This document shows, piece after piece, positions 1 through 64,000 of a DNA stretch of 64,000 nucleotides. Positions within the stretch are counted from its first letter, which is position 1, and every line of letters starts with the position of its first letter. The stretch covers positions 53,087-117,086 of the forward strand of contig DASYHJ010000003.1 of assembly GCA_035998725.1 (NCBI GenBank). Reading direction: 5' to 3'. Source of the stretch: Pirellulaceae bacterium (lineage in GTDB: Bacteria > Planctomycetota > Planctomycetia > Pirellulales > Pirellulaceae). The notes below the pieces were generated by a model. The model was given only the letters and a program-made list of their open reading frames with translations, did not search any database and had not been told where the DNA came from. A program made the position numbers and the translations under genes.

Positions 1-37
1 GCCGGCGGAGTAGGAAGCGCCTTGCTGGACACGAGTC

Positions 38-187
38 TGCACTGGGCGGGGCGTCTGCGCGCTGGGCGAGGCTCCCCACGCGCTGGGCGAGGCTCTCCAC
101 GCGCTGGGCGAGGGCCTCCTGACCCCGCCCCTGCTCGGGATTCACGCGCGCTGGGCGCGGGTCTCCTGACCCTGCCCTTGCCCGGGA
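38..187. repeat. Family-B tandem hairpin array (4 units) 3' of the WD40 gene
   Basis: GCGCTGGGCGAGG[C/G]TC[C/T]CC... repeated. The last two units are full hairpins GGGCG(C)GGGTCTCCTGACCCYGCCCYT. The track ORF 22-417 is just this repeat translated. Confidence 0.8.
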
Positions 188-199
188 GCAGGTCCGCGG

Positions 200-1207
200 T
201 CAGGCGGTCTTCCGCTTCCAGTATTCCACCCGCTCATGCGCGGCAAGGAAGAACGCTTCCTGCCCGCTGGCGAACTCCGCGTCATGGACGAGGCCGCCAA
301 CTTCCTCTTCGCGCAGACGCTCGCCTGACTCCGGATTCCAGAACGTCAGGAATCCGTTTCCGGGACCGCCCGCGGCGAAGAGCCAGGAAGCGTCATCGGC
401 CCAGACGAGCCGCGTGACGACGCCGTCCTTCTCGCCTTGAATCTCCCGCAGCCGGGATCCGCCGGCGACGTCGAAGATCTCGATCCGGGCTTTCCCGGCA
501 AGGTTGTCGACGTTCTCGATCTTGCCGATGCCGCCGACCGCGAGCTTGCCGCCGTCGGGCGAGAATGCCAGGGAACGGATGCCGCCGATAGAGTGGACGC
601 GGGCCTTGGGGTCCCACGTGTACATCCCGGGCGCCTCGAACTCCCCGACCTGCGAGAAGGAGTCGGCGTCCCACAGCGCCACATGGCCGACCTTGTCCGC
701 CGTCGCGATTCGCTTGCCGTCCTCAGAGACCGCTGCCGCGAAGAGCATCGACGGGTAGTGCGTCGGCGTCAGGGGTGCGTGGTCTGTGAACGTCGCGAGC
801 TTCTCCCCCGACGCGACGTCCCACACGGCGGCCTGCATGTCGTCCGCCACCGTCACGACGCGCGACCCGTCAGGGAAGGCGACGACGCCGCGGATCCAGT
901 TCGCATGGGCGCCCTCGATGGCCCGAAGCTGCTTGCCGTCCTTCGCGTCCCACACGATCAGGCGCTTGTCGTAGCCGACGCTGACGAGCGATTCGCCCGC
1001 GCGAGCGAGTCCCGTCACGTAGCTCGAATGGCCGGCGCCCTCCAGAGCGACGCGTTCCGCCTTCTCGTCGTTCAGGTCGAAGCGGTAAACCTTTCCGTCG
1101 GAGGCGCCGGCGAATCCCGCCGCGCCGTCGGAGGAGAGAGCAGCGCAGAAGAACATCTCCTTCGCGTGCTTCTCGAACGACCGTTCGTATCGTTTCGGAT
1201 CGGACAT
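200..1207 (-). CDS. WD40 / beta-propeller repeat protein
   Basis: 335-aa ORF with repeated 'VGYD/VWD/LWD' WD-like blades. Followed 3' (lower coordinates) by a GC-rich hairpin array. The overlapping + strand ORFs are GC artefacts. Confidence 0.65.
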   Translation of the reverse strand: MSDPKRYERSFEKHAKEMFFCAALSSDGAAGFAGASDGKVYRFDLNDEKAERVALEGAGHSSYVTGLARAGESLVSVGYDKRLIVWDAKDGKQLRAIEGAHANWIRGVVAFPDGSRVVTVADDMQAAVWDVASGEKLATFTDHAPLTPTHYPSMLFAAAVSEDGKRIATADKVGHVALWDADSFSQVGEFEAPGMYTWDPKARVHSIGGIRSLAFSPDGGKLAVGGIGKIENVDNLAGKARIEIFDVAGGSRLREIQGEKDGVVTRLVWADDASWLFAAGGPGNGFLTFWNPESGERLREEEVGGLVHDAEFASGQEAFFLAAHERVEYWKRKTA

Positions 1208-1222
1208 GCGCGGTCCCTCGGC

Positions 1223-2527
1223 TTACGCCAGAACGTCCTGGATCGCCTTCGCGCCGAAGTCGGCGATCGGGATGGGCCGGCTGCCGAGCATGTATTCCTT
1301 ATGCTCGTCGATGCCGAGGGCGGCGAAGATCGTGGCGAACAGGTCGCCCGGTTTGACTTCGCCTTCTGTGACTTCCGTGCCGTCCTCGCTGGTCTTGCCG
1401 TACACGCTTCCGCCGAGGACGCCGGCGCCCGACAGCGTGCAGCTCCAGGCGCTCGCGAAGTGGTCGCGCCCCAGGCTGCCGTTGATCTGCGGCGTGCGTC
1501 CGAACTCGCTGAGCGTCACGACGAGCGTATCGTCGAGCAGCCCGCGCTGTTCGAGGTCGGTCAGCAGGGCCCACATCACCTGGTCGAGATCGGCGCAGAG
1601 TTCGCGATGCGTCTCGAAGTTCTGACCGTGGCTATCCCACCAGCCGCGAGCGACCTTGACGAAAGGAACCCCCGCCTCGACCAGGCGCCGCGCGACGAGC
1701 GTCTGCTCGCCGAACTGCGTCGGGCCGTACAGGTCTCGCATCGCCTGCCGCTCTTCATTGACGTCGAACAGCGTATCGCTCGCCATCAACCCGCGGACGC
1801 GCTCGTACGCGGCGCCGTGACTGGCGACTCCGGCGCTGGAAACGCGTCGCGCGAAGCCTTCGGAGAGGAAGCTGCGAAGCGCCGCGCGGTCCTGATGATC
1901 GATGTCGGAAATGGTCTCCAGCCGCGCGAGGTTCCGCGGCATCGGGTCGTCTGTCAGGAACATCGGGTTGAAGCGTGCGCCCAGGAAACCGGCGCTTGTC
2001 TTCATCCGGCCTTCGGTAGCCGTATACATGGAGACGAAGTCGGGCACCTGGCTATCCGCCCGGGCCAGTTCCGCCGCGACGATCGAGCCGAGATCGGGAT
2101 ATTCGACGCCCGGTTCCGGCCGCCGGCCGATCGTCATTAGTTCGGCGCCCTGACCGTGATCGGCGATCTGGGTGTTCATGGAGCGGATGATCGCCGTGCG
2201 ATCGAGCTTGCCCGCCATCTTCGGAAGGAGCTCGCTGATCTGCACGCCCGGGATCGACGTGGGGATCCCCGCGTAGGGACCGCCCGTCGCCTGACCCGGC
2301 TTCGGATCCCACGTTTCGAACTGACTCGCTCCGCCGGCCAGCCAGAGCAGGATGACCCGCTTGCCGCGGCGCTTCAGCTCTTCGGCCATCGCCTTCTGCC
2401 GGAGCACGTTCAGCCCGGTCATATCGGCGGCCGCGCCCGCGGCGGCGACCGCGCCGAGCGTTCCCAGAAAGCGTCGGCGGGACAGCCCCAGGCCGGACAG
2501 CGGTCGCGAAGGATTCGCGTGGTTCAT
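1223..2527 (-). CDS. DUF1501 domain protein (sulfatase-like, Tat signal 'SRRRFLGTLGAVAAAGAA')
   Basis: The ORF was trimmed to the internal ATG at 2525-2527 (MNHANPSRPLSGLGLSRRRFLG...). Twin-arginine motif is present. Typical DUF1501 partner placed downstream of a DUF1549/DUF1553 gene. Confidence 0.8.
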   Translation of the reverse strand: MNHANPSRPLSGLGLSRRRFLGTLGAVAAAGAAADMTGLNVLRQKAMAEELKRRGKRVILLWLAGGASQFETWDPKPGQATGGPYAGIPTSIPGVQISELLPKMAGKLDRTAIIRSMNTQIADHGQGAELMTIGRRPEPGVEYPDLGSIVAAELARADSQVPDFVSMYTATEGRMKTSAGFLGARFNPMFLTDDPMPRNLARLETISDIDHQDRAALRSFLSEGFARRVSSAGVASHGAAYERVRGLMASDTLFDVNEERQAMRDLYGPTQFGEQTLVARRLVEAGVPFVKVARGWWDSHGQNFETHRELCADLDQVMWALLTDLEQRGLLDDTLVVTLSEFGRTPQINGSLGRDHFASAWSCTLSGAGVLGGSVYGKTSEDGTEVTEGEVKPGDLFATIFAALGIDEHKEYMLGSRPIPIADFGAKAIQDVLA

Positions 2528-2672
2528 CAGACATCCCTCCTGATCTGGATCGTCTTCCGGCGATGCGACGGCATCCGTCAGCCGAAAGGGCGTGAGGGGC
2601 GGCCGTCGGCGCTCGCCGAAGCGTCCCTCCTGTGAGCAGACGCGCAGTTGCGCGTCTGGCTTTTTGATGATC

Positions 2673-4373
2673 TCAATGGTTGAAACGGAACTCCGCGGTC
2701 GCGAGGAGCGCCCACGCCAGTTGACGCATGGCGTCGTCCCGCCGGTCGCTGCGGTCGGCGAGAAAGGCGGCTGCCGTCTCGCGTTCTTCGAGCGCCGGCC
2801 ATCGCGACAGGATCGCGAGGAACGCCTGCTCCACCGCTGCACGGTCGTCCGGAATCTGCTTCAGGCTGCCCAACAGACGGGCAGAATCGTCACGCAGCAG
2901 ATCCTGCTCGATCCGCGACCCGTTGCTGAACAGCAGCGACTCATCGACGCCGACCTGGAAGGCGGCATCCGGAATCGCGAACTGTTCCGACAGTTCCGTC
3001 GCGGCGTCGTCCATCGACCGGCGATCGTGCTCCCACGAGGGAGGCAGCGACATGCCGGGCAAGCGATCGGGCGCCATGGTCGCGACGTCGAGCGACGTCG
3101 CCATCTGTCGCGGCGTCAGCGCTCGCACGACGCCCACGGCGAAGAGTTCCGGCGCGGGCGGCTCCGTCCCCTCCGGAACCTCGCACGAGCGCGCATAGGG
3201 CTGCGAAAGCACGATGCCGCGGATCAGCGACTTCAAGTTGTAGCCGGAGGCGATGAACGTCGCCGTCAGGCCTTCCAATAGTTCCGGGTGCGACGGCGGG
3301 TTGTACGAGTGGAACTGATCCAGCGGTTCGACGATGCCACGACCGATCAGCCGCGCCCACGTGCGGTTGACGATGTTGCGGGCGAGCATCGGCTCGTCCG
3401 CGTCGGCCAGCGCAAGATCGACCAGCGCGGCCCGAGGGCTGAACTCCGGCGTCGGAGCGATGGCGCCGCTTTCGTGCTCCGCCTTTCGGATCGCCTCCGC
3501 GATTTGCTTCTTCTCTTCGTCGGACAGCGTCAGTTCCGGCTCGGCGGCTTCGGCGCCGGTGAGGAACATGAACTGCCCGACCTTCTCTTCGCCGTAGGTC
3601 GTCGTGAACTTCGGCATCCCTTCGAAGCGCTCGGCGACGCCGCCCTCGCTGGTGCGATAGGTCCGGCTGAAGAACGACGACAGGCCGTAGTAGTGGTCCT
3701 GCTGCCAGTCGAGGACCAGCGGATGGTCGTGGCACTTCGCGCAGGAGATGTTCACGCCGAACATCGTCGCGCTGACGTCGCTGGTCAGTTTGTCGATGTC
3801 CGCCGTTCGCTCCCGCAGGAAGGCCGCGGGCCCCTTTTGGCCCGGCCGGTTCTTCTCAGGCACGAGGATGTCGCGAACGATCTTGTCCCAGGAGCGATTC
3901 TCCGCGGTCGCCTCCAGAAGATAGTTGCGCCAGTCGTCGTCGCGGCGGACCTTCGCCAGCAGCAACAGGTCGAGCTCGTTCCGCAGATGGACCGCGTAGT
4001 CGGGCATCTGCAGCAGCCGATCGACGTAGGTCTCTCGGCGATGGGTCGTTTCGGAGGCGAGAAACTCTTCCGTCTCGCGAGCCGTGGGAATACGTCCGGC
4101 CAAGTCGAGCGTGACCCGGCGCACGAAGGCGACGTCATCGATCGTCGGCGCCGGCGTGACCTGCGCTTCGCCCAGCTTGGCCGCGATCTCGCGGTCGATA
4201 AGCTGCGCGACGGTAAGGTCGTCGAGCGACGCTTCTTCTGCGTGGAGCGCTGCCGCGGCTCCCGTCAGGAGGGCGAAGATCGCGGTCGCCACGAAGGCGA
4301 CGGAACGCGAACGAGTCGCACCGAAAAAGGACACGTTCGCGAATCCGTGCGAGGTTCCAGGCAGCTTCATCAT
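2673..4373 (-). CDS. DUF1549/DUF1553 (PSD1-like) protein
   Basis: 566 aa with a signal peptide and a 'CAKCHDHP' heme-like motif, then a long C-terminal DUF1553-like region. Sits upstream of and co-oriented with the DUF1501 gene, a canonical planctomycete pair. Confidence 0.8.
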   Translation of the reverse strand: MMKLPGTSHGFANVSFFGATRSRSVAFVATAIFALLTGAAAALHAEEASLDDLTVAQLIDREIAAKLGEAQVTPAPTIDDVAFVRRVTLDLAGRIPTARETEEFLASETTHRRETYVDRLLQMPDYAVHLRNELDLLLLAKVRRDDDWRNYLLEATAENRSWDKIVRDILVPEKNRPGQKGPAAFLRERTADIDKLTSDVSATMFGVNISCAKCHDHPLVLDWQQDHYYGLSSFFSRTYRTSEGGVAERFEGMPKFTTTYGEEKVGQFMFLTGAEAAEPELTLSDEEKKQIAEAIRKAEHESGAIAPTPEFSPRAALVDLALADADEPMLARNIVNRTWARLIGRGIVEPLDQFHSYNPPSHPELLEGLTATFIASGYNLKSLIRGIVLSQPYARSCEVPEGTEPPAPELFAVGVVRALTPRQMATSLDVATMAPDRLPGMSLPPSWEHDRRSMDDAATELSEQFAIPDAAFQVGVDESLLFSNGSRIEQDLLRDDSARLLGSLKQIPDDRAAVEQAFLAILSRWPALEERETAAAFLADRSDRRDDAMRQLAWALLATAEFRFNH

Positions 4374-4637
4374 GAGCGGCCTCAGCTAGTGGGAGGGTGT
4401 TTGCGCGACTGGGCAAAACAGTCTGCAGCCGCGCCGGCGGGAAGGGCACCCTTATACCAGGCTTAATGGATAATGGTGTCCCGCCGAGTAATTGTCCAGA
4501 TTCGGCTGCGCGGGTCAACCTTGAAAATGGCCGCAGGCGTGTACGGGCGAGCGCCAGCAGGGCGCAAGAAAGCGCTTGGAGAAGCGGTTTGACGCCTGTC
4601 CGGGCTGTGCTGAGGAGGACTATGCGTGGCGGTGCGG

Positions 4638-4657
4638 CGGGGCGAGATCTCCGCCCC
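4638..4657 (-). terminator. GC hairpin 3' of the GGDEF gene (weak, no U-tract)
   Basis: Near-perfect palindrome GGGGCGAGA|TCTCCGCCCC, 10 nt beyond the stop at 4667. Confidence 0.25.
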
Positions 4658-4666
4658 TGCCGACGA

Positions 4667-6088
4667 TCAGGTCGTTTCCGCGACCAGGTCAGCGGAGAGC
4701 TCCGCGTGATCGAGCGCTTCGCGACAGTTCGCGAAGATCGATTCCACCTCCAGCGCCGTGTCCAGTTCCGCAGCCGCGAACGAAGCGGTGATGCGGAGCG
4801 GCACCCCGTCAACGCTGGCGAAGGGTCGAGCGAGTTCGCCGCGAATTCGGGCGACGACGGAATCGGCGTCGCCGGCCGTCGCTTCGGGAAGCAGCGCGGC
4901 GAACATGTCTCTTCCGTAGCGAGCGATGTGATCGGTATCGCGAACCGAGATGCGCAGCGCCTGGCTCACGAACAGCAGCGCCTGTTCCGCCGCGCGGAAG
5001 CCTCGCTTCGCGATCATCTCGTCGTAGCCGTCGATTCGCAGCAGCGTCAGCGTCGCCTGTCCTGGCGTGCGTCGGAGCTGAGCGAGCCGACGCTTCACGT
5101 CGGCGGTGAACGAGGCACGATTCGACAGGCCGGTCACGGGATCCAGACCCGCCACCTCCGCGGTCGAAGTCCGCTGCGCCCGTCGATCGAAGATGGGGGC
5201 GCCCCCGTCTTCGCGTTCGCTCCCGGCATCGGCGAGAGGCAGCATGCCGTCGCCGCGACGCCAGATACCGATGTTTCGACCTCGAGCCTTCGCGTCGTAG
5301 AGCCCCTCGTCGACGCGGCGAATCCATGAAGCGAGGTCTTCTCCGGGCAGCGCCTCCGCCAGGCCGGCGCTCGCCGTCACGCGCAGTCGCTTGTCGTCGA
5401 TCGCGGTCGAAGTCTCGCCGACGCGGGCGCGAATCGCCTCGGCGACGTCGCGCGACTCGGAGGCTGTTCGGTTCGGAAGCACGATCGCGAACTCCTCGCC
5501 GCCGTACCGAGCGACGAAGGCATCCTTCGGCGCGGCATCGGTCAGCGCCTTGGCGACGGCGCGGAGGACGGCGTCGCCCGCGAGGTGGCCATGGGCGTCG
5601 TTGACTCGCTTGAAGTGATCGACGTCCAACAGCACCAGGGAGGTCGGTTCGCTCCGCTCGTTCGCCGCGTCGAGCCGTTCGTCGAGGTAGTCATCCAGCG
5701 CGCCGCGGTTCCGCAGCAGCGTCAACGCATCGGTACGCGCCGCGATGGCTTGCTCGCGCATCATCCGGGCCTGCTCCTCAAGCCTCGCTTCTGCCTCGCG
5801 AAGTTTGCGACGCATGCAGTCGCTGGCTTCGACGATCTGTCGCACGCAGGCCGCGACGTCCGATTCGTCAGGGGCGGGAAGCGCTTCCAGATCCTCCGTC
5901 AGGATTCGCACCTGCGTTTCGTGCTCCTGCACGTCGCGAGACAGTTTCGTCGCGATCTCGTGCAGGACCGCGAGCGATTCGCGATCGAGGTTCGGTTGCG
6001 CGCCGGAACGGGGGAGCAGGCGTCCGCACAGGACGCCGCCGGCGAATAGGGCCGCAGCGGCGAGAAGCGATAGGATCAGGATCGACAT
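4667..6088 (-). CDS. Tandem GGDEF diguanylate cyclase (membrane anchor + coiled coil; first GGDEF degenerate, second intact)
   Basis: Motifs 'RYGRDMFAALLP' (degenerate) and 'RYGGEEFAIVLP' (canonical GGEEF). N-terminal TM helix MSILILSLLAAAALFAGGVL. Confidence 0.8.
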   Translation of the reverse strand: MSILILSLLAAAALFAGGVLCGRLLPRSGAQPNLDRESLAVLHEIATKLSRDVQEHETQVRILTEDLEALPAPDESDVAACVRQIVEASDCMRRKLREAEARLEEQARMMREQAIAARTDALTLLRNRGALDDYLDERLDAANERSEPTSLVLLDVDHFKRVNDAHGHLAGDAVLRAVAKALTDAAPKDAFVARYGGEEFAIVLPNRTASESRDVAEAIRARVGETSTAIDDKRLRVTASAGLAEALPGEDLASWIRRVDEGLYDAKARGRNIGIWRRGDGMLPLADAGSEREDGGAPIFDRRAQRTSTAEVAGLDPVTGLSNRASFTADVKRRLAQLRRTPGQATLTLLRIDGYDEMIAKRGFRAAEQALLFVSQALRISVRDTDHIARYGRDMFAALLPEATAGDADSVVARIRGELARPFASVDGVPLRITASFAAAELDTALEVESIFANCREALDHAELSADLVAETT

Positions 6089-6288
6089 GGCGAGGCAACC
6101 GAGGGGGCAGACGACGGTTTGCCGAAACTTAGTTCGCCGTTAGCGGCCGCCCCGGCAATTGCGCAGAATTAAGGCGCTTTAAGCGCCCGTCGCGACCCAA
6201 GTAGAAGGACAACGGCTCGCCTCCTTTCGAACCGCCCGCATGACCCTCACCGCCTGACTTTTCCGACCTGCTCGGAAGGCGGCGACGG

Positions 6289-7317
6289 CTACCGCAGGCG
6301 AACCAACTCGTCCTTCGCCAGCCAGTAGATCTCGCCCGCCTCGACCAGCTCCGGCGGAAGGGCGTTGCGAAACGACGTCTGCTTCACCTGTTCGGGCGAC
6401 GCGAGCAGCGTCGCACGCCAGTCCGCCGGCAGCCGGGGTTCCGTCAGATCGAGCGCGTTCCCGATCCGATGCAGCAGATCGGGCCGAACCTTCGCCGCCA
6501 CGTGACGGTCGGCGTCGTTCATCTTGCTGCGAAGCTCGGCGTCGGCATCGGCGAATTGCAGGGCCGCGCGCCAGGCTTTCTGATCCCCCTCCAGGTAGAG
6601 CGCCACCTGAAAGCGTCCGCTCCCTGCCGAGAACGGCGCGGGTTCCTTCTCGAACGGCGCGGCAGGAAAGCCGCTGCTCTCCCGCAACGCCCTTGCCTCG
6701 CAGGCGACGTACAGGACATCGCCTCGCCAGCTCTTCGGCACGCGGACGATCGCCGACAGTTCATGCGATCCCTGAACGGTCGTCGCCGCCGTAGGACGGA
6801 GCTTGAAGTAGACGCCCTGGCCCCGGCGGAGGGTCCCCGCGGCGGTGACGATTTCCTTCGCCGGGATCTCCTGGTACTTCACCGTCTTCGCGTTTTTCTG
6901 CGCCGCCTCGGCGGACCCCGTCGCCTTCACGTTCGCTTCGGCGCCGCTGACGGTCAGTCCGGCTCCCCGCGACGACTCCGCGATCTGCTGAACCTCGACC
7001 GAGCCTGTATAGCGATCCGTCAGAGCCGTCTTCGGCGAGTAGTCGACGATCTGCGCGTGAGGCGTTTCCAGGTGCAACTCCGCCTGGATCTCCGTCAACT
7101 CGCTTTCGTTCCCGGTCAGAAAGACTGACAGCGGAAACCGCACCTCGATCCACCGCTCGTTCGGATTGGCGGCGGCGAACTCCTCCGGCGTTACGTCACG
7201 GCTGCTCGCCAGCGGCGGAAGGTCGAACGAAACCCGCGGCGGCGCTGCGACAGCGACCGCGGCGACAGCGCCAGAAAGCCCCAGAACCAGCGAAACCATC
7301 GCTCCCTGCCGACGCAT
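6289..7317 (-). CDS. hypothetical secreted protein
   Basis: Start set at the ATG giving MRRQGAMVSLVLGLSGAVAAVAVAAPP, a signal peptide. No recognisable domain. Confidence 0.45.
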   Translation of the reverse strand: MRRQGAMVSLVLGLSGAVAAVAVAAPPRVSFDLPPLASSRDVTPEEFAAANPNERWIEVRFPLSVFLTGNESELTEIQAELHLETPHAQIVDYSPKTALTDRYTGSVEVQQIAESSRGAGLTVSGAEANVKATGSAEAAQKNAKTVKYQEIPAKEIVTAAGTLRRGQGVYFKLRPTAATTVQGSHELSAIVRVPKSWRGDVLYVACEARALRESSGFPAAPFEKEPAPFSAGSGRFQVALYLEGDQKAWRAALQFADADAELRSKMNDADRHVAAKVRPDLLHRIGNALDLTEPRLPADWRATLLASPEQVKQTSFRNALPPELVEAGEIYWLAKDELVRLR

Positions 7318-7431
7318 CTTTCCGTCCTCCGTGTCGAAAGCCCTCGCGGTTCCCCGCGACGACTTCTGTACGAAGCGCCCGACCGGAACGTTCGGAAAGG
7401 TCGTCAAGCAGTTGTTCACGGCGACGAGGCC

Positions 7432-8487
7432 TCAGAATGTGGCCGCGTCGAAGAAGTTCGCCGGACGCTGGCCTTCGGCGCCATGTGTTTTCTCTACGAG
7501 AATCTGGTCGATCGGGCGGTCGTCGCCGTGCCTCGTCCAGCGTGCACCGGCGTGCAGCACGACCAGATCGTCGCGGCGGTAACGCGAGCGCTCCAGCGCC
7601 ATCCACGCCCGAACGCCGGGCGTAGAGTTCGACAGATCGAGCAGCCGCAGGTTCGTCAGACCGGGCCATTCCGCCAGACGCACGAGGGCGCTGTCGGAGA
7701 CGTCGGCGAAGGGGAAGCCCAGGCAGCGCAGGTCGGTCGGAAGCCAGTTCTCCAGCATTCCCGCGGATCCGTACAGCGGAACGAAGTTCGATGCGACGAT
7801 CAGCGACTGCAGCGAAGTTCGGCTCAGAAACCTGAACAGCGGCGCCCACTGATTCGACTCCGGGCCGTCGACGGCCAGCGCCGTCAGACCGGGAGCGAGC
7901 TCCGCGAAGCGCTCCGCCCGTTCGAGCTCGCGGAAGGGAGCGAAATCGGACTCCGGATCCGCCACGTGATGCGGAAGCACGAGCCGGTCGATCCCGCGCC
8001 ATGTCGCCTCTTCGTGTTCAAGCAGATCGAGTCCGCCCATCGACAACGGCATCTCCCCGGCCAGCACGCCGCGCAGCGGAATCGTCCGCCGAACCGCTTC
8101 GCTTTCCTCAAGCAGCTTTCGAGAGCTGATGCCGACGTTCTCGATGAAGCCGCCGGCGTAGCGATGGCGGCCGGTCGCCCGCCGCAGCGGTCCCGGCAGT
8201 TGACCGTGCGTCGGAAGCGCGGCCCGGCGGATGCGATTCATCGCCTCGCCCAGTTCCGGTCGCTCGCTGGCGTAGGGGAGAACGGCTCGCCAACTCGCGA
8301 AGGCGAATCCCCACCCCAGCCGACGGATCGCCTGCTCGATCAGGATCGAGTCTCGCAGGAACTCTGCGCGGGAGTCGCCCTGGTCGTCGAGCCAGTCGGC
8401 GAAGATGAGCCGCGGCTCCAGGTCCGCCGGCGCGGCGCAGACGGCTTCCACGAACGGACGCTCTTCGGCAGTCGGATCCTCGAACAT
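7432..8487 (-). CDS. TIGR02996 repeat-companion domain protein with C-terminal leucine-rich repeats
   Basis: N-terminal 'EPRLIFADWLDDQGDSRAEFLRDSILIE' matches the TIGR02996 signature. LRR-like LxxLxLxxN segments follow downstream. Confidence 0.7.
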   Translation of the reverse strand: MFEDPTAEERPFVEAVCAAPADLEPRLIFADWLDDQGDSRAEFLRDSILIEQAIRRLGWGFAFASWRAVLPYASERPELGEAMNRIRRAALPTHGQLPGPLRRATGRHRYAGGFIENVGISSRKLLEESEAVRRTIPLRGVLAGEMPLSMGGLDLLEHEEATWRGIDRLVLPHHVADPESDFAPFRELERAERFAELAPGLTALAVDGPESNQWAPLFRFLSRTSLQSLIVASNFVPLYGSAGMLENWLPTDLRCLGFPFADVSDSALVRLAEWPGLTNLRLLDLSNSTPGVRAWMALERSRYRRDDLVVLHAGARWTRHGDDRPIDQILVEKTHGAEGQRPANFFDAATF

Positions 8488-8531
8488 CGCCTTGCCACCG
8501 CAGTTTCATGGGGATGCAGCGGCTTCATTCT

Positions 8532-8736
8532 GTGTGCCAGTGCTGGCTTGCACAGCAGTGCAGCGCCCCGGGAGCGACTTCGCCAGTCCAGACCGTTCGT
8601 CACGACGTCTCGCAATCGTCGAGCGCGTCTTTCGTTGAATGCTCGGACTTCAGTGCCCTGCACTGCTGGGCAAGCCAGCAATGGCACAGCAGCGAGGTCC
8701 GGGCCGCACGGCTGGACAAGCCATTCCATGGCACAC
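8532..8736. repeat. Family-A inverted-repeat element (three arms: 8532-8564, 8658-8689, 8707-8736)
   Basis: Arms GTGTGCCAGTGCTGGCTTGCACAGCAGTGCAG and its reverse complement, plus a third half-site of the CCATGGCTGGCTTGTCCAGCCGTG variant. Intergenic, 3' of treZ. Confidence 0.8.
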
Positions 8737-8769
8737 GAACGTGCCGATGTTCTATGGTCCGTCTGGGAC

Positions 8770-10638
8770 CTACTCCGCTGATTCTACGACCGCGTGCAGC
8801 AGAATCGCGGCGTGACCCGGAAGCGTCCAGTCGAAAGCGTCCAGCATCGCCGAACCGGAGCCGCCGTACCGGGCGTCGTCGCTGGAGAAGAGAAGTTCCC
8901 ACCGCCGATTTCGCGGCGGCGCGAGCAACGGTTCCGCCGCAGGATGCCAGCGATAGTCCCGCGTCAGATTCACCAGCAGCAGGCGATCCTCCCCCGCTGG
9001 ATCGAGCCACCTCAGCAGGAAGCGGTCGTCGCTGATGACCGTTCCATGCAACTGCGTCTTGTCCTGCTGGCGAATCGTCACGTCTTCCCCGCGAAGCCGC
9101 AGCAGATCGCGATGCAGGGCGAGCGCCTCCCGATTCCGTTCGCGCTCGTTCCAGTCGATTCGGGAGGCGTGGAACGACGCACGCTCCGACGGATCGGGCA
9201 GCGAAAGCTGGGCCGCGGCGATTCCGCCGGCGACGCGCGGGAACATCCGCAAGTATTCCCACCGTCCGTCCCGGACGAGCTGCGCCAGATCGACCTCGTG
9301 ATCGGCGAAGTACAGGAACGGCGTCGACGCCCCGAACTCCTGCCCCATGAATAGCATCGGCGTGCCGGGCGCGAGGAGCAGCAACGTCGTCAGCGCCCGC
9401 CAGTTCCCCGGCGACATCATGCCCGAGACCCGTTCGCCACGCGCGGCGTTCGCGATCTGGTCGTGATTCATCAGGAAGTTGACCAGCCTCGCCGCCGGCG
9501 TATCGAGCGCGGGCGTCCCCCGACGATGCTTCATACGAGGAACGTGCTGCCCCTGATAGAGAAAGCCCCACTTCGTCGCCGCCAGGATCTCGCTCGCGGT
9601 CCCGGAGTAGTCGGCGTAGTAGAACTCGGCGTGACCGGTCGACGCGACGCGACAGGCGTGGTGGAAGTCGTCGTTCCACATGCCGTCGAGGCCGAAGCCT
9701 CCAGTTTTGACCGGCTCGATATGCCGCACGTCCTGCGCATGGTTCTCCGCGAAGATGAGGATCGACCGATCGCCTGCCGCCTTTCGCGCCGCGGTCGATA
9801 GATCGGCCAGCAGGTGCCGCGGCGAGTCGTCGAAAATCGCCTGCGTCGCGTCGAGCCGCAGCCCGTCGAGGTGGAACTCCTCGATCCAATAAGCCGCGTT
9901 GGCGACGGCGAACTCCCGCACGGCGGCCGCCTGCGGACCGTCGTAGTTGATCGCATCGCCCCACTCGGTCTTGTGCCGGTCGGAGACGAATTCGCCGGCG
10001 AACGACCCGGTGTAATTCCCGGCAGGTCCGAAGTGGTTGTAGACGACGTCCAGCAGCACGCCGAGGCCGAGGGCATGCGCGGCGTCGACGAAGGCGCGGA
10101 AGTCATCGGGCGAGCCGTAGAGCCTGGTCGGCGCGTACCAGAAGACGCCGTCATAGCCCCAGCCGAATTCGCCGGGGAACTCCGCGACCGGCATCACCTC
10201 CACCGCCGTGACGCCCACGTCGCGCAGCAGCGGCAGCTTCTCCGCCGCGGCCTTCCAGGTGCCCTCCGGCGTGAAGCACCCGATGTGGAGTTCGTACAGA
10301 ACCTGCCCCGGCAGTTCGAGGCCCTTCCAGCCGAAGTCGTTCCAGCGATAGTCGCTCGCGACGACCTGCGAAGGCCCGTGCACTCCTCGCGGCTGGAACC
10401 GCGACGACGGGTCGGGATAGCCGTATTCGACGCCGTCGAGCCGATAGTTGTAGAGCGCGCCGGCGTTCAAGCCGGTAACGAAGAGGCTGAAGTAGCCGCC
10501 CTCTTCCTGATCGAGCGGCAATCGATCGCCCAGCTCCGGAAGCGAGAGCGCGACCCTCTCTCGCTGCGGCGCCCAGACGCGGAAGGAGACCCCGTCGCCC
10601 CGCGCTTCGGCGCCGGTCGCGTACTTTCGATCCGTCAT
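8770..10638 (-). CDS. treZ: Malto-oligosyltrehalose trehalohydrolase-like GH13 enzyme
   Basis: N-terminal 'GVSFRVWAP' E-set domain, 'VVYNHFGPAGNY', and a GH13 catalytic core. Start trimmed to ATG 10636-10638 (MTDRKYATG...). It could instead be a GlgX-type debranching enzyme. Confidence 0.65.
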   Translation of the reverse strand: MTDRKYATGAEARGDGVSFRVWAPQRERVALSLPELGDRLPLDQEEGGYFSLFVTGLNAGALYNYRLDGVEYGYPDPSSRFQPRGVHGPSQVVASDYRWNDFGWKGLELPGQVLYELHIGCFTPEGTWKAAAEKLPLLRDVGVTAVEVMPVAEFPGEFGWGYDGVFWYAPTRLYGSPDDFRAFVDAAHALGLGVLLDVVYNHFGPAGNYTGSFAGEFVSDRHKTEWGDAINYDGPQAAAVREFAVANAAYWIEEFHLDGLRLDATQAIFDDSPRHLLADLSTAARKAAGDRSILIFAENHAQDVRHIEPVKTGGFGLDGMWNDDFHHACRVASTGHAEFYYADYSGTASEILAATKWGFLYQGQHVPRMKHRRGTPALDTPAARLVNFLMNHDQIANAARGERVSGMMSPGNWRALTTLLLLAPGTPMLFMGQEFGASTPFLYFADHEVDLAQLVRDGRWEYLRMFPRVAGGIAAAQLSLPDPSERASFHASRIDWNERERNREALALHRDLLRLRGEDVTIRQQDKTQLHGTVISDDRFLLRWLDPAGEDRLLLVNLTRDYRWHPAAEPLLAPPRNRRWELLFSSDDARYGGSGSAMLDAFDWTLPGHAAILLHAVVESAE

Positions 10639-10744
10639 GCGTTCCCGATCCGCTCCGTCGAACTGGTCCGTCAGCACGACGTTCTAGGGCGCTCGCAGTC
10701 CTTCCGACAGCGCCGACGCAGCCAGGCAAAGGAGCGGACCCGGA

Positions 10745-12646
10745 TCAAACACGACCGTCCAGCGTCGCGAACACGTGCATCACGTCCTTCAGACGCACCG
10801 GCTTCACGAGATGGAATTCGAATCCGGCCGCGCGGGAGCGTTCGCGGTCCTCCGGCTGGCCATAGCCCGTCACCGCGATCAGCGGGATGTTACGGGTCGT
10901 CGGCTGCTCGCGCAACCGCCGCGCGACCTCGAATCCGTCGAGTCCCGGCAAAGCGATGTCCAGCAGGACGACGTCGGGGCGGAACAGGTGGACCGCCTCC
11001 AGCGCGCGGAAGCCGCAGAGCGCCGTTTCCACTTCATGTCCTTCGGAGCGCAACGTCATCGCCAGCATCCTGGCCGCATCGGGATTGTCGTCGACGACGA
11101 GAACGCGTCGCGACGGGTTGGAATCGGCCTGCGAACCTTCGCCCCCTTCCGCGGGGACCATGCCGATCGAAGCGGGAAGCCGCACGATGAATTCGCTTCC
11201 CCGACCGATGCCGCCTGTTTGCGCCTCGACCGATCCGTCGTGCAGTTCGACAAGCGTCTTGACGATCGTCAGGCCGATGCCGAGCCCTCCCTGGGACCGG
11301 TCGATGCTGCGATCGGCCTGCGTGAAGAGATCGAAGATTCGGGGAAGCAGTTCGGGAGCGATCCCGACGCCGTTGTCGCGAACGCGGACGAGGGCAGTTC
11401 CCTCGTTTCGCTCCACGACGACATCGATTCGGCCGCCCGTCGGCGTGTATTTGCAGGCGTTCCGAACCAGGTTCTCGAAGACCTGCTCCAGCCGCGTCGG
11501 ATCGGCGGAGACGTACAGCGGGCAATCCGGGAACCGCGCGGCAAGTGCGTGCCGATGCTCGTCCACGGCAGGACGTGCCGCCGCGAGCGCGTTCTGCACG
11601 ATCTCGCACAGGTCGGTTCGCTGACGCTGAAGCTGCACCTTGCCGCGCGTGATGCGGCTGACGTCCATCAGGTCGTCGATCAGCCGGGCGAGCTTCTTGA
11701 CCTGTCGATCGGCGATGGCGACCGCTTCCCGATCGTCGGCGTCGAGAGTCTCGCTGAACTGCAACAACGAGATAGCCGAGGCGACCGGCGAGAGCGGATT
11801 GCGCAGCTCGTGCGCGAGCATCGCCAGGAACTCGTTCTTCGCACGGTCGGCGTCTTCCAGCGCGTCGGCTCGCTGGCGAAGCTCTTCCTCCAGCCGCTTT
11901 CGCTCCGTGTTGTCGGCGATCACCTTGGCGAAACCGCGCAGCGTTCCGTCCTGATCGCGAAGCGCGCTTAGAGCCCCGGTCGCCCAGAAGTGCGTGCCGT
12001 CCTTGCGGACGTGCCAGCGATCGTCGAACGCACGACCCTGCTCCGCCGCGGTGCGAAGCTCGCGTTCGGCGTCGCTGCCCAGCTTCCCGTCTTCGTGGGG
12101 CCAGAGCGCGGAGAAGGGAAGGCCGGTCGCTTCATGCGCGGAGTATCCGAGCAGCCGTTCCGCCGCGGCGCTCCAGTCGGTGACGCGTCCGCTGACGTCC
12201 ATCAGGAAGACGGCGTACTCCTGAAGGCCCGACATCAGCAGATCGAACTTCTGTCCGCTTCCGCGAGCGCTGTCTCCGGAGCGCTGCTGGTCGGTCAGGT
12301 CGCGTGCGAGCCCTACCATCCCGGTGACGTCGCCCTGCTCGTTGCGCAGAGGAGAGAGCGAAAAAGAGCCCCAGAACCGGCTGCCGTCCTTCCGCGCACG
12401 CCACCCGTCCTGCTGCAGGTTTTCACCCCGCGCGGCCGCATGTCGCAACGCCGGCAATTTGCCGTCGCGTTCTTCCGGCGGGTCGAGTTGCGAGATAGTC
12501 CGTCCGATGATTTCGTCGGCCGTATATCCTGTCATCCGCTCCGCAGCGGAGTTCCACGATTTCACGACCCCGGAGGCGTCGACTACGAAGATCGCGCAGT
12601 CGCTAACATCCGCCGCCCGCTCAGGTTGTACGTCAAGCTGGTCCAT
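10745..12646 (-). CDS. Hybrid sensor histidine kinase / response regulator (PAS-PAS-HisKA-HATPase-REC)
   Basis: Two PAS-like segments, 'HELRNPL' H-box, a GxGxG ATPase region, and a C-terminal receiver 'VLVVDDNPDAARML...D'. Confidence 0.85.
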   Translation of the reverse strand: MDQLDVQPERAADVSDCAIFVVDASGVVKSWNSAAERMTGYTADEIIGRTISQLDPPEERDGKLPALRHAAARGENLQQDGWRARKDGSRFWGSFSLSPLRNEQGDVTGMVGLARDLTDQQRSGDSARGSGQKFDLLMSGLQEYAVFLMDVSGRVTDWSAAAERLLGYSAHEATGLPFSALWPHEDGKLGSDAERELRTAAEQGRAFDDRWHVRKDGTHFWATGALSALRDQDGTLRGFAKVIADNTERKRLEEELRQRADALEDADRAKNEFLAMLAHELRNPLSPVASAISLLQFSETLDADDREAVAIADRQVKKLARLIDDLMDVSRITRGKVQLQRQRTDLCEIVQNALAAARPAVDEHRHALAARFPDCPLYVSADPTRLEQVFENLVRNACKYTPTGGRIDVVVERNEGTALVRVRDNGVGIAPELLPRIFDLFTQADRSIDRSQGGLGIGLTIVKTLVELHDGSVEAQTGGIGRGSEFIVRLPASIGMVPAEGGEGSQADSNPSRRVLVVDDNPDAARMLAMTLRSEGHEVETALCGFRALEAVHLFRPDVVLLDIALPGLDGFEVARRLREQPTTRNIPLIAVTGYGQPEDRERSRAAGFEFHLVKPVRLKDVMHVFATLDGRV

Positions 12647-12897
12647 AGCCTCGCCCTCCTAGCACGCGACTTCAGTCGCGTCTGGTTTCGAGCGAATGAC
12701 AGCAGATGCAAAGAGCGTACCGATTTCGAAAGCCCGTCTTTTCCGGGCTTGCCGGTCATTTAGGTGGCTGCGAAGAAGACAATCGGCCGTCTGCACGAGC
12801 GCGACGCCCCTCGCGCCCGAGTACCGTTAGTTGCCGCTGCTTTTCACCAGCCTGCCCGTCCATCTTTCCGGCTCGTCCTTCCGGGCCCGAGCAATCC

Positions 12898-13722
12898 TTG
12901 TCAAACCGGCGCCCGGCTCCTAATGCGAAGCAGCGACTCCGAACGTTCGTCGTCGCGATTCTCTTCATCGGCGCGGCGGCGGGCGGCTGCGCCTGGTCCA
13001 GTGCGGACGCGGGGAACGAGCGAGTCACGCTGCTCGTCGCGGCCAGCGCGAAGGAGGGGGCGGAAGAGATCGCGGCGGGCTTCGAGGCAGCATCCGACGC
13101 CGAGGTCGACGTGAGCATCGGCGGGTCGAACGCGCTGGCGCAGCAGATCATCGCGGGCGCTCCTGCAGACTTGTTCCTCTCTGCCAGCGAGGAGTGGGCG
13201 GACGCGATCGCCGAAGAAGATCTGATCGCCCGACGCGCCGACCTGCTGTCGAATCGGCTGGTCCTGGTCGTTCCCCGGAGCAATCCGGCAGACGTGCGAG
13301 AACCGTCGGACCTGCTGCGCGAGCAAGTCCAGCGGGTCGCGCTTGCCGAGGAGAACGTCCCGGCAGGTCGCTACGCCGAGCAGGCGCTGACGAAGCTCGA
13401 TCTTTTCCAGAAGCTCTCGGCCTCTCCGAAGATCGCACGAGGACACGACGTCAGAGCGACGCTGGCCTTCGTCGAACGGGGCGAAGCTGAAGCCGGCGTC
13501 GTCTATGCGACGGATGCGATCCTCGCGAACGACGTCGAGGTCGTTTACCATTTCGACCCCGCGATGCACGATCCCATCATCTATCCGCTCGCGCTGTTGA
13601 AGGCCGGCGCCGCGAACCCGGCGGCGGTGGAACTGTTCGAGCGCCTGCAGTCGGCGGACGCGAGGAAGGTCTTCCAAAAGCGAGGTTTCCAGCCGTTGAC
13701 TTCTCCGTCGGCTGCGAGGTAA
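12898..13722 (+). CDS. modA: Molybdate ABC transporter substrate-binding protein
   Basis: ModA-like periplasmic binding fold. There is no in-frame ATG, so a TTG start at 12898 was chosen because it gives a lipoprotein-like signal (LFIGAAAGGC). The exact start is uncertain. Confidence 0.75.
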   Translation: MSNRRPAPNAKQRLRTFVVAILFIGAAAGGCAWSSADAGNERVTLLVAASAKEGAEEIAAGFEAASDAEVDVSIGGSNALAQQIIAGAPADLFLSASEEWADAIAEEDLIARRADLLSNRLVLVVPRSNPADVREPSDLLREQVQRVALAEENVPAGRYAEQALTKLDLFQKLSASPKIARGHDVRATLAFVERGEAEAGVVYATDAILANDVEVVYHFDPAMHDPIIYPLALLKAGAANPAAVELFERLQSADARKVFQKRGFQPLTSPSAAR

Positions 13723-13725
13723 CGC

Positions 13726-14406
13726 GTGGCGGCGGATTCGTGGAACGCCATCGGCCTGAGCCTGCTCGTCGCGACCGTCGCCGTGCTCGCGAGTCTGCCG
13801 TTCGGCGTCGCCCTCGGCTGGCTTCTCGCCAGGCGGGAGTTCCCCGGCAAGAGTCTGCTGGAGACCGTCGTCAGCCTGCCGCTGGTTCTGCCGCCGGTCG
13901 TGACGGGATGGCTGCTTCTCGTCTCGTTCGGCCGTCGCGGCGCCGTGGGCGGGGCGCTGGAAGAGTGGCTCGGCGTGCGACTGATCTTCGACTGGAAGGG
14001 CGCGGCGCTCGCCGCGGCGGTGGTATCGTTTCCGCTGATGGTTCGCGCGATCCGCATCGCGTTCGACGGCGTCGACAGGGGACTGGAGCAGGCCGCCCGA
14101 ACGCTCGGCGCGGCGCCGCTCGACGCCTTCTTCACGATCTCGCTTCCCTGCGCCCGGCGCGGCATCGTCGCGGGGTGCGTCCTGGCCTTCGCGCGCAGCC
14201 TGGGCGAGTTCGGCGCCACGATCATGATCGCCGGCAACATCCCGGGCCGCACGCAGACGATCCCGCTGAAGATCTACAGCGAGCTCGAATCGCCGGGCGG
14301 TATGGAGCGCTCGCTGCCGCTGATCCTGTTCTCGATCGCGATCGCGGCGGCGGCGCTGGCGATCGGGAACTGGCTCGACCGGCGCGGCGGAGGAGGGATG
14401 CGATGA
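13726..14406 (+). CDS. modB: Molybdate ABC transporter permease
   Basis: 226-aa TM protein with the ABC permease EAA-like loop 'AARTLGAAPLDAFFTISLP'. Its stop overlaps the modC start (ATGA). Confidence 0.85.
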   Translation: MAADSWNAIGLSLLVATVAVLASLPFGVALGWLLARREFPGKSLLETVVSLPLVLPPVVTGWLLLVSFGRRGAVGGALEEWLGVRLIFDWKGAALAAAVVSFPLMVRAIRIAFDGVDRGLEQAARTLGAAPLDAFFTISLPCARRGIVAGCVLAFARSLGEFGATIMIAGNIPGRTQTIPLKIYSELESPGGMERSLPLILFSIAIAAAALAIGNWLDRRGGGGMR

Positions 14407-15056
14407 ACGATCTCCCCCTGCTGGAGTTCGCCTGCCGGCATCGCTACGCCGACGGCTTCGAACTCGACGCGCGGTTCGCGACCGACGCCTCGGTGACCGC
14501 GCTCTTCGGCACGTCAGGCAGCGGCAAGACGACGATTCTCTCGCTCATCGCGGGGCTGCTCCGCCCGACCGCCGGCATGATTCGTTTCCGCGATCAGGCG
14601 TTCGTGGATACCGCGCGGAATAGGTTTCTCCCGCCGGAGCGTCGCCGCGTGGGCGTTCTCTTTCAGGAGCGTCGCCTCTTTCCGCATCTGACCGTGCGGT
14701 CGAACATCGCCTACGGCGCTCGCCGACGGCAGGGCGGAACGCCGATCGACGCGACGATCGAGGCGCTCGAGATCGGCGACCTCCTCGATCGCTATCCGCG
14801 CACGCTCAGCGGCGGCCAGCAGCAACGCGTCGCCCTCGCGCGGGCGGTGGCGTCCGCGCCCGAGATCCTGCTGCTGGACGAACCGCTCACCGGGGTCGAG
14901 GCGCCGCTGCGCGATCGGATCGCCGACTATCTGCAGCAAGTCATCGCCCAGATCGCCGTGCCGACGCTGCTGGTGACGCACCATCGCGAGCTCGTCGACC
15001 GACTGGCGCAGCGGTCGGTCGCGATCGAGGCGGGACGCGTCGTCGCCGAGAATTGA
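14403..15056 (+). CDS. modC: Molybdate ABC transporter ATP-binding protein
   Basis: Walker A 'GTSGSGKTT', signature 'LSGGQQQRVALAR', Walker B 'LLLDEP'. Start is the ATG at 14403, overlapping the modB stop. Confidence 0.85.
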   Translation: MNDLPLLEFACRHRYADGFELDARFATDASVTALFGTSGSGKTTILSLIAGLLRPTAGMIRFRDQAFVDTARNRFLPPERRRVGVLFQERRLFPHLTVRSNIAYGARRRQGGTPIDATIEALEIGDLLDRYPRTLSGGQQQRVALARAVASAPEILLLDEPLTGVEAPLRDRIADYLQQVIAQIAVPTLLVTHHRELVDRLAQRSVAIEAGRVVAEN

Positions 15057-15134
15057 GCCTCCTGCTCAAGATTTAACAGGCATTCCTGGCCTCAGCATGC
15101 GAACCTTTCCGGGTTCACGCGGTCTACCGAAAAA

Positions 15135-17006
15135 ATGGAGGTAACGCGGAAGAGACTTCTGCGCTTAACGAAGCCTGTTCCAAGGGGAAGGTCGCAGTCG
15201 ACGAATTCCGCGGCAGGCCCTTCCCCCGTCCCATCGGAGAACAAGGTGTTACGTCTCTCAGTCAGGCCGGCGACGGTCATCGCCGGCACGCTCGTCGCCG
15301 GATCCGCCTTCGCCGCGACTTCCTTCGCGGGTGAACCGCCCCGGTCCGCAGAAGTCGCGGTCGCTTCCAAGGCCGAAGCCCGTTCGTCCGACGCAGCCGC
15401 GGCGAATCAGTATTCGGGCTTCGAGGGCTACGCCCGAAAGGTGACGACCGATTCGCCGGAAGCCCAGCGCTGGTTCGATCAGGGCATTCAGCTTCTGTAC
15501 GGCTACAACCACGACGAGGCGATCCGCTCGTTCGAGAAGGCTGCGGAGATCGACCCCTCCTGCGCGATGGCCTGGTGGGGGAGCGCCTACGCTCGCGGTT
15601 TGCACATCAACAAGCCGGAGATGGCCGAGGAGCAGAGCAAGCTGGCCTACGCCGCGGCGCAGAAAGCGGTCGCCGCGATTGATGACGAAACGCCCGCGGA
15701 GCAGTCGCTCGTCAAGGCGGTCGCGTCGCGGTATGCCATGCCCGTGCCGGCGGATCGGAAGCCCCTGGATCTCGCTTACGCCGACGCGATGGAGGCGGCC
15801 TGGCATGCTCATCCGGAGGACGCGGACATCGGCGCGCTCTTCGCCGAGTCGCTGATGAATCTTCAGCCCTGGGACTTGTGGACTTCCGCAGGCGCTCCGA
15901 AGGGCAGGGCCCTGGAGATCGTCGCCGTGCTCGAGCGGACGATGGCCCGGCATCCGAAGCATCCCGGCGCGAATCACTTCTACATCCACGCGGTCGAAGC
16001 GTCCTCCTGGCCCGAGCGTGCGACGCCGGCGGCGGACCGTCTGGTCGATCTGGTTCCGGGATCAGGGCATCTCGTTCACATGCCGTCGCACGTCTTTATC
16101 CGCACCGGACGCTACGCCGAAGCCGCCGACGCGAACGAACGGGCGATTGCGGCCGACGAGGCCTACTTCGCGACGTCGCCGGCGCCCGACTTCTACAGCA
16201 TCTACTTCCTGCACAACCTCCACTTCCTGGCGTACGCCGCGATGATGGAGGGGCGTTACGAAACGGCGCTAGCCGCGGCGGAGAAGATCGAACGGACCGT
16301 GCCGCCCGACTTTCTGAAGAAGTACGTCGCCGTCGCCGACGGCTTCATGCCGACGAAGACGTTGGTGATGATCCGGTTCGGCAAGTGGGACGAAGTCCTC
16401 GATCTGCCGGAACCGCCTGAGTGGCGACTGCTGAGCCGGGCCGAGCGACACTTCGCCCGATCAGTGGCGAACTCGGCCCTTGGACGCACGAAGGAGGCCC
16501 GGAAGGAGATCGACCTGCTCGACGAACTGACTCCGCAGCTGACCGACGAATGGAAGATGGGGAACAACCCCGCCCGCGACATCGTCGCCATCGCGCGAAC
16601 GATGGCCGAAGGCGAACTGGCCTTTCGCGAAGATCGTACCGAGGAGGCCTTCGAGCTGCTTCGCGAAGCCGTGCGTCTGGAAGAGAACCTCGCCTACGAC
16701 GAACCGCCTGGCTGGATGCAGCCCGTGCGCCATGCCCTGGGAGCGTTGCTCCTCGCTGACGGTCAGGCCGCCGAGGCGGAAGCCGTTTACCGCGCGGACC
16801 TCGTGCGGCATCCGAACAACGCCTGGGCCCTGCTCGGACTTCAGCAGTCGCTCGAAGCGCAGAAGCGGACGACCGACGCCGAAGCGCTGGCGGAGACGCT
16901 AGCGAAGGCCTGGTCGCGAGCGGACGTGAAGCCCGTCGCCAGTTGCTACTGCCACCCCGCGGCACGCGGCGATGGAACCTGCTGCGAAGAGAAGTCGGCG
17001 CCTTGA
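15135..17006 (+). CDS. TPR-repeat protein with signal peptide and Cys-rich C-terminal tail
   Basis: Multiple TPR-like helices. The C-terminus is 'CYCHPAARGDGTCCEEKSAP'. The true start may be a downstream GTG. Confidence 0.65.
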   Translation: MEVTRKRLLRLTKPVPRGRSQSTNSAAGPSPVPSENKVLRLSVRPATVIAGTLVAGSAFAATSFAGEPPRSAEVAVASKAEARSSDAAAANQYSGFEGYARKVTTDSPEAQRWFDQGIQLLYGYNHDEAIRSFEKAAEIDPSCAMAWWGSAYARGLHINKPEMAEEQSKLAYAAAQKAVAAIDDETPAEQSLVKAVASRYAMPVPADRKPLDLAYADAMEAAWHAHPEDADIGALFAESLMNLQPWDLWTSAGAPKGRALEIVAVLERTMARHPKHPGANHFYIHAVEASSWPERATPAADRLVDLVPGSGHLVHMPSHVFIRTGRYAEAADANERAIAADEAYFATSPAPDFYSIYFLHNLHFLAYAAMMEGRYETALAAAEKIERTVPPDFLKKYVAVADGFMPTKTLVMIRFGKWDEVLDLPEPPEWRLLSRAERHFARSVANSALGRTKEARKEIDLLDELTPQLTDEWKMGNNPARDIVAIARTMAEGELAFREDRTEEAFELLREAVRLEENLAYDEPPGWMQPVRHALGALLLADGQAAEAEAVYRADLVRHPNNAWALLGLQQSLEAQKRTTDAEALAETLAKAWSRADVKPVASCYCHPAARGDGTCCEEKSAP

Positions 17007-17033
17007 CGTTCGTTAAGAAGTCACAACGTCCCC

Positions 17034-17068
17034 AGGGGAAGCGGGCCACGGCTCGACTTCCCCTTTTT
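17034..17068 (+). terminator. Rho-independent terminator
   Basis: GGGGAAG...CTTCCCC stem followed by TTTTT, directly after the TPR gene stop. Confidence 0.6.
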
Positions 17069-17190
17069 GTTGCCTGACGGGCGGATTCTCGCGACACTGT
17101 CGCCGGATGGCGGGGTTCGCCCCTCGGGCGCATTCTGCGCCGCCGACGCCGAGCAGGCACGTTCGAAGACAGGCAGCAGAGGAGGGGGCG

Positions 17191-18633
17191 ATGAATCGTC
17201 AGTGGATGTGGTGTTCGGGCCTCGCGTGTTCGCTCGCGATGGCGAACGGCGCCTTTGCGCAGGACTGGCCGCAATGGCGGGGGCCGAATCGCGACGCCCG
17301 CGTGAGCGGATTCGAAGCTCCCGAGACATGGCCTGACCTGCTCAAGAAGGAATGGAGCGTGACGGTCGGCGATGGCGTCGCTTCTCCGGCGCTTGTCGGC
17401 GAGCGGCTGTACGTCAACTATCGCGAGGACGGCAAGGAGACCGCTCGCTGCCTCGACGCCGCGACGGGGAAAGAGATCTGGCGCTTCGACGTTCCGGCCG
17501 AAGCTCGCCGCGGCGCCGACGGCGGCTTCCCTGGTCCCCGCGCGACGCCCGCTGTGGCGGACGGCAAGATGGCGATCCTGGGCGTTCATGGGACGCTGCG
17601 GTGCCTCGACGCCGAGACCGGCAAGCTCCTGTGGGAGAACGCGGAATTCGAAGGCGATATCCCTCGCTTCGCCACGTCGAGTTCGCCGATCGTGGTGGAC
17701 GGACTCTGCGTCGCGCAGCTCGGCAGCGAAGAGCGCGGCGCGCTCGTCGCCTTCGATCTGAATACGGGCGAGGAACGCTGGCGCCTGGCGGGCGAAGCGC
17801 CGGCTTACGCCTCGCCGGCGCTCATCGCGCTGGACGGGAAGCAGGCGATCGTCACGCCGACCGACCGCAGCTTGATCGCCGTCGACGCGGCCTCCGGAAA
17901 GCTGCTCTGGAAGATCGACTATCTGCAGGGGCGCTACAACGCCGCCTCGCCGATCGTCGAGGGCGACGAGCTAGTTTACGCCGGTCCCACACGAGGCTTG
18001 ACGGCGGTTTCGCTCGTGTCGAAGGACGAAGCGATCGACGCGAAGGAACTCTGGAAGAGCCCGGAAGCTACGGTGCAGTTCAATACGCCGGTGAAACGAG
18101 AGAACCTGATCTTCGGCCTGTCGAACGCGGGGCAAGTCTTCTGCGTCGATGCTGAAACCGGAGAAATGAAATGGACGGCGCCGCTCTCGGAAGAGACGCC
18201 TTCCGCCGAAAGCGAGCGACCGGCAGGCGAGCGTCCTGAAGGAACGCCTCGCCGGGAGAATTCCGGCGAGCGAACGGAACAGCCGGGTCAACGCTCCGAG
18301 GGTCAGCGTCCTGAGGGACGACCAGACGGGCGGCCAGGCTTCGGCGATCGCGGTCCCGGCGGACCGGGAGGTCCTGGAGGCCGCTTCGGCGGAGGCGCTC
18401 GTCGGGGAGGCGGAGGCCGAGGCGGCTACGGCAGCATCGTCGACGCTGGCTCCGCTCTGTTCGCGCTGACGCCGAACGGCAAGCTGATCGCTTTCGAGCC
18501 TACCGCGGAAGCGTACAAGCCGCTCGCGACGTACCAGGTGGCTCAGGAAGGGACCTACGCCTACCCGATCGTGGCCGGCAAGCGGATCTACGTCAAAGAC
18601 CAGAACGATCTCACGCTCTGGACGTTGCCGTAA
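17191..18633 (+). CDS. PQQ-like beta-propeller repeat protein (BamB-like) with internal disordered Gly/Arg/Pro-rich insertion
   Basis: Signal peptide MNRQWMWCSGLACSLAMANGAFAQDW. Repeated 'G..LY....DG.L.ALDA.TGK..W' blades. Low-complexity insert from about 18187 to 18440. Confidence 0.75.
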   Translation: MNRQWMWCSGLACSLAMANGAFAQDWPQWRGPNRDARVSGFEAPETWPDLLKKEWSVTVGDGVASPALVGERLYVNYREDGKETARCLDAATGKEIWRFDVPAEARRGADGGFPGPRATPAVADGKMAILGVHGTLRCLDAETGKLLWENAEFEGDIPRFATSSSPIVVDGLCVAQLGSEERGALVAFDLNTGEERWRLAGEAPAYASPALIALDGKQAIVTPTDRSLIAVDAASGKLLWKIDYLQGRYNAASPIVEGDELVYAGPTRGLTAVSLVSKDEAIDAKELWKSPEATVQFNTPVKRENLIFGLSNAGQVFCVDAETGEMKWTAPLSEETPSAESERPAGERPEGTPRRENSGERTEQPGQRSEGQRPEGRPDGRPGFGDRGPGGPGGPGGRFGGGARRGGGGRGGYGSIVDAGSALFALTPNGKLIAFEPTAEAYKPLATYQVAQEGTYAYPIVAGKRIYVKDQNDLTLWTLP

Positions 18634-18669
18634 TCGGCGCTGGACGTTCCTAGCCCGTCGAATTCGTGA

Positions 18670-18706
18670 GGGAGGCGTCGCTCTGGGCGGCGCCTCCCTT
18701 CTTTCG
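18670..18706 (+). terminator. Hairpin terminator
   Basis: GGGAGGCG...CGCCTCCC stem followed by a T-rich tract, 3' of the PQQ gene. Confidence 0.5.
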
Positions 18707-18861
18707 TCTCAGGCTGCGATCCTGACATGGCGGATATTTTCCCGAGAAGAGTCGTAACGAATCGCGAGCCGTTCCGCTTCGACAGACAGAGACAGGAACG
18801 AGGCCTTCGAGGACGAAGGCCGCCTGTTCGAAATCCCTCTGCTGGAAAGCGAAACGATCCG

Positions 18862-19245
18862 ATGCTCGCCAACTTCAAGATTCTGACCTTCTCGCTCGTC
18901 GCCGCCTTCGCCCTGATCGCCTCGGCCAGCGCCTACGCCGGCAACGGTCATGGCGGTCACGGACACGGTCACGGTCACAACCATGGCGGTAACGGGCATG
19001 GCCACGGGCACGGGCACGGCCACGGCCACGGGCATGGTCACGGTCATGGACACGGCCATGGTCACAACCACGGCGGTCATGGGCACGGCCATCACCACCA
19101 CGGACATGGCCACTTCCATATCCAACCCTTCCCGTACCAGCAGTTCCCGCACTTTCACAACGGTCATTTTCACAACGGACACTTCCACAACGGCCACTTC
19201 CATGGCCGCAACGGGGGCGGCTTCCAGTTCCACTTCAGCAAGTAA
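18862..19245 (+). CDS. Secreted histidine/glycine-rich repeat protein (putative metal-binding)
   Basis: Signal peptide MLANFKILTFSLVAAFALIASASAYA, then a (HG)n run of about 35 dipeptides, HHHHGHGH, and four FHNGH repeats. The underlying DNA is a CACGGC-type microsatellite. Confidence 0.6.
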   Translation: MLANFKILTFSLVAAFALIASASAYAGNGHGGHGHGHGHNHGGNGHGHGHGHGHGHGHGHGHGHGHGHNHGGHGHGHHHHGHGHFHIQPFPYQQFPHFHNGHFHNGHFHNGHFHGRNGGGFQFHFSK

Positions 19246-19337
19246 CTTTCTGACTCGGCTCTTTCGAAGGCACGATCGGACGGACTTACGAACTCTAACC
19301 TGAGCCAGCCGCGGCCGACTTCTGCCGTCGAAACGAC

Positions 19338-19372
19338 GCGAGGGAGCGTTTCTATCAGGAACGCTCCCTCGC
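19338..19372. terminator. Bidirectional hairpin between convergent genes
   Basis: 13-bp perfect stem GCGAGGGAGCGTT / AACGCTCCCTCGC with a 9-nt loop. Confidence 0.5.
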
Positions 19373-19405
19373 TGCATTTGCCCGAAGCAGATGGATGACT
19401 GTCGC

Positions 19406-21127
19406 TTACTTCCCGCCCCACGCGGCTTCGGCGAAAGCTTCCAGGCCGCTGAAGTCGTTCTGCCAGGTGGTGTACATGGCGCCGTCGATCCCCTCGACGC
19501 CTTCGCCCTGCTCGAGCCAGCCGGCGATCGATCGGGCGTCGGAATCGTAATAGCCCGACAGAATCTGCCGGTGCCCGCGGTCTGCGAAGAAGGGCAGGCT
19601 CTGCTTCGCCGCGCCGTGGTTCCAGTTCACGATCGACATGCTCTCCGGAAGGCCCTTCCACGAACCGGCCAGGTCGCCGTTCACGAGGTAGAAGTCCTTC
19701 GTCGCGTTGTGGTGCGGGTCGAACATGTCCGACCAGACGCAGAGTTCCGCATCGGGCGAGACCTTCCGCACGATCTCCACGCAGCGACGCATGTTTTCCG
19801 CCAGCAGCTCGCCGGCGTCGCGGCCTTCCTTGCGACAGGAACCGCACCAGTTCGCGACGCGGATCTCGTCGTGTGAAAGGAAGAGCGCCTTCGCGTCGTA
19901 GATCTTCTGCACCCGCGCAATCTGATCCTCCAGGATTCCGAAGACCTTCGGGTGGGCGAGGCAGCAGATGACCTGGTTGTCGTACACCAGCGCCGTGTGC
20001 GAGAAGCTGACGCTCAGCCGTTCGCCGTCGCGGATGCGGGAGTCCTTCGTCAAAGTCAGCGTCGGCGGTTCGTGCCAGACTTCGTACGTTCCCGGGTACT
20101 CGACGTTCCCCATCTTCGGGTCGACCAGCCGCTCGAAATCCCGGCCTTCTTCGAAGGGGGCGCCGTTCTCGCCCGCCACGGTCAGCTCGCAGCCGTCGCG
20201 GCGGAGCAGGTTCACGAAAGCGGTCTCTTCCAATTGCAAATCGTCCATCCAGAGCTTGCCGCCGCGACCGCCCCACGTTCCGCAGTAAATGCGGATCTCT
20301 TCGTTCGCCAGGCTGTTGAAGACGACGTCGTGACGCGTCCAGTCCTGCGTGGGCTTCACGCCCAGGTTCGAATACGTGAGCGTCCGTCCGTCGGCCCCGA
20401 TCGCGGTCAGCCGCACCTCGTTCGCCGCCTTCCAATCCTCCGTCTTGATCCAGACTGAGGCATGGAACTGGCGCCAGGGCGCGACCTTCACGACGCGCGA
20501 GACGCGGTAGTTGCCGCCCGCGCCGTCCGTTTCCGGCGCCTCCCAACGCAGCGAGCTCTGGCCCCCATGCTTCACGTCGGAATCGACGAAGCTCGACTCG
20601 CCCGGTCCGTCCTGAAAGCTCCATCCCGGAACGAGATGATTCTTATGCGTCTCGAAACCGCCGCCGGGCAGCGCCGTGACGAGGTCGCTTGCCAGCTTCG
20701 CCTGTCCGTTCGTCGCGACGAAGGGCGCCTCGCGAACGGGAATGCCTTCTGCCAGATCGAGATCGTGAACGAGCAGCCCGTCGCTGTAACCGATCGACGC
20801 GACGGTCGGGATGATCTCGATCTCGAGCTCGCCCGCCAGCTTCTTGAACTGGCTGGCGTGGTCGAAGTACCAGTCGGGCACGCGGTCCAGGACGTTGTGC
20901 TTGAAGTCGGAAATCACGACGCCGTTGTATCCGGCGGCCTTCGCCCGCTTGAGCAGATCTTCCGCCTTGACCAGGTTCTCTTTCACCTGCAGGTTCGTCT
21001 GCAAGTAGACCCAGCGCCGGGCGAGCTTCTCCTCCGCGGCGGCGTCGGTCGCGGCGCACACGAAAATCGCCGAAGCGAGCACTGCGACGCAGCGTAGCGA
21101 TCGCGACGAATCAAGGAAAACGCCCAT
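19406..21127 (-). CDS. Secreted glycoside-hydrolase-like protein with inserted carbohydrate-binding-like beta-sandwich
   Basis: Signal peptide. TIM-barrel-like N-terminal segments (GYNGVVISDFK). Central 'GWSFQDG...RWEAPE...' CBM-like module. The family cannot be assigned from sequence alone. Confidence 0.4.
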   Translation of the reverse strand: MGVFLDSSRSLRCVAVLASAIFVCAATDAAAEEKLARRWVYLQTNLQVKENLVKAEDLLKRAKAAGYNGVVISDFKHNVLDRVPDWYFDHASQFKKLAGELEIEIIPTVASIGYSDGLLVHDLDLAEGIPVREAPFVATNGQAKLASDLVTALPGGGFETHKNHLVPGWSFQDGPGESSFVDSDVKHGGQSSLRWEAPETDGAGGNYRVSRVVKVAPWRQFHASVWIKTEDWKAANEVRLTAIGADGRTLTYSNLGVKPTQDWTRHDVVFNSLANEEIRIYCGTWGGRGGKLWMDDLQLEETAFVNLLRRDGCELTVAGENGAPFEEGRDFERLVDPKMGNVEYPGTYEVWHEPPTLTLTKDSRIRDGERLSVSFSHTALVYDNQVICCLAHPKVFGILEDQIARVQKIYDAKALFLSHDEIRVANWCGSCRKEGRDAGELLAENMRRCVEIVRKVSPDAELCVWSDMFDPHHNATKDFYLVNGDLAGSWKGLPESMSIVNWNHGAAKQSLPFFADRGHRQILSGYYDSDARSIAGWLEQGEGVEGIDGAMYTTWQNDFSGLEAFAEAAWGGK

Positions 21128-21239
21128 GGCGAGAACTCGCGGCAGGAGGAGAGGGAAGACCTCTCATCGTAGCCGAGACGATAGTCGACCGAGGACGATC
21201 GCGTCAGCGTTTAGATTGCCTACCATCCGACTTCGATCG

Positions 21240-22115
21240 TTAGCGTGTCGGCGACAGCCCCGGGGGTTCGACCGGGACGGCATCGCCTCCGATTTTACGG
21301 GATGCGGCATAAGGGTCGACGCTTGGACCCACTTCGTAGAGCGGCGGCGTGGGGAGCTGCGTCACGGGTTCGACCGGAGGCAGACGACGAACTAGCTCGG
21401 ACAGATAGACACTGCTGTCGCAAGCGTTTACGACACGCACTGCGGTGTTGTATTCAGCTTCCAGACGCGCGATCGTCTGCCGGTCGACTTCGAACTGGTT
21501 CCAGGCAACATTGGCCGCCCTTTCCATGTCGTCGTCAGGATTGACTCGATCCGTCACCTTCTTCCTGCGTGCCTTTTGAGCCGCGAGGCGCTCCTGATCA
21601 AGCTGCTTCGCTAGAAACGGATTTCCTGCTTCGGCGGCTGCCAAGATCTTGTCTTCGTAGGCTTCTTGTTCCGCTTCCGACAATACGGCGCTTGGAAACC
21701 GTTTGGCGAAATCGGCGATCCGTGCCACAGATTCCGTCCTTGCCCGGCCAAGTTCCCGCGCCGCGACTTCGAGCCGCGCTCGGCGATGAGCCCGATCGAC
21801 CGTCAGCTTTTCTAAGGCCATCTGGATGACCTCGCTGCCATCTTTGCCGTTAAGGGCAGTCCGTCGCGCCTCGGACGTCACGTCGGGGTCGGCCACCGTT
21901 ACTTCGGTCTCCTTCACCGTCGAGAAAAACACGTCCATAGCATTGCGGAACGCTTCCTGATCGCTGCCATGAAGCGACAGTTCCACGACGTGACGAGATT
22001 CAGCAAATTTTTCTTCCGAGGAGCCATCCAGGCGCGGAGGCGCTTGCACCTGAGGCTCGCTCACGCAACCTCCCAATATCGCCGCCAAGGCGAAGGCCGC
22101 GACCGAACGTTGCAT
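21240..22115 (-). CDS. hypothetical lipoprotein
   Basis: Lipobox 'AAILGGC'. Coiled-coil-rich, no known domain. Confidence 0.45.
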   Translation of the reverse strand: MQRSVAAFALAAILGGCVSEPQVQAPPRLDGSSEEKFAESRHVVELSLHGSDQEAFRNAMDVFFSTVKETEVTVADPDVTSEARRTALNGKDGSEVIQMALEKLTVDRAHRRARLEVAARELGRARTESVARIADFAKRFPSAVLSEAEQEAYEDKILAAAEAGNPFLAKQLDQERLAAQKARRKKVTDRVNPDDDMERAANVAWNQFEVDRQTIARLEAEYNTAVRVVNACDSSVYLSELVRRLPPVEPVTQLPTPPLYEVGPSVDPYAASRKIGGDAVPVEPPGLSPTR

Positions 22116-22208
22116 AGATTGACCTCGCGATAGGAGAATGGCGGCTCCATTATGCCGTTGCCTCCTTACCCTGTCACGCTGCGGCGACAGGAGATGCGAA
22201 CGTGGCGA

Positions 22209-23657
22209 CTAGAACGCGACGTTCGCCCGGACGCCTGTTACGATCGACGGATCGACGGCGGAGGCCGCCGGCATGACCACCTGAAAATCAGGCGTAATCT
22301 GCATCCAGGGAGCGACCTGGACGTTGTAGAAAAGCTCCACCGCCTGGGCGTCGCCGACAGGTCCGATCGCCGACGCCAGAGCCGGAGACAATTCCGAACT
22401 GGCGCCCGCGTAGAACCATCCCGCGCCGAACGTGTCGGCCTCGCGGCGGTGGATCGGGCTGTTGCCGCCGATGCCTCCGCTCACGAACCACGCGACCGGG
22501 TTCGCCTGTTCGTCGGCCAGGCCCGCGCGGCCGAACACGCCCCAGCCGCGCGATCCGTTCTCATCGTACGTCACCAGGTGTTGGTCGCAATTCCAATAGA
22601 GCGACCACGATCCCGACTGCTGATTGATCGGCGTCCCCGGAAGGACGATCCGCGGATCGTTGTCGAGGGCGACGAAGTCCCGGCTGCTCCAGGTTCCGCC
22701 CAGAAGCTGATGCCCCGGCATGTCGAACAGGTGCGTCGGCAAACGGCCTTCCGCGACGACGACGGCGCCTTCCGTGAAGAGCTTGCCGAAGCCGGTCGAG
22801 CGCGTCGTGTCGAGCGCGTTGAGCACGCCCACGCGTCCGATCGATTCGCCTTCGTGAAGAAAGATCGCGCCGGCGCCGAGGGTCGAATACGGAACCGTAC
22901 GAAGCGTCACCGGATTGACGACGAAACCTATGTTCGAAAACTGCGTCTTGCCGCGACCGCTGGCGAAGGCGTTCTGGTCGCCGTCCATCGTGTCCAGTTT
23001 TCCGCCGTAGATCGCGACGTTCTCCGACACCGCCTGAGTGAGGAGTACGTTCGTCAGGTAAACGTTCTCTCCCACGCGCGTCGGAAGATCCGCCAGCACG
23101 TTCGAGGGGAGCAGCGCGCCCGTCGCCCCCGCGAGCGACTCTCCCCAGCGATGCTCCGCGCGGAGTTGGATTCCGAATCCCTGCCAGCCGAGAAGTCGCT
23201 CCCCGTCGAGGAGCGCCACGTAGTCGCCATGCCCGGCGTAGCGATACTCCCGGTCGCGACCGCCCGAGGAGACGCCGTAATAGAACTGTGTCAGGTCGGT
23301 CCTGAGCGTCACGCCGGTGTCGGCGAGCGCGGGCCGGACGCCGCACCACTCGCCGCCGAGGGTCGAGCGCTCCCAGATTCCGTCGCCGGGCGGAGCGACC
23401 GCGGAACGGCAATAGCCGAAGCAATCGCGGCGGCCGCAGAATTCGCAGGCCGAGGCGCCGAGCCGGGAAGCGTTCGGAACCGATGGCGGAACGGGGGGAA
23501 CCGCGACAGGCGCCGGTTCCGGCGCGAAAACGGGGTTCGCCTCGGCCTCCGCCCGGACGAACGCGCCGCCGATCTCGGCGCCTCGCACGACGGCGCTCGA
23601 ACCGGCAAGCGCCGGAAGCGAAGCGGCGAGGAGCAGGATGCGAATGGTGCGCGACAT
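22209..23657 (-). CDS. Outer-membrane porin, carbohydrate-selective OprB-like
   Basis: Signal peptide, Cys-containing N-terminal region, alternating beta-strand pattern, C-terminal aromatic (…RANVAF). Confidence 0.45.
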   Translation of the reverse strand: MSRTIRILLLAASLPALAGSSAVVRGAEIGGAFVRAEAEANPVFAPEPAPVAVPPVPPSVPNASRLGASACEFCGRRDCFGYCRSAVAPPGDGIWERSTLGGEWCGVRPALADTGVTLRTDLTQFYYGVSSGGRDREYRYAGHGDYVALLDGERLLGWQGFGIQLRAEHRWGESLAGATGALLPSNVLADLPTRVGENVYLTNVLLTQAVSENVAIYGGKLDTMDGDQNAFASGRGKTQFSNIGFVVNPVTLRTVPYSTLGAGAIFLHEGESIGRVGVLNALDTTRSTGFGKLFTEGAVVVAEGRLPTHLFDMPGHQLLGGTWSSRDFVALDNDPRIVLPGTPINQQSGSWSLYWNCDQHLVTYDENGSRGWGVFGRAGLADEQANPVAWFVSGGIGGNSPIHRREADTFGAGWFYAGASSELSPALASAIGPVGDAQAVELFYNVQVAPWMQITPDFQVVMPAASAVDPSIVTGVRANVAF

Positions 23658-23948
23658 AACGGTTCCGAATCAGCGGGCTCAGGCCGTTTCATCGGCTCGT
23701 CCGGTTCCCCCGGAAAAACCTGGTGAGGTTGCGCGTCCTATCTTCCCAGTCGAACCTGCGACCTTGCCGGTCAGGCAACATCGAATGCCTGAACGCGACA
23801 TCGATCGGCGTCGCGGCTGCTCCGGTCGTGACGGTCGCATTCGCGAAGGCAGCCCCGGTCACGCGACGTCGGCAGCCGGTCGATGTAGCCGGAAGGCGAC
23901 GCTCGCGTCACGACAGCCGTCCTCTCCGCCTTTCCGATCGACGACTGA

Positions 23949-25610
23949 ATGGCAGTGCAGGTTGGCCGGCTCTTCTCGCTCTTGTCCGCTGCCCGCAGTC
24001 AGGCGCCGGCATACGCGCTTTCGGCGAAGCAGGCCGCGGCGATCGCGACGCTTTCGCTCCTCTTCATCGTGCAGTGCGCGTTGCCGTTGCGGCCCAGCGG
24101 CATCTTCCGCGACCTGATCCACGCGGAGGCGATCGTCGCCGAAGGGGGCCTGCCCGCCGCCGATCCGACGCTGCCGTACGCGGACCACGCTCGCTTCGTC
24201 GTGCTGAATCCGGGCGGCGCGCTGATCGAACGGGCGGCGTGGAAGCTGTTCGGCGTCTCCGGACTGCTCGTGTTATCTGCCGCCCTCGCGACGGCGGCCA
24301 CCGGGCTCTGGTGCGCCTGGGCCGTGCGGCGGGGCGGCGACTTATCAGGCGCAGGACCCACGCTTCTCTGGACGGTCGCCGTCGGCTGGGGCTTCTACGA
24401 CGCGGCAGGAACCGCCCGCTTCGGCTTCGTCCTCCTGCCGGCTCTGTTTCTATTGCTCGACGGCGCCGGCCTGTGGAGTCGGGGCGCGGGGCTGCTTCGT
24501 TCTCCGTCCCCGTCGCGTTTCAGCGCCCGCGTCTGCCTCGCCGCGATGCCGGTCCTGTTCGCTCTCTGGGTCAACCTGGACGCGAGTTGGATCCTGGGCC
24601 TGGCCGCGCTCTGGCTGGTGATCGCGGGACGAACGACGGAGATCCTTCAGGATCGTCGGGCGAGTCGCGCCAGCGGCCGGGCGAGCATTTGCGTCGGGCT
24701 CTCGACCGGGCTCGCTTCGACGCTCGCGACGCTGGCGAATCCCTACGGCTGGAAGCTGTGGGGCCTGCTCACCCTTCCGCTCGCGAACGATCCCTTCGTC
24801 GCGACGCTGGGGCCGTTCGTCACGCTGGCGGCGTGGAGCTTCACCGGAGTTCTCTCGGCGATCGTTCTCGCAGCTACCGTGCGGGCGCTCGCGAAGGGCT
24901 CGCTTCGAATCCGTTACGTCGAGGCGCTGCTTTTCACGGGCGGTCTGGCGTTCGCCTTCGCTGCCGAGGAGGGCCGTCTCTGGACGCTGCCGCTTCTGGG
25001 GGCGATGGTTCTGCCGCCGGTCTGGCGAGAAGCGCTCGACCGGCTCGATCGCTACCGCGGCGGTCGCACGACTCTGCCGGAAGGCCGTGACGCTGACTTC
25101 GACGAAGCGACGGCTGCCCGGCAGTCGCTTTCGCAATGGGCGCCGAGCGGCTTCGCCTGCCTTTCGCTCGCCGGGGCCTTCCTGCTCACGCCGGCAAGCG
25201 ATTCGCTGCTGGGACGCGAGAGCGAAACGCTGCGGTCCGTAGTCATCGACGCGCCGCTCGCCGACGTTCCGCCGGACGCCTTCGACGCCGGGCTCGCCTT
25301 CGCGCCCCCGTGGTGGAGCGAAGCCTTCGCCTTTCAGCGCCTCGTCGACGATCCGAAGTCGCCCGCGCGGTTGCTTACGGACTCTCGGCAGGCGACGTTG
25401 CCCCCTTCGATGCGCGACGACGTCGCACGCGTCCTCGCCGGCGAGGAAGGCTGGGCGGCCATTCTCGATCGGTACGAAACGAAGACGTTGCTGCTCGACG
25501 CACTGCGTCAAATAGAACTGGTCGAACTGGCCCGTGCGGAGCCGCGGTGGCGCGAGGTCGCGGCGACCGACTCGCTCGTCGTCTTTCGCCGGGAGGATCG
25601 CAGACGATGA
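23949..25610 (+). CDS. Polytopic integral membrane protein (10+ TM), function unknown
   Basis: 553 aa dominated by hydrophobic helices. Its stop overlaps the next gene's start (ATGA). Confidence 0.5.
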   Translation: MAVQVGRLFSLLSAARSQAPAYALSAKQAAAIATLSLLFIVQCALPLRPSGIFRDLIHAEAIVAEGGLPAADPTLPYADHARFVVLNPGGALIERAAWKLFGVSGLLVLSAALATAATGLWCAWAVRRGGDLSGAGPTLLWTVAVGWGFYDAAGTARFGFVLLPALFLLLDGAGLWSRGAGLLRSPSPSRFSARVCLAAMPVLFALWVNLDASWILGLAALWLVIAGRTTEILQDRRASRASGRASICVGLSTGLASTLATLANPYGWKLWGLLTLPLANDPFVATLGPFVTLAAWSFTGVLSAIVLAATVRALAKGSLRIRYVEALLFTGGLAFAFAAEEGRLWTLPLLGAMVLPPVWREALDRLDRYRGGRTTLPEGRDADFDEATAARQSLSQWAPSGFACLSLAGAFLLTPASDSLLGRESETLRSVVIDAPLADVPPDAFDAGLAFAPPWWSEAFAFQRLVDDPKSPARLLTDSRQATLPPSMRDDVARVLAGEEGWAAILDRYETKTLLLDALRQIELVELARAEPRWREVAATDSLVVFRREDRRR

Positions 25611-26869
25611 AGGGTCTGAGAAATACGCTGGCGCCGATCGCCGTCGCGTCGATGGCGCTGGCGGTGGTCGCAGCCGCGTCGCTCGGCTATCGCGAAGTTG
25701 GTTCCGAGGGGGGACCGCCGCTCTGGCGCGAACAGCCGCGTCGGCTGACGACGACGGCGAACCTGCCGGAGGCGTTGAACGACGAGCAACTCGCCGGCGT
25801 CCTGGTCAAGCTCCGCCCTCGCTTTCGGCGCGGCGAGATCAAGATCAACTACGTCGATCACGCCCTGCGGTGCTGGGGGTTGCCCGCCGAATTCGACGAC
25901 CGGCAGTCGCTGTCGGGCGACGCGATGCGGCAGTTGCTGATCGACCACCGGGCGTTCGTGGACGTTTACGGAGCCGCGACGCCTCCCTTGATGCGGCATT
26001 CCGGCCCGGGGCTGCTCGTTCGCGTGCAGAAGGGCCCCTCCACGTCGAGCCACGTCGATCACACGCTGGCTACGCTGGCCGAGATCGGAACGCCTGCGAG
26101 CTTTCCCGTCGCGACGGCTGACGGCCCGGCGACGGTCCGCGACCTGCTCGACGGCGCCTTCGCGAATTTCGCGTTCGCTCAGCCGGAGTACGAATGGACC
26201 GCGCTGGCGCACTTTCTGTTCGCGGAAGATCCCTCGCGATCCTTCGTCGCTGCCGACGGTCAGGTCGTCACGCTCGACGATCTGGCGGAACGCCTGATGC
26301 GGCAGACGCTCGATCAGGGGTGTTGCTACGGCAACCACCGGCTGTACGCGCTTGCTGTACTGGAGCGCCTCGACCGCGAAGCGGAAGCGAACCGTCACGG
26401 CTGGTTGAAGGCGCCTTCCCGCCTGCGGCTTCGCGACCATCTATCGCAGGCGACGGCGACGCTGATCGTGACGCAGACTCCTGCCGGTTGCTGGGAAGTC
26501 AACGGTCTCGCGCCGCAGCGCGTTCCGGACGAGGAAATGTCGCCCCGTGCGCGCCGGATCCTGATGACCGGTCATGCCCTGGAGTTCTGGGCGATGGCGT
26601 CGCCGGAATATCACCCGCCCCGCGAGACGGTCATCCGGGCGTCGCAGTGGCTCGTCCGCCAGATCGACGCGATGTCCGATAAGGACGTCCGGGAGGAGTA
26701 CACCTACCTCTCGCACGCCTGCCGGGCCCTATGTCTGTGGCGGGGCGAGGAGCCGCACGAGAGCTGGCGACGGCTCGACCCGCTGGCGAGCGAGAGCAAT
26801 CCTGAGCCGCGTCGGGAGTTGGAAGCGCGGGCTCAGCAGGCGATCAGCCGCGTCTTTCCCGCGTCCTGA
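25607..26869 (+). CDS. hypothetical secreted protein
   Basis: Start taken at the ATG at 25607 (MKGLRNTLAPIAVASMALAVVAAASLG, a signal peptide). The longer track ORF starting at 25136 is an upstream artefact. Confidence 0.45.
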   Translation: MKGLRNTLAPIAVASMALAVVAAASLGYREVGSEGGPPLWREQPRRLTTTANLPEALNDEQLAGVLVKLRPRFRRGEIKINYVDHALRCWGLPAEFDDRQSLSGDAMRQLLIDHRAFVDVYGAATPPLMRHSGPGLLVRVQKGPSTSSHVDHTLATLAEIGTPASFPVATADGPATVRDLLDGAFANFAFAQPEYEWTALAHFLFAEDPSRSFVAADGQVVTLDDLAERLMRQTLDQGCCYGNHRLYALAVLERLDREAEANRHGWLKAPSRLRLRDHLSQATATLIVTQTPAGCWEVNGLAPQRVPDEEMSPRARRILMTGHALEFWAMASPEYHPPRETVIRASQWLVRQIDAMSDKDVREEYTYLSHACRALCLWRGEEPHESWRRLDPLASESNPEPRRELEARAQQAISRVFPAS

Positions 26870-27681
26870 TAACAGGCGCCGCTGGCGTAGACCGACAGGT
26901 TCGGCAGCGGGCGAAATAGTCCGGCATGGTGGCAGTGGCCGCAGTACGTCTCGATCCGCCGATCAGGCCGCGCGAGCGCCGCCTCGGTCAGCGCCTCGCC
27001 GACCGAGCCGCAGACGAAGTGGGGCGCCCAGCAGTCGTCGGCGATGTAGCCCTTGTACCGGCAGGCCTCCCGGTAAGGCGGAACGTGCGTCGCGACCAGA
27101 ACGGTCCGCGCCGAAGCGAACGCCGCCTCCAGCTTCGGACGAAGCCGCTCCGCCGAACCTCGGCCCAGGCGTTCCAGTCGCTCCGCGCGTGACGCGGCGT
27201 CGATGTCGGACAGTTCGGGAATCCGCTCGTAGTCCCGCATCGTCACGTCGGAACCCAGGAAGCTTCCGACGCGACCGTCCGACCAGCCGTCGTCGCCGAC
27301 CAGCGCCGTGCGAGCGTTCAAGAAGGCTGGATCCTCCGCGGTCAGGTAGTTCAATCTCCGACTGCCTCGGGCCAGCGCGGCGACCTCCCGCCTGATCGCC
27401 TCGATCGAACCGTCGTAGAAATCATGGTTGCCCAGGACGAAGTACAGCGGCTTCGTCAGGTATTTATCGATATGGGCGAGCGTCGGCAGCAGCAGCGCTC
27501 CCTCGGCGATGTCGCCCGTGCAGACGACGGCGTCGGCGGCGCTCCGGTTCCACGCGTCGACGATCGCCTCGACGGCGTCCGGCGCTTCCGCGTTTTCGAA
27601 ATGCAGGTCCGAAACCCAGGCAAGCAGCATGACGAGATTGCGATCGGAAACGGCGAGACGCAGCGCCCTTCGGCGGACCAT
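26833..27681 (-). CDS. Metallophosphoesterase (calcineurin-like)
   Basis: Motifs 'DLHF', 'GNHD', 'GHCHH'. Trimmed to the ATG at 27679-27681 (MVRRRALRLAVSDRN...). Confidence 0.7.
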   Translation of the reverse strand: MVRRRALRLAVSDRNLVMLLAWVSDLHFENAEAPDAVEAIVDAWNRSAADAVVCTGDIAEGALLLPTLAHIDKYLTKPLYFVLGNHDFYDGSIEAIRREVAALARGSRRLNYLTAEDPAFLNARTALVGDDGWSDGRVGSFLGSDVTMRDYERIPELSDIDAASRAERLERLGRGSAERLRPKLEAAFASARTVLVATHVPPYREACRYKGYIADDCWAPHFVCGSVGEALTEAALARPDRRIETYCGHCHHAGLFRPLPNLSVYASGACYQDAGKTRLIAC

Positions 27682-27742
27682 ACTATAGGCCCTCTCGGAA
27701 TCGGGGATCTCCCCTCTTTTCGCTTCTCGACGGCTTGCCTCT

Positions 27743-29119
27743 ATGTACGACCCGTTGAGATTCGGTTTGGCGGTCGGGGCTCTGGCCCTGTTCGCTGTGT
27801 TGTCGTCCTCCGCGGCCGACGCTGACCAGGCGAAGGGCCGACGCCCCAACGTCGTGATCTTCCTGGCCGACGACATGCGTCCCGATTCCATCGCGGCGCT
27901 GGGCAACGTGGACGTCAAGACGCCGCACCTCGACGCGCTCGCCCGGCGCAGCCTGGTCTTTCGCCGCGCATACTGCATGGGAGGGAACAGCGGAGCCGTC
28001 TGCAGGCCCAGCCGGAATATGCTCCTCAGCGGCGACGCCTTCTTTCGCTTCGGCGCCTCGCCCGACGCGTCGCCCGAGCCGCCGAACCTGCCCTGGTCGT
28101 TCGGGGAGGCGGGTTACGTCACCTACTCGCACAGCAAGAAGGGCAACGTCGCCAAGGGCATTCAAGCCCAGTTCGACGTCGACCGCTACCTGAAGAACGA
28201 CGAAGTCGCCCGGACGGACGGAGAACCGACGAAGGAGACCGTCGACGACGCGCTCGCGTTCCTTCAGGAGCGCGCGAATGCAGAGGACGACAAGCCCTTC
28301 CTGATGTTCCTGGCGCCGGCGAACCCGCATGATCCGCGGGTGGCGGACGAGCGTTGGTACGAAGGCTACGACGCCGATCAGTTCACGCTCCCTCCGAACG
28401 TCATGCCGCAGCATCCCTTCGACAACGGAGAGATGCTCGTCCGCGACGAGCGTCTCCTGCCGTGGCCGCGGACCGAGGCCGACGTACGGCAGACGCTGCT
28501 CGATTACTACGCTGTCGTCACCGCCATGGACCACCAGATCGGGCGCCTGACGCAGGCGCTCGAAGAACACGGCTTCGCCGACGACACGATCTTCGTCTTT
28601 ACTGCCGACCAGGGAATCGCGCTGGGCAGTCACGGGCTGCTCGGCAAGCAGAACCTGTACGAGCACTCGATGGGCGTGCCGTTGCTCATCGCCGGGCCCG
28701 GCGTGAAGAGCGGCGATTCGCAGGCGCTTGTTTACCTCATCGACGTCTACCCCACGCTCTGCGAACTCGCCGGCCTCTCCGCTCCCGAAGGCATCGACGG
28801 CAGGTCCTTCGCGAACGTCGTCTCGGCGCCGGAGTCGGACGCCCGCGACGAACTGGTCCTGGGTTATCGTGACGTCCAGCGGGCCCTCGTCACCGACCGC
28901 TGGAAGCTGATCCGTTACCCGCAGGTCGACGTGACGCAGCTATTCGACCTGAAGAGCGATTCGCACGAACTGCGCGACCTGAGCCAGTCGCCCGAGCATC
29001 GGGAAACGGCGCGCCGGCTGCTCAGCCGGCTCGAGACGGCGAAGTCCGCTCTCGGCGACGAAGCGCGGCTCTCCGTGAAGCCCTATCGACCTGCTGCCTG
29101 GTCGCCGCCGGCGGAATGA
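27743..29119 (+). CDS. Cys-type sulfatase
   Basis: Signal peptide. 'VCRPSRNMLLSG' CxPxR FGE-target motif. 'FLADDMRPD'. Confidence 0.85.
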   Translation: MYDPLRFGLAVGALALFAVLSSSAADADQAKGRRPNVVIFLADDMRPDSIAALGNVDVKTPHLDALARRSLVFRRAYCMGGNSGAVCRPSRNMLLSGDAFFRFGASPDASPEPPNLPWSFGEAGYVTYSHSKKGNVAKGIQAQFDVDRYLKNDEVARTDGEPTKETVDDALAFLQERANAEDDKPFLMFLAPANPHDPRVADERWYEGYDADQFTLPPNVMPQHPFDNGEMLVRDERLLPWPRTEADVRQTLLDYYAVVTAMDHQIGRLTQALEEHGFADDTIFVFTADQGIALGSHGLLGKQNLYEHSMGVPLLIAGPGVKSGDSQALVYLIDVYPTLCELAGLSAPEGIDGRSFANVVSAPESDARDELVLGYRDVQRALVTDRWKLIRYPQVDVTQLFDLKSDSHELRDLSQSPEHRETARRLLSRLETAKSALGDEARLSVKPYRPAAWSPPAE

Positions 29120-29143
29120 CGCGTGGCACTCAGCTTCCCAGAC

Positions 29144-29221
29144 GAGCGGGGGACGTGAGTCCCCCGAGGTTTCTGGCGCTCGCACGGTTCGGCCCCGGGG
29201 GGATTAACATCCCCCGCTCGC
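29144..29221. repeat. Family-C hairpin pair (GCGAGCGGGGGAYGTKAGTCCCCCG and inverted copy)
   Basis: Copies at 29144-29168 and inverted at 29197-29221. The same motif recurs at 52041-52187. Confidence 0.7.
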
Positions 29222-29464
29222 AGGAAATCCGTCCTTCGCCGCCCGCGTCTCTCGCATCGCCGAACCAGGCGAACGGCGATACAATTCGCGAGCTGAGCGG
29301 ATGAAACGGTACAGGCGGCGAGCGAACGGAGTCCAGGCGATGACGGGCAGACGACGAAGCGGGCGATTTTATTAGCGGCGTGAACCGCAGAGGGGCATAC
29401 GCCCCCCGCGCGAGGCTCCGTCCGTAACTTCGTCCTTACCCGATCCGCCTGAAAGATCCGCCCG

Positions 29465-30541
29465 ATGCGGGAGATGCTCGAACAGAAGCTCGCTCGATTC
29501 GAGGAGCTCGAACACCTGGTCTCCGATCCCTCCGCTCTCCCGCCGACGATCACCATCGCCGACGCGATGCGGGAGCATGGCTCGCTCGCCAAGCTGGCGA
29601 CGAAGTACCGACGGTACAAGCAGCTCAATCGCGAACTTGCCGAGCTGAAGGAGCTGTTGGATTCGGACGACGCCGACGCCCGGGAGATGGCCGAGGAAGA
29701 ACAGGGCGACCTGCGCGTCGAACGGGAGAAGATCTGGGACGAGATCCTCGGCCTGACGATCGGCGGCGAAGACGCGATGCGGACGCGGATTGTCATGGAA
29801 ATCCGCGCCGGCGCGGGCGGCGACGAAGCGGCCCTCTTCGCGGGCGACCTGTACGAAATGTACAAGCGGTTCGGCGACACGAAAGGGTGGAAGATCGAAC
29901 TGCTCGAGGCGAGCCCCACCGAACTGGGCGGCTTCAAGAGCATCACCCTCGGCGTCGAGGGGGACGGCGTCTTCCGCGAGCTGCAGTACGAATCGGGCGG
30001 CCATCGCGTGCAGCGAGTTCCGGCGACCGAGGCGAAGGGCCGTATCCATACGTCGGCGGCGACCGTCGCGGTGCTGCCTGAACCGGAAGACGTCGAAGTC
30101 GATCTCAAACCGGACGACTACCGCAAGGATCTCTACACGGCCAGCGGCCCGGGCGGTCAGCACGTCAACAAGACCGAGTCCGCCGTCCGCCTGACGCACC
30201 TCGAAACGAACATCGTGGTCGCGATCCAGGACGAGAAGAGCCAGCACAAGAATCTGGCGAAGGCGCTCCGCATTCTGAAGTCGCGGGTCTACGAACACTA
30301 CCGGATGATCGAGGATCAGAAGCGCTCGGCGGAACGCAAGACGCTCGTCGGGTCGGGCGACCGGAGCCAGCGGATCAGGACGTACAACTACCCCGAAAAT
30401 CGCGTCACGCACCACTCGATCGGCTTCAAGATGAATCTCGACCAGGTAATGGTCGGGAATCTTCAGCCGATCATCGACGCCCTGATCGACGCCAGCCGGG
30501 CCGAGCTTCGCGGATCGTTCGAAGATGCCGAGGCGAGGTAG
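29465..30541 (+). CDS. prfA: Peptide chain release factor 1
   Basis: 'PAT' tripeptide motif, GGQ motif '[15 protein letters not shown]'. Confidence 0.9.
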
Positions 30542-30660
30542 AACGAAGAGGGGCGGGGTCGGGAGACTCGCATCCAGAGCAGATAGATGGAGGCCTGCGT
30601 CCCTCGCGGAGAGATATCGGCAACGGCTTTCGCAGCCGGCCCTTCAAGGAGGAGAATCGC

Positions 30661-31563
30661 TTGTCGCAGACCGAAGGCGACGTTTGGACGGTCGGCCGAC
30701 TCCTGCAGTGGACGACTGACTTTCTGAAGCAGAAGAACGCGGACTCGCCCCGGCTGGATGCGGAGGTGCTGCTTGCGCACGCGCTCTCGCGGCCGCGGAT
30801 CATGCTCTACGCCTCGTTCGGCGAAGCGGTGCCGGACGAGGCCCGAAGCAAGTTCCGCGACCTCGTGAAGCGCCGCGGCGCCGGCACGCCGGTCGCGTAC
30901 CTGCTGGGGGAGAAGGAGTTCTTCTCGCTTCCCTTCGAGGTCACGCCCGCCACGCTGATCCCTCGACCGGAGACGGAGGCCATCGTCGTCCAGGCGGCGG
31001 AGGCGATCGCCGCGATGCAGAAGACGGGCCAGATCGAGGCGGGCTCGACCGTTCGCGTCGCCGACGTCGGCACGGGAAGCGGTTGCCTGGCCGTCACGAT
31101 CGCGAAGCAGATTGCCGTGGCGACCGTAACGGCGACCGATATCTCGCCCGACGCGCTCGCCGTCGCGAAGCGAAATGCCGAACGCCACGGAGTCTCCGAC
31201 CGCGTCACGTTCCTCGAAGGCGACCTCCTCGCCCCGACGCGGGCGGAACTGCCTTTCCACGTGATCGTCAGCAATCCGCCCTACGTCTCGGAGGCGGAGT
31301 ACAAGGCGCTCGCGCGGGAAGTGCGCGAACAGGAGCCCAGGACGGCGCTCGTCGGCGGACCGACCGGCGTGGAGACGATCGCGCGGCTGGTTCCGCAGGC
31401 TTACGATTGCCTGGCGCCGGACGGTCGCCTGATCATCGAAATCAGCCCCATGCTCGCCGAGGCGACGCTCAAGCTGTTCGACGGCGTGCAGTGGATGGAC
31501 GCGACGATTAAGAAAGATCTCGCGGGACTGGCTCGTATCGCCATGGCGAGAAAGCGGGCGTAG
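30661..31563 (+). CDS. prmC: Release factor glutamine N5-methyltransferase
   Basis: 'VIVSNPPYV' NPPY motif, SAM-binding 'VADVGTGSG'. Immediately downstream of prfA. TTG start. Confidence 0.85.
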   Translation: MSQTEGDVWTVGRLLQWTTDFLKQKNADSPRLDAEVLLAHALSRPRIMLYASFGEAVPDEARSKFRDLVKRRGAGTPVAYLLGEKEFFSLPFEVTPATLIPRPETEAIVVQAAEAIAAMQKTGQIEAGSTVRVADVGTGSGCLAVTIAKQIAVATVTATDISPDALAVAKRNAERHGVSDRVTFLEGDLLAPTRAELPFHVIVSNPPYVSEAEYKALAREVREQEPRTALVGGPTGVETIARLVPQAYDCLAPDGRLIIEISPMLAEATLKLFDGVQWMDATIKKDLAGLARIAMARKRA

Positions 31564-31636
31564 GGTCCGGTCGATAGGCTTCCAATCTGCTTAAATCGTT
31601 AGGAGTCATCATCCGACGCTTCGCCGAACTGCTGCC

Positions 31637-32506
31637 ATGTCCGAGGAATCGCCGCTGCACGTCGTCACATCCGTCGCCCAGTTGCGTGCGGCGGTCGCCG
31701 AACTCCGTCGAGCGGGTCGGACGATCGGGCTCGTCCCTACGATGGGGGCTCTGCACGAAGGCCACCTGAGCCTCGTCCGGGCGTCGAACGAGGAAGGGCA
31801 CGCCACGATCGCGACGATCTTCGTCAACCCGACGCAGTTCGGGCCGCGGGAGGATCTGGCGAAGTATCCCAGGACGCTGGAGCGCGATCTCGACCTGCTC
31901 GGCGCTGCCGGAGTCGCCGTCGCGTTCGTGCCGACCGTGGACGAGGTCTATCCGCAGGGGTTCGCCACCTACGTCGAACCGCCCGAGGCCGCCGGCCCCC
32001 TGGAAGGCGAACGGCGACCCGGGCATTTTCGCGGCGTCTGCACGATCGTCCTGAAGCTGTTCCTGATGACGACCGCCGACGTCGCCTTCTTCGGAAGAAA
32101 GGATTTCCAGCAGGCGCTCGTCATCGGACGGATGACCCGCGACCTGGACGTGCCGGTCGAGGTCCGCGTCCAGCCGACCCTCCGCGAGCCGGACGGCCTG
32201 GCGATGAGTTCGCGGAACGCCTATCTCTCGCCCGAGGAGCGGACGCGGGCGCTCACGCTATCGCGAGCGCTCCGCGCGACGGTCGACGCCTATCGTGCCG
32301 GGGAACGGTCGATCGCCCGACTGGAAGAGATTCTTCGCCGTGATCTGACGGCTGCCGTCGATTCCATCGACTACGCCGTGCTCGTCGAGCCGGAGACGCT
32401 CGCGCCCGGCGAGGAGGCGCACGATCGAACCGTCGCACTGCTCGCCGTTCGCGTCGGCTCGACGCGGCTCATCGACAACGCCGTGCTGGGCGAAGACTTC
32501 GCATGA
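31637..32506 (+). CDS. panC: Pantoate--beta-alanine ligase
   Basis: 'GLVPTMGALHEGHLSLV' HIGH-type motif. Confidence 0.9.
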   Translation: MSEESPLHVVTSVAQLRAAVAELRRAGRTIGLVPTMGALHEGHLSLVRASNEEGHATIATIFVNPTQFGPREDLAKYPRTLERDLDLLGAAGVAVAFVPTVDEVYPQGFATYVEPPEAAGPLEGERRPGHFRGVCTIVLKLFLMTTADVAFFGRKDFQQALVIGRMTRDLDVPVEVRVQPTLREPDGLAMSSRNAYLSPEERTRALTLSRALRATVDAYRAGERSIARLEEILRRDLTAAVDSIDYAVLVEPETLAPGEEAHDRTVALLAVRVGSTRLIDNAVLGEDFA

Positions 32507-32527
32507 CGCACAGCGAGCGATAGGCGA

Positions 32528-33454
32528 TCAGGCTTTCGTCGCCTTCTTCACCCGTTCGAACGTCGCGAGCGACTGTTCACTGGCTGTTCGGGCGAAGGCG
32601 CGCACGAAGGGCGTCTTCGCGTCCGATTCGCGCACGGCGGCGTAGAGCGTTTTCCAAAGCCCTTTCTTGCAGATCGGGACCGTCGCGACCGAGGCGCCGG
32701 CGGGCAGCGTCTCAAGGATCCAGGTCGGGATCGCCGCGACGCCCCGACCGTGCGCGACCAGTTGCAGCATGACGGACGTCATCTCCACCTTGCGATGCGC
32801 CTGCGGCGCGACGCCCGCGGGCCAGAGCAGGGCGGTGAATAGATCGAGCCGCGAGGGATCGACCGGGTACGTGATCACCGTCTGATCGGCTAGATCCTCC
32901 GCGACGACGAACGACTTCGACGCCAGCGGGCTCTCCGCCGGAACCGCCAGCACGACCTCGTAGCGAAACAGCGGGGCGAGCCCGACGCCCCGATGAGCCA
33001 CCGGGTCGCAGGCGATGACGAGGTCCAGTTCGCCCGCGATCAGCGCCGGAAGCGCGGCGAACTTATGCTCCGCGGCGATGTCGACCTCGACGCTCGGCCA
33101 GTCGCGGCGGTAGGCGTCCATGATCTGCAGCAGCCACTCGTAACAGGTGTGGCATTCCACGCCGATCCGCAGCCGGCCTGAACGTCCTTCGCCGAGTTCC
33201 CGAATCCGCTGTTCGAGCGCGTGAAACTCCGGCAGCGTGCGGGCGGCGAAGTCCGCGAGTAGATCGCCCGCCTCCGCGAGCGTCACGGGCCGGGCCTCCC
33301 TTCTCAACAACTTCGTGCCGAGCGCCTGCTCCAGGCTCTTGACTTGGTGCGACACCGCGGACTGCGTCAGGCCCAGCTCTTCCGCCGCGCGCTGCATCGA
33401 GCCGGTCTGGCGAATCGCCAGGAGAGTCTCCAGATGTCGCCGCTCGATGGTCAT
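32528..33454 (-). CDS. metR: LysR-family transcriptional regulator (MetR-like, divergent from metE)
   Basis: N-terminal HTH 'LETLLAIRQTGSMQRAAEELGLTQSAVSHQVKSLE'. Divergent arrangement with metE. Confidence 0.7.
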   Translation of the reverse strand: MTIERRHLETLLAIRQTGSMQRAAEELGLTQSAVSHQVKSLEQALGTKLLRREARPVTLAEAGDLLADFAARTLPEFHALEQRIRELGEGRSGRLRIGVECHTCYEWLLQIMDAYRRDWPSVEVDIAAEHKFAALPALIAGELDLVIACDPVAHRGVGLAPLFRYEVVLAVPAESPLASKSFVVAEDLADQTVITYPVDPSRLDLFTALLWPAGVAPQAHRKVEMTSVMLQLVAHGRGVAAIPTWILETLPAGASVATVPICKKGLWKTLYAAVRESDAKTPFVRAFARTASEQSLATFERVKKATKA

Positions 33455-33555
33455 GAAGCGTTTTCAACTTGTCTGCTGATCTATTCGTTATCGCTCAAGG
33501 TAGCCGCCGCGTAAGCTTGCCGAATCCTGACGCCTTACGCAAGGAGCGCACACGA
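33455..33555. promoter_or_regulatory. Divergent metR/metE promoter region (probable MetR operator)
   Basis: 101-bp intergenic region between divergent metR and metE. RBS AAGGAG 8 nt before the metE ATG. Too short for a B12 riboswitch. Confidence 0.4.
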
Positions 33556-35844
33556 ATGATCTCGACCCACGTCCTCGGTTTTCCCCGCATCGGAGCCTTC
33601 CGCGAACACAAGCGGGCGCTCGAACGCTACTGGAAGGGAGAGTCTTCGCTCGCCGAACTCGCCGACGTCCAGCGACAGATCCGCGCCTTCGGTTGGCAGG
33701 CGCAGAAGGATGCGGGCCTCGACCTTCTCACGGTCGGCGATTTCGCCGCCTACGATCACGTCCTCACGCTCGCCCGGCGGCTGGGCGCCGTCCCCCGCCG
33801 ATTCCGGACGACGGACGTGACCGAGGACGTCGAGTTCCTGATGGCGCGGGGAAAGGCGCCGACGGGTCAGCCGACGCACGCGCTTGAGATGACCAAGTGG
33901 TTCGACACGAACTACCACTATCTGCGCCCCGAGTTCGACCGCTCGACCACGTTCTCCGCCCTCGACCGCTCGCTCGACTCGGAGGTTCTCGAAGCGAAGG
34001 CGTTCGACCGATCGCTGAAGGTCGTGCTGGTCGGGCCGGTGACGCTCCTCGCGCTCGGGCGCTGGCTCGAGAGCGAAGGCAGCCCGCTGGAGCTGCTCCC
34101 CGCTCTGCTGGAGGCGTATGCCGCCACGCTCGCCCGGCTGAAGTCGCTCGGCGTCGCCTGCGTGCAACTCGACGAGCCGATCCTGGCGACGGACCTGAGC
34201 GACGAATGGATCGACGCCGTCCGCACGGCGTATGGCCGCCTCGGCGACGCCGGTCCGCCGATTCTGCTGGCGACTTACTTCGCCCGTACGAACGATCGCA
34301 GACTGCTCTTCCGCGAACTGCCTGTGGCGGGGATCCATCTCGATCTCTGTCGCGACGCGGAGGCTTGGGAATGGGCGGCAGAGGCGATCCGCGACGACCA
34401 GTACCTTTCTGCCGGCGTCGTCGATGGGCGTTCGATCTGGCGAACCGCGCTGGACGAGACGCATCGTCGGCTGAAGCCGCTGTACGCGAAGCTCGGGGAT
34501 CGGCTGAAGTTGGCGACGTCATGCTCGCTCTTGCATGTCCCGTACGACGCCGCGGTGGAGACGGAAGGTCCTCCGGCGCTGCGAGGGCGGCTGGCGTTCG
34601 CCCTGCAGAAGCTGGACGAGCTTCGCCTGCTCAAGCGGTCGCTTGAGCTCGGCGAAGCCGCCGTGCGTACGGAGCTCTCCGAAGAACGCGAATCGCGAGC
34701 CGCCTGGCAGCGCGAACCGGGCGTTCTGACCGCTTCCGTGCGGCGTCGTGCGGCGGCGGTCGATCGGGCGATGACGGAACGGGCAGAACCGTATCCTTCT
34801 CGCGCAGAGCAGCAGGCGGGGCGATTGAACCTGCCGCCGCTGCCGACGACGACGATCGGGTCCTTTCCGCAGACGGACGCTATTCGCGCCGCGAGAAAGC
34901 GATTCATCGACGGGCAGCTTTCGCCGGAGGGTTACGAGCGGGCGATCGAGTCCGAAATCGCCTTCGCCATCCGCAAGCAGGAAGAGTACGGTCTGGACGT
35001 GCTCGTGCATGGCGAGCCGGAACGCAACGACATGGTCGAGTACTTCGCCGAAGGCCTCGGCGGATTCGCCTTCACCCGGTTCGGCTGGGTCCAGTCGTAC
35101 GGCAGCCGCTGCGTGAAGCCGCCGATCATCTGGGGCGACGTCGACCGCCCGCAGGATCTGACCGTTCGCTGGGCGAAGTACGCACAGTCGCTGACGAACG
35201 CTCCGGTGAAGGGGATGCTGACCGGCCCCGTCACGATCCTGCAATGGTCGTTCGTGCGGGACGATCTTTCGCGAGCGGACGTCGCGAGGCAGATCGCGCT
35301 GGCTCTGCGTGACGAGGTCGTTGCCCTGGAAGCCGCCGGCATCGCGATCGTGCAGGTCGACGAGCCGGCGTTTCGCGAGGGGCTGCCCCTGCGGCAGGAG
35401 GATCGAGCCAGCTACTTGGCCTGGGCGGCGGAAAGCTTCCGCCTGGCGACGGCGGGCGTGCGATCCGAAACGCAGATTCACACCCACATGTGCTACAGCG
35501 ACTTCGGCGACATCCGCGACGGGATCGTGGCGCTCGACGCCGACGTGATCACGCTCGAAGCGGCTCGATCGCATGACGAGTTGGCCTGCGAGTTCGGCTC
35601 CGCCGGAGGATATCCGCGCGAGATCGGACCAGGCATGTACGACATTCATTCGCCGAACGCTCCGACGCTGGAAGAGGTCGAGCAACGGATCGACAGCGCC
35701 CTCTCCGCGTTTCCAATCGAGCGGCTCTGGATCAACCCCGACTGTGGCCTGAAGACCCGCACCTGGAGCGAGGTCGACGCGGCCCTGCCCGTTCTGACAC
35801 TAGCGGCGAAGCAGGCGAGAGAGCGGCTTGCCACGACAGCGTGA
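33556..35844 (+). CDS. metE: Cobalamin-independent methionine synthase
   Basis: MISTHVLGFPRIG start, duplicated UroD-like halves, C-terminal 'HTHMCYSDF...WINPDCGLKTR' Zn site. Confidence 0.95.
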   Translation: MISTHVLGFPRIGAFREHKRALERYWKGESSLAELADVQRQIRAFGWQAQKDAGLDLLTVGDFAAYDHVLTLARRLGAVPRRFRTTDVTEDVEFLMARGKAPTGQPTHALEMTKWFDTNYHYLRPEFDRSTTFSALDRSLDSEVLEAKAFDRSLKVVLVGPVTLLALGRWLESEGSPLELLPALLEAYAATLARLKSLGVACVQLDEPILATDLSDEWIDAVRTAYGRLGDAGPPILLATYFARTNDRRLLFRELPVAGIHLDLCRDAEAWEWAAEAIRDDQYLSAGVVDGRSIWRTALDETHRRLKPLYAKLGDRLKLATSCSLLHVPYDAAVETEGPPALRGRLAFALQKLDELRLLKRSLELGEAAVRTELSEERESRAAWQREPGVLTASVRRRAAAVDRAMTERAEPYPSRAEQQAGRLNLPPLPTTTIGSFPQTDAIRAARKRFIDGQLSPEGYERAIESEIAFAIRKQEEYGLDVLVHGEPERNDMVEYFAEGLGGFAFTRFGWVQSYGSRCVKPPIIWGDVDRPQDLTVRWAKYAQSLTNAPVKGMLTGPVTILQWSFVRDDLSRADVARQIALALRDEVVALEAAGIAIVQVDEPAFREGLPLRQEDRASYLAWAAESFRLATAGVRSETQIHTHMCYSDFGDIRDGIVALDADVITLEAARSHDELACEFGSAGGYPREIGPGMYDIHSPNAPTLEEVEQRIDSALSAFPIERLWINPDCGLKTRTWSEVDAALPVLTLAAKQARERLATTA

Positions 35845-35868
35845 AAGCTTGCCTGTCCGTGTGCCATG

Positions 35869-36010
35869 GCTGGCTTGTCCAGCCGTGCAGGACCCAGGTA
35901 CCGGGGACGCCAGTCGGTTCGACTCGGTCGGTTCGAGATCGGTTGAGAGACGGCCGGTAGAGGAGCGTGTCCCCGTATTCCGCACGGCTGGACAAGCCAG
36001 CCATGGCACA
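35869..36010. repeat. Family-A inverted-repeat element
   Basis: Arms GTGTGCCATGGCTGGCTTGTCCAGCCGTGCAG (35869-35900) and reverse complement (35982-36010), with an 81-nt spacer. Starts 25 nt after the metE stop. Confidence 0.85.
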
Positions 36011-36272
36011 CGGGGATGATTCTGATGCGCCGCGATCGTACGGTGCGGCGGGTCGTCGCAGGCGGGCGATCAGGCATTAAGCGGGACGCGCCGGGAACGG
36101 TTGAAATAGCGGCGATCGATGGGCACGCCCTCCACAGGCGCCGTCCGTCGTCGCCTTGGGTTGCGTGACCTCGACGTGCGGGCGTCGGAGCCTGAAGACC
36201 TGGCTTCGACGCTTCCGCCCGTCGAGGTTAGAATCACTTGGCGATCTGCCGCTTTCGCCGCGAGCTGTTCCG

Positions 36273-37100
36273 ATGACCGCCGACAAGCTTCGCCCGATCC
36301 GGGTCGGAGCCGTTTCCTATCTCAACAGCAAGCCGCTGCTCTACGGACTGCGGGAAGAGGCGCCGTTCGCGACGCTGACGCTCGATCTGCCGAGCCGGCT
36401 GGCGACGGGGCTGGCGGAAGAGCGTTACGACGTGGCGCTCATTCCGGCGATCGAATACTTCCGCCAGCCCGGGTGCGAGATCGTCTCGGACGCCTGCATC
36501 GCCGCCCACGGGCCGGTCTGGAGCGTGAAGCTCTTGTTCCGGACGGAGCCGGAGAAGGTTCGGACGCTGGCGCTCGACGAGGGCTCGCGGACCAGCGCGA
36601 CGCTCGCGCGGATCCTGCTCCATCGCCGCTGCGGCATCGAGCCGAGCATGCGACCGCTGCCGATCGACGCCGATTTCGGCGCCGCCGACGCCGACGCGGT
36701 CCTGGTGATCGGCGATCGGGCGATGCACGTTCGCGACGAGGATTATGCCTGCGTCTGGGATCTGGCCCAGGCGTGGGGCGAAGAGCGGAATCTGCCGTTC
36801 GTGTTCGCGATGTGGGTCGCTCGCCCCGGCGTCGATCGCGAAGCGCTGGCCGAACTCGAAGCCGCGCTCGGACGCTGTCGCGACGCGGGCCTTTCGCAAG
36901 CCGAGCAGATCGCCGCCGAGGAAGGTCCCCCGCTCGGCCTGTCGCCGCAGGCGGCGCTCGATTACTTTCGCAAGCATCTGCATTTCCGCCTTGGTCGCCC
37001 GGAACGTGCGGGGCTGGCCGCTTTCTACGAGCAGGCCGTCGCCCTGAACCTGGCGCCGGCGGGACGAGAGGTCCGGTTTCATGATTGCCTGCAGCGTTGA
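36273..37100 (+). CDS. mqnA: Chorismate dehydratase / futalosine-pathway MqnA-MqnD family protein
   Basis: 'IRVGAVSYLNSKPL' signature of the VitK2_biosynth family. Trimmed to the ATG at 36273. Confidence 0.7.
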   Translation: MTADKLRPIRVGAVSYLNSKPLLYGLREEAPFATLTLDLPSRLATGLAEERYDVALIPAIEYFRQPGCEIVSDACIAAHGPVWSVKLLFRTEPEKVRTLALDEGSRTSATLARILLHRRCGIEPSMRPLPIDADFGAADADAVLVIGDRAMHVRDEDYACVWDLAQAWGEERNLPFVFAMWVARPGVDREALAELEAALGRCRDAGLSQAEQIAAEEGPPLGLSPQAALDYFRKHLHFRLGRPERAGLAAFYEQAVALNLAPAGREVRFHDCLQR

Positions 37101-38247
37101 CGCCATTCTCGACAAAGCCGTCGCCGGCGAGCGCCTGACGCCCGCGGAGGGGGTCGCGCTTCTGGAGTCGCACGATCTGGCGAAGATCGGGCGCGCGGCC
37201 GACGCCGTGACGCGGCGCCTCCATCCGGAGGACTACCGCACCTACAACATCGACCGGAACGTCAACTACACGAACGTCTGCACGGCGGTCTGCGACTTCT
37301 GCGCTTTCTATCGCACGCCGAAGTCGGAGGAGGGGTACGTCCTCCCGCGCGAGGTCCTGCTCAAGAAGGTGGAAGAGACCGTCGCGCTCGGCGGCGATCA
37401 AATCCTGATGCAGGGGGGCCTCCACCCCAAGTACAAGCTCGACTGGTACGAGGAACTGCTGCGCGACATCAAGCAGGCCTTCCCGCAGGTCAACGTCCAC
37501 GGCTTCAGCCCGCCCGAGATCTACCACTTCACGAAGGTCAACAGGCTCCCGCTGCGGGAGATCCTGACTCGCCTGAAGGAGGCGGGCCTGGGCAGTCTGC
37601 CGGGCGGCGGGGCGGAGATCCTGGTCGATCGGGTGCGCGCGGCGATCACCCGCGGCAAGGTGATGACCGACGACTGGCTCGACGTGATGCGGGTCTGGCA
37701 CGAACTGGGCGGGAAGAGCAGCGCCACGATGATGTTCGGCCACGTCGAAACGCTGGCCGAGCGGATCGAGCACCTCGATCGCGTGCGACAGCTTCAGGAC
37801 GAGACGGGCGGCTTCACCGCGTTCATCTGCTGGACGTTCCAGCCGGACCACACGGAGATGGCCCACATCGCGGCCGCCGGCAGCTTCGAATACCTGAAGA
37901 CGCAGGCGGTCAGCCGGCTCTACCTGGACAACGTGCCGAACATCCAGTCGAGCTGGGTCACGCAGGGTCAGAAGATCGGCCAGCTCGCGATGCAGTTCGG
38001 CGCCAACGACATGGGCTCGCTGATGATCGAGGAGAACGTCGTCGCCGAAGCGGGCACGGTGCATCTTCTCACGCTGGAGCAGATCCGCGGCGCGATCGAG
38101 GAACTCGGCTACGTGCCGCGGCAGCGCAACGTCTTCTACGAACTGCTCTCCCTGGAGCGGGAGCGCTTCGCGATCGAGGCGAACCGCGATCGGGCCGCGA
38201 CGCTCAACCGGACCAAGGGCGCCGACCTGGTCGACCTGCAGGCGTAG
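37081..38247 (+). CDS. Radical-SAM menaquinone biosynthesis enzyme (MqnE/MqnC family)
   Basis: 'CTAVCDFC' CxxxCxxC cluster. Overlaps mqnA by 20 nt. MqnC and MqnE cannot be distinguished without alignment. Confidence 0.7.
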   Translation: MIACSVDAILDKAVAGERLTPAEGVALLESHDLAKIGRAADAVTRRLHPEDYRTYNIDRNVNYTNVCTAVCDFCAFYRTPKSEEGYVLPREVLLKKVEETVALGGDQILMQGGLHPKYKLDWYEELLRDIKQAFPQVNVHGFSPPEIYHFTKVNRLPLREILTRLKEAGLGSLPGGGAEILVDRVRAAITRGKVMTDDWLDVMRVWHELGGKSSATMMFGHVETLAERIEHLDRVRQLQDETGGFTAFICWTFQPDHTEMAHIAAAGSFEYLKTQAVSRLYLDNVPNIQSSWVTQGQKIGQLAMQFGANDMGSLMIEENVVAEAGTVHLLTLEQIRGAIEELGYVPRQRNVFYELLSLERERFAIEANRDRAATLNRTKGADLVDLQA

Positions 38248-38257
38248 AACCGCTCCG

Positions 38258-38416
38258 GTGTGCCACGGATGGCTTGTCCATCCGTGCCGTCAGCGGAGTC
38301 CGAAGACCTGGTTCGTCCAGTCGAGACGAAGTGAAGTTCCGCTTCGTGATGAAGCCCTCGGCCATCGACGCGACCAACGGGACTCTGCACGGCTGGGCAA
38401 GCCAGCCGTGGCACAC
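38258..38416. repeat. Family-A inverted-repeat element
   Basis: Arms at 38258-38288 and 38385-38416 with an inner small hairpin (ACGAAG...CTTCGT). Lies between the convergent mqnE/C and fliM genes. Confidence 0.85.
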
Positions 38417-38448
38417 GAGGAATACTCCGCGGACGGAAGAATCGAGGG

Positions 38449-39474
38449 TCAGCCTTTCTTCGGCGCCTCGACGGGGCTCACGACCTTCTCGATCTGGATC
38501 GCCTTCTTCCCCTTGAGCTGGCCGGGACTGGCGAGGAACTTCGGGGCATCGGAGATCGAGACGGTCAGCGGCTGACGGACGTCGTGCTCCGTCAGGATGA
38601 CGTCCCCGACGCGAAGGCCGATCAGTTCCTCGACGCTGATCTTTCCCGGGGCGAAGCGGACGACCAGTTCCAGCTCCGAGCGGTCGAGACTCCGCGAGAC
38701 GGTTTCTTTCGTCTTGTCGGTGACGTTGGTGCGGCCGTAGCCGGCCCAGGTCTTCTCGGCCAGGTTGGAGCCGATGCGCTCGATCGAGTTGTACGGGATG
38801 CAGAGGTTGATCATCCCGCGAACGTCGTTCACGCAGGCTTCGAACGTCACGAGGATGACGACTTCGCTCGGCGGAACGACCTGCACCAGTTGCGGGTTCG
38901 ACTCGATCTTCTCGACGGCCAGTTCCAGCGAGACGAGCGTTTCCCACGCCCGCTTCAGCTCGCGCAGGAAGAGCTGCACGATTCGCTCGACGATCTTCAG
39001 TTCGATCTCGGTCAACGCCCGCCTTTGAATCATGCCCGATTCCTTGCCGCCGCCCAGCAGGCGGTCGATCATCGGAAAGAGCACGACCGGATCGAGGTCG
39101 AGAATCAGATTCCCCGGCAGCGGGTCCGCCTTGAGCAGAACGAAGCAGGTCGGGTTCTCGAGACTGAAGACGAACTCGCCGTAGGTGAGCTGGTCGACGC
39201 TGACGAGTTTCAGATCGACGACGCTGCGCAGCACGTTCGACAGGGAGACGCTGAAGTTGCGTCCGAGCCCGTCGTGCAGCGTCTGGAGCGCCCGCATCTG
39301 CTCTTTGCCGACGCGTTCCGGGCGTTTGAAGTCGTACGGAACGATCTTCTCGCGCCCGCGACGCTCTTCGTTGGCGACGTGCTTCACGGCAGGGCGCTGC
39401 GCATCGTCCGCGTTCGGATCGAGCGAGCTGAGCAGGTTCTCGACTTCGTCGTGCGAAAGCACTTCGTCGCTCAT
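38449..39474 (-). CDS. fliM: Flagellar motor switch protein FliM
   Basis: N-terminal 'MSDEVLSHDEVENLL' CheY-P-binding motif, 'YDFKRPERVGKEQ', and a C-terminal FliN-like SpoA domain. Trimmed to the ATG at 39472-39474. Confidence 0.85.
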   Translation of the reverse strand: MSDEVLSHDEVENLLSSLDPNADDAQRPAVKHVANEERRGREKIVPYDFKRPERVGKEQMRALQTLHDGLGRNFSVSLSNVLRSVVDLKLVSVDQLTYGEFVFSLENPTCFVLLKADPLPGNLILDLDPVVLFPMIDRLLGGGKESGMIQRRALTEIELKIVERIVQLFLRELKRAWETLVSLELAVEKIESNPQLVQVVPPSEVVILVTFEACVNDVRGMINLCIPYNSIERIGSNLAEKTWAGYGRTNVTDKTKETVSRSLDRSELELVVRFAPGKISVEELIGLRVGDVILTEHDVRQPLTVSISDAPKFLASPGQLKGKKAIQIEKVVSPVEAPKKG

Positions 39475-39540
39475 CGGTCCCTCCCTGGACGTCAAGAGCT
39501 TCTGGCCCGCGTCAAAATGAACGGCGGTCGTAAGCTTCAC

Positions 39541-39695
39541 GTGTGCCATGCCCACATCTCCCAAGGAAGAGTGGGCATGCGAGCCGGAGTCAGATGTCAG
39601 CTTCCGATTTCACCCCTGACGTCGTGAATGCCGATCGCCGTAGCCGAGTCAGTCCCGCATGCCCAAGCTGCTGACGCGACGTGGGCATGGCACAC
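39541..39695. repeat. Variant inverted-repeat element (GTGTGCCATGCCCAC arms with nested TGGGCATGCG/CGCATGCCCA repeats)
   Basis: Arms at 39541-39555 and 39681-39695, sharing the GTGTGCCATG terminus with Family A. Nested second IR. Lies between proA and fliM. Confidence 0.65.
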
Positions 39696-39715
39696 AATCG
39701 AGTGCCTTCGCGGTT

Positions 39716-40987
39716 CTACTGTCGGATCTGGCCGTCTCCGACGACCACGTACTTGTAGCTGGTCAGTTCCTCGAGGCCGCAGGGGCCGCGAGCGTGGAAC
39801 TTGTCGGTGCTGATCCCGATCTCCGCGCCCATGCCGAACTCGCCGCCGTCGTGGAATCGCGTGCTGGCGTTGATCATGACTGCCGCGGAGTCGACGCCTG
39901 CCGCGAACTTCTGCGACGCCGTCAGGTCGCGCGTGACGATGGCGTCCGTGTGGTGCGAACCGTAGCGTTCGATCCAGTCGATCGCCTGCTCGAGCGAATC
40001 GACTACCTTGCAGGAGATCGCTGGCCCGAGGTACTCCGTCGACCAGTCTTCCTCGGTCGCCGCGATGGCGTCCCTGATTGCCGCACGCGTCGCTTCGTCG
40101 CCGCGGATCTGGATGCCGCGCTCGATTAGCTCCTTGCCGATCTTCGGCAGGAACGTCTTTGCGACGTCGCGGTGAATCAGAATCGACTCGCACGCGTTGC
40201 AGACGCCCATGCGACTGCACTTGGAGTTCACCACGATCTTCGCCGCCAGTTCGAGATCGGCGGCGGAGTCGACGTAGACGTGGCAGTTGCCGTCGAAGTG
40301 CTTGATGACGGGCATCGTCGCTTCGTCGGCGACGCGACGGATCAGGCCGGCGCCGCCGCGAGGAATGGCGACGTCGATGCAGTCGTTCATCCTCAGCAGA
40401 TGGCCCACGATGTCGCGGTCGGACGACTCCACGATCTGGACGGCGTCGGTCGGCAGATCGTGCCGAACGAGTTCCTCCCGCAGGACGGCGACGATCGCGG
40501 CGCTGCTGTTCGCCGCTTCCTTTCCGCCGCGAAGGATCACGGCGTTGCCGCTCTTCACGCAGATCGCCGCGGCGTCGGCGGTGACATTCGGGCGCGACTC
40601 GTAGATGAAGAAGACCGTGCCGAGCGGCACCCGGATCTTCGAGATCGACAGTCCGTTGGGACGCCGCGTATGGTCGATAACGCGGCCGATGGGATCGGGG
40701 AGCGAGGCGATCTGCTCCAGGCCCGCCGCGATGGCGTCGACTCGCTTCCTGTCGAGCCGCAGGCGATCCTTCTCCGCGTCGGTCAAACCGAACCCGTCGG
40801 CGTTGTCCAGATCCCGGGCATTGGCTTCCAGAATCGAGGCGGTCGCTTCGCGAAGCGCGGCAGCCGAGGATCTGAGCCAGGCGTCGCGAAGTTCGCCCGA
40901 CGCCGTGGCCAGACCCTTCGACGCGGCACGGGCTCGCTCGGCGAGTCGTCGGCTGTAGGTTTTCGTGTCGGTTTCGACGACGGCCAT
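39716..40987 (-). CDS. proA: Gamma-glutamyl phosphate reductase
   Basis: Aldehyde dehydrogenase fold with the ProA catalytic Cys region 'MGVCNACESILIH'. An alternative TTG start lies at 41006-41008. Confidence 0.9.
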   Translation of the reverse strand: MAVVETDTKTYSRRLAERARAASKGLATASGELRDAWLRSSAAALREATASILEANARDLDNADGFGLTDAEKDRLRLDRKRVDAIAAGLEQIASLPDPIGRVIDHTRRPNGLSISKIRVPLGTVFFIYESRPNVTADAAAICVKSGNAVILRGGKEAANSSAAIVAVLREELVRHDLPTDAVQIVESSDRDIVGHLLRMNDCIDVAIPRGGAGLIRRVADEATMPVIKHFDGNCHVYVDSAADLELAAKIVVNSKCSRMGVCNACESILIHRDVAKTFLPKIGKELIERGIQIRGDEATRAAIRDAIAATEEDWSTEYLGPAISCKVVDSLEQAIDWIERYGSHHTDAIVTRDLTASQKFAAGVDSAAVMINASTRFHDGGEFGMGAEIGISTDKFHARGPCGLEELTSYKYVVVGDGQIRQ

Positions 40988-41107
40988 GCGAGCAGAACTT
41001 TCGGTCAACGTGCGGCAGGCACGGAACTTCCGCGCTTTCGCAGTATGGAAAAGGAGGCAAAGCGGGTCAATGCCGTTCAGCCGGCAGCCCCTTCCTCCCT
41101 CAGCGCC

Positions 41108-41980
41108 TTAAGTAGCTTGACCGCCGAAGGTTACAGCGCCCAATCCGCCGCAGGCCGCGAACACGGCCAGTGCGTCGCGCGTGGCCTGGACATCATGCAC
41201 GCGAAGAATCGGAATGCCCGCCGCCGCCAGGGCCAGGGACGCTCCGAGCGTGCCGGCGGTTCGGTCGCGTTCCTTGCTTGCCATCGCCTTCGCGATGAAG
41301 CCCTTCCGGGAATGGCCCACCAGAATCGGCGCCGGAAGGTCGAGAAATCGCCGGGCCGAGCGGACCAGTTCGAAATTGTGCTCGTGCGTCTTGCCGAACC
41401 CGATGCCGGGGTCGAGGCAGATCGTCTCCGCCGGCACGCCTGCCGCGACGAGCGAGGCGAACCGGGCCTGCAGATAGCCGTGGATCTCCGCGACTACGTC
41501 GTGGTACCGCGGGTCGTCCTGCATCGTCTGGGGCGTGCCGCGCATGTGCATCGCGCAGACGCCGGGGCGGTACTCGCGGACGACGTCCAGCATCTGCGGA
41601 TCGCCTTCGAGCCCCGTAACGTCGTTCACGATCTCCGCGCCTGCGTCGAGAGCCGCCCTCGCGACGCAGGACTTATAGGTATCGATAGAGACAGGAACGG
41701 TGGTCCTTCGGCAGACCTCGGCGACGACGCGTCCGACACGCCTCCACTCTTCCGCCTGCTCGACCGGCGTAGCGTAGGGGCGGGTGCTCTCGCCGCCGAT
41801 ATCGAGGATGTCCGCCCCCTCGTCCGCCAGCCGAAGCGCCTGCTCGATCGCCCGCTCCGCGTCGAAGAACGCGTTCCCGTCGGAGAACGAATCGGGCGTG
41901 ACGTTCACGATTCCCATCAGCCGCGGAAGGCCGACAAGATCGAGCTTCCTTGTTCGCAGCGTCCAGGATCGGGAGGGCAT
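41108..41980 (-). CDS. folP: Dihydropteroate synthase
   Basis: 'MGIVNVTPDSFSDGN' pterin-binding signature. Confidence 0.9.
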   Translation of the reverse strand: MPSRSWTLRTRKLDLVGLPRLMGIVNVTPDSFSDGNAFFDAERAIEQALRLADEGADILDIGGESTRPYATPVEQAEEWRRVGRVVAEVCRRTTVPVSIDTYKSCVARAALDAGAEIVNDVTGLEGDPQMLDVVREYRPGVCAMHMRGTPQTMQDDPRYHDVVAEIHGYLQARFASLVAAGVPAETICLDPGIGFGKTHEHNFELVRSARRFLDLPAPILVGHSRKGFIAKAMASKERDRTAGTLGASLALAAAGIPILRVHDVQATRDALAVFAACGGLGAVTFGGQAT

Positions 41981-42002
41981 AAGGACGTGCGGCTAGACGC
42001 GG

Positions 42003-42161
42003 GTGTGCCACTGCTGGCTTGCCCAGCAGTGCAGCGGGCGGAGTTCGACTTTCTATCTCGTCAGGTCGTCACGAAGGTTCGCTCTACTTCGTGAGGGACC
42101 GCCTCGAATGGGACGCGATCTCAGGGGCTCTGCACTGCTGGGCACGCCAGCAGTGGCACAC
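42003..42161. repeat. Family-A inverted-repeat element
   Basis: Arms GTGTGCCACTGCTGGCTTGCCCAGCAGTGCAG (42003-42034) and reverse complement (42130-42161), with inner hairpin CACGAAG...CTTCGTG. Confidence 0.85.
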
Positions 42162-42179
42162 AGAGATAAAACGATCGAC

Positions 42180-44021
42180 CTACCGCTTCAGATCGTACTC
42201 TTCCAGCTTGCGATAGAGCGTCGCGCGGCTGATGCCGAGCAGCTTGGCGGCCTGGGGAACTCCGCCGCCGGTGCGAGAGAGCGCCCGCTCGATGAGCTTC
42301 TTCTCCCAGCGATCGATGCGGAGATCGTCCGCCGACTCCTCGGTCGACGCGTCGCGCAGGCCCAGATCCTCCGGGTCGATCGTGCTGCTGTCGGCCATGA
42401 CGACCGCGCTGTCGATCACGTTGCGAAGCTGCCGAACGTTGCCTGGCCAGGAGTAGGCGATCAATCGGTCCCGCGCGGCCGGGGCCAGCTTCAACTGCAG
42501 GCGACCGTGCTGGAGTTTGAAGTGCTCGAAGAAGTGATCGACGAGCAGGCCCACGTCGGTCCCGCGATCTCGCAGCGGCGGAATCTGCAGTTCGAAAACG
42601 CTCAGGCGATAGTAGAGATCCTCGCGGAACTTCTTCTCGCGAACGAACTCCCGCAAATCGCGATTCGTTGCGGCCAGCACGCGCACGTCGACGGAGACCT
42701 CCTTTACGCCGCCGACTGGAAGGAAGGCGTGCCCTTCCAGGATGCGAAGGAGCTTGGCCTGACCCTCGAGCGTCAGTTCGCCGACCTCATCCAGGAAGAG
42801 CGTCCCGGAGTCGGCCTGGCGGAAGTAACCGGGATGGTCGGCGTCGGCGCTGGTGAAAGAGCCTTTCTTATGGCCGAAGAGCTGGCTCTCCATCAGCTCC
42901 GCCGGAATAGCGGCGCAGTTGACCGAGAGCATCGGTCGATCGGCCCGCGGACTCATTCGGTGGAGCGCCCGGGCGACCAGTTCCTTCCCGGAGCCGCTTT
43001 CGCCGCGGATCAGGACGCAGCCGCTCGCCCTCGCGATTCGTTTGATCTTGTCGCGAAGCTCGATCATCGGCTTGCTTTCGCCGATCAGTTCGCCCTGGTC
43101 GGCGTTCTTCGCCACCAGCCGCGCGTTCTCTTCCCGCAGTCGGGCCTGTTCCCGTGCGCGAACCAGCGCGATCACGAGCGCGTTGGCGACGAGGATCGCG
43201 TAATCGAAGTCGGCGTCTTCGAAGCGACCGCCCGCTCGGTAGAGATGGATCGCGCCGAGCGTTTCGTCGGAGTAGATCAGCGGAACGCAGATCGCCTCGT
43301 CGAACGCCGCCAGATCGCGCCCCGCGGAACTGGAGTCCCGGCAGTCGATGCGGATGGCATTCTGTTCCCGAATGACTTTCTGAGTCAACTCCTTCGACAG
43401 AACCGCGCGGTGGGCGTCCTGCTCCGGAATAGCCAGCTTCGGCTTCAGGCGCCCTTCGTCGACCCACAGAAAGCCGATCACCGTCGCCTTCGTGCGTTCC
43501 TTCAAATCTTCCAGCGAGACCCGAACGACGTCGTCGGGGTTGGAATTGCCGAGCAGGCGGACGCTGAGATCGCTGAAGCGGATAAAGTCCGTGTCGGGAC
43601 CGCGGCCCTTCACGCCGACCGGCTTTCGCAGCGAGCCGGCGCCGCGTTTGACGTCGACCTTCGCTCCGAAGTTGAGGGTCTGCGTGCCGGAAAGATCGTC
43701 GTCATCGTCCAGCGAACGAACGCTCTGGCCCGCTCCGTTGAAGCGCATCGTGGTCGAGCCGATGCGGATCTTTCCCCCTTCGCGGAGCGGCGCCTGCTCG
43801 ATCTTTCGCCCGTCCAGAAACGTGCCGTTGCGACTGCTGGAGTCGCGCACGAACCACTCGTCGCCGGCACGGTAGATCGCGGCGTGGACGCGCGAGGCGA
43901 GCGGATCGGTCAGCACGATCCGGCACTCCGTGCCGCGTCCGATGAGGTTTTCGGACTCTTCGTTGAGCGGGATCGGCCGACCGGCGCGGTCCCCGTCCAG
44001 GATGCTCAGAATGGCGTTCAA
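42180..44021 (-). CDS. Sigma-54-dependent transcriptional activator with two N-terminal FHA domains and a GAF domain
   Basis: FHA motifs 'IGRGTECRIVLTDPLASRVHAAIY' and 'RNGTFLDGRKI'. AAA+ 'GESGSGKELVARALH', 'GAFT'-like ESQLFGH. C-terminal Fis-type HTH. Apparent TTG start. Confidence 0.85.
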   Translation of the reverse strand: MNAILSILDGDRAGRPIPLNEESENLIGRGTECRIVLTDPLASRVHAAIYRAGDEWFVRDSSSRNGTFLDGRKIEQAPLREGGKIRIGSTTMRFNGAGQSVRSLDDDDDLSGTQTLNFGAKVDVKRGAGSLRKPVGVKGRGPDTDFIRFSDLSVRLLGNSNPDDVVRVSLEDLKERTKATVIGFLWVDEGRLKPKLAIPEQDAHRAVLSKELTQKVIREQNAIRIDCRDSSSAGRDLAAFDEAICVPLIYSDETLGAIHLYRAGGRFEDADFDYAILVANALVIALVRAREQARLREENARLVAKNADQGELIGESKPMIELRDKIKRIARASGCVLIRGESGSGKELVARALHRMSPRADRPMLSVNCAAIPAELMESQLFGHKKGSFTSADADHPGYFRQADSGTLFLDEVGELTLEGQAKLLRILEGHAFLPVGGVKEVSVDVRVLAATNRDLREFVREKKFREDLYYRLSVFELQIPPLRDRGTDVGLLVDHFFEHFKLQHGRLQLKLAPAARDRLIAYSWPGNVRQLRNVIDSAVVMADSSTIDPEDLGLRDASTEESADDLRIDRWEKKLIERALSRTGGGVPQAAKLLGISRATLYRKLEEYDLKR

Positions 44022-44262
44022 GCGGCGTCCGTCATGCGCGGGCGACGAGACAGGAAGATGACCTGCACGTAGTGTACCGCATGCCGCCGATCGTCAGCAG
44101 GCATGCCGGGGGGTCTCGTCCGACTCCCGCGTCGCTCGTTTCGCCGCTCTCGCCGGGGGAAAAGCTAGGCTAGTCGGCATTGCCGGCCCTACCGGCGCCC
44201 GCGACAATCCAGACCTTCTCCGCCCGCTCCGCCGCGCCCGCTCCGCTCATCGCCATCACCGA

Positions 44263-45321
44263 GTGCCCATGCGCATCCGCCGAATCCGAATCCTGCATCC
44301 TGAGAACGCCAGCAGGACGCCCGCGTGGAAACGCTCCAAGGGCCACGTCGTGGTGGGCCTCTGGACGGACGAGGGGCACATCGCGCTCGGCGAAGGGGGC
44401 GGAGGGGAAAAGGGGATCAACTTCCTCGTCGAGGAGATCTTCCCCGATCTGCTCCGTCGGGAGTTCGCCGACATCGACGCCGGATTCGCCCGCGTCGGCG
44501 AGCTTCAGAAACAGCATCGGGAACCGCATCAGATCATGGCGCTCAGCGCGCTCGATCTCGCGCTGTGGGATCTTCGCGGCAAGACGCTGGGTCAGCCCGT
44601 CGCGCGACTGCTCGACCCGAAGGTCGATCTGTCGGTCCCTCTGCCGGTCTATCGCGTCGCAGCGTCCCGCGACGACGCGCTGGTCGCGCTCGACGCTGGT
44701 TTCGCCGGCGTCAAGGTCCGCCAGATCGAGGCCGATCGCCAGCCTCGGCCGGAGAAGATCACGCGGCTCTTTTCGCAGGTGCGGGAGGTCGTCGGGCCGG
44801 ACTATCCGCTGATGCTCGACGCGTTCGGCTACTGGACCGTGGAGCAGGCGATGGACGTCGCGCTGGCGTCGTCGGATCTCCGCCCCTACTGGCTGGAAGA
44901 GCCCTTTCCGAACTACGACTTCGACAGCTATCGCCGCCTGGTCAACGTCTGTCCGATCCCGATCGCGGGAGGCGAGCACGAAACGAGCGTGGAGCAGTTC
45001 GACAAGATCATCGACGAGCGGATTCACAGCATCCTTCAGCCGGACGTCTCGTGGTGCGGCGGGATGACCGCGCTGCAGGCTCTGTACGCCAAGGCGAGCG
45101 ATCGTTACCTGCGAGTCTGCCCCCATCGCGGCGGCGAGCCCTACGCTCTTCATGCGATCGCCGCGTTCGACGGAATGCCGCTGGTCGACGAGCCGCGATA
45201 CTGGACCGACTGCTACGGCGACGCGCCTCAGCCTCAGAACGGCGTCCTCCGTCTCTCCGATGCGCCCGGCTTCGGCATCTCCGTGCCCGAGGAACGCTGG
45301 GAGCGAGAGTTCGTCGCGTAA
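44263..45321 (+). CDS. Enolase-superfamily enzyme (mandelate racemase / muconate lactonizing family)
   Basis: MR/MLE N- and C-terminal barrel motifs, 'LDLALWDLRGK', metal ligands D...E...E/D. Confidence 0.65.
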   Translation: MPMRIRRIRILHPENASRTPAWKRSKGHVVVGLWTDEGHIALGEGGGGEKGINFLVEEIFPDLLRREFADIDAGFARVGELQKQHREPHQIMALSALDLALWDLRGKTLGQPVARLLDPKVDLSVPLPVYRVAASRDDALVALDAGFAGVKVRQIEADRQPRPEKITRLFSQVREVVGPDYPLMLDAFGYWTVEQAMDVALASSDLRPYWLEEPFPNYDFDSYRRLVNVCPIPIAGGEHETSVEQFDKIIDERIHSILQPDVSWCGGMTALQALYAKASDRYLRVCPHRGGEPYALHAIAAFDGMPLVDEPRYWTDCYGDAPQPQNGVLRLSDAPGFGISVPEERWEREFVA

Positions 45322-45385
45322 GCCTTTCGCCTTCCCGCCGCTCGACGCGATCGGGATCGAATGCTTGCGAAGCGAACAGGCGCTG

Positions 45386-45535
45386 GTGTGCCATGGCTGG
45401 CTTGTCCAGCCGTGCGGACTCGCGGAGTCGGCCGCAAGTTACGCATACGCTCCCCGTCAGACAACGATCGCGGGGGGACCATCTCATCGGATGCAGACGG
45501 GAGAGGCACGGCCGGGCAGGCCGGCCAGGGCACAC
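45386..45535. repeat. Family-A inverted-repeat element (right arm degenerate)
   Basis: Left arm at 45386-45416, exact. Right arm at 45507-45535, CACGGCCGGGCAGGCCGGCCAGGGCACAC, degenerate. Confidence 0.7.
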
Positions 45536-45635
45536 GGAGACCCTTCGCGATCGTCTGCCAGGGGGTTCAGGCTGAACGCGACGGGGCTAGACTGCCGGAG
45601 ACTTCCGACCGTCTCCTTTTGTTCGCCGTCTCGTC

Positions 45636-47717
<2,082 letters not shown>

Positions 47718-47757
47718 CCCGCTTCGTGTGTCACGGCTGTCGGCGACTCGCGCCGAA

Positions 47758-48906
47758 CTACGGGCGGTTCGCCGCGTCGATCAACGTCACCGGCCCTACC
47801 AGGCCTTTGCCTCTACGCCAGATGGTGAGCGTGATCGTGTCGCCGGGGCGACGGAGTTCGAGGAGCGCCTGCAAGTCCCGCGGATTGAGCGCCGGTCGGC
47901 CGTCGAACGACATGAGGATATCGTCCGCCTCGAGCCCCAGATTAGCGGCGGGACCGCCCGGCGTAACGCTGGTGACCAGCGCGCCCTGTACGTTGGTGGC
48001 GCCGAGTCGCTGCGCATCGGCAGCGGTCAACTCCGTCACGAACAGTCCCAGGTAGGCTCGCCCGCCGGTCGCAGGCGTTCCCCCGCCTCCGCCGACGCCG
48101 GTTCCCGACGCCTGGAGCAGCGATCGGAGAATGGTTCGTGACTCAGTGACGGGATAGGCGAACGAGGCGGCGCTGCCGCGGGGCGCCATCGTCGGCGCGA
48201 GGTTGAACCCGACCACTTCGCCGGTCAGACTCACCAGCGGTCCGCCGGCTTTGGACCAGTCGACGTCGGCGTCATGCTGCAGGGCGTAGACGCCGCCGAG
48301 ATCGGGGTTGCGGGCGGACTTCGTTCCGATCACGCCTGCCGAGAAGCTCGCCACGTCGCCCGTGCCGCCGCCGACGGCGAGGACCCAGTCACCGCGCTGC
48401 AGCGTCTGGGAATTGCCGAAAGGAGCGAAGGGGAGTCGAGTCGTGGGGTCGATGCGAATGATGGCCAGATCGCTTACGGCGTCCGTCTTCAGGGAGTGTG
48501 CGTTGTAGACGCGTCCATCGGCGGTACGTACGCGCGCCGAGGCGGCGTACTGGAAAAGCCGAGCGCTCGTGACGATGTGCCCCTGTTCGGTAATGATGAC
48601 CCCGGCGCCGACGCGCGGGCGGTCGTCTGCCCCGACGACGCCGGTCGGAACGGCGCCGACGGGATCGCCGGCGGCGCCGATCAAGATCGTCACGACCGTC
48701 GGCTCGATGCGCTGGATCGCCTGACGGAACGACGGGGAGAGCGTTGCGGGATCCGCGTATTGACCGTGAGCGACCGAAAGGTCCGAACCGAAGACAATGC
48801 AAATCCACGCCGCACAGACCGCCGCACCGCGCAAGAGGTTCCGACGCGGGATCCGCAGGGATCCTTCGATTCGACGGGTTTTTTCTCGGCGGGGGAGCGA
48901 CGTCAT
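47758..48906 (-). CDS. HtrA/DegP-family serine protease with C-terminal PDZ domain
   Basis: Signal/TM, trypsin-like 'GGPLVSLTGEVVGFN', then a PDZ domain. Confidence 0.8.
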   Translation of the reverse strand: MTSLPRREKTRRIEGSLRIPRRNLLRGAAVCAAWICIVFGSDLSVAHGQYADPATLSPSFRQAIQRIEPTVVTILIGAAGDPVGAVPTGVVGADDRPRVGAGVIITEQGHIVTSARLFQYAASARVRTADGRVYNAHSLKTDAVSDLAIIRIDPTTRLPFAPFGNSQTLQRGDWVLAVGGGTGDVASFSAGVIGTKSARNPDLGGVYALQHDADVDWSKAGGPLVSLTGEVVGFNLAPTMAPRGSAASFAYPVTESRTILRSLLQASGTGVGGGGGTPATGGRAYLGLFVTELTAADAQRLGATNVQGALVTSVTPGGPAANLGLEADDILMSFDGRPALNPRDLQALLELRRPGDTITLTIWRRGKGLVGPVTLIDAANRP

Positions 48907-49184
48907 AGTTTCAGCAGGCGGGCGGCGTCCTTGCGAAGAGCCGATCGGCGTGCGAACGACGCTCGACGTGTCTGAGCGGCGAACGCGGATTCGTCGTTAC
49001 AGTCTAGTTGCGGAATAGCGCCGTTCTGAAACAGGAGTTCCCCGGCAGCGGACGAAGGCGTTCGACCGGCCCGGCGGCGCCGGTTGTGCCGAACGTGCCG
49101 CCGCCGCTACGATGACCGCGGAGCGTTTAGGCCGCCAGGACCGCTGAATCTCGTTCAGAAACCGCATCGTCAGAGACCGGAAGC

Positions 49185-49661
49185 ATGGAACGCTGGGTCG
49201 AAATCGAGTTCGATTGCCTCCCCCTCCGGTCGATCCACCGGTTCGATATTCCCATCGACGCCTCGCCCCGGTATCGGAGGTTCCTGGAGGACGTCTTCGC
49301 CGCCCTCGAGAAGCACGGCAGCCTGAATTCCTATTACCTCTACCGGGCGACCTGCACCTACCGCCTGCTGAACGATCCGACGGCGGGAATGATCCAGTTC
49401 GGCTTCGAGGGAACCCTCCTGACCGAGGCGGACGATCGCGTCGGCCGACACGCCGATCTACGGGTCGAACTGGTCCGGGAGACGTGCGACTGGCTGACCG
49501 AGCCGGTCGTCCAGTGGTTCGCGGAAACGGTGCCGCGGAGCGTCCTGACGGAGTTCAACCGCTACATCCAGGCCGGCGATCTGGCCAAGACCGAGGAGCG
49601 GCTGGCGAAGCTCAGGGAAGAGACCGACTCCTCCGAGGGCTACATGGGGATGTACCTGTAG
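49185..49661 (+). CDS. hypothetical protein (158 aa)
   Basis: ATG start with high-GC third-position codon usage. No recognisable domain. Upstream of ftsH. Confidence 0.45.
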   Translation: MERWVEIEFDCLPLRSIHRFDIPIDASPRYRRFLEDVFAALEKHGSLNSYYLYRATCTYRLLNDPTAGMIQFGFEGTLLTEADDRVGRHADLRVELVRETCDWLTEPVVQWFAETVPRSVLTEFNRYIQAGDLAKTEERLAKLREETDSSEGYMGMYL

Positions 49662-49939
49662 CGAGCGGTTGGGCGCGGGGTCGGGAGATCCGCCACCCAG
49701 CGCAGGGGGCGGCGGAGATCTGCAGCGGCGTTGCGAACGGCTTGAAAAGAACTACGCTCGGTTTCCCCCTTTCAGGCGGCGGCGTAAACTTACTCGCGGC
49801 CCGCAGATTCTGCCGGGGATCGGCATCGGTCATGCTGCGAAAGCCGCGCGATAAGTCCGCGCGACAGTTCGCGGGTAGGAAGCGGGGCACGACGGCGATT
49901 CCGCCGCGTCCGTTCGAGAGGATTCGTTAAGGAATCGAG

Positions 49940-51976
49940 ATGGAGAGGCGCAACGACGAATCGCAGAAGCCGAATGAACAGGGCCAGTTCCTGCGAAGCC
50001 CGCAGTTCTGGCTCGTGGCGGCTCTGCTGACGCTGATCGGCGTTTACGCCCTCGTCACGAACATCTCGACCGCCGACTCGATCAGCCTCGACGTCTTTCG
50101 GCAGCAACTGGCCGAAGGGAACATCGCCGCAGCCGAGATCGGCACGACCGAGATCCGGGGCGAGTTCCGCGTTCCGCCCAAGGCTCCCGTCGTCGATGAA
50201 AGCGGCGACCCCAAGGCGAAGCAGACGCTCAGCAAGAAGTTCCGCGTCACGATTTCCGGCGGCAGCCAGGTCCAGTCGGACTTCGACAAGGAATTCAAAG
50301 CCATCAACGCCCGCTTCCGCGAAGCGGGCGAGCCGGAGAAGGTCGTCGACTACGTCTTCGCCGAGCCGACCGAGCATGTGCTGACGATCATCTGGATGAT
50401 CGCCATCCTGCTGCCTCTGGCGTTCGTGCTCTGGATCTTTCTCCAGTACCGACGCACCCGCAACGACATCATGGGGGGCGGATTCCTCGGCGGCTTCAGT
50501 CGTAGCCCGGCCAAGCGGTACGAAGCGTCGCGCAACGCCGTCACGTTCAAGGACGTGGCGGGTCTGGAAAGCGTGAAGGAGGACCTGCAGGAGATCGTCG
50601 ACTTCCTCAGGTCGCCCGAGAAGTTCCGCAAGCTGGGCGGTCGCATCCCCAAGGGCGTTTTGCTGTTCGGCCCTCCGGGGACGGGCAAGACGCTGCTCGC
50701 TCGCGCCGTCGCGGGCGAAGCGGGCGTACCGTTCTTCTCCGTGAACGGATCCGAGTTCATTCAGATGTTCGTCGGCGTCGGGGCCAGTCGCGTTCGCGAC
50801 CTGTTCCGCACCGCCCGCGAACAGAGCCCGGCGATCATCTTCATCGACGAAATCGACGCCGTCGGGCGCCAGCGCGGCGCCGGCCTGGGCGGCGGTCATG
50901 ACGAACGCGAGCAGACGCTGAACCAGATCCTTAGCGAGATGGACGGCTTCGGCGGGCAGGACTCCGTCATCGTGGTCGCCGCGACCAACCGGCCCGACGT
51001 GCTCGATCCGGCGCTCCTGCGCCCGGGCCGATTCGACCGGCACGTCACCGTCGACCGCCCGAACGTCAAGGCGCGAAAGCAGATCTTCAAGGTTCACGTT
51101 CGCAGCGTCCCCCTGTCGGACGACGTCAACATCGGAGCCCTGGCCGCGAACAGCGCCGGCATGACGGGCGCCGACATCCGCAACGTCGTGAACGAAGCGG
51201 CCCTCTGGGCGGCTCGTCAGAACAAGAACTTCGTCGAAAGCGCCGACTTCGAGCACGCCTACGACAAGGTGACGCTGGGCGCCAAGCGAGACGACCTGCT
51301 CAATCCTCGCGAACGCAAGAAGGCGGCCTACCACGAAGCCGGCCACGCCATCGCCGGCTGGAAGCTGCCCCACGTGGACCCGATTCACAAGGCGACGATC
51401 ATCGCCCGCGGTCGGACCGGCGGTCGCGTGCAGTTCCGCCGCGAGGACGATCAATCCAACATGAGCGAGGCGGAGATCAACGACTGGCTCGTGATGGCGC
51501 TCGCTGGTCGGGCCGCGGAGAAGCTCGTTTTCGACGACGTCAACACCGGCGCCTCGAACGACCTGGAACGGGCGACGCAGCTCGCCCGGAACATGGTCAC
51601 GCAGTGGGGGATGAGCGAGCGGCTCGGCCCCGTCAGCTACAAGCTCTCCGACGAGGATCCCTTTCTCGGACGAGAGATGCATCAGCAGCGTCAGTTCAGC
51701 GAACACACGATGGAGCTGATCGACGAGGAAGTCTCCCGCGTGCTGAACGATTCCTCGCGCAGGGCGACGGATCTGCTTATCGAGCATCGGGCGGAATTCG
51801 AAAAGCTCGCGCAGACGCTGCTCGAACGCGAGGAGTTGACCGAGGCCCAGATCGAAGAGCTGCTCGGTCCCCCGGTCCGGAATCGCCACCGGGAGAAGAA
51901 CGAGGATCCCGCGCACCTCGATCATCCCGACAACTCGTACCTCAACGTCCCGACCGGCGGCGCGCCTGATCGGTAA
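49940..51976 (+). CDS. ftsH: ATP-dependent zinc metalloprotease FtsH
   Basis: TM helices, AAA+ '[11 protein letters not shown]', SRH, and 'HEAGHA' zinc motif. Confidence 0.95.
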
Positions 51977-52040
51977 GCGTTCGAAGCTGTCTTTAGGCTG
52001 TCACGTCAGCCGGTGGACTTCGGCATTTCATCGATTGCAT

Positions 52041-52187
52041 GGCGAGCGGGGGATGTTAGTCCCCCGGGTTCGTCGATCGAGCCAAGCGAAGATCGAGGAT
52101 CGACGAGGAAAGTTCGCTCTCGACGCTCGTCGCGTTCGCGACCGAAGTTCGCGAACCGGACTCGGGGGCTCACACCTCCCGCTCGCC
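52041..52187. repeat. Family-C element (inverted GCGAGCGGGGGATGTTAGTCCCCCGGG arms about 90 nt apart)
   Basis: Copy at 52041-52068 and degenerate inverted copy at 52159-52187. Intergenic between ftsH and rsgA. Confidence 0.7.
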
Positions 52188-52233
52188 TCGAGAATCGCCT
52201 TCGAAGAGACCGCCCCTTAGGATCGCTCTCCCT

Positions 52234-53364
52234 ATGGCCAAGAAGCGGGCGAGCAAGGTCCGGGCGGAGTTCCGTAAACACCACGACGCCCGGACGCGGA
52301 AGAAAGACTTCACCAGCCAGGCCTCGCAGCTCGACGGTCTCGACGTCGAAACGGCGGGCGAGCGGATGTCGGGCAAGGGATCGCTCACCCGGCGACGCAC
52401 GCTGATCGGCGCCCAGACGGCGGACGAGGCCTCCGGCGTCTCGATCCTGCGCGAGGTCGATCCCGAGAAGTGCCGGCCGGGACGCGTGCTCAGCGTCCAT
52501 GGGCTGTCCTGCCGGGTCGCGGACGACTCGGGCATCGTCTTTCGCTGCGCGACCCGCGGCATCCTGAAGTCGATCAGCACCGATCAGCGACAGCTCGTCG
52601 CCGCCGGCGACCGGGTGCAGTTCCAGCCGATCGCCGAGCGCGAGGGGGTCATCGAGCGGGTCGAGCCGCGAACGCAGGTGCTCAGTCGCACCAGCCGCAA
52701 CAAGCGCCACGTCATCGCCGCGAACGTCGATCAGCTCCTGATCGTCGGAAGCGCGGCGGAGCCGTATCTCAAGCCGAACCTGATCGACCGGTTCCTCGTC
52801 TCCGCCGAAGCCTCCGGCATCCGTCCGATCATCTGCATCAACAAGATCGACCTGATCGATCCAGCGGAACTGGTCCCGCTGGTCGGCGTCTACTCGCAGA
52901 TGGGCTATCCGACGTTTCTCGTTTCGGTCCATCGCCGGATCAACCTCGACTCGTTGCGAAAACTCTTCCGCGGCAGGCAAACCGCGGTCGCCGGTCAGTC
53001 GGGCGTCGGCAAGTCGAGTCTGCTCAACGCGATCGACGACTCGCTGAAGCTCCGCGTCGCCGAAGTCAGCGCCGAGAATCAGAAGGGGCGCCACACCACG
53101 ACCGCGGCGTCGCTGATTCCGTTCGGCGACGGCTGGCTGGTCGATACGCCGGGAATCCGGCAGTTCCAGCTCTGGGACGTGGCGCCGGAGGAAGTGGAGG
53201 GATACTTCCGCGACCTGCGGCCCTACGTCAGCCTCTGCCGGTACCCGGACTGCACCCACATCGACGAAGAGGACTGCGCCGTGAAGGGCGCCGTCGCCGA
53301 CGGACGCCTCGACCTCCGACGGTACGAGAGCTACGTCCACCTGTTCCAGGGCGACATGGTCTGA
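52234..53364 (+). CDS. rsgA: Ribosome small-subunit-dependent GTPase A
   Basis: Circularly permuted GTPase: 'NVDQLLIV', 'GQSGVGKSSLLNA', 'DTPG', C-terminal zinc finger 'CRYPDCTHIDEEDC'. Confidence 0.85.
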   Translation: MAKKRASKVRAEFRKHHDARTRKKDFTSQASQLDGLDVETAGERMSGKGSLTRRRTLIGAQTADEASGVSILREVDPEKCRPGRVLSVHGLSCRVADDSGIVFRCATRGILKSISTDQRQLVAAGDRVQFQPIAEREGVIERVEPRTQVLSRTSRNKRHVIAANVDQLLIVGSAAEPYLKPNLIDRFLVSAEASGIRPIICINKIDLIDPAELVPLVGVYSQMGYPTFLVSVHRRINLDSLRKLFRGRQTAVAGQSGVGKSSLLNAIDDSLKLRVAEVSAENQKGRHTTTAASLIPFGDGWLVDTPGIRQFQLWDVAPEEVEGYFRDLRPYVSLCRYPDCTHIDEEDCAVKGAVADGRLDLRRYESYVHLFQGDMV

Positions 53365-53722
53365 ATGGGCGTCCGGCGCCGCTCTCCGCGGACGCCGCCG
53401 GTGGACACTTCGGTTGGTCGGCCGGGCCCGCAAGAAATTTTTTCTCGCCGGCGGCTGACGCTCGCTGCGCTCGACGTTTCGCCTCCGTGCTGACCGATGC
53501 CACGTCGATCGCACGGCGCAACCGCTGACGGCGCGAGAGAGTTAGCGGCACGCTCGTTGGAGGCAAGTTTGCCGGAGGCGACCTGCTTTCCCGTCGCCGC
53601 TCGCTTCCCCGTCGCCCCCCTTCGTGAAGCTGCACGTCGCCGCGACAAGCGAACGTGCGTATCGTTTGATAGAACAGAACGAGAGCCCGCCGACGTCTGC
53701 CTCCTCGCCGCAAAGGGATTGG

Positions 53723-55072
53723 ACGATGGTCGAAACCGCATCCGGCTACGAGGAGTTCGACGAACCGGTCTCGTTCGAGTCGGGTCTCGACACGCTGTTG
53801 CTCGGGGCCCATCGCGAGAGCAATAAGGGCCTCGGCTTTCATTCCAAGGCCGCCGGTCGGACCGAAACCAGGGCCGCTCTCTACGACGGCGACGCCCATC
53901 TCTGCACCGTCGCGCCGACGCGTTCCGGCAAAGGGGTCGGCGTCATCGCGCCGAATCTCCTTACCTACCGCGGCCCCGTCGTCGTCTTCGATCCGAAGGG
54001 CGAGAACTACGAAATCACCGCGCGGCGGCGCCGGGAGATGGGGCATCAGGTCGTACGGCTCGACCCGTTCGGCGTCTGCGGCGAAGGGGGCGACTCCTTC
54101 AATCCGCTCGAACTGTTCCAACTCAAGGGGATCGACGTCGAGTGCGATTCGCAGTCGATGGCCTCGCTCCTCTCGCGCGGCATCACCGGGTCGAAGGAAC
54201 CCTTCTGGGACATCAACGGCAGCGGCCTCTCCGCCGGCCTGATCGCCTGCGCGCTGACGCAGGGAGACGAGACCAAGAAGAGCCTGAACTACGTGGTCGA
54301 CGCGCTGACGCGGGATGACGTCGTTTACAACCTCGCCGTCGTGCTCGACACGGTCGGGAAGGAGATCAGCAAGTACGCCCATCGCGAGATCGCCAGCATG
54401 CTCCAGATGCCGGACATCACGCGCGGCGGCGTCCTGGCGACGGCGCAGACCTACTTCAAGCCGTTCATGTCCGACCTGATCGGACGGACGCTGGGCGAGT
54501 CGAGCTTCTCGCTGCAGGACTTCGCCGACGGCAAGCCGATCTCGATTTATCTCGTGCTCCCCCCCAGCCGGCTGCACAGCCATCGCGGGCTGCTCAAGCT
54601 CTGGATGGGAACGCTCCTCGCCGCGATCCTGACGCGGAAGCGGATCCCGCGCCTCCGCACGCTCTTCCTGATCGACGAGGCGGCGCAGCTCGAAAGCTTT
54701 CCGCTGCTCGAGCCGATGATCACCCTCGCGGCAGGCTACGGCGTCTGGGTCCACACCTTCTGGCAGGACCTGTCGCAGCTCAAAACCTGCTATCCGGAAT
54801 CGTGGAAGACCATCCTGAACAACTGCGGCGTGATCCAGACGTTCGGCATCTACAACCGTGACATGGCCGTGCAGTGGGGCGAGTACTTCGACGCCGGCCC
54901 GGCGGAACTTCGCAGCCTGACGCCGGAAGAACAGATCATCGCCATTCACGGACGCGGCGAACTCCGCTGCCGGCGGCTGAACTATCTCACCGACCGCCGC
55001 TTCTCCGGCATGTTCGACAAGAACAGCTTCTACGCGAACCGCCCGACGCCCGGCCAGCCGATGGGGAAGTAA
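53723..55072 (+). CDS. Type IV coupling-protein-like ATPase (TraG/TraD/VirD4 family), soluble, orphan
   Basis: 'APTRSGKGVGVIAPNLL' Walker A, 'VVFDPKGE', C-terminal all-alpha domain. No N-terminal TM helices. The start is uncertain; an alternative TTG/ATG lies at 53624. Confidence 0.55.
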   Translation, partial: TMVETASGYEEFDEPVSFESGLDTLLLGAHRESNKGLGFHSKAAGRTETRAALYDGDAHLCTVAPTRSGKGVGVIAPNLLTYRGPVVVFDPKGENYEITARRRREMGHQVVRLDPFGVCGEGGDSFNPLELFQLKGIDVECDSQSMASLLSRGITGSKEPFWDINGSGLSAGLIACALTQGDETKKSLNYVVDALTRDDVVYNLAVVLDTVGKEISKYAHREIASMLQMPDITRGGVLATAQTYFKPFMSDLIGRTLGESSFSLQDFADGKPISIYLVLPPSRLHSHRGLLKLWMGTLLAAILTRKRIPRLRTLFLIDEAAQLESFPLLEPMITLAAGYGVWVHTFWQDLSQLKTCYPESWKTILNNCGVIQTFGIYNRDMAVQWGEYFDAGPAELRSLTPEEQIIAIHGRGELRCRRLNYLTDRRFSGMFDKNSFYANRPTPGQPMGK

Positions 55073-55100
55073 TCGGAGGCTCGTCCTTCCCCCTACATTT

Positions 55101-55137
55101 GCGCTGGGCGAGGGTCTCCTGATCCCGCCCGTTTTCG
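55101..55137 (+). terminator. Family-B hairpin followed by T-tract (intrinsic terminator)
   Basis: GCGCTGGGCGAGGGTCTCCTGATCCCGCCCGTTTTCGG, 29 nt after the T4CP stop. Confidence 0.6.
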
Positions 55138-55149
55138 GACCGCGGCTGG

Positions 55150-55347
55150 TCAGGGAGGATCGATCCCGAGCAGCTTGAGAAGGAAAACGAGAATCGCGAG
55201 CAGCGGAAGACCGACCGCCGCCCAGACGATCGGCAGCCGCCGCCCGCAGTTAGGGCAGCGCAGCAGCCTCGTCCGAAAGTACGTGCCGCAGCCCTTGCAG
55301 TAACTCGTCATTTCGCCTCTCCCTTCGCGGCAGAATTCTATCGCCAT
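55150..55347 (-). CDS. Small zinc-ribbon membrane protein (65 aa)
   Basis: CKGC...CPNC zinc ribbon plus a C-terminal TM helix. Acceptable codon usage. Unverified. Confidence 0.35.
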   Translation of the reverse strand: MAIEFCREGRGEMTSYCKGCGTYFRTRLLRCPNCGRRLPIVWAAVGLPLLAILVFLLKLLGIDPP

Positions 55348-55421
55348 TTGACCCCGCCGCCGCGGATGACGAGAATGCGGAGCCGCCCCCGGCGCCTCCT
55401 TCCTCGTCTTGCGACGCGATC

Positions 55422-57290
55422 ATGCCCTGTTCTCTGCGCGCAACTCTCCGAACGTTCGCACGCTTCGCGGCGCTCGCCTGCCTTGTCTTCTTCGCAGCTT
55501 CGTCCCTCGCGGCAGCCGACCGGCCGAACATTCTCTGGCTCACCAGCGAAGACAACGGTCCGCACCTGGGGGTCTATGGCGACGAGTACGCCACGACGCC
55601 GAATCTCGACTCGCTCGCGGCGCGGGGGTCGATCTATCTCGCCTGCTGGTCGAACGCCCCCGTCTGCGCACCGGCGCGGACGACGATCATCTCCGGCATG
55701 TATCCCCCCTCGACCGGCGCGGAGCACATGCGGAGCCAGGTCAGTCTGCCGGAAGGATTCCAGACCTATCCGACGCTGCTGCGCGAGGCAGGGTACTACT
55801 GCACGAACAACAGCAAGACGGACTACAACCTGGAACTTGGCAGGATCTGGGATGATTCGAGCGGCAAGGCCCACTGGAAAAATCGCCCGGCAGATTCTCC
55901 CTTCTTCGCCGTCTTCAACGTTACCACGACGCACGAAAGCCAGATCCGCATGCGACCGCATCAGGCGGTGCACGACCCGGCGGGCGTCCGCGTCCCGGCG
56001 TACCATCCCGACATCCCAGAGGTCCGCCAGGACTGGGCGCAGTACTACGACAAGATTACGGAGATGGACGCCGAGATGGGGCGGCGTCTGGCGGAACTCG
56101 AAGAGGCCGGCCTCGCCGACGACACGATCGTCTTCTACTACGGCGACCACGGACCGGGCCTACCGCGCGGCAAGCGTTCGCCCCTCGACTCGGGCCTGCG
56201 GGTGCCGTTGATCGTGCATGTGCCGCAGAAGTACCGCGATCTCGCCCCGGCGGACTGGCAGATCGGCGGCAAGCGGCGGGAGCTTGTCGCCTTCGTCGAC
56301 TTCGCGCCGACGGTCCTCTCGCTCGCGGGAGCCCGGATCCCGCGATACATGCAGGGCAGGGCGTTCCTCGGCACGGAAATCGCGCCGCCGTCGGATTACC
56401 TGTTCGGCTTCCGCGGTCGAATGGACGAACGCTACGACCTCGCGCGGTCGCTGCGCGACGAGCGATACGTCTACGTGCGGAACTTCATGCCCCATCTCCC
56501 CTGGGGGCAGCACAACGAATACATGTTCATCACCCCCACCACGCAGGCCTGGCATCGCCTGCATGAACAGGGAAAGCTGACTCCGGAGCAGGATCTGTTC
56601 TGGCAGCCGAAGCAGACGGAAGAGCTTTACGACCTGCACGCCGACCCGGACGAGGTTCGCAATCTCGCCGGCTCGCCCGCCCATCGCGAGATCCTGGAGC
56701 GGATGCGTTCGGCGCTCTTCGACAAGCTGCTCGCCATGCGGGACGTCGGCTTTCTGCCCGAGCAGGAGATGCTCGACCGCTCGCAGGGGAGCACGCCTTA
56801 CCAGATGGGACATGACGAGGCGAAGTATCCGCTCGAGAAGATTCTTCGGACCGCAGATCTCGCCTCCCAGCGCGATCCGAAGAATTCTGTTGCGCTGCAC
56901 GATGCGCTGGAGGACGAGGACTCCGGCGTGCGCTACTGGGGAACGATGGGGCTTCTGATGCTTGAGAGCGACGCCGTCGCCGAAGCGGAGAGCGCACTCA
57001 TGAAACGGCTCGGCGACGAAAGCCCGTCGGTCCGCGTTCCCGCGGCAGAAGCGCTCGTGCGATTCGGAGCGGCGCCGGCGCGCGAGGCCGGACTCGCCGC
57101 GCTGCAGGAAGTCGCCGAGCGAGGAAGCGCCTATTACGCGTCGGTGCTGGCCCTCGACGCGATCGATCGTCTCGGCCCGCTCGCCGAGCCGATCCTCGAA
57201 GAGGTCCGGGCGATCAAGCCGCCGAAGAATCCGCCCGCCCGCAGCGGCGAATACGTCGAACGCCTGCTGGCGAAGCTGCGAAGCAACTAG
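55422..57290 (+). CDS. Cys-type sulfatase fused to C-terminal HEAT/ARM repeats
   Basis: Signal peptide, 'VCAPARTTIISGMYP' CxPxR, 'LTSEDNGPH'. C-terminal 'EDSGVRYWGTMGLL...SPSVRVPAAEALVRFG' HEAT-like repeats. Confidence 0.8.
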   Translation: MPCSLRATLRTFARFAALACLVFFAASSLAAADRPNILWLTSEDNGPHLGVYGDEYATTPNLDSLAARGSIYLACWSNAPVCAPARTTIISGMYPPSTGAEHMRSQVSLPEGFQTYPTLLREAGYYCTNNSKTDYNLELGRIWDDSSGKAHWKNRPADSPFFAVFNVTTTHESQIRMRPHQAVHDPAGVRVPAYHPDIPEVRQDWAQYYDKITEMDAEMGRRLAELEEAGLADDTIVFYYGDHGPGLPRGKRSPLDSGLRVPLIVHVPQKYRDLAPADWQIGGKRRELVAFVDFAPTVLSLAGARIPRYMQGRAFLGTEIAPPSDYLFGFRGRMDERYDLARSLRDERYVYVRNFMPHLPWGQHNEYMFITPTTQAWHRLHEQGKLTPEQDLFWQPKQTEELYDLHADPDEVRNLAGSPAHREILERMRSALFDKLLAMRDVGFLPEQEMLDRSQGSTPYQMGHDEAKYPLEKILRTADLASQRDPKNSVALHDALEDEDSGVRYWGTMGLLMLESDAVAEAESALMKRLGDESPSVRVPAAEALVRFGAAPAREAGLAALQEVAERGSAYYASVLALDAIDRLGPLAEPILEEVRAIKPPKNPPARSGEYVERLLAKLRSN

Positions 57291-57313
57291 TCGTTCGGCC
57301 GGCTTTGATCGTC

Positions 57314-57419
57314 TCCTTCGGGTGGCACTGGCTCCGCCAGCGCTGTCCCCGCGTCACATTCGATCGAATAGTCGACTCTCTCCTGCTTCGACACTGGCGG
57401 AGCCAGTGCAACCCGAAGG
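57314..57419. repeat. Inverted repeat CCTTCGGGTGGCACTGGCTCCGCCAGCG / reverse complement, with a 48-nt spacer
   Basis: Arms at 57314-57342 and 57391-57419. Weak resemblance to the Family-A arm core (GCCACTG..GCT). Confidence 0.6.
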
Positions 57420-57606
57420 AGAGGATGATCGCGAGCGACGCATCGACGGTCTGCTCCCATCGCGTTTCTCTTCTCTTTCTAGCGAACCGGCGGGTCGACC
57501 GGCTGTCCATGTGACGTCGGCGTCGCGGGCCAGCGGCGTGCGTCGCTCGCGAGAGCGATCCGCGAACGCACGTTCCGGACATGGGTTCTGACGAAGCGGC
57601 GTCGAC

Positions 57607-57683
57607 GCTCGGTTAGCTCAACTGGTTAGAGCGCCAGATGAAGACTCTGGTTGTTGCGGGTTCGATTCCCGTACCGACGACCC
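57607..57683 (+). tRNA. tRNA-like sequence with irregular acceptor stem and anticodon loop (possibly Phe-GAA-like pseudo-tRNA)
   Basis: Canonical D-arm TAGCTCAACTGGTTAGAGC and T-arm GCGGGTTCGATTCCCGT. The acceptor halves GCTCGGT/ACCGACG mispair at positions 1-2. The anticodon loop TGAAGAC has G at position 33. Confidence 0.35.
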
Positions 57684-58382
57684 GGATAGGTTGAACGCCT
57701 GCCCGCCCCGCGACGCTGAAAGGCGTCGCTCCATCGGCCTGACGGAGACGAACGACGCACGATCCGCCTGTCCGTCCAACTTCGCAAGCGTCTCGGCGCC
57801 TGCGAAGGCTGGACGGAACCGGCAACGTGACGGGACGCCCTGCAGCGAGCCGGCGATCGTCGCCGCGACTCGTCGAACGACCGTCGCCGACGCGAACGCA
57901 CTTCGCCGCCGATGTGCAGGCGAGGAACGTTTCGCCGACGCGACGGGTCATCGACGAAGAAGGCGAAGATCCTGCTCGCTCCGCGATCCCTTCGCGCGAT
58001 CGAACGACCGTTCGTCTTCGGAAGGCTTTTTGAGGTTGATCAGAACCTCGAACTGTTGTCCGAATCGCGATTGATCCACCTCGTTGATCGACTTCGACGG
58101 AGCGTGAAATTCTGATCGCGTCGCGACTCCTGCCGAACGACTCGGCAGAGAGATCTTCGCGCCGCCCGACATAGAACGACCGAGATGCTACCGACCGACG
58201 AACCGAGTTGCGGCAGATCGCCCCTCATCGGCTTCGTCGGGCTCGACCCGTTCGTCCTGCCGCATCCGCTCTTTTCGCGGATCGGCGACCAACCGACTTA
58301 CTTCGCGAACCAGGCGTCGCATCGCGCGGCGCCCCGTTCGCATTCTTTCCGTTCGCCCCCTCGAGAAAGGAGGGAGGCCCTG

Positions 58383-59486
58383 ATGTTCCTGCAGCGTCTA
58401 CATATCCGCGAGTTCGAACTCGGCCTGAAGTTCCGGGACGACCAGTTCATCGGCCTGATCGAAACCGGCGTCCGTTGGTTCTTCGACCCGCGCGGTCGCA
58501 CGCGCATCGAGATCGCCAACCTCCGCGCGACGCAGTTCGTGCACCCGCGGCTGGACGAGATCGTGAAGAGCGGTTCCCTGAAGGGTCGTGCGACGATCGT
58601 CGACCTGAAGGACCGCCAGCGCGCGCTCGTCTGGATCGACGGTCGTTTCCACGCGGCGCTGACGCCGGGTCTGTACGTCTACTGGACCGGTCGGAACGAA
58701 GTCCGCGTCGAGACCTTCGACGCCTCTGTCGCGCGTCTGGAGCATCCCGAACTGAAGGCGATCGCGAGAGCGCCGACGGCCCGGCTCGCGCTGGACGTCT
58801 GCACCGTCGACCGCGATCGGGCGGGCGTGCTCTACCTGGACGGTCGCTTCGTCGAGACGCTTCCGCCGGGGCAGTACGCGTTCTGGAAGGGCGCCGAAGA
58901 CGCTCGCGTGGTCGAGGTCGACCTCCGCGAGACGACGGTCGAGATCCTGGGTCAGGAGATCATGACCGCCGACAAGGTGACGCTGCGGCTGAACGCCCTG
59001 GCGACGTACCGCATCGTCGATCCCCGAAAGGCGGTCAGCGAGTCGGACGACGTTCGCCAGGCGATCTACCGCGAGGCGCAACTTGCCCTTCGTGCGGCGA
59101 TCGGTGCGCGGGAACTGGACCAGATCCTGGCGGACAAGGAGTCCGTGTCGGTCGAGGCCTTCGCCGCGCTGCAGGAGCGTGCCGCGCGACTAGGTCTCGC
59201 CGTCACGACGGTCGGCGTACGCGATCTGATCCTGCCGGGCGACATGAAGGAGCTGATGAACAAGGTCATGGAGGCCCGCAAGGCCGCCGAGGCCAACCTC
59301 ATCGTCCGCCGGGAAGAGACCGCGGCCATCCGCAGCCAGGCCAACACGGCCAAGCTGCTGACGGACAACCCGGGCCTGATGCGCATGCGGGAACTGGAGA
59401 TCCTCGAGCGCATCGCCACGAGCGGCAAGCTCCAGATCGTCGCCGGCAAGAAGGGCCTCGCCGACCGGATCGTGAACCTGATCTGA
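58383..59486 (+). CDS. SPFH/Band-7 domain protein with N-terminal duplicated beta-rich module
   Basis: RBS GGAGGGAGG followed by ATG. Internal repeats 'VWIDGRFHAALTPGLYVYWTG' and 'LYLDGRFVETLPPGQYAFWKG'. C-terminal SPFH core with coiled-coil 'KVMEARKAAEANLI'. Confidence 0.65.
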   Translation: MFLQRLHIREFELGLKFRDDQFIGLIETGVRWFFDPRGRTRIEIANLRATQFVHPRLDEIVKSGSLKGRATIVDLKDRQRALVWIDGRFHAALTPGLYVYWTGRNEVRVETFDASVARLEHPELKAIARAPTARLALDVCTVDRDRAGVLYLDGRFVETLPPGQYAFWKGAEDARVVEVDLRETTVEILGQEIMTADKVTLRLNALATYRIVDPRKAVSESDDVRQAIYREAQLALRAAIGARELDQILADKESVSVEAFAALQERAARLGLAVTTVGVRDLILPGDMKELMNKVMEARKAAEANLIVRREETAAIRSQANTAKLLTDNPGLMRMRELEILERIATSGKLQIVAGKKGLADRIVNLI

Positions 59487-59501
59487 GTTGATAAGATCCG
59501 A

Positions 59502-59622
59502 GGGGCGCTGGGGCGCGGGTCTCCTGACCCCGCCCCTTCTCGAATCCCCTCCGCGCGGGGCGCAGGTCTCCTGACCTCGCCCCTCAGTGGCAGGCGCGTG
59601 CGGGTCTCCTGACCCGCCCCTC
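59502..59622. repeat. Family-B tandem hairpin array (3 units of GGGCGCGGGTCTCCTGACCCCGCCCCT)
   Basis: Units at 59502-59537, 59551-59584, and 59590-59622. The same unit occurs at 38-187 (4 units) and 55101-55131. Confidence 0.8.
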
Positions 59623-59656
59623 TTCGCCTCGGCAAAGCTCAGCTACCGCCCCGAAT

Positions 59657-59845
59657 TCAGGAGCGCTCCTCGGCCGTTCCGGCCTTCGCTTCGGCGGCCG
59701 CCAGGCACCTCTCGCAGTACCAGGGCGCCGGCGTGATCACCGGCTGCGGGCTTCGCTTGCGGCACTTCGCGCACAGGTAACGCTTGCCTCGAACGGCCGT
59801 TCGAGGGCGAAGTCGTCGTCCGGAAGTATCGCTTTTCTCGCCCAT
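59657..59845 (-). CDS. Small zinc-ribbon protein (62 aa), tentative
   Basis: CAKC...CERC motif. Lies 19 nt downstream of the PQQ propeller gene. Confidence 0.3.
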   Translation of the reverse strand: MGEKSDTSGRRLRPRTAVRGKRYLCAKCRKRSPQPVITPAPWYCERCLAAAEAKAGTAEERS

Positions 59846-59863
59846 GGCTCTGTTCCGATTCGC

Positions 59864-61108
59864 TTACGTCTTTTCGCCCGGCAGGCAGAGAAGCTTGGAA
59901 TCCGTGCGGAAGAAAATCATCCCGTTCGCGACGGCCGGCGTCGCACGCGTCTGCTGGCCCAGCGAGGTCTTTCCGAGCAGTTCGAATTCCCGTCCCGCCT
60001 TCAGGACAAGCGCCTCGCCCGCGTCGTTCACCATCAGGATGCGGTTACCGATCAGAATGGGCGAGCCGGAGAATTCGCCGCCGATCCGCTCCTGCCAGAC
60101 GATCTCTCCCGTCGCCAGCTCCATCGCGCTGACGATCCCCTTGTCGTTGAACAGATACATCAGTTCGTCGTCGGCCACGCTGGTGGGGACGTACGGCACG
60201 AGACCCTTCACGCGATAGGCTTCTTCCGGCGAATCGCCCGGCTTGATCGCGACTAAATAGTTGCCGCCCCCGCCCGAGCCGGTCGATCCGAACAGCATCC
60301 CGCCCGCGGCGATGGGGGAGGAGACCGTCCTCTGCTCGAAAACGTCGAGGTTCCACGTCATCTCGCCCGTCTTCGGATCGACGGCGAACATCCCCTCGGA
60401 CGTGCTCGTGCAGACGAGTTCCTTCTCGCCGCCTCGGTTCGTGACGACGCACGGCACGCTGTAGGAAAGCTTGCTGCTTTCGCAGGGCAGGCGCCACAGT
60501 TCGGTCCCCTTCGCCGCGTCGAAGGCGTAGAGAAAGCTCTGCCCCGGCTCGACGCCCGCGGGAAGTTGCTCCCCTTCCTGATTGGCGTTGAGGTAGACGA
60601 TCCCGTCGTACACGGCGGGGCTCGTGCCGAAGCCGTGCTGGCTGACCCAGGGACCGAGCGACTTCTCCCAGACCTGCTGGCCCGAATGATCGAGGGCGAC
60701 CAGCGTCGTCTCGTCGTCGCTCGACCACGCGAAGTAGACCCGCTCCGCGTCGCAGGCCGGCGTGCAGGAAGCGTACGAGTTTCGGTTGTGAAGATGGTGC
60801 GGTCGCGACTCGTGGCTCTTCCGCCAAAGTTCCTTGCCGCTATCGGCGTCGTAACAGAGGAGGTACCGCGTCGCGTCGTCCGGGTTGGCCGACATCACGA
60901 ACAGCAGATTGCCCCACAGCGTCGGCGACGAGTTGCCGATCCCCGGCAGATCCGTCGTCCAGGCGTAATTGCCGGCGGACCACGTCGCCGGAACGGTTAC
61001 CCCCTCCACGCGGCCCTGGCCGTTCGGCCCATGAAAGCGGGTCCACTCCTGCCCCACGGCGACGGAAGAGAGACCGCAGGCGAGCAGGATCGCGAGAAAG
61101 AGACGCAT
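59864..61108 (-). CDS. PQQ-like beta-propeller repeat protein (BamB-like), secreted
   Basis: Trimmed to the ATG at 61106-61108 (MRLFLAILLACGLSSVAVGQEW, a signal peptide). Repeated 'G.ELW' blades. Confidence 0.75.
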   Translation of the reverse strand: MRLFLAILLACGLSSVAVGQEWTRFHGPNGQGRVEGVTVPATWSAGNYAWTTDLPGIGNSSPTLWGNLLFVMSANPDDATRYLLCYDADSGKELWRKSHESRPHHLHNRNSYASCTPACDAERVYFAWSSDDETTLVALDHSGQQVWEKSLGPWVSQHGFGTSPAVYDGIVYLNANQEGEQLPAGVEPGQSFLYAFDAAKGTELWRLPCESSKLSYSVPCVVTNRGGEKELVCTSTSEGMFAVDPKTGEMTWNLDVFEQRTVSSPIAAGGMLFGSTGSGGGGNYLVAIKPGDSPEEAYRVKGLVPYVPTSVADDELMYLFNDKGIVSAMELATGEIVWQERIGGEFSGSPILIGNRILMVNDAGEALVLKAGREFELLGKTSLGQQTRATPAVANGMIFFRTDSKLLCLPGEKT

Positions 61109-61356
61109 CGGGGCAGGCTTTCGGAGAAGCGGCGAACGGAGGCAGGCAGGCAAGCAGAGGGCACGTACAGAAGGATTCTGCCCCGCCGACCGCGCCAATG
61201 CAACGTGCGGAGGGGCGCCGAGGATTCGACAGGTCTTCACCGCCCGCCATTTGACGGCGGCGTGTCGCGCAGGCTAGCGTAGGCAGATGGCCGTCCGTTT
61301 CGATCGTCGAAACGAACGAAGCCCGTCGAACGCCTTAATCGTCGAGAAGGCAAATC

Positions 61357-61764
61357 ATGTTGACGAGTCGCCGCTGGTTCGGGGCGGGTGGGATCGCGCT
61401 TGTGGCTATAGGCGTCGGCCTGCTGGCATTCGGCGCCGTTCAGGCATTCCAGCCGGAACCGGTACCGATCATCCCGACGGTCGTCGAACTGGGCGAGTTG
61501 CCCGCAGGCGAAGGGACGACGACGCTGACGATCGAAAACCCGACCGCGGAGCCCTTCCGCGTTCTCGGCGCCCGGATCTGCTGCGGACTGGAAAGCGTCG
61601 AGCCGCTGCCCCTGACGGTGCCCCCTTACGAATCCCGCGAGTTGACTCTTCGCTTTCGCTGCATCGGCGAACCAGGCGCCGAGCGAAAGATGCTGTACGA
61701 CCTGTTCGTCGAGCGTGACGACGATATGACGTTTCGCGGCGAAATTCACTACCGCATCAAGTGA
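61357..61764 (+). CDS. DUF1573-like beta-sandwich protein with N-terminal TM anchor
   Basis: TM helix, then 'TVVELGELPAGEGTTTLTIENPTAEPFRVLGARICCGLE...', the same architecture as the C-terminus of the next gene. Domain assignment is from memory. Confidence 0.5.
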   Translation: MLTSRRWFGAGGIALVAIGVGLLAFGAVQAFQPEPVPIIPTVVELGELPAGEGTTTLTIENPTAEPFRVLGARICCGLESVEPLPLTVPPYESRELTLRFRCIGEPGAERKMLYDLFVERDDDMTFRGEIHYRIK

Positions 61765-61840
61765 AGTAGCCCTTTCGCCCGCGTCCGCGCTTCGAGGCAT
61801 TCGCGGATTTGGTAGGTTTTTCTACGGCGCCGAGTCAGCC

Positions 61841-61862
61841 AGAGAGAGAGAGAGAGAGAGAG
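61841..61862. repeat. (AG)11 dinucleotide microsatellite
   Basis: agagagagagagagagagagag, in the intergenic region 195 bp upstream of the MauE-DUF1573 gene. Confidence 0.9.
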
Positions 61863-62056
61863 CAGCACGAAAACGCCGAATCTTCGGGAGATTGCGGGGA
61901 GCGCTCGCATCGGCAGGCTGATCGCCTCAACGGGCTCAGCGGCAATCGTGACGCCGTAGCGATTTGAACGGATCGACCTAGTGAACGAATTTCCTTGAAG
62001 CGTAGCGAAAGCGTGGTAGCCTCTGGAGCGTTGCGTTGACCTAAGGGAGTACCCCG

Positions 62057-62914
62057 ATGCGTCGCGTCGCTCTTGTCTGCATAGGTCTGGTTCTTCTCGC
62101 TGCCGGGATCGCGAAGATCGCGGCGCTCTCCGGCCCGGTCGATACGCTGGGCTGGCCCCGCGAGATGATCGTCGCGGGCTCGGCGGTCGAACTGCTGCTC
62201 GGCGCCTGGCTTCTCTCAGGCGCGGCGATTCGCCTGGCCCATCTGGCCGCGATCGGCATCTTCCTGCTCTTCGCCCTGCTGTCGGCGTATCAGGTCATCC
62301 GCGGCGTCCCAAGTTGCGGTTGTCTCGGCAAGCTCTACGTCCATCCGGCGTGGATGCTGACCTTCGATCTCGTCACTCTCGCGACGCTGACCGGTCTCTG
62401 GTTCTTCGATCGGCGAGAGAGAAGCCCCGCCGATACGAAGAACGCTGCCCCCACCGATCGGGGCGTCCGCTCCTACCTCGCTTACGGCTCGGCCTTCGTG
62501 TCCGTCGCCGCCGTCGGCTTGTTCGTCGCCGGCTGGACCTTCGCAGGATCGCTCGGCGGCGCGGTCGCTGTGGCGGGTGGAAGCGAACTCGTCGTTTCCC
62601 CCGCAGTCGTCGATTTGGGTAGCGGTACGGTCGGCGAAACCAAGCAGGCGGCTGTTCGTCTGGTCAACGCCTCGACGTCCCCGGTGCGCATCGTCGGCGG
62701 GAAGAACAGCTGCGGCTGCATGGTGACCAGCGAACTCCCCGTCACGATCCCCGCCCGAGGCAGCGCCGCGTTTCCGATCGAAGTGACGATCACGAGCGAA
62801 GGTTACCGCGAGGTGTTCTTCACGCTCTACACCGATCACGATCAGGCCCGCAGCGTCGCAGGCCGCGTGAGGATGCGAGGGGCGGCACCCCTCGCGGTCG
62901 CTTCGGATCGCTAG
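62057..62914 (+). CDS. MauE/DoxX-like membrane protein fused to C-terminal DUF1573-like domain
   Basis: Four TM helices with 'SCGCLGKL' (MauE family motif). C-terminal 'VVSPAVVDLGSGTVGETKQAAVRLVNASTSPVRIVGGKNSCGCMV' beta-sandwich. Confidence 0.6.
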   Translation: MRRVALVCIGLVLLAAGIAKIAALSGPVDTLGWPREMIVAGSAVELLLGAWLLSGAAIRLAHLAAIGIFLLFALLSAYQVIRGVPSCGCLGKLYVHPAWMLTFDLVTLATLTGLWFFDRRERSPADTKNAAPTDRGVRSYLAYGSAFVSVAAVGLFVAGWTFAGSLGGAVAVAGGSELVVSPAVVDLGSGTVGETKQAAVRLVNASTSPVRIVGGKNSCGCMVTSELPVTIPARGSAAFPIEVTITSEGYREVFFTLYTDHDQARSVAGRVRMRGAAPLAVASDR

Positions 62915-62985
62915 CCGTTTGACTGTCGAAAGATCTGCGGCGGTCGCAGATCGAAGGTCATAGGTCGTCTGGAAGGAGTCGCGAA

Positions 62986-63507
62986 ATGGCACGCCTCAAG
63001 AGATTCTCTCGGCGCTACGGCAAGATCACGCTCGCCTCGCTCGGCGGAGCGCTGATGACGACCGGCATGTTCCTGATCGTGCTCTCCGCGGCGACCGTGT
63101 CGCAGGTGGCGAGCGCCAGCACGACAGGATGCCAAGCATACTCGTCGCCCCAGCCTTTTCACCGCTGCACGCCAGTATACTTCCAGGGCTCGATCTATTA
63201 CTATGACTGTTGCCATGAGTGCGACACGAAGGACTATTCGTATAATACCAATCCAGACTACGACTGCACCAACTGCAGGGACGAGACGGGCGACGGAATT
63301 CCGGATGTATGCGACTGCTGCACTGCGCAAGCTGCTCCGCAATGCACGAACGGCACTTGCGAGAACCAAGGAAGTTTGTGCAAGAGTCCACAATATGAAG
63401 CCACCAACGGCTACTGCGAAGCCCACTGGGGCTCCGATTGTAGAGTTCACTCGGGATGCCCGTGTACTTGCGACGCCAACCTGCTTGCGCCATGTGGGTG
63501 CCAGTAG
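62986..63507 (+). CDS. Secreted cysteine-rich protein (about 29 Cys in 173 aa), codon-atypical
   Basis: RBS GGAAGGAG. Signal/anchor MARLKRFSRRYGKITLASLGGALMTTGMFLIVLSAATVSQVASAS, then CC/CxC/CxxC-dense mature region. A/T-ending codons (TAT, AAT, CAA, AGT), unlike the rest of the window. Confidence 0.6.
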   Translation: MARLKRFSRRYGKITLASLGGALMTTGMFLIVLSAATVSQVASASTTGCQAYSSPQPFHRCTPVYFQGSIYYYDCCHECDTKDYSYNTNPDYDCTNCRDETGDGIPDVCDCCTAQAAPQCTNGTCENQGSLCKSPQYEATNGYCEAHWGSDCRVHSGCPCTCDANLLAPCGCQ

Positions 63508-63636
63508 GCGTCTCAGGTGTCGAAAGCGTGAATCGCATGGCGGCCCGCTTGCGAAGGCTGGACGTTCGATCGCACGGATATTTGTTTCCGTCGGTCTCGC
63601 TAGGGCGAAATCCCCTTCTCTTCGTTTCAGTCGCCC

Positions 63637-63870
63637 ATGTCTCAAACACGCCCAGTCATACTCGCCGCAACAGTCGCATGCCTTCTATGCCCATCCTGCG
63701 CACATGCACTACCGCCTGAAATCTCGCAGGGATGGGAGCGTTTACGGAAAGTATGTGACGAGCAATCGCACCTCGCCGTCACGTCTACCATTCATGCCGT
63801 CGTGAGAGGTGGACCCACTCCAAGCGAAGGACGCTTGGTGGTAATTGAGCAGTTCGCTCATCTAGTGTAG
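63637..63870 (+). CDS. Small signal-peptide protein (77 aa), codon-atypical
   Basis: MSQTRPVILAATVACLLCPSCAHA signal. A/T-ending codons like the upstream gene. Confidence 0.35.
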   Translation: MSQTRPVILAATVACLLCPSCAHALPPEISQGWERLRKVCDEQSHLAVTSTIHAVVRGGPTPSEGRLVVIEQFAHLV

Positions 63871-63941
63871 CGACATGAAATAGCGCGACGTTTGTTCGGG
63901 TGCGGGGTTTCAGGAGCGTCTTTCGTCGGAAAGGAGACGCT

Positions 63942-64000
63942 CATGCGGTCAGCGCCGGTCGTGGTTTTGTCGGAGGAGACGCGGGTTCGATTGACGAAGC
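63942..64000 (+). mobile_element. Partial ORF at window edge, possible IS630-family transposase N-terminus
   Basis: MRSAPVVVLSEETRVRLTK resembles the IS630 HTH N-terminus (…LSEEER..L…). Only 19 codons are visible. Confidence 0.2.

Follow-up and report, generated by a model that had tools for sequence, protein, structure and literature searches.

The GC-rich hairpins that recur in this Pirellulaceae contig probably belong, as full copies or as fragments, to a family of non-autonomous palindromic repeats that is dispersed in the class Planctomycetia and resembles the REP/BIME elements of other bacteria and, inside genes, the Rickettsia palindromic elements (RPEs). We analysed a stretch of 64,000 nucleotides, hereafter the window, and compared its hairpins with those found in other genomes. 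The family is multi-copy and common to many genomes and phages. Compensatory base changes within the hairpin, insertion polymorphisms among close homologues and the sharing of a larger modular element across planctomycete lineages are the observations on which our reading mainly rests, and we weigh them below against the possibilities that the hairpins are transcription terminators, binding sites of a host factor, transposon remnants or products of chance.

The hairpin unit and its copies in the window

The unit is a 25-nt hairpin, GGGCG(N)GGGTC-TCCT-GACCCCGCCC, that carries a GCGCT or GTT tag on its 5' side (consensus G-Y-T). Where the first-pass annotation of this DNA had described a 9-bp stem and an 8-nt loop, the sequence folds into a stem of 10 bp that carries a 1-nt bulge and is capped by the 4-nt loop TCCT, and intact units reach -18 to -25 kcal/mol on both strands. 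The repeat itself, which had been reported at three loci, is real. Its core GGGTCTCCTGACCC, with up to 2 mismatches, matches the window 9 times against 0.69 expected, and 0 of 100 shuffles equalled this. A covariance model of 67 distinct copies, with which the whole window was scanned with filters off, returned eight credible units and otherwise noise; the best units score 41-49 bits (E 1e-7 to 1e-8), and all eight are intergenic. Imperfect palindromes are common at high GC, and the window contains 86 short inverted repeats, as might be expected if chance, or the base composition of a genome with 66% GC, had produced the pattern. The excess over shuffled sequence, the covariance E-values down to 1e-8, the identical 25-mers in dozens of other genomes and the complete lack of matches to the unit in shuffled copies of the loci leave that idea with practically no credence.

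At locus 1, what had been taken for four tandem hairpin units at 38-187 consists of two full hairpins and three truncated half-units without a 3' arm, all on the plus strand. The first half-unit, GCACTGGGCGGGGCGTCTGC (39-58), is degenerate and differs at 2 positions from the tag plus 5' arm. The other two, GCGCTGGGCGAGGCTC[C/T]CCAC (59-100; individually 59-79 and 80-100), end directly after the TCTCC position and form, with the start of the next unit, a 21-nt tandem repeat (Tandem Repeats Finder: 58-113, period 21, 2.7 copies, 97% matches) that is no more stably folded than shuffled sequence (z = +0.9). At least four other genomes (L040, L053, L011 and L078) likewise have tandem tracts, with a period of 21-22 nt, built from 5' half-units that stop at TCTCC, and because such tracts recur elsewhere we regard the tract at 59-100 as a trait of the family. 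The first full unit (101-131) has the GCGCT tag and a hairpin with one T-to-C stem change; its covariance match spans 100-134 (46.0 bits, E = 3.9e-8), and it folds at -17.8 kcal/mol on the plus strand and -22.5 kcal/mol on the minus strand. The second (148-178) is matched at 147-181 with 48.7 bits (E = 9.5e-9) and folds at -21.1 kcal/mol (z = -2.8).

The three loci first described are not the complete set, two solo units on the minus strand having been missed. One of these, at 30547-30581, is degenerate (21.4 bits, E = 0.014) and now folds poorly (-6.1 kcal/mol, z = +0.2); the other, at 49667-49704, has an AGCGC tag, scores 23.7 bits (E = 0.004) and folds at -18.4 kcal/mol. Locus 2 is a solo unit on the plus strand at 55100-55134 (42.7 bits, E = 2.2e-7; -18.7 kcal/mol), an identical copy of which occurs in a second assembly (L099). 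It is followed directly 3' by TTTT and, as the first-pass annotation had stated, is the only unit with such a T-run. Located 7 nt past this unit on the plus strand, the sequence GACCGCGGCTGGTC (55138-55151) may tentatively be considered a relic of the inner module of the family (consensus GACCGNAGGTCTCC), to which it corresponds in spacing but not closely enough to pass a 2-mismatch search.

Three plus-strand units are present at locus 3, where three had been placed at 59502-59622, but the last of them carries a deletion and is weak. The first (59504-59539) has an extra G in its tag, scores 43.6 bits and folds at -24.9 kcal/mol; the second (59552-59586; 41.3 bits; -22.3 kcal/mol, z = -3.7) has a compensatory A-T pair (AGGTC...GACCT); and the third (59590-59624), shortened by the deletion in its 5' arm, scores 19.5 bits (E = 0.037) and folds at -15.9 kcal/mol (z = -1.1). 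Only solo and direct tandem units occur in the window, and neither an inverted pair nor an intact inner module was found there.

Copies from across the family indicate what is conserved in the unit. Position counts reveal that the loop TCTCC is almost invariant and the G-Y-T tag conserved, with variation at the bulge and at the fourth loop base; the invariance of loop and tag points to a sequence-specific protein reader. The local hairpin has been preserved by compensatory change. The structure given above is paired in 95% of cells across family copies, whereas every slid-structure control drops to 37-55%. Compensatory changes are seen at three stem pairs (1-25, GC:CG = 35:16; 2-24, GC/UA; 7-20, GC/AU/CG), and 22 double-change cells were observed versus 7.6 in shuffles, with 0 of 500 shuffles as high. 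In the full elements described below, left arms of the form CGGCG...CGCCG co-occur with right arms of the form GGGCG...CGCCC. Because the compensatory changes keep the hairpin within each arm and break the complementarity between left and right, they point to a folded single strand as the form that matters.

Placement behind stop codons

Genes were called with a codon-usage score trained on the analysed sequences, and flanking genes were named via Pfam. Locus 1 lies between convergent genes. A WD40 gene occupies 200-1207 on the minus strand, and a BrkB-like gene, read from an identical JGI contig reaching beyond the start of the window, terminates at window base 13. The unit at 30547-30581 lies in the interval from prfA to prmC, 6 nt past the stop codon of the former and 80 nt ahead of the latter; that at 49667-49704 follows the stop of a 158-aa ORF by 6 nt and precedes ftsH by 235 nt. 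Locus 2 follows the stop of a TraG/VirD4-type gene by 28 nt, and locus 3 begins 18 nt past the stop codon of a slipin (SPFH) gene. Two of the loci had been said to lie between convergent genes. This holds for loci 1 and 3, the latter with either candidate downstream gene, and extends to locus 2 only if a weakly coding 65-aa zinc-ribbon ORF downstream is real.

The association with gene 3' ends is stronger than had been claimed. All five loci in the window begin 6-28 nt past a stop codon (p about 2e-5, with a background of 11.9% of intergenic bases within 30 nt downstream of a stop), and a sixth, just beyond the window, begins 3 nt past a stop codon between convergent genes. Within the window, arrays occupy 3 of 7 convergent intergenic regions, 2 of 27 co-directional regions and 0 of 8 divergent regions. 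Orientation relative to the upstream gene is divided between three sense and three antisense cases. Family-wide, the bias to gene 3' ends is mild (30 vs 19). The tightness of stop-codon placement in this genome hints at selection or targeting beyond mere tolerance.

This arrangement is also what might be expected if the units were dedicated transcription terminators, bidirectional at convergent ends and built on a stable GC hairpin that dispenses with a U-tract. The start of the five window loci and the sixth outside it at 3-28 nt past a stop codon, the occupancy of convergent regions over divergent ones, the stability of the hairpins on both strands and the mild 3'-end bias of the family all fit this explanation. 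However, a T-run is found at only one of the eight units, a consensus terminator scan calls none of them and finds no terminator-like site at loci 2 or 3, and the half-unit tract cannot fold. Furthermore, one copy separates prfA from prmC, two genes that are normally transcribed together, and 42 of 146 arrays (about 29%, by our own gene calls) lie within ORFs, many of them conserved genes with the reading frame running through the repeat, where termination would be harmful. A generic terminator stem also needs neither an invariant loop nor an invariant tag. In view of the 7 of 8 units without a T-run, the prfA-prmC copy and the in-frame copies, the suggestion that the units are bidirectional terminators as an intrinsic property finds no support, and we consider a dedicated terminator function quite unlikely.

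If the hairpins are instead copies of a dispersed palindromic repeat, those that survive would persist just behind stop codons as the sites where insertions harm least. Transcribed units could act there as 3' stem-loops that slow exonucleases, which would be a side effect and not the reason for the existence of the family. The stabilisation of mRNA by REPs is established in Escherichia coli and, by analogy, stabilisation of mRNAs by transcribed 3' stem-loops, in line with the RNase-protective role suggested in the first-pass annotation, is a plausible secondary effect of the planctomycete units.

A larger element, its distribution and its mobility

In other genomes, the 25-mer is the outer module of a palindromic element. 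With up to 4 mismatches, we found 197 units in 148 arrays of 1-8 units, with periods of mostly 33-48 nt, and the inner module GACCGNAGGTCTCC follows 101 of the 148 arrays, nearly always 7-8 nt past the last unit. Inverted pairs, of which there are 28, form palindromic elements of 80-184 bp in the order tag, unit(s), spacer, inner module, variable centre, inner module, spacer, unit(s), tag. The full elements end in terminal inverted repeats of ~50 bp with the termini GTT...AAC or GCGCT...AGCGC. Some genomes combine the unit in mosaics with other hairpin modules, and the internal spacers are identical in the arrays of L008, L016 and L002. The first-pass annotation did not see that the hairpin is a module of a larger element common to planctomycete orders and phages.

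Two known types of array were considered and rejected. The spacers are 8-20 nt long (periods 33-48 nt) and often identical within an array, which is unlike a CRISPR array, and the scores of Rfam CRISPR-DR models fall well short of threshold. Integron attC sites have R'' (RYYYAAC) on the 5' side and R' (GTTRRRY) on the 3' side; the ends GTTGGGC...GCCCAAC agree with these core motifs but present them in the opposite order, and neither cassette arrays nor an integrase were found in the window or the loci.

The ~50-bp terminal inverted repeats, with their ends GTT...AAC or GCGCT...AGCGC, would also suit remnants of a MITE moved by a DDE transposase that reads terminal inverted repeats as double-stranded DNA. 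Yet a target-site duplication flanks none of the 28 full elements, and all-against-all BLASTN among the loci examined recovered no long IS-like repeat with these ends. In addition, compensatory changes keep the within-arm hairpin even where left-right complementarity breaks. A MITE origin thus appears very unlikely.

A scan of species-representative genomes for the 25-mer, with two positions left free and the rest exact, located it in at least 98 stretches, which come from at least 32 assemblies. Among the matches listed, 28 of 32 assembly labels belong to Planctomycetota (Isosphaeraceae/Isosphaerales, Pirellulaceae/Pirellulales and Planctomycetaceae/Planctomycetales, all of the class Planctomycetia), the other four being Kuenenia, Verrucomicrobiota, Acidobacteria and Chloroflexus. 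The Kuenenia-labelled contig, with a GC content of 61%, is probably mis-binned, and the Acidobacteria match looks like chance. Family-level labels are unreliable, as one 'Pirellulaceae' and one 'Planctomycetaceae' locus are 87% identical in protein; at least two lineages are anchored by named relatives, one by Anatilimnocola through the U32 peptidase host gene discussed below and one by Planctomicrobium and Rubinisphaera through the slipin of the window (~63%). Sites occur at a density of ~1 per 13 kb in the window and ~1 extra per 66 kb in the other loci. Three contigs stop within arrays.

The unit also occurs in viral sequence. Four IMG/VR contigs carry units, and three of the four encode phage hallmark proteins (lambda-type portal, gpA terminase, capsid, ERF and DnaB-like helicase); the only Pfam match in the fourth (L108) is to Laminin_G_3. 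The sites within these contigs are the linker of an S49-capsid fusion, the C-terminal part of an ERF protein and a Pro-rich 1207-aa ORF of L108. Searches of PLSDB plasmids and GenBank phages produced no match to the unit. At gathering thresholds, Rfam identified only tRNA in the whole window, and at a permissive E-value it returned nothing close to threshold for loci 1 and 3. We found no account of this element in the searchable literature, and the family is apparently undescribed so far.

Intergenic enrichment of the family is strong but not exclusive, and the copies inside genes offer the clearest view of its behaviour. In well-scoring genes, sense copies are read in the frames GRGSPDPA (17) and LGAGLLTPP (7), the frame containing TGA is never used, and 10 of the 12 antisense copies encode AGSGDPRPT. 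Two U32 peptidases (L005 and L006) contain a 32-aa in-frame insert that five homologues at 87-91% identity lack, as do two Anatilimnocola species, and one genome with the empty site (L052) has the unit at another site. The diverged linker at the U32 site leaves no definable exact insertion boundary. Likewise, one of two BlaR1-M56 homologues has a 31-aa insert of two units that the other lacks. The family is insertion-polymorphic, and insertion in frame is tolerated. Of the three readings offered by the first-pass annotation, the REP-type one fits best, in that the hairpins belong to a dispersed, multi-copy, insertion-polymorphic palindromic family. This mobility is a property demonstrated for the family and not for the copies in the window.

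A relative whose slipin is 89% identical in protein has the same unit downstream of it as the first of locus 3, including the extra G, with 28 of 28 nt identical, beside an 18-19-nt spacer that has diverged to roughly half identity. In a relative with a slipin at 88%, the genes are 69 nt apart versus 170 nt in the window (from coordinates only). Along with the similar tracts elsewhere and the arrays with identical internal spacers, this lends support, as regards the 21-nt half-unit tract, to the earlier proposal of slippage or expansion. Relatives with slipins 65-66% identical have no unit downstream of the slipin gene. In two FGE-sulfatase-domain homologues with 49% protein identity, the element is at the same site, with units identical in DNA but no relationship between the spacers or the centres. 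That an orthologous unit has been conserved next to a diverged spacer again hints at selection or targeting beyond tolerance.

These observations may be explained if selection maintains the unit as a sequence-specific site that a conserved host factor recognises, and if it has spread by host benefit, not by selfish transposition. Candidates for such a role would be a tag resembling DNA uptake signals, a nucleoid or topoisomerase site, or a site for an RNA-binding protein. In keeping with this explanation, the 25-mer, including the unpaired TCTCC and the G-Y-T tag, is nearly invariant over three labelled orders while spacers and centres vary; the orthologous slipin unit is identical throughout next to a half-identical spacer; and same-site units are DNA-identical in the gene pair with 49% protein identity. 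The use of frames inside ORFs is skewed, as is known for USS and DUS. On the other hand, the density of sites (~1 per 13 kb in the window and ~1 extra per 66 kb elsewhere) is low, no candidate reader was identified, and truncated, degenerate and mosaic copies are typical of decaying repeats. Moreover, a conserved transposase, combined with gene conversion between copies, could yield equal conservation. We therefore regard a host-factor site as unlikely. Near-invariance of sequence across orders is nevertheless unusual among REP families and counts against the dispersed-repeat explanation that we favour.

It is also conceivable, although we doubt it, that the unit is a modular signal invariant in the class Planctomycetia, kept by a putative conserved reader, carried by phages and co-opted for 3' ends and linker peptides. 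Such co-option would be manifest in the 3' structures within ~30 nt of stops and in the Gly/Ser/Pro/Asp-rich linkers (GRGSPDPA, AGSGDPRPT) of host and phage proteins.

Under our preferred explanation, a dispersed and non-autonomous palindromic repeat, copies would spread via a single-stranded DNA hairpin recognised by a sequence-specific enzyme acting in trans. Arrays and half-unit tracts would expand in place through slippage or template switching at the hairpin loop, and what survives in this genome would be the outer module alone, as solo units or in tandem runs. A search for the HuH...Y motif in six frames of ~0.8 Mb detected none; this sequence comprises ~8 kb around each sampled copy, in which a single-copy gene is easily missed. 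Clustering of 542 predicted neighbouring proteins yielded no recurrent partner and only ordinary planctomycete families (kinases, PSD1/PSCyt, DUF1501). A gene bracketed by inverted units was found in one case, a 95-aa lipoprotein-like ORF of L002 with no Pfam match.

To our knowledge, little is known about repeats and mobile elements in Planctomycetes. The family described here disrupts short-read assemblies and lengthens predicted proteins by peptides that the repeat encodes, and the prediction of terminators or small RNAs could be misled by it. Its constancy across orders, its copies in phages and its clear insertion polymorphisms make it a tractable system for studying how REP-like sequences spread and what reads them, and it is equally suited to the question of how selfish DNA inserted in frame turns into a protein linker. 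Such questions have to date been studied mainly in Proteobacteria and Rickettsia.

Comparison with known systems

The closest likeness is to the REP, BIME and REPIN-RAYT systems, which similarly consist of imperfect palindromes of 20-40 nt that are multi-copy and marked by a conserved unpaired 5' tag. REPs are predominantly extragenic; in this family, all eight window units are intergenic but other copies lie inside ORFs. The parallels with REP and BIME sequences extend to sites behind stop codons and in operons, inverted pairs, mosaics of modules, the lack of target duplication and a hairpin maintained by compensatory change. In contrast to REPs, whose tag is GT[AG]G or CGTC, the tag here is G-Y-T or GCGCT, and the element includes GACCGNAGGTCTCC as a further constant module. 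A given REP is usually confined to one species or genus, whereas this family is near-invariant across orders and has about 29% of its arrays inside ORFs. Because the tag is neither GTAG nor CGTC and no RAYT gene was found in the ~0.8 Mb scanned, we do not class the family as a member of REPIN-RAYT.

Inside genes, the better parallel is with the RPEs of Rickettsia, palindromes of ~100-150 bp that lie in frame in surface or linker regions, yield hydrophilic peptides on translation and occur in some close homologues but not in others. The planctomycete family differs in belonging to another host phylum (Planctomycetota), in its modularity with tandem outer hairpins, in its phage copies and in the intergenic location of most copies; the likeness is one of kind, and we do not claim membership of the RPE family. 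The BOX elements of Streptococcus pneumoniae (boxA-boxBn-boxC) are comparable in being modular, with one module variable in tandem number, as well as in their stable stem-loops, intergenic location and lack of a known transposase. Their sequence is unrelated, and in the family described here the modules are mirrored around a centre and each unit is itself palindromic.

Hairpins associated with class-3 TnpA-Y1 (HuH) proteins are known from Planctomycetes, Acidobacteria and Legionella, where they are REP-like, high in copy number and conserved across distant taxa (PMC6006769). The published sequences are CCGAGCCGCGACCGTAAGGGAGCGGA and, in Planctomyces limnophilus, ACGAGCCGGAAGCGTCAGCGACGGGC, and the hairpin type is given as C-n-G-A plus GCCGCGACCGT.AGGGAGCGG adjoining the class-3 gene (PMC6006769). 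The CnGA motif of those hairpins (PMC6006769) has a counterpart in the C[T/C/A]GA found in the loop here. Identity with the class-3 hairpins was rejected, given that the published sequences are unlike the unit and no such gene adjoins the copies examined.

The uptake sequences of Neisseria (DUS) and Haemophilus (USS) are likewise conserved over a broad taxon, occur as inverted pairs behind genes and appear in preferred frames inside ORFs. They are, however, 10-12 nt long and present at ~1 per kb, compared with a unit of 25 nt plus tag at ~1 per 13-66 kb. Intrinsic terminators share with the unit a GC-rich stem-loop just past a stop codon, followed in the case of 55100-55134 by TTTT. They differ in that the other units have no T-tract, in that sequence and not shape alone is conserved in the family, and in the existence of copies inside ORFs and operons. 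Each trait of the family is known from another one, and the features that stand out together are that its sequence is constant across orders, that phages carry it and that its insertion polymorphisms are clean.

Contig ends and matches under other taxonomic labels

The repeats break assemblies: three short-read contigs (L099, L100 and L104) end within arrays of the 25-nt hairpin unit. Two of these are sequence-identical to the window, with the end of L099 falling at window position 59581 and that of L104 at about position 102, and the third, a contig of a close relative, likewise ends within an array.

When the unit was scanned as a 25-mer pattern over species-representative genomes, matches also appeared under the labels Kuenenia, Verrucomicrobiota, Acidobacteria and Chloroflexus (contigs L014, L042, L066 and L084). 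The Kuenenia-labelled contig is probably mis-binned because its GC content is 61%. The Acidobacteria-labelled match is probably due to chance, since one of its stem pairs is broken and it is located inside a gene.

Composite repeats and truncated units

In several of the compared stretches, the unit is accompanied by further hairpins. One Isosphaeraceae MAG carries a 147-nt mosaic repeat at no fewer than six sites (L054, L055, L062, L073 and L094), with tandem copies in L062; this mosaic contains the unit, the perfect palindrome ATCGACAAC-TT-GTTGTCGAT and three more small hairpins. A different module, GTCAATC-N3-GATTGAC, lies directly 5' of units in L001, L008, L030, L074, L083 and L091, and is itself preceded by a TAG-containing motif, which reads TAGTGG in L001 and L091. 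Both L074 and L091 have a second copy of this module across the unit, on the opposite side from the first.

At positions 5126-5986 of L002, a left arm is followed by a 640-nt stretch, a right arm and five minus-strand tandem units with a period of 40. The 640-nt stretch holds a 95-aa lipoprotein-like ORF for which a Pfam search returned no match, and the region is either a cargo-carrying element or a gene flanked by two half-elements.

Truncated units can also lie within coding sequence. At about 995-1060 of L040, half-units repeated in tandem every 21 nt form part of an Isosphaeraceae gene and are read in frame as three copies of GGDPRPT (residues ~228-250). The protein concerned is a homologue of the L088 protein with an FGE-sulfatase domain.

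Other features of the window

A single TraG/VirD4-type type IV coupling protein gene is found at 53624-55072, with a tRNA gene (57607-57680) 2.5 kb downstream; both were placed between repeat loci 2 and 3, and might mark an integrated element. A perfect (AG)11 microsatellite at 61841-61862 is intergenic, upstream of a gene starting at 62057. A plus-strand ORF of 172 aa (18727-19245) has an N-terminal segment that is hydrophobic and signal-like. It also contains some 25 His-Gly dipeptides (HGHGHG...), which 6-, 18- and 27-nt tandem repeats at 18954-19199 encode, and its product may be a secreted metal-binding protein.

Two arrays are each faced by a small minus-strand ORF encoding a CxxC...CxxC zinc ribbon, one of 65 aa at locus 2 (55150-55347) and one of 62 aa at locus 3 (59657-59845). 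Both are annotated by the source pipelines and have weak coding scores, and the 62-aa ORF has the same length in a relative whose flanking protein is 88% identical.

Follow-up and report, generated by a model that had tools for sequence, protein, structure and literature searches.

Polypeptide stretches of the HxH, poly-His and His-Gly type chelate nickel, zinc, copper and cobalt, a property that is the basis of IMAC. Among the bacterial proteins of this kind are Hpn and Hpn-2 of gastric Helicobacter, which are small (about 60-70 aa), lineage-restricted and of extreme His content and low complexity, and which bind and store nickel (PMC4671568). They are cytoplasmic proteins devoid of a signal peptide, they carry Cys pairs or Gln-rich stretches, and they are tied to urease, hydrogenase and NikR. 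In other bacterial systems, the His-rich segment is appended to a transporter or to a folded domain. This is the case of CopI, a periplasmic protein whose His-rich domains capture copper (PMC13308877), and of the loops of RcnA and of the CDF, ZIP and NicO transporters (PMC11247825); the His-Gly or His-x-His runs of the CopI N-terminal domain and of these loops face either the periplasm or the cytoplasm and capture Cu, Ni or Zn.

Two further groups of proteins share features with the one described here. The first is eukaryotic and includes the squid-beak/HBpep peptides and shepherin I, which are secreted, disordered polypeptides made of Gly, His and an aromatic residue (Tyr), with a five-residue periodicity, and which self-associate with pH or Zn. 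In the squid beak, liquid-liquid phase separation is brought about by GHGxY pentapeptides, by way of hydrogen bonds between His and Tyr and of stacking of the aromatic rings (PMC6884462). The second corresponds to uncharacterised metagenomic proteins (P0001, P0003, P0008 and P0035), small (90-150 aa), secreted and bacterial, which consist of a signal peptide, a His-Gly tract and, at the C-terminal end, a short conserved module, the last two parts reading (GHGHG)n-CWxWTPxGYxWxC.

The gene under study lies in the window, i.e., the whole 64-kb stretch of DNA that was analysed, from a host described as a soil planctomycete in which this His-rich gene is unannotated. It runs from an ATG to a TAA codon, the latter included in the interval of Table 1, and its 127 codons specify a 127-aa product organised as MLANFKILTFSLVAAFALIASASAYA|GNGHGGHGHGHGHNHGGNGHGHGHGHGHGHGHGHGHGHGHGHNHGGHGHGHHHHGHGH-FHIQPFPYQQFPH-FHNGHFHNGHFHNGHFHG-RNGGGFQFHFSK, where the bar marks the cleavage site. 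On the evidence presented below, we regard it with high confidence as a real gene whose product is exported.

Table 1. Features of the His-rich gene and of its surroundings, in positions of the window
Feature	Coordinates	Strand	Basis or remarks
CDS, exported His/Gly-rich protein (very probable)	18862..19245	+	Positional orthologues in frame, codon-position GC, dN/dS
Predicted Sec-type signal peptide, residues 1-26 (MLANFKILTFSLVAAFALIASASAYA), cleavage before G27	18862..18939	+	Sequence features, conservation, AlphaFold helix
(His-Gly)n tract, residues 27-84	18940..19113	+	NHGG punctuation and HHHHGHGH block; DNA a degenerate (CAYGGN)n
Period-6 array (Tandem Repeats Finder)	18954-19065		
Phe/Pro/Gln linker, residues 85-97 (FHIQPFPYQQFPH)	19114..19152	+	Partly conserved, QPF..QFP common to species B
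Aromatic-histidine pentapeptides, FHNGH x3 and FHG, residues 98-115	19153..19206	+	15-nt DNA period; conserved in species B and C
C-terminal tail RNGGGFQFHFSK, residues 116-127	19207..19242	+	GGG[F/I]x[F/L]HF[S/G]K motif in three of three species
Shadow ORF, 222 aa, not a gene	18709..19377	-	Atypical codon-position GC, non-conserved start, flank indels
Terminator-like hairpin ending the PQQ-propeller gene	18668..18700	+	15 pairs, 10 of them G-C; kept in species B and C
Conserved upstream region, putative promoter/5' UTR	18760..18861	+	Three-species alignment, consensus fold
Hairpin/palindrome GGCCTTCG-AGGA-CGAAGGCC	18802-18821		Inside the conserved upstream region
Conserved structured 3' UTR	19263..19372	+	Near-invariant in three species; consensus fold
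3' UTR stem, TTCGAAGGC paired with GCCGTCGAA	19263-19271 and 19324-19332		
Terminator hairpin, 13 bp, perfect	19338-19372		Shared with the convergent 573-aa GH20-like gene; arms unique in the window
modABC (molybdate ABC transporter)	12706-15056		About 4 kb upstream

The preliminary description of this DNA had pointed out a clear signal peptide, which could be recognised in all its parts. The N-terminus is composed of an n-region (MLANFK, with a lysine at position 6), a 14-residue h-region (ILTFSLVAAFALIA, mean Kyte-Doolittle value of 2.56) and a c-region (SASAYA|GNG) carrying the AxA motif of Sec/SPase I signal peptides in the form AYA|G. In what follows, species A designates the window, and B and C two related uncultured Pirellulaceae species. 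The signal peptide of species B is identical to that of the window protein in 22 of the 26 residues and species C presents the same layout, so that the three species have in common a signal peptide that opens with MLANxK and has A-[YF]-A|G as its cleavage motif. Export through the Sec pathway is supported by this conservation.

Cleavage at this site would leave a mature part of 101 aa with 37 His (37%), 34 Gly (34%), 10 Phe, 8 Asn, one Arg and one Lys, and with no Cys, Met, Asp or Glu; the whole protein lacks Cys and Trp. Such His content is far beyond chance, and no other His-rich ORF was found in the six frames of the 64-kb window. The extreme His/Gly composition initially reported was thus confirmed, together with the HHHHGHGH block, although the repeat counts given with it were too high. 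The HG dipeptides are 22 (and GH 25) instead of about 35, a figure that roughly equals the number of His or of Gly residues, and FHNGH occurs three times rather than four, being followed by a truncated FHG. The mature chain contains 27 overlapping HxH motifs in addition to the single HHHH block. The computed net charge of the product is about zero at neutral pH. Since acidic residues are absent, the mature chain should behave as a pH-switchable polycation, strongly cationic below pH 6 and nearly neutral at pH 7. An AlphaFold2 model, built from a two-sequence alignment, had a mean pLDDT of 49, with residues 2-29, corresponding to the signal peptide, forming the sole confident helix (pLDDT 69-81) and most of the mature part, (His-Gly)n tract included, scoring below 50. 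This result is consistent with an intrinsically disordered mature polypeptide, for which a low-confidence model from two sequences is weak evidence.

A phmmer search of 1.84 billion representatives retrieved one full-length homologue, the 109-aa protein P0010 of species B (E = 1.6e-14); about 70 other matches, read at E <= 0.001, were all confined to the HG tract. The gene coding for P0010 is found in the same order as in the window (TPR, PQQ-propeller, small gene, convergent 574-aa gene), and the proteins flanking the window gene are 83-88% identical to their species B counterparts. Through the 81%-identical neighbour P0131, a 104-aa gene was reached in species C, equivalent in location and in strand. 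In all three species the gene is flanked by the PQQ-propeller gene on one side and by the convergent GH20-like gene (573 aa in the window) on the other, and the products have in common the ATG, the signal peptide, the FH[N/D]G[H/R] repeats, the GGG[F/I]x[F/L]HF[S/G]K tail and the position of the stop codon. The absence of Cys and Met from the mature part is also shared by A, B and C.

The centres of the three proteins (127, 109 and 104 aa), on the other hand, cannot be aligned. In species A the centre is a 58-residue HG tract and the mature part has 37% His. In species B, for which two alleles were seen (several runs), the tract is missing and the centre is non-repetitive, with an HDHHRHH sequence and a mature His content of 17-18%. 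In species C the tract is reduced to GHGHGHGGHHG plus a run of seven His, and mature His amounts to 33%. These differences reflect wholesale replacement or expansion of the centre, and not a simple change in the number of units. Judging from the three sequences, the conserved traits are the His-richness and the Phe/His pentapeptide module, the long (HG)n being an expansion particular to the window lineage.

The search for more distant members indicated a family probably confined to one narrow clade, that of the three related species. At 80 loci of the 573-aa neighbour in GTDB genome contigs (identity of up to 65%), there was no His-rich ORF, no PQQ synteny and no tblastn match, and the gene was absent from two more contigs in which the neighbour was 67% identical. 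When P0010, the orthologue devoid of the repeat, was used as query in a word-indexed search, only P0010 itself was returned, and the equivalent search with the window protein, covering 5.8 billion proteins, gave only composition-driven, HG-rich matches. A scan of JGI metagenome contigs with the family alignment gave a sole match (L088), which proved spurious: it lies in a cytochrome c gene, in whose frame the 15-nt repeat encodes TMATS, FHNGH appearing only in another frame. Neither the protein nor the locus had a match above threshold in Pfam, NCBIfam, PDB sequences or Rfam. The Pfam entry PF22807 (TrAA12-like) was discarded as a compositional match, with 20.4 bits against a gathering threshold of 30.9 bits and a span limited to the HG tract and the final part of the signal peptide.

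A point requiring attention was the coding strand, because a long ORF runs opposite to the His-rich gene (Table 1). In the JGI annotation of the source contig (3300035016 Ga0370534_00145) an antisense 174-aa version of it, at 18709..19233, is called as a gene and the His-rich gene is not called; exact-sequence look-ups of the 127-aa product, and of a 172-aa version starting at an in-frame upstream ATG (18727), gave zero matches. This longer version was rejected, as neither species B nor species C has the upstream ATG and the frame is interrupted by 1-nt indels. The + ORF could in principle be non-functional, either because the JGI-called antisense ORF is the real gene or because the locus is non-coding DNA or RNA left open by chance in a 66% G+C genome. 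Besides its annotation in the JGI record, the antisense frame is free of stops over the locus in the three species, and the flanking non-coding blocks are unusually conserved. Nevertheless, several lines of evidence make this alternative extremely improbable. In the sense frame, GC by codon position is 0.72/0.40/0.76 in species A, 0.65/0.35/0.84 in B and 0.69/0.32/0.83 in C, to be compared with 0.64-0.69/0.43-0.55/0.77-0.86 in the real neighbouring genes, whereas the antisense frame (0.62/0.57/0.66) has a GC3 of 0.57-0.67 versus 0.77-0.86 in real genes. Moreover, antisense position 1 coincides with sense codon position 3, the pattern expected for a shadow ORF. The start of the antisense ORF falls within the terminator hairpin; species C does not have this ATG, and indels of 1 and 2 nt distinguish the species in the flanks of the ORF. 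The sense frame, for its part, retains a canonical signal peptide, start and stop, and Nei-Gojobori dN/dS over 60 conserved codons is 0.32 (A-B), 0.21 (A-C) and 0.24 (B-C). On the contigs of species B and C, the gene callers picked the + frame despite the stop-free antisense.

Given the agreement of codon GC, dN/dS, conserved start and stop, and orthologues, the + frame is almost certainly the real coding frame. The opposite-strand ORF had been regarded from the outset as a mirror artefact, an interpretation that is supported now that the + frame is seen to be kept in two more species, the conserved ORF among relatives being that of the + strand and not the opposite one. Gene callers can prefer a high-GC shadow ORF to a low-complexity real gene, and proteins of this type may therefore be missing from databases.

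The gene also has the appearance of a stand-alone unit, given the conserved hairpins that border it on both sides in the three species. The upstream one follows the PQQ-propeller gene and suggests a separate transcription unit for the His-rich gene. Between this hairpin and the start codon lies a conserved region that contains a palindrome and may serve as promoter and 5' UTR. Downstream, sequence diverges right after the stop codon and again past the terminator hairpin, unlike the near-invariant 3' UTR element in between, which includes a long-range stem and the terminator shared with the convergent gene. No Rfam match was obtained for this 3' UTR element.

With respect to genomic context, the synteny reads TPR, PQQ/BamB-like propeller and His-rich gene, followed by the convergent 573-aa gene. 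Within about 10 kb are found modABC, a PAS histidine kinase, the TPR and PQQ/BamB-like propeller genes, the GH20-like gene, DUF6694, an OprB porin, a sulfatase and similar genes, and a Pfam survey found housekeeping and typical planctomycete genes in the remaining window. The modABC genes are the sole metal-related ones in the window; the same survey revealed no gene for the transport or sensing of Ni, Zn, Cu or Co, or for metalloenzyme maturation, in the 64 kb.

Which function could such a protein perform? The reading that we prefer, tentatively and at somewhat less than an even chance, is that the exported His-rich chain binds divalent metal as a buffer or sink in the periplasm or at the cell surface. 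In this model, the independently transcribed gene would yield a Sec-exported precursor from which removal of the signal peptide would release a disordered chain of about 101 residues, composed of the lineage-specific (His-Gly)n tract, the conserved FHNGH block and the Gly/Phe/His tail. Its imidazole clusters, HxH motifs and HHHH block included, would bind several ions of Zn2+, Ni2+, Cu2+ or Co2+ per chain in a multivalent manner and with moderate affinity, in the periplasm or on the cell surface, much as IMAC tags, Hpn, Hpn-2 and the His-rich domains of CopI do, the protein then serving as buffer, sink or capture device. As Cys and Met are absent, borderline-hard cations would be favoured over Cu(I). 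The model finds support in the His-richness of the three proteins despite their unalignable centres, and in the best composition-level matches, which include the His-Gly loops of CDF, ZIP and NicO-type transporters. Its main weaknesses are the lack of cation-metal genes in the window, modABC handling an oxyanion, and the fact that the part conserved across species is the Phe/His pentapeptide block and not the HG tract. In addition, species B manages with 17-18% His, and bulk chelation capacity may therefore not be the selected property; the restriction of the family to a narrow clade would also mean that it is not a general component of metal homeostasis.

The comparison with the described metal binders helps to place the protein. 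It resembles Hpn and Hpn-2 in small size, extreme His content, low complexity, restriction to a lineage and presumed multivalent binding of divalent metal by imidazoles. It differs from them by its conserved Sec signal peptide, by having Gly and Phe where they have Cys pairs or Gln-rich stretches, and by the lack of any counterpart of their link to urease, hydrogenase and NikR. Searches of 5.8 billion and of 1.84 billion proteins yielded matches of composition but no homology to Hpn/Hpn-2, PDB and Pfam gave no match either, and membership of that family was discarded for this reason and for the presence of the signal peptide. CopI and the transporters are among the top composition-level matches, but their His-rich stretch is an appendage, whereas here it makes up the whole mature protein. 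A transporter loop (CDF/ZIP/NicO) was rejected, the protein having no Pfam domain, no cupredoxin or transmembrane domain, and no hydrophobic segment other than the signal peptide. The (GHGHG)n-CWxWTPxGYxWxC proteins show the same succession of signal peptide, His-Gly tract and short C-terminal module, but theirs has a Cys pair with Trp that is absent here, and no relationship exists between the signal peptides; the resemblance is one of composition (E of 1e-4 to 1e-5) and limited to the HG tract, and membership was likewise rejected. From its sequence, the window protein is best described as a clade-restricted, histidine-rich, low-complexity, putative metal-binding polypeptide, unusual in being apparently exported and in having nothing else in its mature part.

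The conservation of the F-H-x-G-H five-residue periodicity and of the Phe-rich tail in three species in which the HG tract is not conserved can also be viewed in a different manner, as the mark of a self-assembling or phase-separating material of the envelope or extracellular space. In this alternative, FHNGH units would act as stickers and the Gly-rich HG tract as spacer, with condensation, coacervation or fibril formation taking place once His has lost its proton, above a pH of about 6.5, or once the imidazoles are cross-linked by Zn2+ or Cu2+; the product would function in a matrix, in adhesion (holdfast) or as a surface coating, metal being the trigger and not the purpose. The composition (His, Gly, aromatic residues and Asn), the near absence of charge and the disorder are reminiscent of squid-beak histidine-rich proteins, and there is also a likeness to the Gly/His-rich shepherin I, in which fibrils develop with Zn(II) (PMC10698721). 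Those eukaryotic peptides are, however, non-homologous, so that the argument is one of analogy. Furthermore, they use Tyr where the window protein has Phe, which cannot provide the hydrogen bond to His that Tyr is held to make in the beak peptides, the pentapeptide units are just three to four, and no matrix, adhesin or secretion genes are adjacent. We consider a role of this kind rather unlikely. A bolder version would see in the protein a bacterial sticker-spacer peptide, made of FH[N/D]GH and an expandable (His-Gly)n, whose condensation or fibrillation in the envelope or at the surface is triggered by pH or by Zn/Cu. Such a peptide would be an independent prokaryotic counterpart of the squid-beak proteins and shepherin and would provide a tunable matrix, adhesive or metal-loaded coating, with the structured 3' UTR adding post-transcriptional control; by analogy with those systems it can be imagined, yet we judge it a long shot.

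The rapid evolution of the centre between species, a behaviour often seen in conflict molecules, together with the lineage-restricted distribution, brings to mind a secreted Gly/His-rich peptide for antimicrobial action or competition. It would be cationic at mildly acidic pH, potentiated by Zn2+, and would hit membranes or starve competitors of metals. The small size of the exported product and its His/Gly composition recall shepherins and histatins (PMC10698721). Nonetheless, the net charge is about zero at neutral pH, a Sec signal alone reaches only the periplasm in a diderm cell, no immunity, processing or dedicated export genes occur nearby, and there is no homology to the bacteriocin families of Pfam and NCBIfam, which together make this explanation very unlikely.

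Should the preferred metal-binding reading be correct, the protein would be a stand-alone exported poly-His/Gly protein of a diderm bacterium, with the whole mature part His-rich. The searches performed found no characterised counterpart, the known bacterial His-rich binders among their results being either cytoplasmic (Hpn) or appendages. The three orthologues constitute a natural series in which the same signal peptide and C-terminal module are combined with 37%, 33% and 17-18% His, and this series could separate chelation capacity from the Phe/His repeat as the selected property. Since the functional evidence is compositional and the clade narrow, the immediate impact is modest; peptides of such composition are attractive for recovering metals and for making materials that respond to pH.

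Finally, the DNA encoding the repeats had been described as a hexanucleotide microsatellite of (CACGGC)n type, with a repeat number likely to be hypervariable between strains. The period is indeed of six nucleotides, as Tandem Repeats Finder reported an array of 18 copies, with further higher-order periods of 18 and 33 nt, and, under the FHNGH block, a period of 15 nt with 3.3 copies. The units of the period-6 array, however, are far from uniform: matches amount to 69%, CACGGC accounts for 5 of the 22 CAYGGN units, and perfect hexamer periodicity extends over at most 17 nt, fewer than three units. The codons of the tract are mixed, with CAC (25) and CAT (12) for His, and GGC (14), GGT (10), GGG (6) and GGA (4) for Gly. 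The repeat exists at the protein level, with scrambled synonymous positions, and a pure microsatellite is ruled out. A simple-sequence contingency locus, defined by several identical tandem units, was rejected for the lack of a long perfect tandem tract, and high-rate slippage is for the same reason not expected. Hypervariable repeat number among strains is thus disfavoured by the DNA. Among the assemblies found, one represents the window species; in species B, whose alleles lack the HG tract and whose protein cluster occurs on 13 contigs, length was equal on the four contigs compared.

In all three species (the window's species and the related uncultured Pirellulaceae B and C), the 3' UTR of the histidine-rich gene is near-invariant in sequence, whereas the centre of the protein cannot be aligned. 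This segment folds into a long stem (19263-19271 paired with 19324-19332) enclosing inner helices, followed by a 13-bp terminator hairpin; the fold has no covariation support, because the pairs are invariant among the species. No Rfam match was found for the element, which could correspond to a regulatory 3' UTR or to the source of a 3'-UTR-derived small RNA. Conservation also extends 5' of the start codon, where the blocks GTAACG, TTCCGCTTCG, CAGAGAC and GGCCTTCG-AGGA-CGAAGGCC are found, and in species C an insertion of about 70 nt separates these blocks from the ATG. These blocks may serve as promoter or operator, or may form a structure in the 5' UTR.

Features of the locus and of the surrounding genes
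Feature	Location	Strand	Basis or remark
modABC molybdate ABC transporter	window 12706-15056	+	ModA and ModB above NCBIfam cutoffs; ModC-like ATPase
PQQ/BamB-like propeller gene	window 17107-18633	+	just upstream of the His-rich gene
174-aa annotated opposite-strand gene	window 18709-19233	-	JGI annotation, 3300035016 Ga0370534_00145
Conserved region upstream of the start codon	window 18760-18861	+	sequence blocks
Hairpin or palindrome upstream of the ATG	window 18802-18821	+	within 18760-18861
3' UTR of the His-rich gene	window 19263-19372	+	three-species conservation, fold
DUF6694 gene, window's species	window 21240-22115		between the OprB porin and 573/574-aa genes
Mrr-type restriction endonuclease gene, species B	L083-L086 (species B contigs) 1825-3579		between the OprB porin and 573/574-aa genes
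VirD4/TraG-type type IV secretion coupling protein	window 53624-55072	+	T4SS-DNA_transf, TraG-D_C

On the source contig as annotated by JGI, the histidine-rich gene is missing and the opposite-strand gene was called instead; this call is a high-GC shadow ORF preferred over the real low-complexity gene.

Sequences of similar appearance were found in metagenomes. Small bacterial proteins represented by P0001, P0003, P0008 and P0035 form a separate, apparently uncharacterised family; besides a signal peptide, each has a tract of the (GHGHG)n or (GYGHG)n type, and a C-terminal CWxWTPxGYxWxC motif is conserved among them. They share the general layout of the window protein but are not homologous to it. 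The sole match of the metagenome scan performed with the family alignment, contig L088, proved spurious: a 15-nt tandem repeat (2241-2300) inside a membrane-anchored cytochrome c gene reads as four copies of TMATS in that gene's own frame, and as four copies of FHNGH only in another.

Regarding the neighbourhood, the species B and window genes lying between the OprB porin and the 573/574-aa (GH20-like) genes differ, a swap that is a local gene replacement adjoining the conserved block. The VirD4/TraG-type ORF, in the window's distal part, may be the sign of an integrated conjugative element. Metal-related genes in the 64 kb are limited to modABC, whose substrate is an oxyanion; they lie about 4 kb upstream of the histidine-rich gene, co-directional with it and ahead of TPR and PQQ genes. 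The secreted beta-propeller protein encoded by the PQQ/BamB-like gene just upstream of the histidine-rich gene carries an 83-residue low-complexity insert rich in Gly, Arg, Pro and Glu (SEETPSAESERPAGERPEG...GGGRGGYGS), encoded at 18187-18435 (+).

Follow-up and report, generated by a model that had tools for sequence, protein, structure and literature searches.

The range of a REP sequence is normally one species or genus; the REPs of E. coli stabilise upstream mRNA and modulate termination. The REP and BIME elements of E. coli are extragenic, short and palindromic; they carry a conserved motif at the 5´ end that stays unpaired, and they often occur as inverted pairs (PMC3333891, PMC8266576). 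The HUH/Y1 gene encoding E. coli TnpA-REP is itself bracketed by REPs, an arrangement termed REPtron. In Pseudomonas fluorescens SBW25, the inverted REP doublet, the REPIN, is the replicative unit and forms a long hairpin; REPINs are extragenic and flank a REP-associated tyrosine transposase (RAYT) gene that is typically present in a single copy (PMC3116915, PMC5581495). The GTAG-tagged REPs, with SMAG of Stenotrophomonas and GTAG-20/21 of Rhodopirellula baltica as examples, consist of a tag, a stem of 6-13 bp with complementary substitutions and a short loop, and they favour 'head-head' dimers with the tags outside, at distances of 20-100 bp (PMC3733652). REP/RAYT systems have already been reported in a planctomycete, R. 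baltica (PMC3733652); a survey of Y1 proteins names Planctomycetes solely in connection with another group, 'class 3', whose foot is CnGA (PMC6006769).

The window, that is the whole 64-kb stretch of Pirellulaceae DNA analysed here, contains repeat elements that are very probably REPs arranged as REPINs and serviced by one clade of RAYT (TnpA-REP; HUH/Y1, IS200-related). All architectural features of these elements are shared with the known REP/BIME, REPIN-RAYT and GTAG/CGTC-tagged REP families, and they do not constitute a new kind of element. The label 'REP-like', which had been given to them in an initial annotation made from the sequence, was appropriate: the arms are hairpins, they are arranged in inverted doublets, and in other genomes they flank a RAYT gene. 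The contig also carries the PSCyt2, PSD1 and DUF1501 families, which are typical of planctomycetes, and a protein encoded in the window is identical to one deposited for a Pirellulaceae MAG.

Several details set the elements apart from the systems described so far. The tag is G[G/T]GTGC instead of the GTAG found in E. coli, the hairpin has a 5-nt loop on a perfect helix of 9 bp instead of being a bulged imperfect palindrome, the host phylum is Planctomycetota, and the similarity to the E. coli protein is remote, extending over two short stretches that are visible via the family profile only. Most described REPs carry the canonical tag GTAG or GT[AG]G, from which the tag found here likewise deviates, and the four bases adjacent to the stem, GTGC, lie outside the GTAG, GYAG, GYRG, GTRG, GTMG and GTGG variants of the GTAG superfamily (PMC3733652). 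Peptides resulting from REP insertions in R. baltica (e.g. SRIRQEF and RSVVLHR; PMC3733652) differ from the translation of the arm, VCHWRLVRQC, and the arm sequence is absent from the supplements of that study as well as from the literature that could be searched by sequence and keywords. Furthermore, tag and loop are conserved across the classes of a phylum, in contrast to the REPs of SBW25, for which the range is a genus or a species complex.

Nine matches to the arm consensus GTGTGCCAYKGCTGGCTTGYCCAGCMGTGCAG were found in the window at ≤3 mismatches, compared with 0 in 100 shuffles. A covariance model that was run unfiltered over the whole window returned exactly 11 arms (E 9e-8 to 7e-4) and a weak variant pair, and a repeat search of the window recovered the same five direct and inverted families. 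The arm of about 32 nt and its reverse complement are therefore present in multiple copies, as had been stated, with a chance expectation of 0. If the variant pair is included, there are 13 arms in the 64-kb window and 0 in the next 10 kb upstream. The window arms form five inverted doublets, and in each of them the GTGTGCC ends point outward. That the doublets enclose spacers had also been recognised correctly; between the 30-nt cores these measure 90-99 nt, which differs from SBW25. The features and their surroundings are compiled in Table 1. Within the window the elements are clustered, five of them being located in 35.8-45.5 kb.

Table 1. Hairpin arms and doublets in the window. Positions are those of the window; strands are given in brackets; fold energies are in kcal/mol.
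Feature	Position	Arms	Spacer (nt)	Detection and sequence	Fold	Gene context
REPIN-like doublet	8532-8689	8532-8561 (+), 8660-8689 (-)	98	arm model, 31.5 and 40.9 bits; also found by scanner	-85, z -6.5	8532 group: 33 nt from alpha-amylase stop (8770); start of next gene at 8487
Third, degenerate solo REP arm	8704-8738	8704-8738 (-)		35-nt model match, 32.2 bits, E 5.5e-4		8532 group, see above
REPIN-like doublet	35859-36011	35859-35888 (+), 35982-36011 (-)	93	52 bits	-107, z -10	begins 14 nt past metE stop (35844)
REPIN-like doublet	38258-38416	38258-38287 (+), 38387-38416 (-)		consensus match and arm model		between convergent genes, MqnC-like radical SAM and FliM; stops 10 and 32 nt away
Variant doublet	39541-39695			GTGTGCC tag and end GTGTGCCAT shared; stem ATGCCCAC/GTGGGCAT; 15-nt loops	-70 to -81	nearest stop 20 nt, aldehyde dehydrogenase gene
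REPIN-like doublet	42003-42161	42003-42032 (+), 42132-42161 (-)	99	consensus match and arm model	-104, z -10	ends 18 nt from FHA-sigma54 activator stop; begins 22 nt upstream of folP-like start
REPIN-like doublet	45386-45535	45386-45415 (+), 45506-45535 (-)		arm model, 50.8 and 43.0 bits		begins 64 nt past stop of MR_MLE (mandelate racemase/muconate lactonizing enzyme family) gene
Inverted 33-nt arms containing GGGTGGCACTGGCTCCGCCAG	57308-57426			inverted repeat I11, 94% complementary		

The two arms of the metE-proximal doublet have 0 and 1 mismatches to the consensus, and the doublet was also recovered as inverted repeat I1, with 45-nt arms that are 87% complementary. It opens with GTGTGCCATGGCTGGCTTGTCCAGCCGTGCAG (35859-35890), the reverse complement of which ends at 36011, and it begins 10 nt earlier than the previously given start at 35869. 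The left arm at 38258 contains a compensated stem change, GGATGG/CCATCC, and the arm at 45506-45535 is degenerate, yet its changes are compensated as well (GGCCGG/CCGGCC). The solo arm at 8704-8738 lies in tandem with the arm at 8660-8689, and the left half of its stem reads TGGAATGG, compared with TGGCTGG in the consensus. The spacer of the doublet at 42003-42161 contains an inner hairpin, CACGAAG...CTTCGTG, which sits at 42070-42093 and not at 42079-42105, where it had been placed before.

Two of the tabulated features deviate from the canonical form. The variant doublet scores only weakly with the arm model (E 1.4-1.5), but in a Pirellulales MAG (L010) its stem is combined with GCTTGCC, the canonical loop, which places the variant doublet in a sister stem sub-family. 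The inverted repeat at 57308-57426 went undetected by the arm model; its arms resemble a REP that flanks a RAYT gene in another genome (TGTGCCACTGGCTCCGCCAGTGC, L187). Going by this resemblance, it is probably, if tentatively, a short-stem relative in the same REP superfamily.

A REP of this family is built from an unpaired 5´ tag (G[G/T]GTGC), a 9-bp stem, a CTTGY loop and a conserved C immediately 3´ of the stem. The stem follows the pattern CAC-N-G-NN-GG / CC-NN-C-N-GTG, so that the conserved 3´ end is GTGC. In the window, the layout is GTGTGC / CAYKGCTGG / CTTGY / CCAGCMGTG / C, in which the K:M stem pair is either G:C or T:A and thus compensated. That the arms are internal hairpins is absent from the initial annotation.

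In 39 distinct arms, 95.7% of the stem positions pair, compared with 84% in shuffled arms and 25-53% when the partner is slid, and the three stem pairs that were not fixed show double-sided changes in 15, 13 and 13 of the arms. Covariation had been proposed earlier as a sign that the copies are structured, and the stem does covary. The arm hairpin is under selection. In addition, the non-stem positions that were left free, A8, C9, T17 and Y20, are almost invariant. The tag reads GTGTGC in the window and GGGTGC in 119 of 126 RAYT-adjacent arms; positions that were set by the search pattern are not independent evidence, whereas the RAYT-flanking arms are independent evidence for the tag because they were found via the protein. 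A palindrome with a conserved unpaired 5´ tag, occurring singly or in inverted pairs, is the anatomy of a REP, whereas terminal repeats of transposons are built differently. Each canonical doublet of the window folds, as REPINs do, into a single long hairpin with an arm-arm helix of about 30 bp; energies of the top strand range from -85 to -107 kcal/mol and z-values from -5 to -10. Two other interpretations of the arm sequence were discarded: a double-stranded operator palindrome is ruled out because the stem covaries, and a sigma-54 promoter reading of TGGCAC fails since no TTGC is present at the required spacing.

The protein partner was found by inspecting small ORFs that are bracketed by arms. 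A 191-aa protein is encoded in a Phycisphaera MAG (L110:6751-7323(-)) with one arm, at 6698 (+), on one side and two, at 7338 and 7424 (-), on the other, an arrangement that parallels the REPtron of E. coli. It matches the Pfam family Y1_Tnp ('Transposase IS200 like') with 26.6 bits (cut-off 23) and the NCBIfam equivalog NF047646, 'REP-associated tyrosine transposase', with 89.8 bits (cut-off 80). A family profile made from 19 homologues matches the structure of E. coli TnpA-REP (PDB 4ER8) with an E-value of 2.6e-8. The HUH histidines H66 and H68, the WQ motif and Tyr146 in YxHxNP are invariant in the 19 homologues, and the HUH motif of this clade reads EHVH. A second case was found on the complete chromosome of a Phycisphaerales MAG (L057), where a 55%-identical copy lies beside arms. 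The family has thousands of members of about 191 aa that are annotated merely as 'transposase', nearly all of its protein clusters were found on one or two contigs, and the homologues obtained in a second protein search carry labels of Planctomycetota and Phycisphaerales MAGs only.

To look at the association from the side of the protein, 80 metagenome loci were fetched by protein alone and then scanned for arms; in shuffled sequence (808 kb) the scanner gave 1 match. At 58 of the 80 loci, the gene is preceded by an arm (+) and followed by an inverted arm (-), each within 300 nt and at a median distance of 41 nt. One-sided arms were found at 10 loci, several of which are cut by contig ends, and another 10 have no canonical arm but a REP that keeps the tag and the GTGCCACTGG...CCAGTGC frame and differs in the length of stem or loop. 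Only 2 loci have neither, and with the variants counted about 78 of the 80 are bracketed. At two of the loci (L176 and L194), perfect GTGTGCC-tagged arms that match the form of the window are located on both sides of the RAYT gene. The RAYT is thus physically associated with the arm and its catalytic motifs are kept. The initial annotation had recommended a search for a REP-associated tyrosine transposase elsewhere in the genome; such arm-flanked genes exist in other genomes, but neither the window nor the 10 kb upstream of it yielded one (tblastn; PF01797 gene calls). Judging from the other genomes, a cognate RAYT would be encoded in the source Pirellulaceae genome and would still act on the window copies.

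For the distribution of the arm, one genome per species was scanned with a pattern in which the variable stem positions were left free. The arm was found in at least 112 eight-kb blocks from at least 72 species-level assemblies (hand count of record titles), and at least 65 of these at least 72 assemblies are labelled Planctomycetota, among them Phycisphaerae, Planctomycetia, Pirellulales, Thermoguttaceae, Gimesia and Brocadiaceae. Many Pirellulales assemblies carry arms. With a simple scanner, at least 204 arms were counted in the listed blocks and 0 in shuffled sequence. Among the matches listed, 62 are inverted doublets with the tags outward, 3 are doublets with the tags inward and 4 are direct repeats, compared with 76 single arms, so that singles are about as frequent as doublets (76 vs 69), which is a further difference from SBW25. 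The arms of the listed doublets are 5-210 nt apart, in other genomes mostly 13-31 nt. The 90-100-nt spacer class seen in the window is a minority form, but such doublets are also present in a second genome (L055).

Homology between spacers, which is also known for REPINs of SBW25, was detected within genomes. In the window, the spacer of the doublet at 38258 is homologous to that at 42003 (z 11.9), and a weaker similarity connects the spacers at 8532 and 42003 (z 4.6). In the second genome with long spacers, two doublets have near-identical spacers (z 27.8). Homologous spacers were undetected for most window copies and absent between genomes, all cases being within-genome pairs. Since homologous spacers do occur within genomes, at least some of the doublets have been copied as whole units. 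The remaining spacers have diverged beyond recognition, while the arms stayed conserved. An all-against-all BLAST with the ORFs of the at least 112 loci revealed no recurrent neighbour gene family; the arm is thus a dispersed repeat rather than the cis-regulator of a particular operon. One apparent cluster of neighbours beside arms turned out to consist of unrelated glycosyltransferases.

The RAYT gene lies between two REPs whose tags point outward, and the dispersed doublets have their tags outward as well. Because of this common geometry, a doublet corresponds to a RAYT locus that lacks the gene, and this is the concept of the REPIN. By analogy to E. coli TnpA-REP, the RAYT would bind and cut the hairpin and the tag in single-stranded DNA. 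A REPIN shares the geometry of the gene flanks and only the gene is missing, so the RAYT should be able to excise and reinsert it in trans. Copies would then be kept mainly downstream of genes, where little harm results.

The window is the 3´ part of the 117-kb JGI metagenome contig Ga0370534_00145, and gene positions in it were taken from the JGI gene calls. All window copies are intergenic, with 10-64 nt between the end of the element and the nearest stop codon, and this agrees with the 10-65 nt given in the initial annotation; one of the neighbours listed there, an enolase, is an MR_MLE gene instead. In the window, however, the intergenic gaps have lengths of 200-430 nt and the elements of 150-200 nt, and because the gaps are so short relative to the elements, a distance of less than 65 nt from a stop codon is nearly forced. 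The claim that the elements are associated with gene 3´ ends thus gains little from the window, but it holds for the family as a whole. In the other genomes, for which genes were called with a crude GC3-based heuristic, 86 of 123 placed units are located in the 21% of the sequence that was called intergenic (p = 1e-31), while 37 fall into ORFs called in this crude way. The gaps with units are co-directional in 41, convergent in 36 and divergent in 9 cases, compared with 341, 100 and 88 in the background. The ratio of convergent to divergent gaps (36:9 vs 100:88) differs significantly from the background (p = 2e-4, about 145 units from other genomes). In co-directional gaps, the median distance of the units is 54 nt to the stop codon upstream and 135 nt to the start codon downstream. 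This 3´ bias is the classical distribution of REPs. It is compatible with an effect on RNA at the 3´ end and equally with selection against the disruption of promoters.

The bias leads to the question whether the elements are in the first place a functional RNA, a conserved 3´ UTR structure involved in termination, protection against exonucleases or sRNA formation, for which multiplication by a transposase would be incidental or absent. Besides the family-wide 3´ bias and the proximity of the units to the stop upstream rather than to the start downstream, the effects of E. coli REPs on mRNA are a precedent for this reading. The folds are also very stable, but a U-tract is absent after the arm hairpins, which consequently do not qualify as intrinsic (Rho-independent) terminators, and between 35000 and 46500 the number of terminator-like sites (8) is close to that in shuffled sequences (7.6), none of them coinciding with an arm hairpin. 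No known RNA family was matched either: with the whole window, Rfam gave only tRNA at the gathering threshold, and with the element at E≤10 only a spurious miRNA match far below threshold. The preservation of tag and loop across the phylum suggests constraint. Arms that occur singly can, however, have either orientation with respect to the genes beside them (12 on the same strand, 6 on the opposite one). Mismatches likewise reveal no strand preference, with 48 G-T and 35 A-C mismatches (p = 0.19) obtained by a scanner that is biased towards G-T. In addition, the neighbouring genes are unrelated, and the arm is associated most strongly with the RAYT gene and not with any class of transcripts. 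A primary role as RNA is therefore improbable and not needed to explain the data. Hairpins that are transcribed may secondarily affect mRNA 3´ ends.

The preferred interpretation, REPINs mobilised by a RAYT, has to be distinguished from a second one that also involves a Y1 protein. According to this, the arms would be PATE-type (palindrome-associated) relics of active IS200/IS605 elements, and thus ends of a selfish multi-copy IS and not REPs of a domesticated single-copy RAYT. The flanked protein is indeed a Y1/HUH protein that matches Pfam Y1_Tnp, but it passes the RAYT equivalog (89.8 vs 80 bits) and stays below the cut-off of the IS200 equivalog (22.8 vs 55 bits), and its YxHxNP and WQ motifs are of the RAYT type. 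Sub-terminal hairpins are found at the ends of IS200/IS605 as well; here, however, one and the same REP stands, inverted, on either flank, and the left and right ends are not distinct. No tnpB is present alongside the RAYT gene, and the occurrence of nearly all protein clusters on one or two contigs is as expected for a single-copy gene. We thus consider an origin from active IS200/IS605 very improbable.

Least probable of all, and hardly worth retaining, is the explanation as classical MITEs, deletion derivatives of a DDE-transposase IS with the arms as its terminal inverted repeats, for although an inverted-repeat architecture of 150-160 nt and TG...CA ends fit the term MITE that was used in the initial annotation, direct target-site duplications are absent around all window copies, single arms are as frequent as doublets among the matches listed, arm spacing is variable (5-210 nt), each arm is a covarying hairpin, which a double-stranded terminal inverted repeat leaves unexplained, and the only gene that is recurrently bracketed encodes the 191-aa Y1/HUH protein and not a DDE transposase.

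The notable point about the REPINs described here is that tag and loop of the hairpin are nearly identical in at least 65 planctomycete assemblies of several classes and are paired with one RAYT clade. It is conceivable, though we regard it as rather unlikely, that all of them represent one REP-RAYT lineage with vertical inheritance from a time before Phycisphaerae and Planctomycetia separated. The tag, the CTTGY loop and the CAC/GTG pairs that close the stem would then have been frozen, while the RAYT diverged to a level of about 55% identity and compensatory changes accumulated in the middle of the stem. Bertels and Rainey have reportedly put forward the idea of an 'ancient replicator', in which REPIN-RAYT systems persist via vertical descent. 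If a single vertical lineage were true, this would be the most deeply conserved REPIN-RAYT partnership described, and it would argue for a function at the level of the host, for example at mRNA 3´ ends, that maintains the system throughout the phylum. With this family, a wide natural series is available for asking whether it is vertical descent or transfer within a phylum that maintains REPIN-RAYT systems, and likewise for studying how RAYTs recognise their substrates.

For genome annotation, the hairpins explain many 'structured' intergenic regions in Planctomycetota and some mis-called gene starts. In the protein P0003, for example, the annotated N-terminus is a translated REP.

The family-A elements, REP arms arranged as REPIN-like inverted doublets, are strongly clustered on the source contig. 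Five of the six, counting the variant doublet at 39541-39695, lie inside a 10-kb part of the window (35800-45600) and only one is located in the other 54 kb; a search for family-A elements in the adjoining 10 kb on the upstream side of the window found none. A divergent seventh doublet of the same superfamily is probably present at 57308-57426, about 180 nt upstream of a tRNA (57607-57680). The inverted repeat at this position has 94% complementarity, and its arms contain GGGTGGCACTGGCTCCGCCAG, which is similar to the short-stem REPs beside some genes for the REP-associated tyrosine transposase (RAYT), such as TGTGCCACTGGCTCCGCCAGTGC in the metagenome locus L187.

All arms in the window carry the tag GTGTGCC or CTGTGCC, and GGGTGCC is the tag in 119 of the 126 RAYT-adjacent arms from the 80 metagenome loci fetched by the RAYT protein alone. 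In two of these loci (L176 and L194) the GTGTGCC tag was found beside the RAYT gene. The second tag base may be a marker of REP-RAYT sub-lineages.

The window also contains a second hairpin repeat unrelated to family-A, GGGCG(N)GGGTCTCCTGACCCCGCCC, with five matches at ≤3 mismatches versus 0 expected. The copies are located in intergenic gaps, frequently head-to-tail with a period of 47 nt, and probably represent a further REP-like family with a bulged stem.

Coordinates of the second hairpin repeat and the histidine-rich ORF in the window
Feature	Position	Strand
GGGCG(N)GGGTCTCCTGACCCCGCCC copy	106-130	
GGGCG(N)GGGTCTCCTGACCCCGCCC copy	153-177	
GGGCG(N)GGGTCTCCTGACCCCGCCC copy	55106-55130	
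GGGCG(N)GGGTCTCCTGACCCCGCCC copy	59511-59535	
GGGCG(N)GGGTCTCCTGACCCCGCCC copy	59558-59582	
Weaker copy	30544-30580	minus
Weaker copy	59600-59620	
Histidine-rich protein ORF	18727-19245	+

Translated REP arms (GCHWRLARQC, VCHWRLVRQC) were observed in annotated or apparent proteins, namely the RAYT homologue P0003 from Phycisphaera sp. and spurious ORFs in three blocks of the species-level assembly scan (L005, L036, L106). The deposited start codon of P0003 is located inside the upstream REP, so its extended N-terminus results from misannotation. One other homologue, P0016 (332 aa), is a fusion of RAYT and a PIN domain (PF01850/PF13470). Two homologues with about 57% identity (P0067 and P0078) are labelled Thermodesulfobacteriota, suggesting that the gene was transferred beyond the phylum or that the sequences were mis-binned.

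The tandem DNA repeats at 18954-19091 are due to the repeat-bearing histidine-rich ORF. Around residues 50-70 its product has a hydrophobic segment resembling a signal peptide, and long (Gly-His)n and HFHNG repeats come after it; the product looks like a secreted protein that probably binds metal.

Follow-up and report, generated by a model that had tools for sequence, protein, structure and literature searches.

An anchorless homologue of type IV coupling proteins encoded apart from secretion genes in a Pirellulaceae bacterium

A stretch of 64 kb of DNA from a Pirellulaceae bacterium (the window) encodes a 448-aa ATPase of the type IV coupling protein (T4CP) family that has no transmembrane (TM) anchor and is not accompanied by genes for a type IV secretion system (T4SS), a relaxase or an integrase. 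The profile, fold and motif data together identify the protein as a T4CP homologue with nucleotide-binding and all-alpha domains. The explanation that we prefer, and whose chances we judge to be about even, is that it is a domesticated, T4SS-independent cytoplasmic ring ATPase descended from a conjugative T4CP and acting on DNA or nucleoprotein. The protein is one of a clade of anchorless coupling proteins that is apparently large and uncharacterised.

T4CPs are the substrate receptors of T4SSs, and their genes usually lie beside, and co-evolve with, those of relaxases (2025 review, PMC12857230). In the literature searched, the coverage of which was incomplete, no description was found of chromosomal T4CP homologues that lack TM segments and are unlinked to a T4SS.

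The gene and its genomic setting

The open reading frame (ORF) is on the forward strand and in its longest form runs from a GTG at 53624 (482 aa) to 55072. The ATG at 53726 is its likely start, preceded at 7 nt by a Shine-Dalgarno-like hexamer (Table 1), and the public gene call for the source contig (JGI metagenome 3300035016, Ga0370534_00145, 117 kb) gives an identical 448-aa product. Of the span 53723-55072 proposed in an earlier, sequence-only reading of this DNA, the end stands, while the start had to be moved, 53723 being an ACG one codon before the ATG. The upstream gene, rsgA, ends at 53364, and the T4CP-like gene looks like a transcription unit of its own. A simple scan of the intergenic region found no sigma-70-like promoter consensus, and a search for an SOS/LexA box 5' of the gene was also negative.

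Table 1. Features of the T4CP-like gene, its product and its flanks (window coordinates)
Feature	Position	Strand	Basis or remark
Intergenic region, 361 bp, 5' of the T4CP-like gene	53365..53725	+	contains the AAGGGA hexamer, 53713-53718
CDS of the TM-less T4CP-like ATPase, 448 aa	53726..55072	+	stop codon counted in
Walker A / P-loop APTRSGKGVG, residues 63-72, Lys69	53912..53941	+	aligns with the Cagβ and TrwB P-loops
VVFDPKGE, residues 86-93, T4CP signature after the P-loop helix	53981..54004	+	family alignment
All-alpha domain within the nucleotide-binding domain, about residues 127-267	54104..54526	+	AlphaFold2 (predicted) helices 127-267; PF10412
Walker B LFLIDE, residues 313-318, Asp317-Glu318	54662..54679	+	aligns with TrwB LFIDEL
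Clade-specific conserved C-terminal motif RRLNYLTDRRFSGMFDKNSFY, residues 417-436	54974..55033	+	family alignment
65-aa ORF, Cys4 and hydrophobic tail	55150-55347	-	ORF call; sub-threshold zinc-ribbon Pfam matches

The gene calls and the Pfam scan, which cover most of the window (at about 36-42 kb some ORFs have no Pfam match), show rsgA upstream of the gene and a sulfatase downstream, as had been read from the sequence, with Band_7, PQQ and MauE-like genes after the latter. Elsewhere the window holds genes for PSCyt2/PSD1 and DUF1501 proteins, which are planctomycete hallmarks, together with GGDEF, amylase, PAS kinase, ABC transporter, OprB, sulfatase, RF-1, PrmC, PanC, MetE, MqnC-like, FliM, aldehyde dehydrogenase, sigma-54 activator, Thioredoxin-DsbH, HtrA and FtsH genes. 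Neither the called nor the Pfam-scanned genes of the 64-kb window included one for a T4SS component, a relaxase or an integrase, and the adjoining 10 kb of the source contig on the left side were equally negative; the other end of the contig lies approximately at the right edge of the window. The claim that the gene has no conjugative or integrative-element context was thus borne out over the window and these 10 kb.

In composition the gene is akin to its neighbours (GC 0.647, GC3 0.886), and its codon usage correlates at 0.956 with that of the other genes in the window, so that both are native. The only tRNA in the window (57607-57682) was examined for a tRNA-derived att repeat, and its 3' end is not repeated within the window. 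With native GC, GC3 and codon usage and no such repeat, an origin as a genomic island was rejected.

The closest relative, with 92% amino acid identity, is found in a sister genome, in which the order rsgA-T4CP-sulfatase is preserved. Between the two genomes the T4CP-like gene has a dN/dS of 0.077, compared with 0.123 (rsgA) and 0.147 (sulfatase), dS being about 0.6-0.8. The gene is under strong purifying selection; the low ratio indicates that it is functional, and under a tighter constraint than its housekeeping neighbour.

Family, fold and absence of a membrane anchor

The protein matches the Pfam profile PF02534 (T4SS-DNA_transf) with an E value of 1.6e-61 and 209.1 bits against a cut-off of 20.1, so that the assignment is far above chance, and further matches were obtained to TraG-D_C (PF12696) and TrwB_AAD_bind (PF10412, E 1.9e-9). 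The placement in the TraD/TraG/VirD4 family made in the sequence-only reading was upheld. None of the equivalog or subfamily cut-offs of eight NCBIfam models, including VirD4, IncP TraG, Ti TraG and F TraD, was reached. The VirD4, IncP-TraG, Ti-TraG and CD1115 models all match far under their curated cut-offs, the best score being 149 bits against 728 for VirD4, with 121 bits against 250 (E 5.8e-35) for CD1115. These alignments begin at around position 150 of models of about 650 residues, which indicates that the membrane-anchor region of the canonical proteins is missing here. The C-terminal part of the models is unmatched as well, and the last 95 or so positions of the PF02534 profile have no counterpart in the protein. 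Membership of the FtsK/SpoIIIE DNA translocases, which would show in an FtsK motor as the closest match and in TM or gamma domains, was not found.

An AlphaFold2 monomer model built from a 23-sequence family alignment was confident and compact (pLDDT 88, pTM 0.88). The two-domain cytoplasmic fold, a RecA-like nucleotide-binding domain and an all-alpha domain, is present in it, in such a way that the check by structure prediction upheld the proposed T4CP fold, and the model could be superposed on TrwB and Cagβ over 354-396 residues. Foldseek ranked Cagβ of Helicobacter pylori at the top (E 1.8e-19), followed by TrwBΔN70 (about 1e-14) and, lower, by the DndH C-domain and then HerA and DotL. The likeness to the defence proteins among these, the DptH C-domain and HerA, is at fold level only, and a search of the PADLOC defence families gave no match at E <= 0.01.

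Both motifs quoted in the sequence-only reading, APTRSGKGVG and VVFDPKGE, are present. Across the 23 aligned family members G68, K69 and G70 of Walker A, D89 and E93 of VVFDPKGE, and D317 and E318 of Walker B are invariant, K91 and G92 nearly so, and the counterparts of VVFDPKGE are VVFDPKAD in Cagβ and DPNGD in TrwB. The other T4CP motifs are likewise invariant in the family and align with TrwB and Cagβ, and from these residues the protein is presumably catalytically competent. The C-terminal motif, in which Y420 and L421 are invariant and D423, G428, D431 and N433 at least 90% conserved in the family, lies beyond the matched part of PF02534 (profile positions 39-373 of 468).

The absence of an N-terminal TM anchor, already proposed from the sequence, was confirmed. 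A 19-residue Kyte-Doolittle scan found no TM or hydrophobic segment in the protein, the highest mean being 1.23, whereas the same scan gave two segments above 2.3 in a control, the canonical T4CP of Sphingobium pUT1 (553 aa). An N-terminal hydrophobic segment was also missing in all of the 267 nearest relatives, namely 120 from a database clustered at 90% and 147 representatives of 50%-identity clusters, which shows that the anchorless form is the rule in the clade and not an accident of truncation.

Anchorless T4CPs are known from Gram-positive bacteria, among them TraJ, the T4CP of the conjugative plasmid pIP501, and for them recruitment by a separate small membrane protein has been proposed. 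They share the lack of an anchor with the window protein; however, they are encoded within T4SS operons.

We compared the protein with the better-known members of the family and of related ones. VirD4-type T4CPs have the APTRSGKG and DPKGE motifs in common with it, and its identity to IncP TraG, VirD4, Ti TraG, IncI2 and CD1115 proteins is 22-27%; for the CD1115 family it is 22-24%, and the genes of that family, unlike the window gene, are found inside T4SS operons. TrwB of R388 (1E9R, 1E9S, 1GKI; cytoplasmic fragment TrwBΔN70), about 16-17% identical, has an N-terminal anchor and links the relaxosome with the secretion channel, its gene accompanying those for a relaxase and a T4SS; the window protein has no anchor, and no such genes were found with it. 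Among solved structures the best match is Cagβ (8DOL), also by phmmer (E 1.3e-10). The closest canonical relatives, at about 34-36%, are the pUT1-type T4CPs of small sphingomonad and rhizobial plasmids (e.g., Sphingobium indicum, 553 aa), which have two N-terminal TM segments and whose genes adjoin that of a Ti-type TraA relaxase, the plasmids being typed as conjugative or MPF_T. With the C-terminal domain of DptH/DndH (7ES4), which belongs to the Dnd system of restriction by DNA phosphorothioation, identity falls to 11-12%. DptH is one domain within a large multi-domain protein from a dndFGH operon; for the window protein PADLOC gave no match, and there are no dnd genes close to it. A lead to the "TraG-like" component of Menshen was dropped as irrelevant, because the ATPase of that system is an ABC ATPase.

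Anchorless relatives and their neighbourhoods

The sequence-only reading had taken the gene for an orphan, a view that gave way once its relatives were collected: the protein is typical of a widespread clade, which has members in Bacteroidota and Alphaproteobacteria too. At least 1,984 relatives were found in the protein database, and the best 120 of them are all of 386-545 aa and 45-92% identical to it, including proteins of Stieleria varia, Maioricimonas, Anatilimnocola floriformis, Zavarzinella, Gemmataceae, Pirellulales and, from the Bacteroidota, Larkinella knui. In a search of GTDB contigs with one genome per species, the best 80 loci (41-56% identity) comprised, as counted from record titles, about 38 from Planctomycetota, 6 from Bacteroidota (Spirosoma, Runella, Flavivirga and Lacihabitans among them), about 35 from Alphaproteobacteria/Pseudomonadota (including Hyphomonadaceae, Caulobacterales, Terricaulis and Maricaulaceae) and one on a short contig binned as Alcaligenaceae. 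An exhaustive search of 50% representatives gave a best 150 that all reached at least 246 bits and were mostly of 420-480 aa, with the match beginning near residue 20-50. Taken as a whole, the clade relatives in Planctomycetota, Bacteroidota and Caulobacterales-type Alphaproteobacteria are 42-92% identical, and paralogues occur among them.

In a neighbour-joining tree the window protein falls among planctomycete sequences, with the pUT1-type T4CPs as the closest canonical neighbours; the tree is a simple one, and its split between TM-less and canonical proteins is not robust, with a bootstrap value of only 0.31 and a disturbance by the long branch of Ti-TraG. The 2.9 million viral contigs of IMG/VR yielded a single clade member and deposited phages none, the latter giving weak, non-clade matches only; there is thus no linkage to phages.

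The neighbourhoods of 83 loci were analysed by all-vs-all clustering of their ORFs, conserved neighbours being one of the clues to which the sequence-only reading had looked. The clade is present in three phyla, yet no neighbour is common to several of them, and the candidate of a conserved operon partner was dropped; nor did any T4SS or relaxase gene recur. The surroundings of the relatives vary and are for the most part of a housekeeping kind. The alphaproteobacterial setting is one of syntenic housekeeping genes, in such a way that genes for a POT-family transporter, a GNAT acetyltransferase, a glutamate-cysteine ligase (GCS2), RsmE and UbiA, and also for an ABC exporter, a TonB receptor and SMC, are recurrent neighbours. 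At the loci of Stieleria, Larkinella and another planctomycete the neighbouring genes are unrelated and non-conjugative. NACHT, S8-AAA and ThiF genes are close by at one planctomycete locus, and at one Gemmataceae locus a TM-bearing T4CP is encoded directly downstream of the clade gene.

Some representatives of the TM-less clade have N- or C-terminal extensions without Pfam domains, for which separately encoded counterparts were found. Nine representatives have a C-terminal extension that is matched by a 254-aa gene lying directly upstream of the homologue on S. meliloti pEm1132b; another extension has its match in the gene downstream of the Runella pSP2_1 homologue. Four planctomycete loci encode, just downstream, a protein of about 100 aa with a weak match to a domain located at the C-terminus of two representatives and at the N-terminus of a third one. 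These partner domains (X1, X2 and X3) have no Pfam annotation, and neither the window nor about 79 loci contain them. As Rosetta-stone clues to a partner of the window protein they were therefore discarded, belonging to other branches only. The Runella homologue lies among caspase/TPR genes and the S. meliloti one near patatin/ankyrin/TPR genes, contexts that hint at conflict systems for those plasmid-borne branches.

Possible functions, and a small convergent ORF

We propose that the protein descends from a conjugative T4CP and no longer works with a T4SS, its gene having been domesticated on the chromosome as one that stands alone. It would have kept the RecA-like nucleotide-binding domain with all of its catalytic motifs and the all-alpha domain for binding substrates or adaptors, and would have lost the membrane anchor and the genetic link to a T4SS or relaxase. 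By homology to TrwB, VirD4 and other members of the FtsK-HerA superfamily, its subunits would come together in the cytoplasm as a ring, probably hexameric, whose ATP hydrolysis, stimulated by nucleic acid, would drive the translocation or remodelling of DNA or of a DNA-protein complex; the ring, the DNA substrate and the cellular process served are all proposals. The all-alpha domain, a clade-specific N-terminal strand and the C-terminal YL-D-F-G-FD-N-FY motif may provide docking surfaces for an unlinked partner or for contacts between subunits. TrwBΔN70, from which the anchor has been removed, is largely monomeric in solution, so that the anchorless T4CP-like protein may need other means to oligomerise. 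The repurposing away from conjugation that had been suggested from the sequence fits with a TM-less clade that shows no T4SS link in 83 loci, with the purifying selection and with the native composition.

Extended to the whole clade, the proposal is a tentative one, possible in our view: that in Planctomycetota, Cytophagales-type Bacteroidota and Caulobacterales these proteins left conjugation and, as motors free in the cytoplasm, serve a conserved cellular function independent of T4SSs, the candidates being chromosomal DNA handling or surveillance of incoming conjugative DNA, that the alphaproteobacterial orthologues may be under cell-cycle control of the CcrM/GcrA type, by way of a GANTC site at about -42, and that other branches of the clade recruited partner domains. 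A counterpoint to domestication comes from the other TM-less branches, whose variable fused or adjacent domains and caspase, TPR and patatin settings point towards conflict systems over housekeeping.

This counterpoint leads to a role against mobile elements, in which the soluble ATPase would sense or sequester invading material such as relaxase-ssDNA complexes arriving by conjugation, or phage DNA. It would be a decoy coupling protein, or else provide the NTPase for a defence system in which the effector is not linked to it or, in the minimal form, is lacking. The precedents of DptH and HerA, the plasmid-borne distant relatives on pSP2_1 and pEm1132b, the polymorphic extensions, in some members fused and in others encoded alongside, the paralogues, the spread of the clade over phyla and the NACHT, S8-AAA and ThiF genes near one planctomycete locus all argue for it. 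We nevertheless regard it as unlikely for the window protein, which gave no PADLOC match and is of a minimal form with neither an effector domain nor a linked effector; the very low dN/dS, the stable gene order between sister genomes, the syntenic housekeeping setting in Alphaproteobacteria and the near absence of the clade from viral contigs and deposited phages also speak against this role. Still more improbable is that the protein is a true coupling protein working in trans with an unlinked T4SS and relaxase, with a separate small membrane protein bringing it to the membrane. Its T4CP motifs and all-alpha domain are all intact, anchorless T4CPs do serve conjugative systems, a TM-bearing T4CP follows the clade gene in Gemmataceae, and a 65-aa membrane mini-protein adjoins the window gene; moreover, T4CPs, among which TraJ is listed as that of pIP501, are able to work with heterologous T4SSs (PMC12857230). 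However, the same review has T4CP genes normally adjoining and co-evolving with relaxase genes, and no T4SS or relaxase gene is seen among the called or Pfam-scanned genes of about 74 kb here or recurs in the 83 loci. The identity of 42-50% across phyla is far higher than among canonical T4CPs, the scores are far under all NCBIfam VirD4/TraG cut-offs, and the mini-protein is missing at every other locus and in the sister genome. The missing anchor and unmatched C-terminal profile positions might also suggest a truncated, functionless gene, the decaying remnant of an old integrative conjugative element, an explanation to which we give hardly any credence: it is effectively refuted by the selection and conservation data, namely the dN/dS of 0.077, the invariant catalytic residues and the equal length and architecture in hundreds of relatives from three phyla, and the compact, confident model also opposes it.

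On the preferred explanation of a domesticated motor, the finding bears on the annotation of mobile elements. A coupling protein is commonly read as diagnostic of conjugation, and mobilome pipelines score each PF02534 match as evidence for a conjugative or mobilisable element. If the TM-less clade is T4SS-independent, then in Planctomycetota, Bacteroidota and Alphaproteobacteria such matches would signal conjugation falsely; PF02534 matches of this type should not be taken as evidence of conjugation. A new branch of repurposed FtsK-HerA-type motors would then stand beside FtsK, HerA, EccC and DptH. The system is also tractable, as the gene stands alone, the protein is small, predicted to be soluble and compactly folded, and the candidate partner domains that some members carry in fused form offer a guide to the function.

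The 65-aa zinc-ribbon/TM ORF that had been described as converging on the 3' end of the gene does exist; a status as conserved partner, on the other hand, did not hold. In the sister genome the sulfatase follows the T4CP gene after 30 bp and the stretch carrying the ORF is absent, and no homologue was found beside the locus of any other family member. The mini-protein is thus lineage-specific and not a partner, and with its sub-threshold Pfam matches and atypical codon usage it was rejected as a candidate membrane adaptor. A small convergent gene is also present behind the Stieleria homologue; it encodes a coiled-coil peptide unrelated to the 65-aa ORF.

Upstream sites and triple-module relatives

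In 17 of the 34 alphaproteobacterial loci, a GANTC site, the target of CcrM methylation, lies 36-49 nt 5' of the start codon of the T4CP-like gene, frequently in the context TGAnTCACGG. When the distance was extended to 80 nt or less, the site was present in 22/34 loci, against an expectation of around 9% drawn from the background of those same loci, a count that ignores the kinship between them. The position of the sites and their excess suggest a control of the alphaproteobacterial genes linked to methylation or to the cell cycle.

Among the relatives of the window protein, seven of around 1000-1170 aa (P0121, P0129, P0132, P0147, P0161, P0211 and P0220) contain three T4CP-like modules in tandem, and a Walker A pattern search produced no match in any of them (0/7). 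In the two read at full length, P0121 and P0132, both Walker motifs are degenerate, with ARSMQQW, for example, found where APTRSGKG is expected in Walker A, and LDC, LDS or LDH instead of LDE in Walker B. The seven proteins may be covalently linked pseudo-ATPase trimers belonging to the same clade as the window protein.

Neighbouring genes and plasmid-borne relatives

In four planctomycete loci, a conserved protein of around 100 aa is encoded directly 3' of the gene for the T4CP-like ATPase; in one of them (L030) it corresponds to the C-terminal part of a longer gene product. It carries the motif YLCVLVKG...YCYF...FNP..LN.IVLARSTG.PSPEIREFM..KFSF and shows a weak likeness to a domain that the relatives P0136, P0143 and P0226 carry in fusion with the ATPase. 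This protein, which is absent from the window, is a candidate partner of the T4CP-like ATPase.

Paired genes were detected in two metagenome-assembled genomes (MAGs). Two clade paralogues are separated by 2.8 kb in a Planctomycetales MAG (L004), and in a Gemmataceae MAG (L050) the stop of the soluble T4CP-like gene is overlapped by the gene of a distant T4CP of 552 aa, 27% identical, matched by PF02534 at full length and with a single short hydrophobic stretch at its N-terminus. No T4SS Pfam domains were found in the flanking 5 kb.

More distant TM-less T4CP-like genes are carried by two plasmids. On pSP2_1 of Runella sp. SP2 (L089), typed as non-mobilizable, the gene lies amid caspase-family and TPR genes. 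On pEm1132b of S. meliloti (L091), typed as conjugative, it is located apart from the transfer genes and adjoins genes for a patatin-like phospholipase, a 1650-aa ankyrin protein, a TPR protein and an adenylate cyclase. Both surroundings are a possible conflict-system context.

Small features of the window

By coordinate mapping, the last 14 bases of the window (63987-64000) lie past the end of the public contig Ga0370534_00145 (117,060 bp), so that the window may derive from another, slightly different assembly of this organism. The stretch of around 200 bp that holds the 65-aa Cys4 ORF is lacking in the sister genome (L092). The ORF is atypical in codon usage (r = 0.68), and the gene calls of another assembly give it as 53 aa. 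Either the gene is young and confined to this lineage, or the ORF was called in error. The gene called as tRNA-Leu(AAG) by ARAGORN is confirmed as a tRNA by Rfam (44.5 bits), but at only 76 nt lacks the long variable arm expected for tRNA-Leu. Its anticodon loop is UGAAGAC, with G at the normal U33 position, and neither of the top two acceptor-stem pairs is standard. The gene may encode an unusual tRNA, or it may be a pseudo-tRNA.

Features of the window and of loci carrying relatives
Feature	Locus	Position	Strand	Remark
tRNA-Leu(AAG)	window	57607-57682	+	ARAGORN call
65-aa Cys4 zinc-ribbon and hydrophobic-tail ORF	window	55150-55347	-	
~100-aa downstream protein	L008	3902-4342		
~100-aa downstream protein	L026	3048-3368		
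~100-aa downstream protein	L030	1623-2825		C-terminal ~100 aa
~100-aa downstream protein	L032	6935-7150		
Two clade paralogues	L004	8025-9302; 12081-13430		Planctomycetales MAG
Soluble T4CP-like gene; distant T4CP	L050	3447-4784; 4781-6439		Gemmataceae MAG
GANTC site (examples)	L053, L055, L057, L061, L062, L065, L068, L072, L075, L077, L081	upstream of T4CP-like gene
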